The notes under the pieces: model-generated
What the model saw: the letters and a program-made list of their open reading frames with translations, nothing else
What the model was told of the DNA's origin: nothing
Databases searched by the model: none
From: Candidatus Nanosynbacter lyticus
GTDB lineage: Bacteria; Patescibacteriota; Saccharimonadia; Saccharimonadales; Saccharimonadaceae
DNA length: 32,000 nucleotides
Direction: 5' to 3'
Assembly (NCBI RefSeq): GCF_000803625.1
Contig: NZ_CP007496.1
Coordinates: 330,001-362,000, forward strand
Position numbers and translations under genes: made by a program
Part shown: positions 1 through 32,000 of the stretch, one piece after another
Position numbering within the stretch: position 1 is the first letter of the stretch
How the letters are laid out: the number at the start of each line of letters is the position of its first letter

Positions 1-966
1 TGAAATGAATTTCTGCGTCCCACCTTTTGTTTTACTGAGTACGGCCCTGCCAAAATAATCTGACTCAAGCAATGTTTTTATGAACGTATTAAGAATTACG
101 GAATCGTCTTTAAATTTAATTAGTGCTACATTTTTGATGGCGAATTCCTTGTCGGTATTTACAATAATAGGATTGCCAACAGTGCCAATCATAGGCATTA
201 AAACATCACCGACATCGACCTTGGATCTTTTATTAATCTTGACATAATCTTCTTTCTGGATTAAATTACAGGTCGAAAAATCTATTTTCCCATCGCATAT
301 ATTTTTTGATGTTACGAGCGGATAGCCTGCATTGTGATACTTTGGTGAATCATGAGTACCGTCGCGTACATCACAGACATTTCCGAGTTCAACGATTTCG
401 CCAAAGTTATCATCAAACATCTCGACAAATCGGGCTTTGATGAGCTCATCTAATGCTTCGATCTTTTTCTTGTCGTGTGTAATTATCTCGGAGATAACAT
501 CAAGTGTTCTAACGATTTTGTTTTGCTTTTCTACGGATTCGCATATGCTAATTTTGAAGTCGCTAAATTGCGTTTTATTAATAATCGGAACGACCGGCGC
601 GTTCGCTATAGCCTTCAGTTGTTTTCGATTGGCATAGATGGCATATGCCAAGTATTTTGGAATAATTGCTTCATTCGGAACGATAGCATTTATCTGTTGA
701 TTAAACGAGACTTCTTCTTCCGTTATGCCGACTCGTCCTATTTTCCCAATACACGTGACAAGTATACTATTTGCTGGTACTATTCTAGAAACGTTTTTGG
801 CGCTGGCGGAGATATACTCATTTGCACTAGATATGACACATAATTCGTCTTTTATCACATCCGGTTTAATAAACTTGATGTTTCTATTACTCCAATATTC
901 GTCGACCTTTTTGCTCGGAGTATTTCCCGTAAATATCGTACCCAATTCTTTCAGTCTTACCTTCAT
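1..966 (-). CDS. hsdS: Type I restriction-modification specificity subunit HsdS (3' end runs off the window)
   Basis: My own minus-strand translation from the ATG at 966 gives MKVRLKELGTIFTGNTPSKKVDEYW...NQQINAIVPNE...VRDGTHDSPKY...GTVGNPIIV...IKNVALIKF...GGTQKFIS. This is the two-target-recognition-domain layout and motif set typical of HsdS. The frame stays open to position 1. It is absent from the ORF track because no stop codon lies inside the window. Confidence 0.85.
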   Translation of the reverse strand, partial: MKVRLKELGTIFTGNTPSKKVDEYWSNRNIKFIKPDVIKDELCVISSANEYISASAKNVSRIVPANSILVTCIGKIGRVGITEEEVSFNQQINAIVPNEAIIPKYLAYAIYANRKQLKAIANAPVVPIINKTQFSDFKISICESVEKQNKIVRTLDVISEIITHDKKKIEALDELIKARFVEMFDDNFGEIVELGNVCDVRDGTHDSPKYHNAGYPLVTSKNICDGKIDFSTCNLIQKEDYVKINKRSKVDVGDVLMPMIGTVGNPIIVNTDKEFAIKNVALIKFKDDSVILNTFIKTLLESDYFGRAVLSKTKGGTQKFIS

Positions 967-973
967 ATCGTAC

Positions 974-1141
974 CTACAAATCCGGATTTGTTTCGTTTAA
1001 TAATTTTTCAAGTTCGGTCAGACTTTCGGAAGCTTCACGATCTAATTTCTTAATCTCAGCTATAATTTCAGAAGTTGGTGGGTATTCAACTTTCTCGTAT
1101 TCGACTTCCTTATATTTGTTGATCGTTAGGTCATAGCCGTT
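974..1141 (-). pseudogene. hsdM: C-terminal 55-codon stub of a type I R-M methylase (HsdM). The rest of the gene is missing.
   Basis: Minus-strand translation gives NGYDLTINKYKEVEYEKVEYPPTSEIIAEIKKLDREASESLTELEKLLNETNPDL*, which resembles HsdM C-termini. A TAA at 1142-1144 lies immediately upstream in frame. The sequence beyond it has no HsdM-like reading frame. Confidence 0.6.
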
Positions 1142-1380
1142 TTAAGGCAGTAGAATAGGCGCCAATCTCACCGAATAATTCTAAAAACTTTCGTACATTC
1201 CCCTAAAAGAGGTACTCGGCAGTATAAGCCGGAGTAGATATAGTAAAAAGTTATTTTCAAGTCTTCGTAAGAATCCTTTCGGTTAAAATTATTATTCTTT
1301 GTACTGGTGGGCCACCACTCTGAATTTAATGCACTAAGAAAAGACTTGTATATCGGGTTTCCTAGGACGATTCTCGTATG

Positions 1381-1418
1381 AGCAAAAGAAGGCTCGCAAT
1401 CTTTCGATCACGAGCCTT
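1381..1418 (-). terminator. Hairpin plus U-run downstream of tRNA-Thr(GGT)
   Basis: The stem aaggctcg (1389-1396) pairs with cgagcctt (1411-1418) around a 14-nt loop. On the minus-strand RNA it is followed by cuuuugcu. Confidence 0.45.
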
Positions 1419-1431
1419 AAATATCTTATTG

Positions 1432-1507
1432 TGGAGCCACGATCGGGGCTTGAACCCGAGACCTCATCCTTACCATGGATGCGCTCTACCAACTGAGCTA
1501 TCGCGGC
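1432..1507 (-). tRNA. tRNA-Thr (anticodon GGT)
   Basis: The reverse complement GCCGCGATAGCTCAGTTGGTAGAGCGCATCCATGGTAAGGATGAGGTCTCGGGTTCAAGCCCCGATCGTGGCTCCA folds as a cloverleaf. Acceptor is GCCGCGA/TCGTGGC, anticodon stem CATCC/GGATG with loop ATGGTAA, T arm TCGGG/CCCGA, and CCA is encoded. Confidence 0.9.
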
Positions 1508-1554
1508 GTAACAGGCTTAATTTTAGCACATTAAGCCGTGTTTAATCAACTGAG

Positions 1555-1848
1555 TCATTTTTTACGAGTGGATTTCTTGGTTGGCGTACCGACTTCTTTT
1601 GGTAGTTTCGGCGTGACAAACGCTTCTATTATTCCCCACGCTATGCTATTGACCAAGAAAGTAACGAACAATATTCCTGAAGCTGATGCCGCCAAGTGCG
1701 CCGATGAGGCGTTAAATAATGTCAATAATCCCGCCGCAGTTAGCCCAATTATAGCCAGCATAATATAAGCGTATTGTAATTTCAATCGTTGGTTTTTTTC
1801 GCTATTCCATAATGTAAGAATAGATTTTGTAAATTCAAACATATCCAT
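1555..1848 (-). CDS. Small hypothetical membrane protein (two predicted TM helices, Lys-rich tail)
   Basis: ORF track 1555..1899. I prefer the start MDMFEF/MFEF (1848 or 1842) because a TG-extended -10 (TGTGCTATTAT, plus-strand 1849-1859) sits inside the longer ORF. Hydrophobic stretches are YIMLAIIGLTAAGLLTLF and GILFVTFLVNSIAWGII. I recognise no family. Confidence 0.5.
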   Translation of the reverse strand: MDMFEFTKSILTLWNSEKNQRLKLQYAYIMLAIIGLTAAGLLTLFNASSAHLAASASGILFVTFLVNSIAWGIIEAFVTPKLPKEVGTPTKKSTRKK

Positions 1849-1859
1849 ATAATAGCACA
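1849..1859 (-). promoter_or_regulatory. TG-extended -10 box (TGTGCTATTAT on the minus strand)
   Basis: The reverse complement of ataatagcaca. It lies directly upstream of the MDMFEF/MFEF start codons. Confidence 0.4.
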
Positions 1860-1934
1860 TATGCTTATAAAAGTCAATATTACTACTTTGCGCTATCAAA
1901 AAGTCGCCCCAAAAAGGCGACGATGATTCAAATT

Positions 1935-2019
1935 TGGTGCTGGAAGTAGGACTCGAACCTACGAAGCCTTACGGCGGGAGATTTACAGTCTCCTGTGATT
2001 GCCACTACACGATTCCAGC
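1935..2019 (-). tRNA. tRNA-Tyr (anticodon GTA), class II with long variable arm
   Basis: The reverse complement is GCTGGAATCGTGTAGTGGCAATCACAGGAGACTGTAAATCTCCCGCCGTAAGGCTTCGTAGGTTCGAGTCCTACTTCCAGCACCA. Acceptor is GCTGGAA/TTCCAGC, anticodon stem GGAGA/TCTCC with loop CTGTAAA, and T arm GTAGG/CCTAC. Confidence 0.9.
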
Positions 2020-2025
2020 GTAATT

Positions 2026-2102
2026 TGGAGCCGCTTCTCGGACTCGAACCGAGGACCTACGGTTTACAAAACCGTTGCTCTAGCCAGCTGAGCTAAAGCG
2101 GC
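2026..2102 (-). tRNA. tRNA-Thr (anticodon TGT)
   Basis: The reverse complement is GCCGCTTTAGCTCAGCTGGCTAGAGCAACGGTTTTGTAAACCGTAGGTCCTCGGTTCGAGTCCGAGAAGCGGCTCCA. Acceptor is GCCGCTT/AAGCGGC, anticodon stem ACGGT/ACCGT with loop TTTGTAA, and T arm CTCGG/CCGAG. Confidence 0.9.
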
Positions 2103-2144
2103 ACTGGATTTATTTTAGCAATTTTTTAACATCGTGACAATAGC

Positions 2145-2831
2145 CTACATGACAATTTTTCGTGGCTGATGGATTTTGCGCTGTTGGCGCGGCCGTGGAG
2201 TGCCGACAGTTTTTTGAGCCGGCGCAGATGGCGTTAACATCTTAGTGGCCTTTTTACGTAGACCTTCAGCAAGGTCTGCTTGACCAGAGTTTTCATAAGC
2301 TTCCGCCAATATCTTAAGAGTTTGTGGAATTGGCTCTAGCTCAACGGCCTTTTCTAGTGCGTTTATCACCTTTTTCGTATTTCCAATTTTTTCTTGGACT
2401 TTAGCGTAGGCGATGTAGCGAGCCGCCAAGTCATCTTCCATCTCCAGGGCTTGCTCAAAGGCTAATGAAGCCTTTTCATAATTTTCGGTTTCATAGTAAA
2501 TCAGACCAACGTTATGAAGGCTTGAGGCGCTTGGCTCTAAGCTTTGGGCAATCTCAAAACACTCGATGGCGTCTTTATAGGCGCGTTGTTTGGCGTATAA
2601 AATGCCTAAGCGATTATAGGCGGTGGCGTTCTTTTCGTCGACGCGCAAGATGGTTAGCAAAGCCTTTTCTGCTCGTAGATATTTATTTTCGCGAATTGAA
2701 TCTTGGGCAATTACCCACAACTGATCAAGCTTTTCGGTAATTTTAGTTGGCAAATCGCCAGCATCTTTGATTGATGGATGATAAAAAATCGCCCAAATCA
2801 TTAGGATTAGAATGAGGAATAGTCCAAACAT
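2145..2831 (-). CDS. Membrane-anchored TPR-repeat protein
   Basis: ORF track 2145..2852. It has an N-terminal TM helix (FGLFLILILMIWAIF) followed by repeated A..Y..LG..Y....Y..A...F..AL TPR-like units. The start at 2831 (MFGLF) is preferred because a TGTGCTATAAT box at 2841-2851 lies inside the longer ORF, and this start removes the overlap with holB. Confidence 0.75.
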   Translation of the reverse strand: MFGLFLILILMIWAIFYHPSIKDAGDLPTKITEKLDQLWVIAQDSIRENKYLRAEKALLTILRVDEKNATAYNRLGILYAKQRAYKDAIECFEIAQSLEPSASSLHNVGLIYYETENYEKASLAFEQALEMEDDLAARYIAYAKVQEKIGNTKKVINALEKAVELEPIPQTLKILAEAYENSGQADLAEGLRKKATKMLTPSAPAQKTVGTPRPRQQRKIHQPRKIVM

Positions 2832-2840
2832 ATCTATATC

Positions 2841-2851
2841 ATTATAGCACA
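2841..2851 (-). promoter_or_regulatory. TG-extended -10 box (TGTGCTATAAT on the minus strand)
   Basis: The reverse complement of attatagcaca is a perfect extended -10 consensus. It lies 9 nt upstream of the ATG at 2831 with no Shine-Dalgarno sequence between them. Confidence 0.5.
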
Positions 2852-3651
2852 AGTTGCATCAGCGCTAGTCTGACATTAGCGTTTGAGTTTAGTGCTTTAC
2901 TGACGATTGTAGCCTTATTGAGCTGTTTTTCTAATGTTGAATTCATGCCATGAGATAGGGATTGAAAGCGAATCATGTTGATAATGATATCTGTGAGGAT
3001 TAGCGCTTTCTGGCGGTCGGTAAAATATTTTGCGATATTTTTTAAAGTAGTATATTCCTGATTTGTGGCTAAAATTTGCTTTGCGTCAGTGGCTAGCTGT
3101 CTGTATTCGGCGAATTTGTCTGGGTTCTCTGCTAGCTGACGAATCAGTAGCGGCCGACCGGCAGCCAAAAAGAGGATTTGCTGGATGGTGGCGGAGTCCA
3201 AGTTGTAATTTTCAAGCAGTTTTTTGTCCTGGACTGATGATGTTTTATGAAGTGTAAGGGTTTGGCAGCGAGATTTTATTGTGTCTAGCATTAGTTTTGG
3301 ATTTTTTGCAATAAGGATAAAGATGGTGTTTTTATTTGGTTCTTCCAGAGCTTTTAACAGTGCGTTTTGGGATGATTCAGTCATCAAGTCCGCCTCGTCA
3401 ATAATAATAGTTCGGCGATTTATGGCGTAAGTTCGTAATTTAGCAATGAGATCACGAATTTGCTCAACGGATATGGATTGTTTATCTGGAAGCGGAGTTA
3501 AGCGGAAAATATCACTATTTTTAGCTATTTTTTGAGCCACGCTTTTACCGTCTAGCCCGTAGTCTGCCACAATTAAAAGTGCGTGTGGCGGCCTAGCGGT
3601 GATTTGGTCGATTTTCTGGACGTCTTGGGTTGAGACAATAATTTCAGACAC
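2842..3651 (-). CDS. holB: DNA polymerase III delta-prime-like clamp-loader subunit
   Basis: The translation contains HALLIVADYGLDGKSVAQ (a degenerate P-loop position), IIIDEADLMTESSQNALLKALEEP (Walker B / sensor region), IFILIA and TIKSRCQ (the SRC motif). These are typical of clamp-loader delta-prime/gamma family proteins. Confidence 0.8.
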   Translation of the reverse strand: MSEIIVSTQDVQKIDQITARPPHALLIVADYGLDGKSVAQKIAKNSDIFRLTPLPDKQSISVEQIRDLIAKLRTYAINRRTIIIDEADLMTESSQNALLKALEEPNKNTIFILIAKNPKLMLDTIKSRCQTLTLHKTSSVQDKKLLENYNLDSATIQQILFLAAGRPLLIRQLAENPDKFAEYRQLATDAKQILATNQEYTTLKNIAKYFTDRQKALILTDIIINMIRFQSLSHGMNSTLEKQLNKATIVSKALNSNANVRLALMQLVL

Positions 3652-4796
3652 TACAATTCCTCTGGAAATAGCTGCTTGAATTCTTCTGGAGTGGCCGCTT
3701 CAAATGTTTTCCTCTCGCCAGATGGCAATGTGATTTCTAACTTCTGGGCGTGAAGCATCAGGCGGCTGGCGTTCGGTTTGCCATAAACGCGGTCGCCGAG
3801 GATTGGTGTGTTCAGGTATGCCATATGGACGCGGAGTTGGTGGGTGCGGCCGGTGGTGGGTTTAAGTTCAATGAGCGCCCGAGTGTCAGTCGCCGCCAGT
3901 ACGCGGTAGGCGGTTTGGGCGGGCTTACCATTCGGGTCGACACGGAAGGTGCTGGGCGCGGACGGGTTGCGGCCAATCGGTAGGTCAATCTTTGCGGCGG
4001 CTAATTTCGGTACGCCGTCGGTCGCCGCGAGGTAGGTTTTTTTGGTGGTGCGCTGGGCGAATTGCCGCTGTAGATGGGCGGCAGCGTCAGGATTTTTAGC
4101 GATAATCAGCACACCCGAAGTGTCGCGGTCGAGCCGATGGACGATGCCCGGCCGATCGGTGTCTGAGGCAAACGAAGTCTTGGGGCGAATAATTTCCGCT
4201 ACTGTCGGCTCGGTCGATAGTCCACCTTTGGCGTGGGTTAGGAGTCCGCTCGGCTTATTTACTACCATCACGTCGTCGTCTTCGTATAATATCGGCAGTT
4301 CTGTACTCGCCTGCTCCTGTTCTGGCAGCTTGACGGCGATCTCGTCAGTCTCGTCGACCTCAAACTTTGGCGTCGTTACTACTCGCTGGTTGACTGACAC
4401 GTAGCCGGCTTTGATGTATTTTTGCCAGAGGCTGCGCGAAATTGACAGGTCAAATACCGTGGACAAGTGGACGTCCAGGCGCTGTTTGGTTGGTACGATG
4501 TGGAGCATGATGACGAACTTGCCTTGAAACGGCGTCTCGGTGCAGCTCGAATCAAGCGGATTTGGTAAAATTTCGGCGTTGGCGGGCCTGTCAGGCCACA
4601 GCTCGTCAATTGATTCTTCGTCGACAATTGAGCCGTATAGTACGGCGAAATGTTGCTTGTTCAAAATAAATTCCGCCACGATGTGCGATTCGTCCGTCTG
4701 AACCTTCAAGCGGCACAAGGCCTTGACGGGCGTATTGTCATCTGCCAGTTGGTATAGCCTGGCGATCTTGAGGACGGTGCGCGGCGAAATTTTCAC
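3651..4796 (-). CDS. rluD: RluA-family (RluD-like) 23S rRNA pseudouridine synthase with an unusual N-terminal extension
   Basis: An S4-like segment RLDVHLSTVFDLSISRSLWQKYIKAGYVSVNQRVV is followed by the catalytic HRLDRDTSGVLIIAKN and HQLRVHMA motifs. The ORF-track start at 4838 overlaps the trpS 3' end. Alternative starts are a GTG at 4796, 11 nt after the trpS stop, and an ATG at 4508. Confidence 0.85.
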   Translation of the reverse strand: MKISPRTVLKIARLYQLADDNTPVKALCRLKVQTDESHIVAEFILNKQHFAVLYGSIVDEESIDELWPDRPANAEILPNPLDSSCTETPFQGKFVIMLHIVPTKQRLDVHLSTVFDLSISRSLWQKYIKAGYVSVNQRVVTTPKFEVDETDEIAVKLPEQEQASTELPILYEDDDVMVVNKPSGLLTHAKGGLSTEPTVAEIIRPKTSFASDTDRPGIVHRLDRDTSGVLIIAKNPDAAAHLQRQFAQRTTKKTYLAATDGVPKLAAAKIDLPIGRNPSAPSTFRVDPNGKPAQTAYRVLAATDTRALIELKPTTGRTHQLRVHMAYLNTPILGDRVYGKPNASRLMLHAQKLEITLPSGERKTFEAATPEEFKQLFPEEL

Positions 4797-4806
4797 GCGG
4801 GCGTTC

Positions 4807-5919
4807 CTATCTCCGCAGCCCCACGGCCGTTTGGACACGGTGCAAGGTTTCGTTGGCGACGATGTTCATATCGTGTTCGCTGGACTCTAGCTTACTCTCA
4901 ATTGCCTGATCATCAACTGCCGCCAAGCGCGCTTGGAAATTCGCTAAGAATTCCGCTACTTCATCAGCTACGATTCGCTTAAAATCGCCGTAGCGCTCCA
5001 TGCCGGCATACTCGCTGATGGTCTGTTCCAAGCTGACGTCTTTTCCAGCATCCTGGCGTACCAGTGTTAAAACCTCTAGCAGATTGGAAATGCCCGGCTG
5101 GTTGTCGCGGTCGTATTGTACCTTACCCAATGAGTCGGTGGTGGCGCTCATGATTTTTTTGTGGGCTGCCTCTGGCTCGTCGCCAAGGAAAATGACGCCC
5201 TTGCCGCTGTCGTCGGATTTGCTCATCTTTTTGGCCGGGTTCATCAGATCTTTGATCCTGAGGCCTTGGTCGTTGCCGAAGAATTGGTGCTGCTGGGCGA
5301 CCGGTTTTGGTACGATGAATAAGTCGCCAAATTTGCGGTTCATCCGCTCGGAGATGTCGCGGGTAAATTCCAGGTGCTGCGTTTGGTCGTCGCCGACTGG
5401 CACGTAGGTGGCGCCGTAGAGCAAGATGTCGGCGGCCATCAGGACTGGGTAGTTGAAGAGACCGACGGAAATACCTGTATGAACTATATCCTGCGCTTTC
5501 TGTCTACTAGTTGGTAGGTGAATTTTACTGTCAATCTCATCAAGAAATTTGTGTGATTTATCTTTAAACTGCGTCATTCGACCCATCTCTCCAAATCCAG
5601 TGAAACAGTCCAAAATCCACGCTAGTTCGCTGTGTGCCGGGACGCGGCTTTGGCGGTACAAGTGAATCGCCTCATTATCTAGCGGCAGTCCCGCGGCGGT
5701 ATAAATTCGTGCGTTATTTAAAATGCTATCGTACAACTTGCTGTGGTCAATCGGCGTGGTGAAGCTGTGTAGATCGGGGATGAACAGATTGATATCAAAA
5801 TCGGACGAGCGGCGCTTCGCCATATCGACAATCGGCAAAATGGCACCAAAATAATTGCCAATGTGAATATCGTTGTTGGCGCGCACGCCAGTGAGGATGA
5901 CGGGTTTGGATGGTTTCAT
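4807..5919 (-). CDS. trpS: Tryptophan--tRNA ligase
   Basis: It carries the class I signature HIGNYFGA (HIGH) and KMSKS (in PAKKMSKSD). Overall length and composition match TrpS. Confidence 0.92.
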   Translation of the reverse strand: MKPSKPVILTGVRANNDIHIGNYFGAILPIVDMAKRRSSDFDINLFIPDLHSFTTPIDHSKLYDSILNNARIYTAAGLPLDNEAIHLYRQSRVPAHSELAWILDCFTGFGEMGRMTQFKDKSHKFLDEIDSKIHLPTSRQKAQDIVHTGISVGLFNYPVLMAADILLYGATYVPVGDDQTQHLEFTRDISERMNRKFGDLFIVPKPVAQQHQFFGNDQGLRIKDLMNPAKKMSKSDDSGKGVIFLGDEPEAAHKKIMSATTDSLGKVQYDRDNQPGISNLLEVLTLVRQDAGKDVSLEQTISEYAGMERYGDFKRIVADEVAEFLANFQARLAAVDDQAIESKLESSEHDMNIVANETLHRVQTAVGLRR

Positions 5920-5926
5920 TAGATAT

Positions 5927-5935
5927 ATTATAACA
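5927..5935 (-). promoter_or_regulatory. TG-extended -10 box (TGTTATAAT on the minus strand) 7 nt upstream of the trpS ATG
   Basis: It is the reverse complement of attataaca. There is no Shine-Dalgarno sequence between the box and the start codon at 5919. Confidence 0.45.
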
Positions 5936-5946
5936 CCCTTTGGCTA

Positions 5947-6441
5947 TTAGTAGGCGTGAAATGGTGGAGTATAATTCTGTAAAATTGTCCTCAAGCTCAC
6001 ACTATGCCGAAAGTTTATGTCGTCAATCTTATCCAGATCAACCCACTCCGGCATGCCGTTGGTGTAGGTTTTTTCGCTGTCGGTTATGTTGTCGTTATTG
6101 ATTTGCCCGTGCAGCTGGCTATAGGTAAAGTACAGCTAGATTGACTGGTTGGCTTGCGCCTCAGCGTTGCGTTTGAAGAAAGTAGTTGCTTGGTGAATGA
6201 TTTTATCCGGCATGATGGTTAGTCCAGTTTCTTTCTTAATTTCGCGGATAATTGATTCCTCAACCGTTTCGCCCTTCTCGACACCGCCGCCAATCAAGCT
6301 ATAACCGTCCCATTGCCGAGTTAAAAGAATCTTATTATCCTCAATAATAACTGCGTACACGCCGACGCGAATGTTTAGTTCGTCAACGGGAACGGTGTAT
6401 TGATTGCCGAAGACGTCTTTGCAGATGATGGTTTTAGTCAT
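5947..6441 (-). pseudogene. Nudix hydrolase interrupted by one in-frame TAG (6136-6138)
   Basis: ORF track 6136..6441 carries the Nudix box GGGVEKGETVEESIIREIKKETG and ends at TAG. The same frame then continues for 62 more codons (LYFTYSQLHGQINNDNITDSEKTYTNGMPEWVDLDKIDD...PPFHAY*) to a TAA at 5947-5949. The two parts together give a normal ~164-aa Nudix length. Confidence 0.7.
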
Positions 6442-7034
6442 GAGGTTATTCCCTTCAGATAATCCCTCAGCATCGCAAACCCATCAACCGTTTCAATTGC
6501 CGCCAAATATTCTTGCCACTCTTCATCATTCAATTCTGCCAAACTGCGGCCGGGAAATCTCGGATGCCCATAAATATATAGCAATTCCGTCCAGCCGTGC
6601 AGATTGTCGCCGCGCGGTTCATCGATAATAAAGCCCTCTTCGTCCACCACGAATATATGATCTTCCGCGCCGTCAAAATAGCCAACCGCAAAAGAAAATA
6701 TAGCCCTACGATCAGTTTCGCCTTGCATTAACTTGATTATGCCGGGATAGCTAAAACTATCCAGTAGCAATTTAACAAACGGCCCCGGAAAACCTTTCAG
6801 GGCCAGAATGAAAAAGCCACGATCATCAACGATTAGTCGCTTGTTTGGAAAAGCTTTCTTGGCTTGAGATAGTTTACTTTTGGCAATTGTTTGAATATCC
6901 AGCCCTCGCCCCTCGTCAAAATCATAGTCGAGCTGCCGTAAATCAACACCGAGTGGCTGGAGGAGCTTCTGGAGGCTGGCGAACTTTTTGTGATTGGAAG
7001 TTACAAAATAAATTAGACTATTCCTGTGCTTCAT
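6438..7034 (-). CDS. Ham1/ITPase-family (RdgB-like) nucleoside-triphosphate pyrophosphatase, divergent
   Basis: IYFVTSNHKKFASL matches the ATGNxxK motif position and LIVDDRGFFILALKGFPGPF matches the DDSGLxVxALxGxPG motif position. Its stop overlaps the Nudix start in an ATGA arrangement. Confidence 0.7.
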   Translation of the reverse strand: MKHRNSLIYFVTSNHKKFASLQKLLQPLGVDLRQLDYDFDEGRGLDIQTIAKSKLSQAKKAFPNKRLIVDDRGFFILALKGFPGPFVKLLLDSFSYPGIIKLMQGETDRRAIFSFAVGYFDGAEDHIFVVDEEGFIIDEPRGDNLHGWTELLYIYGHPRFPGRSLAELNDEEWQEYLAAIETVDGFAMLRDYLKGITS

Positions 7035-7049
7035 ATTGATAAGTATACG

Positions 7050-7625
7050 TTAACTAACGCCCTTTCGCAGATTTCTAATGCTCGTATCATAAGGGGTCTT
7101 CCATAATTCACCATCAATGTTCAGATTTTTCAGGAAACTATACATTTGTTGTTGAATATTGTCGGCATTTGCGTCGTCCTCAGCCAAAACCTCCAGCTCG
7201 ATAAACAACCCCAGCCCAGCAACTTCATCGACACAAATCGTATAGTCCTCAGTTTTCGATTCAAGGCGGACTTTATCAACCGTGACAACCTCTTGCCAAC
7301 CCAGCACTGTAAGCATTTGGCGTGCCATGTCGCCACTATCAACTGCAAACTCATATTCATCAGATACTAATTTCGCCTGCCTTTCGATTTTTAGCGTCAT
7401 AAAGCTCCGCTGCAACTCACCGGTTTTTGGGTCGAGGACGTCGCGTATTCGCATAATCTTTGAGCCAGGAATAATTGGAGCGTCAACCTGTTCGGGTAAT
7501 AGAAAAACCGTATCGATTTGGTGTTTGATTGAGATGGGCACGACAAACTGATTTTCTAGGACCGCAATGAGCTTGTCGCGAGTCATGTTGGCTGATAGCT
7601 TGAATTTGGATTCGATTTCAATCAT
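7050..7625 (-). CDS. CYTH-domain protein (triphosphate tunnel metalloenzyme / class IV adenylate cyclase-like)
   Basis: It has the N-terminal ExExK signature (MIEIESKF), MRIRD, and a C-terminal VDEVAGLGLFIELEV segment. These are typical of CyaB/ThTPase-type CYTH proteins. Confidence 0.8.
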   Translation of the reverse strand: MIEIESKFKLSANMTRDKLIAVLENQFVVPISIKHQIDTVFLLPEQVDAPIIPGSKIMRIRDVLDPKTGELQRSFMTLKIERQAKLVSDEYEFAVDSGDMARQMLTVLGWQEVVTVDKVRLESKTEDYTICVDEVAGLGLFIELEVLAEDDANADNIQQQMYSFLKNLNIDGELWKTPYDTSIRNLRKGVS

Positions 7626-7628
7626 GGG

Positions 7629-8483
7629 CTATTTTCTTAATCTATTTATGCGACGTACGGATTTTAATGGAAGTTCTCCCGTCAGGTGCTGTTTTATAAT
7701 CCCAGACAAACACTTGGCGTATTTATCGGTAATTTCGTGGCTCTGCATAGTCATTGAGCGGTGGGCTATATTCTTATGCTCTTTGGCTAATTGCTTCAAA
7801 TTCCGTTCTACAATTAGCGGATCAAGTTTGCCAGATAGAATAGTGATCGGTAGTTTCAATTGTGATATATCAGTCATCGTGGTTTGATTAATAATCGCGG
7901 CGTTTAGTGCGGTCAGGAAAGATTTGGCGGTGACTTTGTCAGCCTTAAACCCAGCGTCGGGCCATATATTATGTCGGTCGGCAAATTGCAGTAGGCGCTT
8001 TGAACTCCTTGGGTGCTTGTTGATAAGGCTGTATAGGGCGCGTAATATTTTTTCTGGATGATGGATTTTCTCGTCAGTTTTAGGTTGGTATATCGGCGGG
8101 CTGCATAGGATTAGCGACTGAGCTAATTTTGGATATTTTTTAGCGAGTTCTACGGCTGCCAACGAACCCATAGAATGGCCAATGATTACGTCAAGATGAT
8201 TGATTGATTCTTTTCTTAAAGTGGCGGCGATGCTGGTGGCTTGATCTTGGACATTGTAAGATTTCCAGTCGGGCTTTGGTGAGTTGCCAAATCCCAGCAT
8301 GTCAATAGCAATAACCCGCGCGTCCTTGGGCAGATATTGTGTCAATGGCTTCCAGGTGCGCCATGAGGTGCCTAATCCATGGACAAGTAGAATCGTAGAC
8401 TTTGGATTGTCTGGGCGGCAAAAATAATGCACATTTAAGGTGTAAGGAATACGTAGCCAGCGATGGATTATTCTATCAAACAT
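7629..8483 (-). CDS. Alpha/beta-fold hydrolase
   Basis: ILLVHGLG marks the oxyanion region and GHSMGS is the nucleophile elbow (GxSxG). The length of 284 aa also fits. Confidence 0.75.
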   Translation of the reverse strand: MFDRIIHRWLRIPYTLNVHYFCRPDNPKSTILLVHGLGTSWRTWKPLTQYLPKDARVIAIDMLGFGNSPKPDWKSYNVQDQATSIAATLRKESINHLDVIIGHSMGSLAAVELAKKYPKLAQSLILCSPPIYQPKTDEKIHHPEKILRALYSLINKHPRSSKRLLQFADRHNIWPDAGFKADKVTAKSFLTALNAAIINQTTMTDISQLKLPITILSGKLDPLIVERNLKQLAKEHKNIAHRSMTMQSHEITDKYAKCLSGIIKQHLTGELPLKSVRRINRLRK

Positions 8484-8489
8484 AGTCTT

Positions 8490-8495
8490 AGTATA
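8490..8495 (-). promoter_or_regulatory. -10 box (TATACT on the minus strand) 6 nt upstream of the hydrolase ATG
   Basis: The reverse complement of agtata sits inside the palindrome agtatact. There is no Shine-Dalgarno sequence before the start codon at 8483. Confidence 0.35.
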
Positions 8496-8504
8496 CTATG
8501 AAAA

Positions 8505-8531
8505 TACCCCGCCTGCATATGAGACGGAGTA
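8505..8531 (-). terminator. Probable intrinsic terminator after rpsI
   Basis: The minus-strand RNA uacuccguc-ucauaugca-ggcgggguA forms a 9-bp stem if two G-U pairs are allowed. It is followed by uuuuc. Confidence 0.4.
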
Positions 8532-8557
8532 TTTTCGAGAATTGGTTTCTCCTCTGT

Positions 8558-8956
8558 TTAACGCTTGGAGAATTGTTCGCGCTTGCGGGCGGAACGCAGA
8601 CCGTATTTCTTGCGTTCTTTCTCGCGTGGGTCACGCTTGAGCAGCTCAGCCTTCTTCAGAACTGGGCGCAGATCAGCGTGAGCAGCCGTCAATGCTTTAG
8701 CGATGCCAAGCTTGATGGCGTCAACTTGACCAGCGAGGCCACCACCTTTGACCAAGATGGTAACGTCGTATTCCTTTTGCTTGCTGACGACAGCTAGTGG
8801 GTCGGTCACTTCGGCAAGCAAGGTTTTGTTGCCATCCAGGTACTCAGCGGCTGCTTTGCCGTTGATGGTGATGGTACCCTTGCCAGGAAGCAAGCGAACA
8901 CTTGCTGAAGCACTTTTGCGTCGTCCCAAGCCGTAGAAATAGGTATCAGTAGCCAT
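8558..8956 (-). CDS. rpsI: 30S ribosomal protein S9
   Basis: The translation begins GRRKSASASVRL and ends ...KKYGLRSARKREQFSKR. This is the canonical uS9 C-terminus. Confidence 0.95.
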   Translation of the reverse strand: MATDTYFYGLGRRKSASASVRLLPGKGTITINGKAAAEYLDGNKTLLAEVTDPLAVVSKQKEYDVTILVKGGGLAGQVDAIKLGIAKALTAAHADLRPVLKKAELLKRDPREKERKKYGLRSARKREQFSKR

Positions 8957-8957
8957 A

Positions 8958-9389
8958 TTACTTTACCTCAACTTTCTCTGGGGTTTGTGCTGCGTGAGCA
9001 TGCTCGCTGCCAGCAAATACGCGCAGGCGATTGAGGCGTTCTGCTTGCAATTTGTTCTTTGGCAGCATGCCTTTGACAGCTTCTTCAATAATTCGTTCTG
9101 GGTGGCGTTCACGCATTTCTTTGAACTGCGTTTCTTTGATACCGCCTGGGAAACCACTGTGACGGTAGTAGTACTTGTCAGTTTCCTTGTAGCCAGTAAC
9201 GACGGTGTTTGCAGCGTTGATAACCACGACGTAGTCGCCACCATCAACGTGCGGTGTGTAGGTTGGCTTGTATTTACCAGTCAGATGTTTAGCAATTTCA
9301 GTTGCCAAACGACCGAGTGGCAGCTCGCTTGCGTCAAACAATACCCAGCGGCGAGAAACTTCAGATGGTTTTTGTGAATAAGTCTTCAT
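8958..9389 (-). CDS. rplM: 50S ribosomal protein L13
   Basis: MKTYSQKPSEVSRRWVLFDASELPLGRLATEIAKHLTGKYKPTYTPHVDGGDYVVVINA is canonical uL13. The ORF-track N-terminal 32 aa overlap rplQ and are not credited. Confidence 0.93.
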   Translation of the reverse strand: MKTYSQKPSEVSRRWVLFDASELPLGRLATEIAKHLTGKYKPTYTPHVDGGDYVVVINAANTVVTGYKETDKYYYRHSGFPGGIKETQFKEMRERHPERIIEEAVKGMLPKNKLQAERLNRLRVFAGSEHAHAAQTPEKVEVK

Positions 9390-9390
9390 C

Positions 9391-9777
9391 TTATTTCTCC
9401 TTCTTTGGCATTGGTTTGATATCGTCGACAAACTCGATGATTGCCATTTGTGCACCGTCGCCAACACGCAAACGTGTTCGTTCAACGCGAACGTGTCCGC
9501 TGGTGCGGCCGCTCAGCTGTGGGGCAATTTCATCAACGAGCTTGTAAGCAGCAGCGCGGGTGCTGAGTGCTGCGATCACCTGGCGGCGGCTGGCTAGATC
9601 GCCTTTCTTCGCCTTGGTGATGATTTTTTCAATGTGGCGCTTCAGCTCTTTGGCTTTCGGCAAGGTGGTCTCGATTTTGCCGTGCTCGACCAGGCTGGTT
9701 GCCAGGCCTCTCAGCAAGGCTCGTCGTTGATCACGCTCACGGCCGAACTTGCGCCCTTGATATCCGTGTCTATGCAT
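9391..9777 (-). CDS. rplQ: 50S ribosomal protein L17
   Basis: MHRHGYQGRKFGRERDQRRALLRGLATSLVEHGKIETTLPKAKELKRHIEKIIT is canonical bL17. Confidence 0.95.
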   Translation of the reverse strand: MHRHGYQGRKFGRERDQRRALLRGLATSLVEHGKIETTLPKAKELKRHIEKIITKAKKGDLASRRQVIAALSTRAAAYKLVDEIAPQLSGRTSGHVRVERTRLRVGDGAQMAIIEFVDDIKPMPKKEK

Positions 9778-9779
9778 AG

Positions 9780-10703
9780 TTAAAACTCCAACTCCGCCAT
9801 CTTGTCGCGTACTTCATCCAGCGCCTTTGAACCAAAGCCTTTCAATTCTCGCAAATCTTGCTCGGTCAAAGTCACCAGGTCGCGAATCGTGCGGATTTCA
9901 TTGTTAATCAGCGCGTTCGTCGTGCGGGCGCTTAGGTTTAATTCTTCAATTGACATAGCCAATTCTGACTCTTCATCATCTTTGGTTGTGCCAAGTGCTG
10001 GCGCACCAGTCACCATGGTGTTGCCTGCTAAAGCTGTGTATTGGTTAACCAGGATTGCCGCTGCTTCTTCAAACGCCTCGCGTGGAGTAACTGTACCGTT
10101 GGTTTCAACGGTAATTGCTAGTTTATCCAAGTTTGTCTCTTGACCAACGCGGGTTGAGTCAACTTTGTAACGAACGCGCAGCACTGGCGAATACATTGCA
10201 TCAATAGCAATCATGTCGCTGTGCAAGCGGTTCTCGCTTGACTCTTCAATTGTCTGGTAACCGCAACCTGCTTCTGCCACCAAATCCATCACCAAATGCT
10301 TGTTTGGATCGTCAATTGTAGCAATTACTTGCTCTGGGTTAACGACTTCAACATCAGCATTTGTCTTGATGTCAGCGGCAGTTACTTCGCCAGCGCCAGA
10401 TTTCTCCAAGCGCAGCTCAACCGGCTCGTCAGTAAACACTCGCAGGTGAACGTTTTTCAGGTTCAGCATGATGTCGACAACATCTTCTTTGATGCCTTCA
10501 ACAGTGGTAAACTCGTGAGTTACGCCCTCAATTTTGAAAGCGACAATCGCACCACCACGAACACTTGATAGCAGAACGCGGCGTAGTGAGTTGCCAAGAG
10601 TATTACCGTAGCCTGGGTGAAGCGGCTCGATTAGAAAAGTAGCACTGGTCGCTGAAATGTCATCAACGCTCGCGAGTGCTGGATTGTAAATTGCTTTTGC
10701 CAT
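9780..10703 (-). CDS. rpoA: DNA-directed RNA polymerase alpha subunit
   Basis: The N-terminal domain contains FLIEPLHPGYGNTLGNSLRRVLLSS. The C-terminal domain contains IEELNLSARTTNALINNEIRTIRDLV. Confidence 0.95.
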   Translation of the reverse strand: MAKAIYNPALASVDDISATSATFLIEPLHPGYGNTLGNSLRRVLLSSVRGGAIVAFKIEGVTHEFTTVEGIKEDVVDIMLNLKNVHLRVFTDEPVELRLEKSGAGEVTAADIKTNADVEVVNPEQVIATIDDPNKHLVMDLVAEAGCGYQTIEESSENRLHSDMIAIDAMYSPVLRVRYKVDSTRVGQETNLDKLAITVETNGTVTPREAFEEAAAILVNQYTALAGNTMVTGAPALGTTKDDEESELAMSIEELNLSARTTNALINNEIRTIRDLVTLTEQDLRELKGFGSKALDEVRDKMAELEF

Positions 10704-10724
10704 AATTCTTCCCTAACCCTTCTT

Positions 10725-11345
10725 TTATCGTGAGTAATACTCAACAATTAATTGCTCGTTGATGTCAGCTTCTGCTTCCTCGCGCTTTGGCAAACCAGTC
10801 ACTTCAATCTTCAGCTTCTTGCTATCGCTCTTTAGCCAGCTCAGTGGGCCTTGGATTGAATTGTTGATTACATCTTCAATGTGCGTAAAGTACTCAGATT
10901 TGGTACTCTTTGGACGAACAGTAATAACGTCACCAGCCTTAACGCGAATCGATGGAATATCGACGCGACGGCCGTTTAGTTCAAAGTGGCCGTGGCTAAC
11001 CAGCTGACGAGCAGCGCGGCGGCTAACAGCGAATCCAGAACGATAAACGACGTTATCCAAGCGGCGCTCCAGCAGCTTCAACAGGTTCTCGCCCGCCAAA
11101 CCTTCTTGGGCGCGCGTTGCTTCATTCATCAGCCGAGCAAACTGCTTTTCAACCAAACCATACAGGCGGCGAACCTTCTGCTTTTCGCGCAGCTGTGTAG
11201 CGTATAGACTTGGCTTATTCTGGCGACCGTGCGCGTGCTGACCTGGAATACCGGATTTTCGTGCCAAAACTTTATGTGCTTTTGGATGAAGCGCATAACC
11301 TTCGCGGCGGCTTTGCTTGACAATCGGTGAATTATCTCGTGCCAT
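10725..11345 (-). CDS. rpsD: 30S ribosomal protein S4
   Basis: YATQLREKQKVRRLYGLVEKQF is followed by an S4 domain LERRLDNVVYRSGFAVSRRAARQLVSHGHF. Confidence 0.95.
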   Translation of the reverse strand: MARDNSPIVKQSRREGYALHPKAHKVLARKSGIPGQHAHGRQNKPSLYATQLREKQKVRRLYGLVEKQFARLMNEATRAQEGLAGENLLKLLERRLDNVVYRSGFAVSRRAARQLVSHGHFELNGRRVDIPSIRVKAGDVITVRPKSTKSEYFTHIEDVINNSIQGPLSWLKSDSKKLKIEVTGLPKREEAEADINEQLIVEYYSR

Positions 11346-11347
11346 AA

Positions 11348-11737
11348 TTATGCCCTCCGTACCTTTCGTGGACGAACACCGCCGTGAGGCACGCCAGTTA
11401 CGTCCTTAATGCTTTCTACTGAGATGTCGAAGGCGCCAACCGCACGAATAGCGGCATCACGGCCCAAACCGACACCTTTGACGAAAACGTCAACTGATTT
11501 CAAACCATACTGAGTTTTCGCAGCTTCAGCAGCTTTTTCAGCGGCAACCTGTGAAGCGTAGGCGGTGCCTTTTTTGCTACCACGGAAACCACATGCACCA
11601 GCTGATGAAGCGGTCAACACGTTACCCTTCTTATCGGAAAAAGTAACGATGGTGTTATTAAATGTTGCTTGAATATGCAGCTGACCAGCTGGGACTGATC
11701 GGCGCTGCTTCTTCTTGGTAGATCTTGCGTCTGCCAT
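11348..11737 (-). CDS. rpsK: 30S ribosomal protein S11
   Basis: The translation runs GQLHIQATFNNTIVTFSDKKGNVLTASSAGACGFRGSKKGTAYASQ...PHGGVRPRKVRR. Confidence 0.95.
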   Translation of the reverse strand: MADARSTKKKQRRSVPAGQLHIQATFNNTIVTFSDKKGNVLTASSAGACGFRGSKKGTAYASQVAAEKAAEAAKTQYGLKSVDVFVKGVGLGRDAAIRAVGAFDISVESIKDVTGVPHGGVRPRKVRRA

Positions 11738-11752
11738 TTCTTAGTCCTTTCT

Positions 11753-12139
11753 TTAGGTCTTACTTGCTGCTTTTGGTTGTGTACCGCCCACGGCGATGGC
11801 GCGACCCTTGCGAGTTCGTGCATTCGTACGAGTCCGCTGTCCGCGTGTCGGCAGTCCTGCTTTGTGGCGAAGACCGCGATAGGCGTTGATATCCTTCAAG
11901 CGCTTAATGTTGTTAGTTACCAAGCGCTGGAGATCACCTTCGACGGTGTATTCGCTGTCGATAATTTCGCGAATCTTGTTTTCTTCAGCCTCGGTGAGAT
12001 CTTTCACCCGAGTGGTCGGCTCAATCTTAGCCGCCGCAAGGATGCTCGAAGCGTGCTTTGGCCCAATCCCATAAATATAGGTGAGCGCGATTTGCACCTG
12101 CTTCTCTGTTGGGATAACTACCCCAGCAATTCGAGCCAT
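11753..12139 (-). CDS. rpsM: 30S ribosomal protein S13
   Basis: The translation runs [30 protein letters not shown]...[26 protein letters not shown]. Confidence 0.95.
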
Positions 12140-12141
12140 GC

Positions 12142-12258
12142 TTAACCCTGCCTTTGCTTGTTCTTAGGTTTTTTCTTGTTGATGACGTACAACCGACCTT
12201 TACGGCGGACGAACTTGTCATCGGGGCTGATTTTTTTCACACCTGCACGAACTTTCAT
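12142..12258 (-). CDS. rpmJ: 50S ribosomal protein L36 (Cys-less, C-minus form)
   Basis: It is not in the ORF track because it is too short. My translation is [38 protein letters not shown]. It sits in the conserved position between infA and rpsM. Confidence 0.85.
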
Positions 12259-12312
12259 AAAGTGCTCAAATCTCCCTTCCCGAGTAAACCCGAGATTAAC
12301 GTTAATATTTGA

Positions 12313-12558
12313 CTACCGGCCCTGCTGGGGTCGATCGTCACGTAGGCGGAAGCTGATTCGTCCCTTTGTAAGATCGTAAGGGGTCATCTCAACCTCAACC
12401 TTATCACCAGGCACCAGGCGAATATAGTGCTTGCGCATTCGTCCTGAAATGTGCGCGATGATACTATGGCCATTCTCCAGTTCCACCCTAAATTGAGTAT
12501 TAGGCAGTGCTTCCACTACCTTTCCTACCATTTTGATGACTTCCTTTTGACTCGCCAT
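12313..12558 (-). CDS. infA: Translation initiation factor IF-1
   Basis: [57 protein letters not shown] is canonical IF-1 (an S1-like OB fold). Confidence 0.95.
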
Positions 12559-12606
12559 AAGTTACAGTTGTCAATTATACAGCACGCAGCGCAGTTTGAC
12601 AAGGGG

Positions 12607-12631
12607 TATTTCCATAAATTTATGTGCTATA
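12607..12631. repeat. Left copy of a perfect 25-bp direct repeat flanking the cop island (tatttccataaatttatgtgctata)
   Basis: It is identical to 15591-15615. It is followed immediately by atatgtAttatctcacaacat (12629-12649), which recurs with 1 mismatch at 15571-15591. Confidence 0.9.
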
Positions 12632-12752
12632 TGTATTATCTCACAACATTTCTTAGAATAGACTTTTTAAGTTTTTTATATCATTTCTACAAGTTTGTAA
12701 ATTGCTATTTATAAATTATAATATTGTAAACTTCAACCTATTTTTTAAAATT

Positions 12753-14999
12753 CTATTTAACTTTAAAAAATTTCAATCTTAAAGCATTACCCAAAACAGA
12801 TACTGAACTAAATGACATTGCAAAAGCCGCTATCATCGGATCCAATTTTGGTCCATTGAAAAATGCATAAAATATTCCAGCGGCAAATGGTATTCCAAGT
12901 ACGTTATAAAAGAATGCCCAAAATAGATTTTCCTTTATATTTGTGATTGTTGCTTTACTTAATGCTATTGAACCCGCAACATCTCTCAAATCGTTTCTAA
13001 TTAAGACGATATCAGCGGATTCTATAGCAACATCCGTTCCATTTCCTATCGCAATTCCAACGTTTGCTTGAGCAAGTGCTGGTGAATCGTTAATTCCGTC
13101 TCCAACCATTGCAACAAATTCATCTCTTTCCTGAAGTTCCTTTACTTTTTGAGATTTCTGATAAGGCAGCACTTCTGAAATTACATCATCTATTCCCACT
13201 TGTTTTGCGATAAATTTGGCAATTTTTTCGTTATCTCCAGTTAGCATTACTGTCTTGATTCTCATTTTTTTCAGTTTTTCTATAGCTTCCTTGCTTGTTT
13301 CCTTGATAACGTCTGCAACTGCAACAAGTCCCGCCAATTCGTTATCAATCGAAATGTACATTGGCGTTTTTCCTTCATTCAACAAAATATCATAATCTTT
13401 TTGAGAAATTTCTACATTGATTTTTCGATTTTCCATCAATTTTCTATTTCCAATTTGAACTTCCTTGCCTTCAAATGCTGCACGAATACCGTAACCTGGC
13501 ATTGCCCTAAATTTTTCATACGGCTTAATTTCAATATTTTTCTCTTTTGCTTTGTTTACGATTGCTTCTGCCAATGGATGCTCTGAATCATTTTCCACAC
13601 TTGCAGCAATTTTTAACAATTCATTTTCATTATATTTCCCATAAGCAATCAAATTAGTAAGTATAGGCTTTCCTTTCGTAATCGTACCAGTCTTGTCAAA
13701 TACAACTGTTTTTATTTTGTATGCTGTTTCAAGAGCTTCCCCGCTTTTTATAAGAATACCGTTTTCAGCCCCTTTTCCAGTTCCAACCATTATTGATGTA
13801 GGTGTTGCAAGTCCCAATGCACACGGACACGCAATTACAAGTACAGCGATGAAAAACGACAATGCAGTAACCAATCCACTTCCACTTAGAAACCAAGCAA
13901 TTCCTGCAATTATCGCAATCCCAATAACAATCGGCACAAAATATGCCGACACAATGTCTGCCATTCTAGAGATAGGAGCCTTTGACCCCTGTGCCTCCTC
14001 AACCAGCTTTATAATTTGTGACAAAACTGTATTTTTACCAATTTCAGTCGCCTCAAATCTGATACTTCCATTTTTATTTATACTTCCGCCAACAACCTTA
14101 TCTCCAACTTTTTTGCTTACTGGCAAACTTTCTCCTGTCAACATTGACTCATCAACAGAAGTCGCCCCTTCCACAATTCTTCCATCCACCGCAATTTTTT
14201 CTCCCGGCTTCACAATAACAATATCTCCAACTTTCAAGTTTTCAATCAGAACTTCCTTTTCCGCTCCATTTTCAATAATTTTAGCCTTTTTAGGTTGAAG
14301 TCCGATAAGTTTTTTTATTGCCGATGAAGTTTGACCTTTTGTTTTTGCCTCCAGCAGTTTTCCAAACAAGATTAACGTAATAATTGCACCAGCCGACTCA
14401 TAATATAAATCCATATGTGCTTCAGGGTCTACAATTACAATTCCAAAAGTTGCGTAAATTCCATAGAGTACCGCCGCCGTTGACCCAATAGCAATTAATG
14501 AATCCATTGTTGGAGATTTTCTTACTAAATTTTTAAATCCATGTGAAAAAAAATCTCTCCCAGCATAAATAATAGGCAAAGTCAACACAAACTGTGCCAA
14601 CGCAAAATTAAGCGGATTTACCTTAGGATTCAAAAATTCAGGAAGTACTGCCCCAAGCATATGCCCCATCGAAATATACAAAAGTGGAACAACAAAAATA
14701 ACTGCTAAAATTAATCGATTTTTCAAACTTATTATTTTTTCTTGATAAAGTTCCACCTTTTTATCTTCTGTCATATCCTCAGCCAGTCCATACCCAGCCG
14801 ACTCCACTATTTCCCTAATTTTATCAAAATTGTACTTCTTCTCATCATATTCAATATTCAATTTTTCAGTTGCAAAATTAACTGAAGCGTTAATATCATT
14901 ATTTTTATTAAGTGCCTTTTCCACAGCATTGGCACAAGATGCACAGCTCATTCCGGTTACTGTATAGTTTTTTTCTGCCATAATCTTTTCTTCCTTCAT
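12753..14999 (-). CDS. copA: Copper-translocating P1B-type ATPase
   Basis: An N-terminal heavy-metal-binding GMSCASCA (CxxC) motif is present. The translation also contains the CPC transmembrane motif ([11 protein letters not shown]), the DKTGT phosphorylation site, TGES, HP (SEHPLA) and [12 protein letters not shown]. The start may be the second ATG at 14981 (MAEKNYTV), which has an aagga Shine-Dalgarno sequence. Spot counts give roughly 25-30% GC. Confidence 0.92.
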
Positions 15000-15014
15000 T
15001 TAGTACACCATATC

Positions 15015-15482
15015 TTAAATATGCTTATGTCCGCTATGTTCGCAATTACACTGCCCCTCCACACAATCACACGAAACTTCTCCCATAGCCGTCTTCCTCT
15101 TTTCCTCAACAGCCTTTAAAATCAGATCCAAGTCGTCAAAACTCAGTTCACTGTTCTCAATAACTTTCCCTATCATTTCTCCAACTTTCGTTTTACAAAT
15201 TTTATCAAAAGTTCCTAATATATAACTGTTAGCAACTTCCTTTTCTGTAAAATCTGTCGAATAAATATACTTGTTCCCAATTTCCTTCTTTTTCAAAATA
15301 TTCTTTTTCAGCAGCCGATTCAACAGCGCCTTTATTGTAGCCTGTTTCCAGTTCATTTTCTCACAAAGCACCTCTGTCACAAACTTGCTCGTAACTTCGC
15401 TATTTGCCCACACAACTCGCATTACTTCCCATTCTGCATCGGTTATATGCTGTTTTTTATCGATTCTGCAATTTTCTTTCAC
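15015..15482 (-). CDS. copY: CopY/TcrY-type copper-responsive repressor (BlaI/MecI winged-helix family)
   Basis: The N-terminal winged helix ITDAEWEVMRVVWANSEVTSKFV...WKQATIKALLNRLLKK is BlaI-like. The C-terminal CDCVEGQCNC matches the CxCx4CxC metal-binding motif of CopY. It uses a GTG start with an aaggagg Shine-Dalgarno sequence 8 nt upstream. Confidence 0.85.
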   Translation of the reverse strand: MKENCRIDKKQHITDAEWEVMRVVWANSEVTSKFVTEVLCEKMNWKQATIKALLNRLLKKNILKKKEIGNKYIYSTDFTEKEVANSYILGTFDKICKTKVGEMIGKVIENSELSFDDLDLILKAVEEKRKTAMGEVSCDCVEGQCNCEHSGHKHI

Positions 15483-15504
15483 ATTCTTACCTCCTTTAAT
15501 GTTT

Positions 15505-15545
15505 ACGTTTGTAATCTTTTTACATTATATAGTTTACAACAGTAA
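15505..15545 (-). promoter_or_regulatory. copY promoter region with two cop-box-like operators flanking a TATAAT
   Basis: On the minus strand, TACTGTTGTA (plus-strand 15536-15545) and TACAAACGTA (15505-15514) each differ by one base from the CopY operator consensus TACAnnTGTA. They bracket a TATAAT at plus-strand 15525-15530. Confidence 0.5.
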
Positions 15546-15590
15546 TCGTTTTTTGTATATTCTTGTCACATATGTGTTATCTCACAACAT

Positions 15591-15615
15591 ATTTCCATAA
15601 ATTTATGTGCTATAC
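15591..15615. repeat. Right copy of the perfect 25-bp direct repeat flanking the cop island
   Basis: It is identical to 12607-12631. It contains the TG-extended -10 for the downstream plus-strand gene. Confidence 0.9.
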
Positions 15616-15617
15616 TT
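15607..15617 (+). promoter_or_regulatory. TG-extended -10 box (TGTGCTATACT) for the 15647 ORF
   Basis: It lies on the plus strand 30 nt upstream of the ATG at 15647. An aagga Shine-Dalgarno sequence lies between them. Confidence 0.45.
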
Positions 15618-15646
15618 GAGCTATCAAATTTAACATAAGGATTTTT

Positions 15647-16222
15647 ATGGCAAGTACGAAAAATCGGACAAAGTCTCAAACAAAAAAATCACAAGTTGAG
15701 CTGCTGGTGCCCGTTTTGATTGGTGTGATAGCAGTGTTGATGCTGATTGTTGGTTGTTTGGTGTGGAAATTGAACTGTCAATCACCACACAAACCATACG
15801 CAGCGACGGAAAAGATTGGCAGCGGCTTCGTGAGTTTGGGCTCATTGGGCTTTCGTTTTGAGGGAAATAGGGCGATCGCTCGGCACGACGCGTCCGTAAA
15901 AGAAATTCGTGAGTTTCTGAAAAAAGAAAATGAGCGATCAGGTTGCAAAGATAACAATGGTGCGGTCAGCGTAATTGTAAATACTCAAGACGAGAAGCAG
16001 TTGCTGCTTGGATATGGTTGCGGCAGTACAGCTGCGCGAATGTTTGCAGTTAAGAAGGAAGATGGATGGAAAGCAATTTCACCGACTAATCAGTTTAATC
16101 TGCTTGATATTCCAAGCTGCAAAATGACTGATGAGAATAATATTAGTAAGGAAATCGCGCCAGTCTGTCAAAACGAGAAAAAAGATGGCGATAATCTATC
16201 TTACGATTACAGGCTACGCTAG
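15647..16222 (+). CDS. Hypothetical membrane-anchored protein (N-terminal TM helix, Cys-containing extracytoplasmic domain)
   Basis: This is an ORF-track entry of 191 aa. It has a basic N-terminus and then LLVPVLIGVIAVLMLIVGCLVW. It has its own promoter, Shine-Dalgarno sequence and terminator. I recognise no family. Confidence 0.6.
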   Translation: MASTKNRTKSQTKKSQVELLVPVLIGVIAVLMLIVGCLVWKLNCQSPHKPYAATEKIGSGFVSLGSLGFRFEGNRAIARHDASVKEIREFLKKENERSGCKDNNGAVSVIVNTQDEKQLLLGYGCGSTAARMFAVKKEDGWKAISPTNQFNLLDIPSCKMTDENNISKEIAPVCQNEKKDGDNLSYDYRLR

Positions 16223-16240
16223 AATATTTTATAAAATAAT

Positions 16241-16267
16241 TCCCCGCTTTATCGGCGGGGATTTTTT
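16241..16267. terminator. Bidirectional intrinsic terminator between the 15647 ORF (+) and secY (-)
   Basis: tccccgc-tttatcg-gcgggga forms a GC-rich hairpin. It is followed by tttttta on the plus strand and preceded by an A/T-rich run. Confidence 0.6.
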
Positions 16268-16274
16268 ATGGTAA

Positions 16275-17747
16275 TTATTTTTTCTTAAACAAGCGGCGTT
16301 TTTTAGACTTTTTACCATTGTCGAGCAGCTCATCTGGGTCAAAGTCATCATAGGTGACCATCAATGCTCGTGAGTTAATCTGCCTTAAGGTCTCAAGACC
16401 AACCGACACAATAATCAAGATTCCGGTACCGCCAATTGATAGGCGCAAGCCGTGCAAACCCGTCAAATGATATGTCAGATATTCAGCGACGAATGGTAGA
16501 ATCGCTACAATTCCCAGAACAATTGAGCCAAACAGAATCAAGCGATTAACGGTTTTTGTAAGGTACTTCTCAGTCTGAGCGCCCGGCCGAACACCCTCGA
16601 TGAAGCCGCCTTGCTTTTGTAAGTTTTCAGCGATTTCATTAGCATTAAAGACGATGCCAGTGTAGAAATACGTGAAGGCGATGACTAAGAGGAAGTATAG
16701 CGTTGGATAGATGAATGCCTCAGTAGTGCTGCCTGTAAATGAGCCAGCGCTTGGCGCTTGGAACCAGGTGATAAGCTTGTCGGCTGTTGGCAGGAGATTG
16801 GTATTACCAGATGCTTTCATGACTTGACCAACAAACTGTGGCAAGCTAAGAAACGCAACTGCAAAGATAACTGGGATAACGCCAGCTGCAATCAGCTTGA
16901 CTGGCAGAATGCTTTTTACGTCGCCATAGTTGCTATTGCCATGAACGCGTTTAGCATAATTGATAGTAATAACACGCTGCGCTTCGTTGATTTTCACCAG
17001 GAAGTATAGAACGATGAGTCCCGCAATAGACATGATAAGCACTGTCCAGAACATAGTCGGGTTAAGAGGTAGCGTAAACCAATTAAATACGTTTAAGCTG
17101 CCTGATGAAGTGTCGAGCAGCGAAGAAATGAGCGACGCAAGCATTTGCGGTAGCTGGCTAATAATTCCGGCAAAAATTACGATAGAAATACCGTTACCAA
17201 TACCTTGCTCTGTAATCAATTCACCTAGCCACATCAACAGAACCGAGCCAGCGGTCATGGCTGTAACCGACACAATCCATTCCATTGCTGTTGGATCAGC
17301 TAGTGTTGTTGAGCCACCTTGAAGAACTGTTTGGCGCAGAATAAAAATGAAGGCAATTGACTGAACGATAGCCAACGGAACGGTAATCATGCGTGTCCAT
17401 TGCTGAATTTTACGGCGACCAGTCTCGCCGTCCTTGTGAAGTTCTTCTAGCTTCGGAATTGCTTTAGTTAATAGCTGAATGATGATGCTGGCGGTAATAA
17501 ATGGACTAAGCCCGACCAACACTAAAGAAAAGCTTGATAGTGCGCCGCCAGAAAGCAGGTTCAAAATTCCACCCAAATCAGTCTGTCCGAGCACTGATGA
17601 AATCGCGTTACGTAGCTGGGTTGGTTCAGCCAATGGCACTGGGATGTGTGCCAATAATCTGTAGACGACGATTATTCCGACAACGATTAATAATCGCTTT
17701 TGCATGTCTTTATTTTTTAGCGAGCGGAAAATTATTCTCCAATTCAT
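16275..17747 (-). CDS. secY: Preprotein translocase subunit SecY
   Basis: It is 490 aa with about 10 hydrophobic segments. Motifs include GILNLLSGGALSSFSLVLVGLSPFITASIIIQLL and GISIVIFAGII. It sits in the conserved position after rplO. Confidence 0.95.
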   Translation of the reverse strand: MNWRIIFRSLKNKDMQKRLLIVVGIIVVYRLLAHIPVPLAEPTQLRNAISSVLGQTDLGGILNLLSGGALSSFSLVLVGLSPFITASIIIQLLTKAIPKLEELHKDGETGRRKIQQWTRMITVPLAIVQSIAFIFILRQTVLQGGSTTLADPTAMEWIVSVTAMTAGSVLLMWLGELITEQGIGNGISIVIFAGIISQLPQMLASLISSLLDTSSGSLNVFNWFTLPLNPTMFWTVLIMSIAGLIVLYFLVKINEAQRVITINYAKRVHGNSNYGDVKSILPVKLIAAGVIPVIFAVAFLSLPQFVGQVMKASGNTNLLPTADKLITWFQAPSAGSFTGSTTEAFIYPTLYFLLVIAFTYFYTGIVFNANEIAENLQKQGGFIEGVRPGAQTEKYLTKTVNRLILFGSIVLGIVAILPFVAEYLTYHLTGLHGLRLSIGGTGILIIVSVGLETLRQINSRALMVTYDDFDPDELLDNGKKSKKRRLFKKK

Positions 17748-17828
17748 GTTTTAGCCCCTCATAGTCTCTAACAATTCTTAACTCTGTTAATTATACATTA
17801 CCACAACTAATATTTCCATACCGAAATA

Positions 17829-17860
17829 AAGAATCCCCTTATTCTATAGAGGGGATTCTT
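17829..17860 (-). terminator. Intrinsic terminator between rplO and secY
   Basis: An 11-bp perfect stem forms between aagaatcccct (17829-17839) and aggggattctt (17850-17860). On the minus-strand RNA it is followed by uauuucgg. A TGTATAAT box for secY follows at plus-strand 17795-17802. Confidence 0.55.
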
Positions 17861-17877
17861 GTGCTTGATGAGAATAT

Positions 17878-18351
17878 TTATTTCTCTTCAGTTTCTTTTA
17901 TGCTTTGACGCAGTGGTGTCGCGACTTTTTCAAATGAGCCGCCGGCTTTTTCAATCGCTATAACGACTGAAGCGGAAGCAGCCTGCACTTTCAAGTCAAC
18001 CTTGGCTTTCAATTCACCGCGAGCGATCACCTTGACCGTGTGGAACGGCGTGGCGATGTAGCCTTCGGTAAACAGCAGCGCGTTGTCGACGGTTTTGCCG
18101 TCAAAGGCGTTCAAGTGGTCGAGGTAGACTACCTGAGCTGGTGTGCGCAAGCTCTTGAAGCCGCGAGCTTTTGGTACAGCCTGAGCCAGTGGGCGCTGAC
18201 CACCCTGGAACATAGCGCGAAGCTTTTTACCAGTGCGGGCGTTCTGACCTTTGGTACCACGACCAGCGGTTTTACCCTGGCCAGCAGCGATACCGCGGCC
18301 AACGCGCTTTTTATTCTTGTTTGCTGAAACTTGGAGATCGTTGTATTTCAT
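17878..18351 (-). CDS. rplO: 50S ribosomal protein L15
   Basis: KRVGRGIAAGQGKTAGRGTKGQNARTG is canonical uL15. Confidence 0.95.
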   Translation of the reverse strand: MKYNDLQVSANKNKKRVGRGIAAGQGKTAGRGTKGQNARTGKKLRAMFQGGQRPLAQAVPKARGFKSLRTPAQVVYLDHLNAFDGKTVDNALLFTEGYIATPFHTVKVIARGELKAKVDLKVQAASASVVIAIEKAGGSFEKVATPLRQSIKETEEK

Positions 18352-18941
18352 TACTTAGCCTCCTTTTTAGCAGTCTTTTTGACTGGCTGAGTGTTGAGCC
18401 ACTGTTCGCGTGGAACCAGTGATTTCAGTGCTTCAATAGTTGCGTAGGCGATGTTCACCTTGTTGGTTGAACCCAGTGACTTGGTGAGCAGGTTGCGGAC
18501 ACCAGTCACGCCGATGATTTGTCGCACCACACCACCAGCGATGATACCGGTACCAGGAGCGGCTGGCTTGATCAGCACGCGAGCACCTGAGAACTTAACT
18601 TCGCTGTCGTGCGGAATGGTTTCGCCATTCAGTGGCAAGGTGATCAAGTGCTTCTTGGCGACTGAGGTTGCCTTAGCGACAGCCGCTTGCACGTCGGCAC
18701 CTTTGGCCACGCCAACACCAACCTTGTCTTTGCGGTTACCGACAACCACCAACGCCTTGAAACGAAAGCGGCGGCCACCTTTGACCACGCGGGACACGCG
18801 GTCAATGTTGATTACCAATTCTTCAAACTCTTTTGGTGCGTCATCACGCACATTTCGCCGGTCATCGCGGCGACCACCACGCGGACTGCGAGGCCGGCGG
18901 CCTTCTGCGCGTGGGGTAGTATTTGCAGCTTGTTCTGCCAT
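18351..18941 (-). CDS. rpsE: 30S ribosomal protein S5 (Arg-rich N-terminal extension)
   Basis: The translation contains INIDRVSRVVKGGRRFRFKALVVVGNRKDKVGVGVAKGADVQAAVAKA. The start MAEQAANTT at 18941 is preferred because it abuts the rplR stop. Confidence 0.93.
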   Translation of the reverse strand: MAEQAANTTPRAEGRRPRSPRGGRRDDRRNVRDDAPKEFEELVINIDRVSRVVKGGRRFRFKALVVVGNRKDKVGVGVAKGADVQAAVAKATSVAKKHLITLPLNGETIPHDSEVKFSGARVLIKPAAPGTGIIAGGVVRQIIGVTGVRNLLTKSLGSTNKVNIAYATIEALKSLVPREQWLNTQPVKKTAKKEAK

Positions 18942-18942
18942 A

Positions 18943-19293
18943 CTAGAACTCCAATCCTTCTTGGCGCGCAGCATCAGCCAATGCTTTCAAGCGACCAGCG
19001 TACTGGCGGCCGTTGCGGTCAAAGACCACTGCGCTAATTTTACTTTTCTTTGCTTTCTTGGCAATTTCGGTACCGATGGCAGCGCATTTTTCGCTCATCG
19101 TACCTTTTGCTTTGGTGCCAACGGTGGTTGCGGCAGCCAATGTCTTGCCTGCGACGTCGTCGATCAGCTGAGCGCTAACATGCAGGTTGCTGATGGTGAC
19201 CGTCAGGCGTGGGCGCTCTGCAGTGCCTGAAACCTTGGCGCGAACGCGGTTTTTGCGAAGAGCGCGGTTGAGTAATTTCTTATTTTCAGCCAT
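18943..19293 (-). CDS. rplR: 50S ribosomal protein L18
   Basis: The translation runs RKNRVRAKVSGTAERPRLTVTISNLHVSAQLIDD...FDRNGRQYAGRLKALADAARQEGLEF. Confidence 0.95.
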   Translation of the reverse strand: MAENKKLLNRALRKNRVRAKVSGTAERPRLTVTISNLHVSAQLIDDVAGKTLAAATTVGTKAKGTMSEKCAAIGTEIAKKAKKSKISAVVFDRNGRQYAGRLKALADAARQEGLEF

Positions 19294-19295
19294 GA

Positions 19296-19835
19296 TTACT
19301 TACCTGTCTTTCCTGCTTTACGCAAAATTTGCTCGTCAGCGTACTTGATACCCTTGCCCTTGTATGGCTCAGGTTTCTTCAGCGCGCGAATTTCCGCAGC
19401 GACTTGGCCGACTTGCTGTTTATTGATACCACTGACGATGATAGTCATCTTTTCATTGGTAACGGTGATGCCCTCTGGGGCTTTGTATTTGACTGGGTGT
19501 GAAAACCCGAGCGCCATTTCCAGCTCGTTGTTGCTGGAGCTCACGCGGAAACCGACACCATTGACCTCGAGACGCTTCTCGTAGCCTTTGGTGACGCCGA
19601 TTACCATGTTGTTGATCAGCGCGCGCATTAGACCGTGCTGGGCGCGAGCAGTTTTGGACTCATCCTTCGGATGAACCGTGGCGTGTCCGTCTTCGACTTT
19701 CACCTCAACTGCTGGCGTGATGAATTGTGTCAATTCACCTTTCGGGCCCTTTACGACCACGTCACCAGAGTCAACCGTGATTGTCACACCGGCCGGAATA
19801 ACCACCGGCAGTTTTCCGATTCGACTCAGACTCAT
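19296..19835 (-). CDS. rplF: 50S ribosomal protein L6
   Basis: The translation runs MSLSRIGKLPVVIPAGVTITVD...LMRALINNMVIGVTKGYEKRLEVNGVGFR...EPYKGKGIKY. Confidence 0.95.
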   Translation of the reverse strand: MSLSRIGKLPVVIPAGVTITVDSGDVVVKGPKGELTQFITPAVEVKVEDGHATVHPKDESKTARAQHGLMRALINNMVIGVTKGYEKRLEVNGVGFRVSSSNNELEMALGFSHPVKYKAPEGITVTNEKMTIIVSGINKQQVGQVAAEIRALKKPEPYKGKGIKYADEQILRKAGKTGK

Positions 19836-19871
19836 TACTCACCTTTCGTGTGATTTGATATTAACTTCGGT

Positions 19872-19880
19872 ATTTTAGCA
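19872..19880 (-). promoter_or_regulatory. TG-extended -10 box (TGCTAAAAT on the minus strand) upstream of rplF
   Basis: It is the reverse complement of attttagca. It is followed by a 36-nt leader carrying an aaaggtgag Shine-Dalgarno sequence before the rplF ATG at 19835. Confidence 0.4.
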
Positions 19881-19927
19881 TAGATTAGGGGTAAAATGCA
19901 AGCTTGGCGTGGCGGATTATCATAAAT

Positions 19928-19938
19928 TGCTATATACT
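19928..19938 (+). promoter_or_regulatory. TG-extended -10 box (TGCTATATACT) upstream of the second CYTH gene
   Basis: It lies on the plus strand, divergent from the rplF promoter. A ggagg Shine-Dalgarno sequence at 19960-19964 precedes the GTG start at 19973. Confidence 0.4.
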
Positions 19939-19972
19939 TTTAGTATTGCGTAAGTGAGTTGGAGGTTCCTGC

Positions 19973-20569
19973 GTGGCAGAACGATATGAAATAGAGCGTA
20001 AACGTAAATTTTTGGGTGATTTGGAGGAGTTTATTGCACGACTGAGTTCTCAGGGATTTTTTCTGTCTAGCGAAACTACTGAAATTGACACTTATTATTC
20101 TCGACCGGATGTTGATTTTATGCAGACGGTTGAGTGTTTACGGGTTCGACAGCGTGATGATTTTGCTGAGATAACCTATAAGCCACCGACCAATCAGCGC
20201 ACGCACACTGAGGATGGGGTTATCGTCAAGCCAGAAACTAATCTGCCGGTCAATCCAGAGAATACGGCCGTCGCTAAGCAGCTGCTAGCAAATCTTGGTA
20301 TGGTGAAATTGGTCGAGGTCAATAAGTTTAGACGGATATTTAAGTGCGATGATGAGCCGGGGCTAACGATTGCTATTGATGAGATTAGCGGTGTGGGTGT
20401 TTTCATAGAAACAGAAATCATCAGCGAGGATAAAAAGTCGGCTTTGCGGCGAATCGAGGATGTTGAAGCACGGATAGGAGTTCAGGAGTTTGAAATCATC
20501 ACTCGACCGTATCGTGATATTTGTATGTATGCACAATTTACTGAAAGAGATAAGGTGGTAACAAAATGA
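19973..20569 (+). CDS. CYTH-domain protein (second, divergent paralogue)
   Basis: It has the ExExK signature (YEIERKRKF), LRVRQ and IDEISGVGVFIETEI. It uses a GTG start. Its stop overlaps the next start in an ATGA arrangement. Confidence 0.8.
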   Translation: MAERYEIERKRKFLGDLEEFIARLSSQGFFLSSETTEIDTYYSRPDVDFMQTVECLRVRQRDDFAEITYKPPTNQRTHTEDGVIVKPETNLPVNPENTAVAKQLLANLGMVKLVEVNKFRRIFKCDDEPGLTIAIDEISGVGVFIETEIISEDKKSALRRIEDVEARIGVQEFEIITRPYRDICMYAQFTERDKVVTK

Positions 20570-21225
20570 AAACAGCTATACTATTTGCCACCAGAAACCC
20601 AGGCAAGTACGAAGAATTCGTTGCAACGTTTCGTAACTTCGACCCGCAAATATCAATTATTTCGCTAGCAGACTTGAGCTATCAAATCCCCGATTGCGTA
20701 GAAACGGGTGTGACTTTTGAACAAAACGCCCTCTTAAAGGCACGACATACGAGGCGTTATTTACGCGGGAATGATAAAAACTTAATAATTATTGCCGATG
20801 ACTCAGGTATGGAGATTGAAGCATTAAACGGCGAGCCTGGCGTGTTTACAAGACGCTGGGATGGTCACGAGATGAGTGATCAGGAAATCGTAGATTACTG
20901 CTTGAAGAAGCTTGAAAATAAGACAAATAGGCGAGCACAATATCAGACGTGTCTTGCAGTAAACTTCCCTGATGGTCGCGAGAAGGTGATTTTTGGAGAA
21001 AATTCTGGCGTTATTTTAACTGAGTCACGGGAGGAGTCGCGACTCAAAGGTATGCCATTTCGGGAGTTATTTTTCGTACCCGAGCTTGATATGATGTTTC
21101 ATGAAGTGCGCGAGCTGCCGAAGTCCATGCGTAGTGAGTATCAGCTTGGGCATGAAATTGCAATCGAAAAATGCGCCACTCTTATAGAAGAGTATGCGAT
21201 GTTGCGTTCTTCGACTGTTGTTTAG
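20566..21225 (+). CDS. Ham1/RdgB-family dITP/XTP pyrophosphatase (second paralogue)
   Basis: ILFATRNPGKYEEF matches the ATxNxxKxxE motif. IIADDSGMEIEALNGEPGVFTRRW matches the DDSGLxVxALNGxPGVYSAR motif. Confidence 0.85.
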   Translation: MKTAILFATRNPGKYEEFVATFRNFDPQISIISLADLSYQIPDCVETGVTFEQNALLKARHTRRYLRGNDKNLIIIADDSGMEIEALNGEPGVFTRRWDGHEMSDQEIVDYCLKKLENKTNRRAQYQTCLAVNFPDGREKVIFGENSGVILTESREESRLKGMPFRELFFVPELDMMFHEVRELPKSMRSEYQLGHEIAIEKCATLIEEYAMLRSSTVV

Positions 21226-21238
21226 CGATAGGGATGTC

Positions 21239-21535
21239 TCACTGATTGGTATCGCAGATAAGGACACTGAGCTTATTAATAAGCGTCGAATCGAGCTGGT
21301 TAGGGGCAATATCCTGCGGGTGAAGATAAGCTAGTTCCTCGGCTTCCTCACTCACCCGTGGATTACCTAGGAGTGTCACCTCAAAAGCAATGATAAGCAC
21401 CGGGTCATCGAACTTGTTATGCCACGTTGGAATAATCAAGGGATTTTCTGTAGAGACTTTGACATCTGCTTCTAATTCTTCCAGAAACTCTCGTTTCAAC
21501 GCTTACGTAACATCCTCACCATGTTCCAGACCGCC
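21239..21535 (-). pseudogene. Nudix hydrolase remnant (Nudix box plus C-terminal part) with in-frame stops
   Basis: The minus-strand frame reads ...IILLTS*GGLEHGEDVT*ALKREFLEELEADVKVSTENPL...ICDTNQ*. GGxxxGE...REFLEELE is a Nudix box, broken by a TAA at 21503-21505 and preceded by a TAG at 21536-21538. The ORF track sees only the TTG-initiated tail at 21239..21499. Confidence 0.6.
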
Positions 21536-21764
21536 CTATGATGTCAAGAGGATGATTCTATTTAGCATTGCAATACACCTCCATCAAGAAAGGAATTCGT
21601 GTTTTTCTATTCCGTCTTTTCCTCAATGCTTTTCTAGAATAAACTCTAGCAATACCTAAATCGTTACAAATAGCAGATTCTAGGTATTTTTTCTTATAAC
21701 GTTACCATAACCAATACCTATAGGCTGTTCTAAAAGTTGCATAAAAGTCTCCTTTACACCCTTC

Positions 21765-24008
21765 TTATTCGAATTCAATTTCTTCATTTAGACTATTAAA
21801 TAGTTCAACTTGTGCATCTATTTGAAGCCTATTAACAAGCCATCCTCGTAATTCTGCTTGTTGAATAAAATCTTCGATACGATTCTCTCCATTCAATTCC
21901 TTTAAAGTGACAACAACACCGAATCGAACTCCTTGCCCATCTCTAGTTTTTAGCCGTTCAATTGTTTTTATACTCATCCCCCACTGAGGATTAGACTGAT
22001 TTAAAATTGGTTTAACTCGCTTTCGGGCAGTGAATGTCTCTCCTATATGCTTAACATTATCCCATTTTCTAAAAACATTTCGAGCTGCGTTTTCCTTCAC
22101 ATAACCTGGAGTATCTTCCGTATACTGATTATCTTTATTGATTGATTCAATGCCGTCTAGCTTTAGTCTACCAAAGGTAATTTGCATCTCTGTATTTGTA
22201 TAGTCTACTCCCTGATTTCTTGAGCAATTCGGAGAATAACACATTGTTGCTTTAGCAACATATGGATAATTTCCGTTTGATATCGGCACTGGAAAATCAT
22301 AGTTATATGTGTCATATGCTTTAGAAATATCCGAGACGATAAACTTGATTTCATCGTCAGGAGTAGATAAAATATCCTCCATCTTTATCGGAACTATACC
22401 ATTACCAATTAAAGATAAATCAGCAAATGTTTTTTTATTATTCCATGGTATTGCTGAATCAATTAACAAAGCCTTTGCCTCCTCTCGATTAAGTCCCATA
22501 ACATTTATAAGATAAGCCATTTTTCTTGCGATAAACGGTGCTGCAAAACTTGTGCCTGCTACTCGACCTAAACCCAGTGGTTCACATACATTTATAAAAT
22601 CACCATTTCCACCGCCATAATATGAAACATCTGGCTTAACAAAGAATGATAAAACAACACCCTCTCGTGAATATGAAACTACTTGGTCGTTAAAATCAAC
22701 AGAATTTACAATTACAGAATTAAGCGAATCTGCGGGAGCACCTATTCTTTTGCGTTTTCCGTTTGTGGTGGTAGCATTTGTCCCTGCTATGATAAAAATC
22801 ACATCATTCTCAAATTGAATTTCATCTAATAACGCTCCCTCGACAGAAATAAAATTTTCTCTTATTTCATCATTAGATCCTAAAGAAAGATTCCAAACTT
22901 TAATATCAGAATTCTGGGAAATAATCTCTCTAATCTGTTTTATGATTGTAAATGAATTAAATCCACTTTGCAGAGACACGCCAAAATGTCTCACCCTAAA
23001 ATGTCCACAACCATCATCTAAATTTGGATTCAAACTAGCTCCATCAACTATTAGAGAAGTAACTGCCGTTCCATGTTTATAGTCTTGACTACCCTTTCTT
23101 ATTTCATTTGAAACCATGTCATGATACTCAACCCAGTCGTTAAAGTAAACTCTCTCATCGAATAAGGTATCAATAACACCAATAATTGGTTCATTCATTG
23201 GGAATGGAAGATTCGTTTGGAAATTATTATTATCTAAATAAAAATCATCTAGAGATAATTTAGAGAAATCCTCAACAATCATGGAAACAAGATATGGAGC
23301 TTTTGATAATAGCAATTCAATATTTTTTTCATCAAGCAATACGGTTGTTTGATTCATAACATTGGCTTCTGAAACATCAACATTGATTTTCTTAAGTACT
23401 TTTAAAATATCTGTTTGAACATCATAGAATGTAACAATAGAATTAGTTACATCTGAAATTTTAGCGTACTCAACGCCAAATTTCTCAACAAAGCAAGAAT
23501 CTCTCAAATATTGCTGAAACTTAGATTTTGAAATACCATATTCCGAAAATTTTATGGAAGCAAATGTTGATGACTCAGAGAACATCTCACTTGTTATCTC
23601 TCCATCAAAATGTTTCTCAAAAACTTCAATTATCTTACTCAAAACTATAATTGTTTTACTAAGTACATCTCCAGAGATATAGTGAGTAATAATATGCTTT
23701 TTCTTCTCACCATCAAATTTTGCTCCCACAATGGTATCATTAGGGACTGGATTCTCTCTTCCTACATTGAAGAAGCCATTAATACGGTTACTTTTAGCAA
23801 CAATTCGATTATAGTATACACTTATCAAAACACCATCAATGATGCTATCTTTCTCCCAATATTTTTTTACTTTTTCTAAGGAAGAATAAAGACGTTTCAA
23901 ATGTTCCAGTGTAATTACCGTATTTTTTGGTACGGTAATTGGTCCCATACCATTATTTCTCGATTTTTGTGTAAAACTTTTACCACGTAATGTCAATAAT
24001 GTATTCAT
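21765..24008 (-). CDS. S8 (subtilisin-family) serine peptidase with a ~270-aa unknown N-terminal region and a ~200-aa C-terminal region; IetS-like
   Basis: The catalytic motifs are in order: GVIDT (Asp), HGTAVTSLIVDG (His), NLSLG (oxyanion Asn) and GTSFAAPFIARKMA (Ser). The start lies 1 nt after the stop of the upstream ATPase (TGAcATG). The gene is AT-rich. Confidence 0.9.
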   Translation of the reverse strand: MNTLLTLRGKSFTQKSRNNGMGPITVPKNTVITLEHLKRLYSSLEKVKKYWEKDSIIDGVLISVYYNRIVAKSNRINGFFNVGRENPVPNDTIVGAKFDGEKKKHIITHYISGDVLSKTIIVLSKIIEVFEKHFDGEITSEMFSESSTFASIKFSEYGISKSKFQQYLRDSCFVEKFGVEYAKISDVTNSIVTFYDVQTDILKVLKKINVDVSEANVMNQTTVLLDEKNIELLLSKAPYLVSMIVEDFSKLSLDDFYLDNNNFQTNLPFPMNEPIIGVIDTLFDERVYFNDWVEYHDMVSNEIRKGSQDYKHGTAVTSLIVDGASLNPNLDDGCGHFRVRHFGVSLQSGFNSFTIIKQIREIISQNSDIKVWNLSLGSNDEIRENFISVEGALLDEIQFENDVIFIIAGTNATTTNGKRKRIGAPADSLNSVIVNSVDFNDQVVSYSREGVVLSFFVKPDVSYYGGGNGDFINVCEPLGLGRVAGTSFAAPFIARKMAYLINVMGLNREEAKALLIDSAIPWNNKKTFADLSLIGNGIVPIKMEDILSTPDDEIKFIVSDISKAYDTYNYDFPVPISNGNYPYVAKATMCYSPNCSRNQGVDYTNTEMQITFGRLKLDGIESINKDNQYTEDTPGYVKENAARNVFRKWDNVKHIGETFTARKRVKPILNQSNPQWGMSIKTIERLKTRDGQGVRFGVVVTLKELNGENRIEDFIQQAELRGWLVNRLQIDAQVELFNSLNEEIEFE

Positions 24009-24009
24009 G

Positions 24010-25044
24010 TCAATCCTCGCTTAATTCTCGTGAGACACTGCTTTTAGAAATACCTGTTAAAATCTCGATTTCTCGAACAGTAAAACCCAGCTTTGATAAT
24101 TTAGAAATAGATAAATTCCTTCCATTATGCAAACTCCTTAATAAACGTTTTTGATAGTCATGTGGATCTGTCGGATCACTAAATGCCAGTGAAGTTCTTA
24201 TTAAATTCCTCAAGTCACCAGGATTCGGTATAGTCCCACAACTATAAATAATTTTCTTAAATAACTTCAGATCTCTTCCTACATTTTTGAATTGTTTCAA
24301 TAACTCCGTCAAAATAACCACAGCAACTTCAACCTTGTCATCATCAGAATAGCGATCGAAATCAATTATAGCGTCGAATCTTCTAGTAACTGCTTTATCA
24401 AGATTTTCAAAAAGATTCGTTGTGGCAATGAGTATAATCTCTGGAGATAATCTATCTAACTCTTTTAAAAAAGCAGAAGTTACTCTCCCCATTTCTCTTA
24501 AATCATTCTGATTAACCCTATCCAATACGATAGAATCAATTTCATCAAAAAGGATGATATAATTTTGCTTAAAAGGCAAATGATTGATTTCATTAAAAAG
24601 AGCTGCTAAATTTTTAACTGTCTGTCCTAGTTTACTATCAACTAGGTGACTAAAATCTACCACAAGTAATTCTTTGTCAATAAGTCTAGTCACCTGCTTC
24701 ACACTTTCAGTTTTTCCAGTACCTGGTACCCCTACAAATAAGAATTTATTTATTCCAATGTGATGATTAACAGCGTTTATTATTCCTTTTAAGTCATTCA
24801 TAATGGGAAGTGGCAACGGAAGAGGGTTAATATCTAATTTAACAGGAGTCAAATACTCACTTATATTCTCTATTTGTGGTACTAACCTATCACTTTGAGA
24901 TATCATCCCCATAATATATTGTGCTAATTGTGTATCTCCATGTTTATCAAAATTTCGAGCAATAGCTATGCTTTGATTTCTGAATTCTGTCTCTTTGCTC
25001 TCATAATGATACTTTATTAAATCAAGAACATCTGATTTTTTCAT
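24010..25044 (-). CDS. AAA+ ATPase with a C-terminal helix-turn-helix; IetA-like
   Basis: It has Walker A GVPGTGKT, Walker B IILFDEID, sensor-1 ATTN and an arginine-finger region VTRRFD. The C-terminal LGFTVREIEILTGISKSSVSRELS looks like an HTH. A gaaggagg Shine-Dalgarno sequence precedes the start. Confidence 0.9.
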   Translation of the reverse strand: MKKSDVLDLIKYHYESKETEFRNQSIAIARNFDKHGDTQLAQYIMGMISQSDRLVPQIENISEYLTPVKLDINPLPLPLPIMNDLKGIINAVNHHIGINKFLFVGVPGTGKTESVKQVTRLIDKELLVVDFSHLVDSKLGQTVKNLAALFNEINHLPFKQNYIILFDEIDSIVLDRVNQNDLREMGRVTSAFLKELDRLSPEIILIATTNLFENLDKAVTRRFDAIIDFDRYSDDDKVEVAVVILTELLKQFKNVGRDLKLFKKIIYSCGTIPNPGDLRNLIRTSLAFSDPTDPHDYQKRLLRSLHNGRNLSISKLSKLGFTVREIEILTGISKSSVSRELSED

Positions 25045-25068
25045 GACTCAATCCTCCTTCTATAAAAA

Positions 25069-25110
25069 ATGATACTACGCCTTTGGGACAGAGTCAATTT
25101 TTTTGGGACA
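25069..25110 (-). promoter_or_regulatory. Sigma-70-type promoter of the ATPase/protease cassette with two TGTCCCAAA direct repeats (candidate operator)
   Basis: On the minus strand, TTGACT (plus-strand 25092-25097) is separated by 17 nt from TATCAT (25069-25074). TTTGGGACA occurs at 25082-25090, inside the spacer, and at 25102-25110, just upstream of the -35. The two copies are 20 bp apart. Confidence 0.5.
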
Positions 25111-25150
25111 AATTATAAATAAAACCTAGAAAAATATTATTCTTTAATCT

Positions 25151-25276
25151 CTCTATCCCACCAGAAAGACCCCATGAATCACTTCTCTCTTAGACGAACA
25201 ATAGCTTGCCTGAAGAATCAGACACCAATCCTTTGACGGTTACGCGATAAGCAGCAGGAATATGTTTAAGTTTCAT
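25151..25276 (-). pseudogene. N-terminal Nudix-like fragment with an in-frame TAA
   Basis: The minus-strand frame from the ATG at 25276 reads MKLKHIPAAYRVTVKGLVSDSSGKLLFV*ERSDSWGLSGGIE. This is the typical Nudix N-terminal strand pattern up to the first half of the Nudix box. Similarity stops at ~25151, where the AT-rich cassette begins. The TAA is at 25190-25192. Confidence 0.5.
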
Positions 25277-25282
25277 ATCGTA

Positions 25283-25293
25283 ATTGTAGCACA
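25283..25293 (-). promoter_or_regulatory. TG-extended -10 box (TGTGCTACAAT on the minus strand) 6 nt upstream of the Nudix-fragment ATG
   Basis: It is the reverse complement of attgtagcaca. It has the same motif and spacing as the other putative leaderless promoters in this window. Confidence 0.4.
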
Positions 25294-25342
25294 TATGTCG
25301 CTACTCTCGATGAGACGTTAGGCTTGGTCTACTTATCGCACA

Positions 25343-25370
25343 ATAAAAAGCACTCGGGAATCCCGAGCGC
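25343..25370 (-). terminator. Intrinsic terminator immediately after rpsH
   Basis: The minus-strand RNA gcgcucggg-auu-cccgagugc forms a 9-bp stem with one G-U pair. It is followed by uuuuuauug. It lies 22 nt downstream of the rpsH stop. Confidence 0.75.
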
Positions 25371-25391
25371 TTTTCTACTAGCAGTTTTAGA

Positions 25392-25793
25392 TTAGTACAC
25401 CTTCAACAGCAACTCACCACCAAGTTTAGCCTTGGCTGCTTCAGCGCCAGTCATGACACCTTTTGAGGTTGAGATGAGTACTAGACCGCGGCCGCTTTTC
25501 ACCTTTGGAATCTCGCTAGCGCCGACGTAGACACGACGACCTGGCTTGGATACACGGGTGATCTCGTTGATGGTGCTGTTAGTACCCTCTTCGTTGATGG
25601 TCACGACCAACACACCACGAGGCTTAGCGTCCTCTAGTTTAACATCTGCAAGGTAGCCGTTTTTGACTAATTGTTCAGCGATGACTTTTTTCATCTTGCT
25701 GGACGGAACACGAACTTCCGTCTTGCCAACCAGTTTCGCATTGCGAATGCGCGTCAGAAGGTCGGCGATTGGGTCTGTAGTTTGCATAGACAT
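25392..25793 (-). CDS. rpsH: 30S ribosomal protein S8
   Basis: MSMQTTDPIADLLTRIRNAKLVGKTEVRVPSSKMK is canonical uS8. The start at 25793 is preferred over the ORF-track 25820, which overlaps rpsN. Confidence 0.93.
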   Translation of the reverse strand: MSMQTTDPIADLLTRIRNAKLVGKTEVRVPSSKMKKVIAEQLVKNGYLADVKLEDAKPRGVLVVTINEEGTNSTINEITRVSKPGRRVYVGASEIPKVKSGRGLVLISTSKGVMTGAEAAKAKLGGELLLKVY

Positions 25794-25813
25794 TGTCGAA
25801 TCTCCTTTCCTTC

Positions 25814-26083
25814 TTACCAACTACTCTTTGTTATACCTGGGATTTCGCCCTTGGCTGCTTTTTCGCGGAAATTGATGCGGCTCAGGCCGAACTGGCGCAT
25901 GTAGCCACGTGGACGGCCGGAAATGCTGTCGCGGTTCTTGTGCCGAGTTGGGCTCGAGTTGCGAGGCAGTTTCTGTAGACCGTCGAGGTCGCCAAGTTCT
26001 TTGAGCTCAGCGCGCTTCGCAGCGTATTTTGCGATCATCTTCAGACGCTTTTTGTCGCGAGCGACCATTGATTTCTTAGCCAT
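25814..26083 (-). CDS. rpsN: 30S ribosomal protein S14 (long, Cys-less form)
   Basis: The translation runs [28 protein letters not shown]...[31 protein letters not shown]. Confidence 0.95.
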
Positions 26084-26667
26084 TACCTGACGCCTCCTTT
26101 CTTCTCAAACGGCATGCCAAATTTCTCCAGCAAGGCTTTTGATGCTTCCTTGCTGCCGTTCTTGATGACAAATGTTACCTGCAACCCGTGCAAAATCTGC
26201 GTTTCTTCAAAGGTCAGTTCTGGGAAAATTGACTGCTCGATGATACCCAGGTTGTAATTGCCGCCTTTGTCGAATTTCAAGCCAACGCCGTGGAAGTCGC
26301 GCACACGTGGTAATGCTACGTTGATCAAGCGATCCATGAACTCGTACATTCGAGCACCACGTAGGGTCACGCTCACACCGATTGGCGCACCCATACCCTT
26401 ACGGATACTAAAGCCAGCGATTGACTTCTTTGCCTGGCGGGCAACTGGTGCCTGACCGGTGATCTTTTCAACAGTGTTTTTGACAATTTCAAAGTGACGC
26501 TTGTCATCTTTCTTTTTGCCGGTGCCAACGCTCACGATGATCTTTTCCAAAGCTGGCACTTGGTGCACGTTCTTTAGATCTAGTTCGGCTTGCAGTTCCT
26601 TTAGGTATTTCTCCTGGTACAAGGCTTTCAAGCGAGGAGCTGGCACGACGGTTTTCTTCTCTGCCAT
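26083..26667 (-). CDS. rplE: 50S ribosomal protein L5
   Basis: The translation runs [38 protein letters not shown]...[15 protein letters not shown]. Confidence 0.95.
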
Positions 26668-26987
26668 TATTTAATCTCCTTATTTTTTGCTTGGCGAGCG
26701 ACGCGAGTTTTGCCGCCGTCAGCATTCTTTACTAAACCAACCCGGCTGGTTTTGCCTGACTTTTCGTCGACAACCAGCGCGACTTTACTGATGTCCATCG
26801 GTACGTGGATATCTTTCTTGCCGCCTTTTGGATTGTACTGGCTTGGCTTGACGTGGCGGTGTCCGACGCCAACACCTTCGACCAAAACAGTTTGATCTTT
26901 GGTGTTAACCTTCAGGACTTTACCAGTCGTACCCTTGTTTTTACCAGCGATGATTTTTACTGTGTCATCTTTGTGAATACGAGCCAT
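26667..26987 (-). CDS. rplX: 50S ribosomal protein L24
   Basis: It has the KOW motif IHKDDTVKIIAGKNKGTTGKVLKV. It sits in the conserved position between rplN and rplE. Confidence 0.95.
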   Translation of the reverse strand: MARIHKDDTVKIIAGKNKGTTGKVLKVNTKDQTVLVEGVGVGHRHVKPSQYNPKGGKKDIHVPMDISKVALVVDEKSGKTSRVGLVKNADGGKTRVARQAKNKEIK

Positions 26988-27355
26988 TAGAGTACCTCCG
27001 GAGCCAAGCTTACGATCTTCATGTAGCCCATGTCGCGAAGCTCGCGTGGTACTGGGCCGAAGACGCGGGTAGCCTTTGGCTGCTTGTCATCGTTGATAAT
27101 CACCACGGCGTTGTCATCAAAGCAGATGGTTGAGCCGTCTTTGCGGTGGATTTGGTCGCGGGTGCGAACCACTACGGCCTTGACGACAGATTTCTTTTTG
27201 ACGTTGCCGGTTGGGCTGGCGTCTTTGACTGAACAGACGATCACGTCACCAACGCGAGCGTAGCGGCGACGGGTACCGCCGAGAACACGGATGCACAACA
27301 CTTCTTTGGCACCCGAGTTGTCAGCTACCTTGAGGCGAGATTCTTGTTGGATCAT
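26987..27355 (-). CDS. rplN: 50S ribosomal protein L14
   Basis: [27 protein letters not shown] is canonical uL14. Confidence 0.96.
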
Positions 27356-27663
27356 TTGTCATCCTCCTTGGTCTCTTCCTCAGCTTCACCAGAAACTTCA
27401 GCCTTTAGTTTGATAGAACCGCGAGACTTTTCAATCACCTTGACCAGCGTAAAGCTCTTGGTTTTGGAAATTGGGCGAGTCTCTTCGATTTGCACCTTGT
27501 CGCCTTCGCCTGCTTGATTGGTCTCATCATGAGCAGTGTACTTGCGAGTCACGGTGTACTGTTTGCCGTAGAGCGGATGCGTTTCGCGGCTGGTGACCGT
27601 CACAGTGATGGTCTTGTCGCGCTTGGCACTCGTTACGACGCCAATCAGTGTTCGTCGGGCCAT
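27352..27663 (-). CDS. rpsQ: 30S ribosomal protein S17 (acidic C-terminal tail)
   Basis: [45 protein letters not shown] is canonical uS17. Confidence 0.95.
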
Positions 27664-27869
27664 TACTTGCTCTCCTTTTCGTTAATTTGTGTCAGCAGGC
27701 GTGCGATGTCCTTGCGGAGTGAACGCAACGCTTTTGGATTAACTAATTCGCCAGCAGCGCGAGAACGTTTTGCCTGAAGCAGGTCATTTCGCTTTTCGGC
27801 GAGCTCCTTCTTCAAATCGTCAACCGTCTTTACAACTGCTGCTTTTGCGGTTTTCTTTGTCTCAGCCAT
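27663..27869 (-). CDS. rpmC: 50S ribosomal protein L29
   Basis: It is a short helical protein containing LKKELAEKRNDLLQAKRSRAAGELVNP. It sits in the conserved position between rplP and rpsQ. Confidence 0.9.
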   Translation of the reverse strand: MAETKKTAKAAVVKTVDDLKKELAEKRNDLLQAKRSRAAGELVNPKALRSLRKDIARLLTQINEKESK

Positions 27870-28282
27870 TATGCGTCCTCCCGCTTGATGAACTTACATT
27901 TGACTGGTAGTTTGTGGCTCGCCAGGCGCATTGCCTCGCGAGCGACTTCCTCTGAAACGCCCTGCATTTCAAACAGCACCGTGCCAGCCTTCACCTTGGC
28001 AACAAAGAACTCTGGATTACCCTTGCCCTGGCCCATCTTCAAACCAAGTGGCTTGCGAGTAACTGGGGTGTGTGGAAAAATCCGGATCCAAATCTTACCA
28101 CCACGCTTGATGTAGCGGGTCATCGCCTGACGGGCTGACTCGATTTGGCGGGAGTTGATGCGCTCGTTTGATTGTGATTGCAGTGCAAAGTCGCCGAACG
28201 CGATGTAATTACCACGGGTTGCTCGACCACGGTTTTTACCGATACGCACTTTGCGATATTTAGTCTTTTTCGGTAACAGCAT
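27869..28282 (-). CDS. rplP: 50S ribosomal protein L16
   Basis: The translation runs [36 protein letters not shown]...[26 protein letters not shown]. Confidence 0.96.
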
Positions 28283-28918
28283 TTAGCGACTCCTTTCTCC
28301 CTTATAAATCCACACTTTCACGCCGATGATACCAGCTGGTGTCTGGGCGCGAGCACAGTGGAAGTCAATATCAGCACGAAGAGTGTGCAGCGGCACTGAG
28401 CCTTCAATCACCTTTTCGCGGCGTGCCATTTCAGCACCGTTCAAACGACCAGCCACCTCGATGCGGATACCTTTGGCGCCAGCGCTCATGGTGTTTTGTG
28501 CGGTCATTTTGGTTGCACGGCGGAAGTTGATGCGGCGTTCCAACTGGCGGGCGATGTTTTCTGCCACCAATTTAGCTGCCAATTCCGGTCGGCGGACTTC
28601 TTCGATGTTGATGCGAACTGCCTGACCGACGATTTTCTCAACTTGTTTTTTCAATTCATTCACGCCAGCACCGCCACGGCCGATCACCACACCAGCTTTC
28701 GCCGTGTGAATGGTTACCGTGATCAAGTTGGCACTCCGCTCAATCTCAATACGATTGATGGTTGGGCGTGAGGCAAATTTCTTCTCAATCAATTCGCGGA
28801 TTTCGTGATCCTGGCGAATTGCCTCCGCAAACTCTTTCTTATTGGCCGTAAACCAACGAGAGCTCCAGTTCTTGTGAACTTGTAGGCGGAAGTTGATTGG
28901 ATTCACTTTTTGACCCAT
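28283..28918 (-). CDS. rpsC: 30S ribosomal protein S3
   Basis: The translation runs MGQKVNPINFRLQVHKNWSSRWF...GIRIEVAGRLNGAEMAR, covering the KH and S3-C domains. Confidence 0.96.
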   Translation of the reverse strand: MGQKVNPINFRLQVHKNWSSRWFTANKKEFAEAIRQDHEIRELIEKKFASRPTINRIEIERSANLITVTIHTAKAGVVIGRGGAGVNELKKQVEKIVGQAVRINIEEVRRPELAAKLVAENIARQLERRINFRRATKMTAQNTMSAGAKGIRIEVAGRLNGAEMARREKVIEGSVPLHTLRADIDFHCARAQTPAGIIGVKVWIYKGERSR

Positions 28919-29383
28919 TTACTTCTCCTCCTTTTTTGCCGTGGTTTCGGCGGCTTTTTTCGCTGCAGGCTTGGCAGGTTTGGTCTCTGCTTTGGCCTTG
29001 GTCTCTGGTTTCTTCGCAGGCGCTTTCTTTGGTTTCTCAGTACCAGTTACTTCAACCAAGATGTTTGACGTCTTTTTCTGGAATGGCAAAGCACGACCCT
29101 TTGACGCTGGCTTAAAGCGTCGTAGACGCGTACCAGTGGTAACGCTCAACGTGGTAATCACCAAGCTTTTAGCGTCCAAACCGTGGTTGTTGATGGCGTT
29201 TGCCTTGGCACTGTCAATTGCCTTTTTGACTGGCAGGGCAGCGCGTTTTGGCACGTGTTCCAAGATAACCAATGCGTCAGCGACGGTGCGGCCACGTACT
29301 AGTGCAGCCACCAAGCTAACCTTGCGTGGTGTTTGGTCAACACCTTTGGCGTAAGCGCGAACAGTATAAGTTGTATCAGCCAT
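28919..29383 (-). CDS. rplV: 50S ribosomal protein L22 with a Lys/Ala/Glu-rich C-terminal tail
   Basis: The uL22 core reads AYAKGVDQTPRKVSLVAALVRGRTVADALVILEHVPKRAA. It is followed by a ~40-aa tail, EKPKKAPAKKPETKAKAETKPAKPAAKKAAETTAKKEEK. Confidence 0.93.
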   Translation of the reverse strand: MADTTYTVRAYAKGVDQTPRKVSLVAALVRGRTVADALVILEHVPKRAALPVKKAIDSAKANAINNHGLDAKSLVITTLSVTTGTRLRRFKPASKGRALPFQKKTSNILVEVTGTEKPKKAPAKKPETKAKAETKPAKPAAKKAAETTAKKEEK

Positions 29384-29385
29384 GA

Positions 29386-29652
29386 TTACTTCTTATCCTT
29401 TCCGCCGTGCTTACGGAACTTACGAGTTGGACTAAACTCACCGAGTTTGTGGCCAACCATGTTTTCGGTAATCAGCACAGGCACGTGCATCCGACCGTTG
29501 TAGACAGCAATCGTTCGACCGACCATTTCTGGGGTGATGGTCGAAGCGCGCGCCCACGTTTTGATAACGGTTCGATCGTCAAGGCTGAGAGCAGCGACTT
29601 TTTTCGCAAGCTTCACATCGACGAATGGACCTTTCTTTAATGAACGACTCAT
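29386..29652 (-). CDS. rpsS: 30S ribosomal protein S19
   Basis: The translation runs [15 protein letters not shown]...[35 protein letters not shown]. Confidence 0.96.
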
Positions 29653-29658
29653 CGTGAT

Positions 29659-30498
29659 TTACCTCTTCCTCTTCGCGTCGTGACGCGTGCGTACGATTAA
29701 TTTATTCGAGCCTTTACGGCGACGAGTTCGATAACCTAATGTCAATTGACCCCAAGGAGTACGTGGTGCTTTACCAGTACCGTGGCGACCACCGTCACCA
29801 CCACCATGTGGGTGGTCTGCGGCGTTCATAACGACACCACGAACGGTTGGGCGAATACCCTTGCGACGTTTGCGACCAGCTGAACCGATCTTAACATTCT
29901 GGTGCTGGACGTTACCGACTACACCGATAGCAGCGGTAGCTTCCAAGCGAACTTTGCGAACTTCGCCAGATGGCAATTTGATAGTTGCATAGTTGCCTTC
30001 TTTCGCCATCAACTGAGCCTTAGCACCGGCAGCGCGTACCATTTGTGCACCCTTACCAGCGGTCAACTCAATAGCGTAAATCATCGTACCAACAGGGATA
30101 GCAGACAGCGGCAGGCGGTTTGATGCCTCGATTGGCGCTTCCTCGCCAGTCTGAATAGTCTTGCCTTTGACCATCGAGGTGTCGGCCAATACGTAGTGGT
30201 ACAAATTGTACTGATCTTTCACTCGAGCGATACGGGCTGAGCGGTTTGGATCGTACTCAATTTCTTCAATCGTCAGCGTCAGACCAGCCGGCAAATTGTG
30301 GTTCACCAAACGGTAGTGACGACGAACGCCACCGCCGCGATGACGCACGGTGATACGGCCCTGGTTATTGCGGCCAGCATTTTGCTTTTTGGCTTTGATC
30401 AGACTTTTGAGCGGTTTTCTTGTCGTGATATCCGACAAGTCCTGACTCGTCATGCCGCGACGAGCAGGAGTGGTTGGATTGTAAGCTTTCACTGGCAT
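29659..30498 (-). CDS. rplB: 50S ribosomal protein L2
   Basis: The translation runs GRNNQGRITVRHRGGGVRRHYR...VRGVVMNAADHPHGGGDGG. Confidence 0.96.
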   Translation of the reverse strand: MPVKAYNPTTPARRGMTSQDLSDITTRKPLKSLIKAKKQNAGRNNQGRITVRHRGGGVRRHYRLVNHNLPAGLTLTIEEIEYDPNRSARIARVKDQYNLYHYVLADTSMVKGKTIQTGEEAPIEASNRLPLSAIPVGTMIYAIELTAGKGAQMVRAAGAKAQLMAKEGNYATIKLPSGEVRKVRLEATAAIGVVGNVQHQNVKIGSAGRKRRKGIRPTVRGVVMNAADHPHGGGDGGRHGTGKAPRTPWGQLTLGYRTRRRKGSNKLIVRTRHDAKRKR

Positions 30499-30818
30499 TA
30501 CTTGGTCTCCTCCATCTGCTGCTCTACTGCGTCAAACACATCGAGCTTATCGCCTTCTTTCAGCGTCACGTAAGCCTTCTTCCAATCCTTGCGCGTTGTT
30601 GTGCCAGGATAACGATTCTTGCCTCGTGAGAAACGCACAGCTTTGCCGTCTTGCACCAAGGTTTTCACCTTTAGGACGGTAACGTCAAATTGCGCTTCAA
30701 CTGCTGCTTTGATCTCGTTTTTATTAAGGTTGAGCGGAACGCGGAACACGTACACGCCATTGGCGCTCTGTGCATATGCTTTCTCGCTAATGCGTGGGAT
30801 AATTGTCATCTGTTTCAT
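30498..30818 (-). CDS. rplW: 50S ribosomal protein L23
   Basis: The translation runs IPRISEKAYAQSANGVYVFRVPLNLNKNEIKAAVEAQFDVTVLKVKT. Confidence 0.93.
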   Translation of the reverse strand: MKQMTIIPRISEKAYAQSANGVYVFRVPLNLNKNEIKAAVEAQFDVTVLKVKTLVQDGKAVRFSRGKNRYPGTTTRKDWKKAYVTLKEGDKLDVFDAVEQQMEETK

Positions 30819-30819
30819 A

Positions 30820-31419
30820 TTACGCTTCCTCCTTACCCAGCCATTCAGTGATTACTGGCAGAGCTTTCGGGGTCATGACAATAGTATCCGCATTCAGAAT
30901 GTGGTAGACGCTGAGGTAGCTCGCGCGAATCACCAATACGTTCTGAATGTTGTTTGTGGCACGCATCAATTCTGGCGTCTTTTCGTCGACGACGATCAGC
31001 ACGCGGCGCTCAAACTTGTTGTCAGCCAAGAAGGTTGCGACCTCTTTAGTCTTGCCAGTCGTCTTGATATCTTTGACGACGATCTTCTTCGCTTCATTGG
31101 CTACCGTCAAGGCTTGGCGAATTGCCACTTTCTTGGCGGTTTTAGACAATTTTTTAGTGTAGTTTTCGTTACCGCGTGGGCCAAATACTACACCACCGCC
31201 GCGCCAGATTGGGTTACGGCTTGAGCCAAAACGTGCTCGACCAGTTCCCTTTTGCTTCCATGGTTTTTTACCACCACCGGAAACTTCACCACGCTGCTTG
31301 GTGGTTGCACTTGCCAAACGAGCGTTGGCCAGGTAGCTGTCATATGCCAATTTCAACAGTTCGTGGTTTGGCACTTCAACAGCAAAAATGTCTTTAGGAA
31401 GTTTGGTTGATTCAGCCAT
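30820..31419 (-). CDS. rplD: 50S ribosomal protein L4
   Basis: The translation runs GEVSGGGKKPWKQKGTGRARFGSSRNPIWRGGGVVFGP. Confidence 0.95.
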   Translation of the reverse strand: MAESTKLPKDIFAVEVPNHELLKLAYDSYLANARLASATTKQRGEVSGGGKKPWKQKGTGRARFGSSRNPIWRGGGVVFGPRGNENYTKKLSKTAKKVAIRQALTVANEAKKIVVKDIKTTGKTKEVATFLADNKFERRVLIVVDEKTPELMRATNNIQNVLVIRASYLSVYHILNADTIVMTPKALPVITEWLGKEEA

Positions 31420-32000
31420 TACTTGTTACCTCCTAAAATGATCAGCCCTTTTCGCGGCCCAGGTACAGCGCCCTTTACCCCGATCAGATTGGTCTCTGGA
31501 TCAACATATGCCACTTCCAGGTTCTTGACGGTAACGCGCTCGTGGCCCATGTGGCCAGCCATCGTCTTACCCTTGAACACTTTTTGTGGATACATCGAGC
31601 CAATTGAACCTGGCTTACGAGTATTACCTTTACCACCGTGCGTCTTGCGGTGACGCTTAAAGTTGTGGCGTTTAATGGTTCCAGCGAAACCTTTACCTTT
31701 GCTGGTTCCGGTCGCATCGACAGAATCGCCGACTTCGAACGCGGAAACGTTGATTTCATCGCCAACTTTGAGACCTTCAGGGATCTCGTCGACGCGGAAT
31801 TCCCGAATGTGCTTCGGGGTCACTTGGGCTGGCTTGACGTGTCCAGCCACGGCCTTGCTCAGGTTCTTACCCTCTCCATAAGCGACCTGTACCGCATTGT
31901 AACCGTCGGTTTCGACAGTCTTCACCTGAGTCACGGTGACAGGGCCGGCTTGGATCAGCGTCACCGGAATGGCTTTGCCGTCTTCAGCCAAGAGCTGGGT
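31419..32000 (-). CDS. rplC: 50S ribosomal protein L3 (5' end beyond the window)
   Basis: The translation runs ...TQLLAEDGKAIPVTLIQAGPVTVTQVKT...FKGKTMAGHMGHERVTVKNLEV. The frame is still open at 32000, and the first ~20 residues normal for uL3 are missing. Confidence 0.93.
   Translation of the reverse strand, partial: TQLLAEDGKAIPVTLIQAGPVTVTQVKTVETDGYNAVQVAYGEGKNLSKAVAGHVKPAQVTPKHIREFRVDEIPEGLKVGDEINVSAFEVGDSVDATGTSKGKGFAGTIKRHNFKRHRKTHGGKGNTRKPGSIGSMYPQKVFKGKTMAGHMGHERVTVKNLEVAYVDPETNLIGVKGAVPGPRKGLIILGGNK

What the first reader, a model, noticed from the sequence alone, without database searches (positions are those of the whole stretch)
21765..25110. AT-rich AAA+ ATPase (with HTH) plus S8 subtilase two-gene cassette: an IetAS-like candidate defence module in a tiny CPR genome
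Two tightly coupled genes (TGAcATG junction) have their own TTGACT-17-TATCAT promoter and a strong Shine-Dalgarno sequence. Spot counts of 60-nt lines give about 30% GC for them against about 50-57% in the ribosomal genes on either side, so they look horizontally acquired.

Gene 1 is a 344-aa AAA+ ATPase. It has Walker A GVPGTGKT, Walker B IILFDEID, ATTN and RRFD, and ends in a helix-turn-helix-like segment (LGFTVREIEILTGISKSSVSRELS).

Gene 2 is a 747-aa protein with an intact subtilase Asp/His/Asn/Ser set (GVIDT, HGTAVTS, NLSLG, GTSFAAP). This core is embedded between a ~270-aa N-terminal and a ~200-aa C-terminal region that I cannot assign.

An ATPase plus S8 protease pair is the architecture reported as the anti-phage system IetAS (Gao et al. 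2020, as I recall it). I cannot verify sequence homology here. The HTH tail, the unassigned protease domains and the location in the middle of a ribosomal superoperon of an episymbiont-type genome may be new variations.
Basis: partly seen in the sequence, partly recalled or inferred. Interest (0 to 1): 0.8.

Follow-up and report, generated by a model that had tools for sequence, protein, structure and literature searches.

The report
Streptococcus-derived IetAS defence cassette in Saccharibacteria
A tiny mouth-dwelling parasitic bacterium (Saccharibacteria) carries an intact two-gene toxin-antitoxin/anti-phage module of the known IetAS type, copied almost unchanged from oral Streptococcus and inserted into a small housekeeping gene in the middle of its ribosomal-protein operon; the module is ordinary, but its origin and insertion site are informative.

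Summary
Window 25044-24010(-) encodes a 344-aa AAA+ ATPase and 24008-21765(-) a 747-aa S8 subtilase. They are 1 nt apart, have their own promoter and Shine-Dalgarno sequence, and have 33% GC against 51% in the ribosomal genes.

Both proteins hit PADLOC IetA and IetS models best (E 9e-36 and 9e-64). They fall far below NCBIfam's equivalog cut-offs, so this is a distant IetAS subfamily. The helix-turn-helix (HTH) tail and the N- and C-terminal protease domains are conserved across that subfamily. They are not new variations.

3.4 kb of the cassette is 95.6% identical in DNA to Streptococcus chromosomes, and its IetS nests inside the Streptococcus radiation. It splits a native Nudix gene at the PGG|G codons, with a 2-bp GG shared at both junctions. 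In Streptococcus the joined ends lie about 390 bp downstream of three serine-recombinase genes.

The rpsH-rplF junction is hypervariable in Nanosynbacter, from 14 bp to 8.5 kb. Only 3 of 52 related species carry the cassette. Their copies are far more alike (dS 0.03-0.09) than their ribosomal genes (dS 0.3-1.1).

A conserved TTGTCCC direct repeat over the -35 box suggests autoregulation through the IetA HTH.

Verdict: a new member of a known kind, moderately interesting.

The parts
25345..25370 (-). GC-rich hairpin plus T-run directly after the rpsH stop. It is terminator-like and separates rpsH from the inserted region.
   Evidence: Sequence read. The scan hit on the opposite strand is at 25353-25367.
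25158..25276 (-). N-terminal remnant of the native Nudix gene (MKLKHIPAAYRVTVKGL...WGLSGG). It carries an in-frame TAA at 25192-25190 and has its own TG-extended -10 promoter-like site at 25310-25283.
   Evidence: Translation and comparison with the intact Nudix of relatives (...FVQERSDSWDLPGGGLEHGE...). Promoter scan.
25157..25159 (-). Left junction (attL-like): native TCTGGT-GG followed by cassette GATAGAGAG. The GG is the shared core.
   Evidence: Empty sites in 14 relatives read CCTGGC-GG-CGGTCTGGAA.
25082..25110 (-). Two direct TGTCCCAAA repeats, 20 nt apart, bracketing the -35 box. Candidate operator for the IetA HTH.
   Evidence: These are the only two occurrences in the 32-kb window, against 0.21 expected. 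The TTGTCCC x2 repeat at 20-21 nt spacing is conserved upstream of IetA in Streptococcus, Neisseria, Leuconostoc and Staphylococcus loci whose surrounding sequence is otherwise unrelated.
25053..25097 (-). Cassette promoter (TTGACT 25097-25092, 17-nt spacer, TATCAT 25074-25069) and Shine-Dalgarno GAAGGAGG (25060-25053).
   Evidence: The same elements occur in the Streptococcus copy.
24010..25044 (-). ietA: 344-aa classic-clade AAA+ ATPase. N-terminal 3-helix bundle (aa 1-48), AAA+ core (about aa 60-305), C-terminal 3-helix HTH (aa 313-343).
   Evidence: Pfam AAA 1.2e-24. PADLOC IetA 9.2e-36 over aa 99-341. AlphaFold2 pLDDT 93. Foldseek hits to Rpt, Rix7, spastin, Msp1 and Trip13. Family alignment.
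21765..24008 (-). ietS: 747-aa subtilase with no evident signal peptide. N-terminal alpha/beta region (aa 1-246), S8 core (aa 273-537; D280, H312, N373, S487), C-terminal beta-sandwich (about aa 550-730).
   Evidence: Pfam S8 3.2e-31. PADLOC IetS 8.8e-64. Invariant catalytic residues. AlphaFold2 pLDDT 75.5. Foldseek best hits are KP-43, SubHal, S1P and PCSK9.
21680..21742 (-). 20-codon remnant of a third small gene. It is an 89-aa membrane ORF in Streptococcus, with about 200 bp deleted here.
   Evidence: The same deletion is present in all Saccharibacteria copies.
21536..21679 (-). Right arm of the insert, ending ...CATCCTCTTGACATCATAG. The last ~57 bp align (82% in blastn) with the sequence upstream of ietA in Streptococcus, and weaker similarity by eye extends this to ~85 bp. 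The origin of the first ~60 bp is unknown.
   Evidence: A 21-mer search found it only in Saccharibacteria contigs.
21239..21535 (-). Right junction (GG core at 21535-21534) and C-terminal remnant of the native Nudix gene (GGLEHGEDVT*ALKREFLEELE...). It carries an in-frame TAA at 21505-21503.
19973..21225 (+). CYTH (class IV adenylate cyclase/triphosphatase-like) and Ham1/RdgB genes. These are native hotspot residents, not part of the cassette.
   Evidence: Pfam and NCBIfam. Present next to the Nudix gene in many relatives that lack IetAS.

Best explanation
**What it is.** This is an intact IetAS-family toxin-antitoxin/anti-phage cassette. It reached a Nanosynbacter-type Saccharibacterium very recently from oral Streptococcus. 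It sits inside a native Nudix gene in a hypervariable cargo site between rpsH and rplF.

**How it most likely works.**
1. Shown: the two genes form one translationally coupled unit, with a Firmicutes-style sigma-70 promoter and Shine-Dalgarno sequence that came with the cassette.
2. Inferred from a phylogenetic footprint and the predicted structure: the C-terminal HTH of IetA binds the two TTGTCCC repeats that bracket the -35 box and autoregulates the operon, as type II antitoxins do.
3. Taken from published work on other IetAS and IetAS-like pairs, not tested here: the intracellular subtilase IetS is the toxin, and the AAA+ ATPase IetA keeps it in check. Phage infection, or loss of the cassette, frees the protease. 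The result is growth arrest or abortive infection and stable retention of the locus.
4. Inferred for the insertion step: a conservative site-specific recombination with a GG crossover dinucleotide at the Nudix-box codons PGG|G, of the serine-recombinase type. The recombinase is no longer in the insert.
For: **Family.** PADLOC's best hits are IetA (9.2e-36) and IetS (8.8e-64). NCBIfam's best hits are IteA and IteS. Gene order, sizes and tight coupling are the same in Streptococcus, Neisseria, Leuconostoc and Staphylococcus loci.

**Intactness and selection.** Both ORFs are full length. dN/dS is 0.13-0.16 for IetS and 0.25-0.41 for IetA.

**Origin.**
- 95.6% nucleotide identity over 3427 bp to Streptococcus contigs that carry mutM, coaE, rnr, smpB and comEC.
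- Cassette GC is 0.328 in both hosts.
- Saccharibacteria IetS nests within Streptococcus diversity.

**Insertion.**
- Intact relatives read ...WDLPGGGLEHGE...; the window has WGLSGG | cassette | GGLEHGE.
- GG is shared at both junctions and nothing else is duplicated.
- The joined ends occur as a contiguous sequence about 390 bp after three large serine-recombinase genes in Streptococcus.
- A Streptococcus Nudix gene is cut at the same codon (...WEFPGGG|) by a homologous left end.

**Recent spread.** Cassette dS is 0.03-0.09 between carriers whose ribosomal genes differ by dS 0.3-1.1. The closest relatives lack the cassette.

**Operator.**. The HTH appears in the alignment and in the AlphaFold2 model.

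**Toxin-antitoxin roles.** PMC13069673, PMC5006074 and bioRxiv 10.1101/2021.01.21.427616.
Against: - Scores are far below the NCBIfam equivalog cut-offs (98.8 against 510 bits; 151.6 against 900 bits).
- Identity to PGAP-named IteS and to Agrobacterium homologues is only about 24%. Function is therefore extrapolated across a large distance.
- No anti-phage test exists for this subfamily in the papers I could read, and the IetAS anti-phage mechanism is stated to be unknown.
- No recombinase lies in or next to the insert.
- In the closest Streptococcus locus the attP-like sequence is intact although the element looks integrated. Its right boundary with a Nudix fragment lies about 8 codons from the GG site. 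The integration model is therefore incomplete.
- High identity between carriers extends a little into the Nudix C-terminal remnant (92-95%). This fits homologous-recombination spread as well as repeated site-specific insertion.
- HTH-operator binding is untested.
- One carrier (L036) has a C-terminally truncated IetS.
Confidence: 0.75

Rival explanations
1. The cassette is only a selfish addiction module, left over from a mobile element. It persists because losing it kills the cell, and it gives this host no phage protection.
For: IetAS was first described as a plasmid-stabilising toxin-antitoxin pair. SGI1 and Mycoplasma homologues behave as toxin-antitoxin pairs. Homologues sit on ICEs, plasmids and next to recombinases. 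The rest of the hotspot is not a defence island, with no other PADLOC hit. The IetS copy in L036 is decaying.
Against: E. coli IetAS systems do give phage protection, in part synergistically. Purifying selection acts on IetS in Saccharibacteria (dN/dS 0.13-0.16). The cassette has spread among divergent Nanosynbacter species. In the S. mitis/pneumoniae-type locus it sits directly beside an AbiH gene. The two roles are not mutually exclusive.
Confidence: 0.25
2. The cassette did not enter by site-specific recombination. Streptococcus DNA was taken up and inserted by illegitimate or homology-facilitated recombination at the Nudix box. It then moved between Nanosynbacter species by homologous recombination through the flanking Nudix sequence.
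For: There is no recombinase in the insert. All Saccharibacteria copies share identical junctions and the same internal 200-bp deletion, as expected from one founding event. Elevated identity extends into the Nudix C-terminal remnant. The Streptococcus cassettes are themselves flanked by Nudix fragments that could supply microhomology.
Against: The junctions are exact, with only the GG shared and no loss of target bases. The joined insert ends exist as a contiguous sequence next to serine-recombinase genes in Streptococcus. An unrelated Streptococcus Nudix gene is cut at the same codon by the homologous left end. The insert is circularly permuted relative to the Streptococcus arrangement, which simple co-linear recombination does not explain.
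Confidence: 0.35
3. The pair is a vertically inherited housekeeping protease-chaperone pair of Saccharibacteria.
For: It is co-oriented with the ribosomal operon and intact.
Against: It is absent from 49 of 52 related species loci, including the closest relatives. GC is 33% against 51%. It is 95.6% identical in DNA to Streptococcus. It disrupts a native gene.
Confidence: 0.01
4. It is an assembly chimera, or Streptococcus contamination of the Saccharibacteria assembly.
For: Identity to Streptococcus DNA is very high.
Against: The same junctions to rpsH, Nudix, Ham1 and rplF occur in several sources. These are a complete 705-kb genome, independent contigs from NCBI, ENA and Logan, three other species genomes and six further metagenome contigs. 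The Saccharibacteria copies form their own subclade and share a private deletion.
Confidence: 0.01

Closest known systems
IetAS anti-phage/toxin-antitoxin system (pTiC58 IetA/IetS, Yamamoto 2009; anti-phage activity, Gao 2020; both as cited in PMC13069673)
   Same: A two-gene operon with the AAA+ ATPase first and an S8 subtilase of about 745 aa second. The best PADLOC and NCBIfam matches for both proteins are IetA/IetS. It is carried on mobile elements.
   Different: It is a distant subfamily. Identity to the PGAP-named IteS and to an Agrobacterium plasmid S8 homologue is about 24%. Scores are about 5-6 times below the NCBIfam equivalog cut-offs. The IetA N-terminal ~98 aa are not covered by any IetA profile. 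Function is untested for this subfamily.
Streptococcus chromosomal AAA/S8 pairs (S. intermedius type, P0004; S. mitis/pneumoniae type, P0008 and P0014)
   Same: 96% and 86-88% amino-acid identity for IetS, and 95.6% and 85% DNA identity. The promoter, Shine-Dalgarno sequence and TTGTCCC repeats are the same, and both are associated with a split Nudix gene.
   Different: The Streptococcus copies retain neighbours that are missing here: three serine recombinases and an 89-aa membrane ORF in one type, or AbiH in the other. The Saccharibacteria insert is circularly permuted relative to the S. intermedius-type arrangement.
Mycoplasma mycoides AAA-ATPase/subtilisin-like pair (T133/A132) and SGI1 S026/S025 (sgiAT)
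   Same: [quoted passage not shown] The Mycoplasma pair is a precedent in a minimal genome. A Mesomycoplasma hyorhinis homologue is 41% identical to this IetS.
   Different: They come from different lineages and integration contexts. No link to ribosomal operons or Nudix genes is reported for them.
Large-serine-recombinase mobile elements (for example phage integrases and ccr-type cassettes; general knowledge)
   Same: Conservative insertion with a 2-bp crossover core and no longer target duplication. The attachment site lies in a conserved coding sequence, and the attP-like sequence lies close to recombinase genes in the donor.
   Different: No recombinase is present in the Saccharibacteria insert. 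The recombinase-site pairing is inferred, not demonstrated.

Membership tests
IetAS (PADLOC/DefenseFinder sense) | Adjacent, co-directional ietA (ATPase) and ietS (protease) genes | tested here: met
   The genes are 1 nt apart on the same strand, ATPase first. The layout is the same in all homologous loci examined.
IetAS (PADLOC/DefenseFinder sense) | IetA matches the IetA profile HMMs | tested here: met
   PDLC02196 at 9.2e-36 over aa 99-341, matching profile positions 123-368 of 374. Three further IetA models score 1e-18 to 1e-26.
IetAS (PADLOC/DefenseFinder sense) | IetS matches the IetS profile HMMs | tested here: met
   PDLC02197 at 8.8e-64 over aa 233-735. PDLC02201 at 3.5e-46 over aa 35-616.
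IetAS | Functional AAA+ motifs (Walker A and B, sensor 1, arginine finger) | tested here: met
   GVPGTGKT, ILFDEID, ATTN and TRRFD are present. G105, G110 and K111 are invariant, and D167 and D170 are conserved in at least 90% of 51 homologues.
IetAS | Intact S8 catalytic residues (Asp/His/Ser plus the oxyanion Asn) | tested here: met
   D280, H312, N373 and S487 are invariant in 46 homologues. The fold matches subtilases.
NCBIfam IteA_antiphage / IteS_antiphage equivalogs (the experimentally anchored subfamily) | Score at or above the curated equivalog cut-off | tested here: not met
   IteA scores 98.8 bits against a cut-off of 510. IteS scores 151.6 bits against a cut-off of 900. Identity to a PGAP-named iteS is 23.6%.
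IetAS | Protease is toxic and the ATPase neutralises it; the pair protects against phage | not testable with these tools
   Only literature on other members is available.
Serine-recombinase-integrated element | Conservative junctions with a 2-bp shared core and no longer target duplication | tested here: met
   attB is CCTGGC-GG-CGGTCTGG, attL is TCTGGT-GG-GATAGAGAG and attR is CATCATAG-GG-CGGTCTGG.
Serine-recombinase-integrated element | A cognate recombinase gene within or beside the element | tested here: not met
   None lies in the insert, and none was seen among the Pfam-scanned or record-annotated genes of the window. Recombinases are present only beside the Streptococcus copy.

The most novel reading that the evidence does not exclude
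The IetAS cassette may be a small mobile unit whose attachment site lies in the DNA that encodes the universally conserved Nudix-box glycines (PGG|G). This would let the same defence or addiction module insert into unrelated Nudix genes across phyla, here from Streptococcus into a CPR episymbiont. It would also let the module re-insert repeatedly among Nanosynbacter species within a cargo hotspot that splits the ribosomal-protein operon.
Probability: 0.35. Interest if true: 0.6.

Novelty: new member of a known kind. Interest (0 to 1): 0.42.

Why it matters
- Saccharibacteria have genomes of about 0.7 Mb. Their known antiviral repertoire is mostly CRISPR-Cas and restriction-modification (PMC13578794). 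An intact IetAS module under purifying selection adds an abortive-infection/toxin-antitoxin type system to that list.
- The near-identical Streptococcus copy dates the transfer as very recent. It also shows that these episymbionts take up genes from community members other than Schaalia odontolytica, the host of the cultivated strain TM7x.
- The rpsH-rplF junction, and a second site between secY and infA, act as cargo hotspots inside the ribosomal superoperon. These are practical places to look for accessory genes in CPR genomes.
- The conserved TTGTCCC repeats together with the IetA HTH give a directly testable regulatory hypothesis for a defence family whose mechanism is still unknown.

Tried and rejected
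- **New HTH tail or new protease domains:** rejected. Both are conserved across the subfamily.
- **Hotspot as a defence island:** rejected. Eight representative unannotated cargo proteins from relatives gave no credible PADLOC hit. The cargo is mostly nucleotide-sanitation enzymes, small membrane proteins, an ABC-F protein and hydrolases.
- **Origin of the 145-bp right arm:** unresolved. A 21-mer scan of metagenomes returned only Saccharibacteria contigs with the same layout. A 27-mer scan of viral contigs returned nothing.
- **Phage vehicle:** not supported. Only distant relatives (43-65%) occur in IMG/VR, and there was no meaningful match in GenBank phages.
- **RNA elements:** no Rfam family in 19000-26000 and no tRNA in the hotspot.
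- **Primary papers:** Gao 2020 and Yamamoto 2009 are not held. Their content is cited second-hand from PMC13069673.
- **Nudix N-terminal half in Streptococcus:** I looked for it upstream of the recombinases in the S. intermedius-type locus and did not find it within 10 kb.
- **TAA recoding:** rejected as the reason for the in-frame stops in the Nudix remnant. Relatives have CAA and GAA at those positions, and other carriers have different lesions, so this is pseudogene decay.


Full report
**1. Observation**

The window is part of CP040011.1 (GCA_005697395.1), a complete 705-kb genome. Its ribosomal proteins are 96-100% identical to those of Candidatus Nanosynbacter/Saccharibacteria genomes.

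The two ORFs lie on the minus strand, in the same orientation as the S10-spc-alpha ribosomal genes. They are a 344-aa protein (25044-24010) and a 747-aa protein (24008-21765), joined as TGA-c-ATG. The TTGACT-17-TATCAT site is the best promoter-like match in the region, and GAAGGAGG precedes the start codon. GC is 0.328 in the cassette and 0.51 in the ribosomal block. D280, H312, N373 and S487 are invariant in 46 homologues.

**2. Family assignment**

- PADLOC gives IetA as the best family for gene 1 (9.2e-36, aa 99-341 against profile 123-368 of 374) and IetS for gene 2 (8.8e-64, aa 233-735). A second IetS model covers aa 35-616.
- NCBIfam's best hits are also IteA and IteS, but far below the equivalog cut-offs: 98.8 against 510 bits and 151.6 against 900 bits.
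- A PGAP-named iteS on a plasmid is only 23.6% identical, and an Agrobacterium plasmid homologue 24%.

The pair therefore belongs to the IetAS family in the PADLOC sense, but to a distant, largely Firmicutes-centred subfamily. Its homologues of about 745 aa occur in Streptococcus, Enterococcus, Staphylococcus, Clostridium perfringens plasmids, Neisseria, Pasteurellaceae and Mesomycoplasma.

**3. Domain anatomy**

*IetA.* AlphaFold2 with 51 homologues gives pLDDT 93. The model has an N-terminal three-helix bundle (aa 1-48), a disordered linker, an AAA+ core and a C-terminal three-helix HTH (aa 313-343). Foldseek places the core in the classic AAA clade, with Rpt subunits, Rix7/NVL, spastin, Msp1 and Trip13. 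The tail GFTxREIExLTxxSKSxxxRxL is conserved down to 26% identity. It is therefore a family feature, not a local novelty. The pore-loop position reads SK-L-G (family consensus Sx-L-G) and lacks the aromatic residue typical of processive unfoldases. That comes from the sequence and from my general knowledge of AAA proteins, and I give it little weight.

*IetS.* The model has pLDDT 75.5. It shows an N-terminal alpha/beta region (aa 1-246), the subtilase core and a C-terminal beta-sandwich. The best structural matches are subtilases with C-terminal beta domains: KP-43, SubHal, S1P and PCSK9. No solved structure of the family exists. The N-terminus (MNTLLTLRGKSFTQKSRNNG...) has no hydrophobic signal-like stretch, so the enzyme is probably intracellular (inference).

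**4. Origin**

- The IetS search returned 96% identity to a Streptococcus intermedius protein, 82-88% to S. pneumoniae/mitis-type proteins, 75-79% to S. suis and S. halichoeri, and about 65% to Neisseria and Pasteurellaceae.
- The 96% copy lies in Streptococcus chromosomal contigs with mutM, coaE, rpmG, secG, rnr, smpB and comEA/EC.
- Window 25141-21716 is 95.6% identical to them over 3427 bp.
- Synonymous divergence between window and Streptococcus is only 0.10-0.14.
- Cassette GC is identical in both hosts (0.328), so it has not been ameliorated.
- In a neighbour-joining tree the Saccharibacteria sequences form a small clade inside the Streptococcus radiation.

The direction of transfer was therefore Streptococcus to Saccharibacteria, and it was recent. 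The only cultivated Nanosynbacter discussed in the papers I read lives on Schaalia, not Streptococcus.

**5. Insertion site**

Upstream and downstream of the cassette lie the two halves of a native Nudix gene. Relatives have the intact sequence ...LLFVQERSDSWDLPGGGLEHGEDVTEALKREFLEELE.... The window has ...LLFV\*ERSDSWGLSGG | cassette | GGLEHGEDVT\*ALKREFLEELE.... At the DNA level:

| Site | Sequence |
|---|---|
| Empty site in relatives | CCTGGC-GG-CGGTCTGGAA |
| Left junction | TCTGGT-GG-GATAGAGAG |
| Right junction | CATCCTCTTGACATCATAG-GG-CGGTCTGG |

Only the GG is shared, and no target bases are lost. In the closest Streptococcus locus the two insert ends occur joined (CATCCTCTTGACATCATAG-GGG-GGATATAAAGG) about 390 bp after the last of three large serine-recombinase genes and about 150 bp before ietA. 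The Saccharibacteria insert is thus circularly permuted relative to that arrangement. In the S. mitis/pneumoniae-type loci a Streptococcus Nudix gene is truncated at the same codon (...MWE[FL]PGGG|KSVRENLI\*) by a homologous left end.

Taken together, this points to conservative site-specific recombination at the Nudix-box glycine codons. A 2-bp core without further duplication is the serine-recombinase signature (general knowledge).

Several gaps remain:
- There is no recombinase in the insert.
- The first ~60 bp of the right arm have no identified source.
- In the S. intermedius-type locus the attP-like site is intact, while a Nudix C-terminal fragment abuts the cassette about 8 codons from the GG position.

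A transformation-plus-recombination route is therefore kept as a serious rival for this step.

**6. The hotspot and spread within Saccharibacteria**

Among 52 species-level relatives with both flanking genes, the rpsH-rplF spacer ranges from 14 bp in distant Saccharibacteria to 8.5 kb. It holds a mosaic of about 48 ORF families. These include:
- a frequent small membrane protein just upstream of rplF (30 loci);
- Nudix, Ham1 and CYTH genes;
- a UDG-family glycosylase, alpha/beta hydrolases, a zeta toxin and a Mom-like protein;
- a ribosomal-protection-like ABC-F protein.

No other PADLOC defence family was found.

IetAS occurs only in the window genome and in L021, L042 and L036 (Ca. Minimicrobia vallesae). 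It always has the same junctions and the same 200-bp deletion of a small downstream ORF. Six further metagenome contigs show the same layout. Between these carriers the cassette has dS 0.03-0.09, while ribosomal genes have dS 0.3-1.1. The window's nearest relatives (L056 and L010, dS 0.1-0.3) lack it, and L056 has the intact Nudix gene. Identity drops from 96-100% in the cassette to 79-93% in the flanks, with a shoulder of 92-95% in the Nudix C-terminal remnant.

The cassette has therefore moved between already diverged Nanosynbacter species. It did so either by re-insertion at the same site or by recombination through the Nudix flanks.

IetS is under purifying selection (dN/dS 0.13-0.16). IetA gives 0.25-0.41, on few substitutions. 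The L036 copy has lost the IetS C-terminus. The Nudix remnants carry different inactivating lesions in different carriers, consistent with decay after disruption. A second CYTH-Ham1-Nudix trio elsewhere in the window (7625-6136) may make the loss tolerable.

**7. Regulation and mechanism**

TGTCCCAAA occurs exactly twice in the 32-kb window, against 0.21 expected. The two copies are 20 nt apart and bracket the -35 hexamer of the cassette promoter. The core TTGTCCC is found twice, at 20-21 nt spacing just upstream of the -10 box, in every IetAS locus of this subfamily that I examined. These come from Streptococcus (three types), Neisseria, Leuconostoc and Staphylococcus, and their surrounding sequence is otherwise unalignable. 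This phylogenetic footprint and the conserved HTH of IetA make autorepression by IetA the most economical reading (inference).

For the protein-level mechanism I rely on the literature:
- IetS is the toxin and IetA the antitoxin. Protease activity is needed for defence, ietA mutants could not be cloned, and the anti-phage mechanism is unknown (PMC13069673).
- SGI1 S026/S025 is a functional toxin-antitoxin pair (PMC5006074).
- A Mycoplasma AAA/subtilisin pair is a functional toxin-antitoxin pair whose protease causes filamentation in E. coli.

My committed model is as follows. IetA represses the operon and restrains the intracellular protease. Infection, or loss of the cassette, frees IetS, and proteolysis then arrests the cell. 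I put about 0.55 on the mechanistic part and about 0.9 on the identity and origin parts.

**8. Comparison and verdict**

The cassette works like, and is a member of, the IetAS family as PADLOC defines it. It is not an equivalog of the experimentally anchored subfamily. Its architecture is standard for its own subfamily.

What is new is the context:
- a near-identical Streptococcus donor;
- insertion at the Nudix-box codons;
- a cargo hotspot that splits the ribosomal operon;
- lateral spread among Nanosynbacter species;
- a candidate operator.

None of this changes what kind of system it is. I rate it a new member of a known kind, with moderate interest (0.42). The most novel reading still open is a Nudix-box-targeting mobile defence cassette able to cross phyla (p about 0.35).

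Noticed in passing
window 19836-25391; relatives L007-L086: The rpsH-rplF junction is a hypervariable cargo site in Nanosynbacter-type Saccharibacteria. The spacer ranges from 14 bp to 8.5 kb and holds about 48 ORF families in mosaic combinations, whereas distant Saccharibacteria have the two genes nearly adjacent.
   Followed up: yes
L028 10486-12096; also L034, L037, L062, L066, L072, L074: Several relatives carry a 536-aa ribosomal-protection-like ABC-F protein in the same hotspot (NCBIfam NF000355, 412 bits against a cut-off of 380). It often sits with an alpha/beta hydrolase and a UDG-family gene, in low-GC (0.34-0.36) inserts. It could be an antibiotic-resistance-type ABC-F placed inside the ribosomal operon.
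   Followed up: no
window 12753-15482 (-): A second low-GC (0.36) island lies between secY and infA. It holds a CopY/TcrY-family repressor (above the equivalog cut-off) and a CopA-type P-type ATPase. It is present in 7 of 25 relatives, with CopA 97-98% identical even where SecY is only 81-82% identical, so it also appears laterally mobile. The best plasmid matches are only 64-70% in DNA, and no donor was identified.
   Followed up: partly
window 6136-7625 (-): A second CYTH-Ham1-Nudix gene trio, paralogous to the set at the hotspot. It may compensate for the disrupted Nudix gene. The Nudix ORF here is short (101 aa).
   Followed up: no
window 25192-25190 and 21505-21503 (-): There are in-frame TAA codons in both Nudix remnants where relatives have CAA and GAA. 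Other carriers have different lesions. I interpret this as pseudogene decay, not recoding.
   Followed up: yes
L087 12266-12535; window 21742-21680: In the S. intermedius-type locus an 89-aa predicted membrane ORF follows ietS. All Saccharibacteria copies retain only a 20-codon remnant after a 200-bp deletion. Whether it is an accessory component of the system is unknown.
   Followed up: partly
L036 11792-13960 (Ca. Minimicrobia vallesae NZ_CP076459.1): The IetS here is truncated or frameshifted near residue 722, and IetA has an altered N-terminus. The cassette may be decaying in this lineage.
   Followed up: partly
L061 3003-3854; L056 12382-13329: Other hotspot cargo in relatives includes a zeta-toxin family protein (Pfam 1.6e-34) with a small upstream ORF, and a Mom-family protein (Pfam 4.3e-09).
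   Followed up: no
L111 4389-13654 (Streptococcus suis): The IetAS pair here is flanked by two copies of an HTH-UDP-glucose dehydrogenase gene and an IS66 TnpB, with no Nudix fragment. This is a different insertion route in S. suis.
   Followed up: no
L010-L012, L026, L040, L061 versus window (secY): SecY is only 81-82% identical to the window protein in L010, a relative whose ribosomal genes are 93-98% identical in DNA, and in five others that carry the same copYA island. It is 94-97% identical in relatives that are otherwise more distant. This suggests mosaic recombination around the secY-infA site.
   Followed up: no
NZ_LR214949.1 238614-240893 (Mesomycoplasma hyorhinis, listed in PLSDB): A full-length IetS homologue (41% identity) occurs in another minimal-genome bacterium. 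The record is an 844-kb chromosome filed among the plasmids.
   Followed up: no
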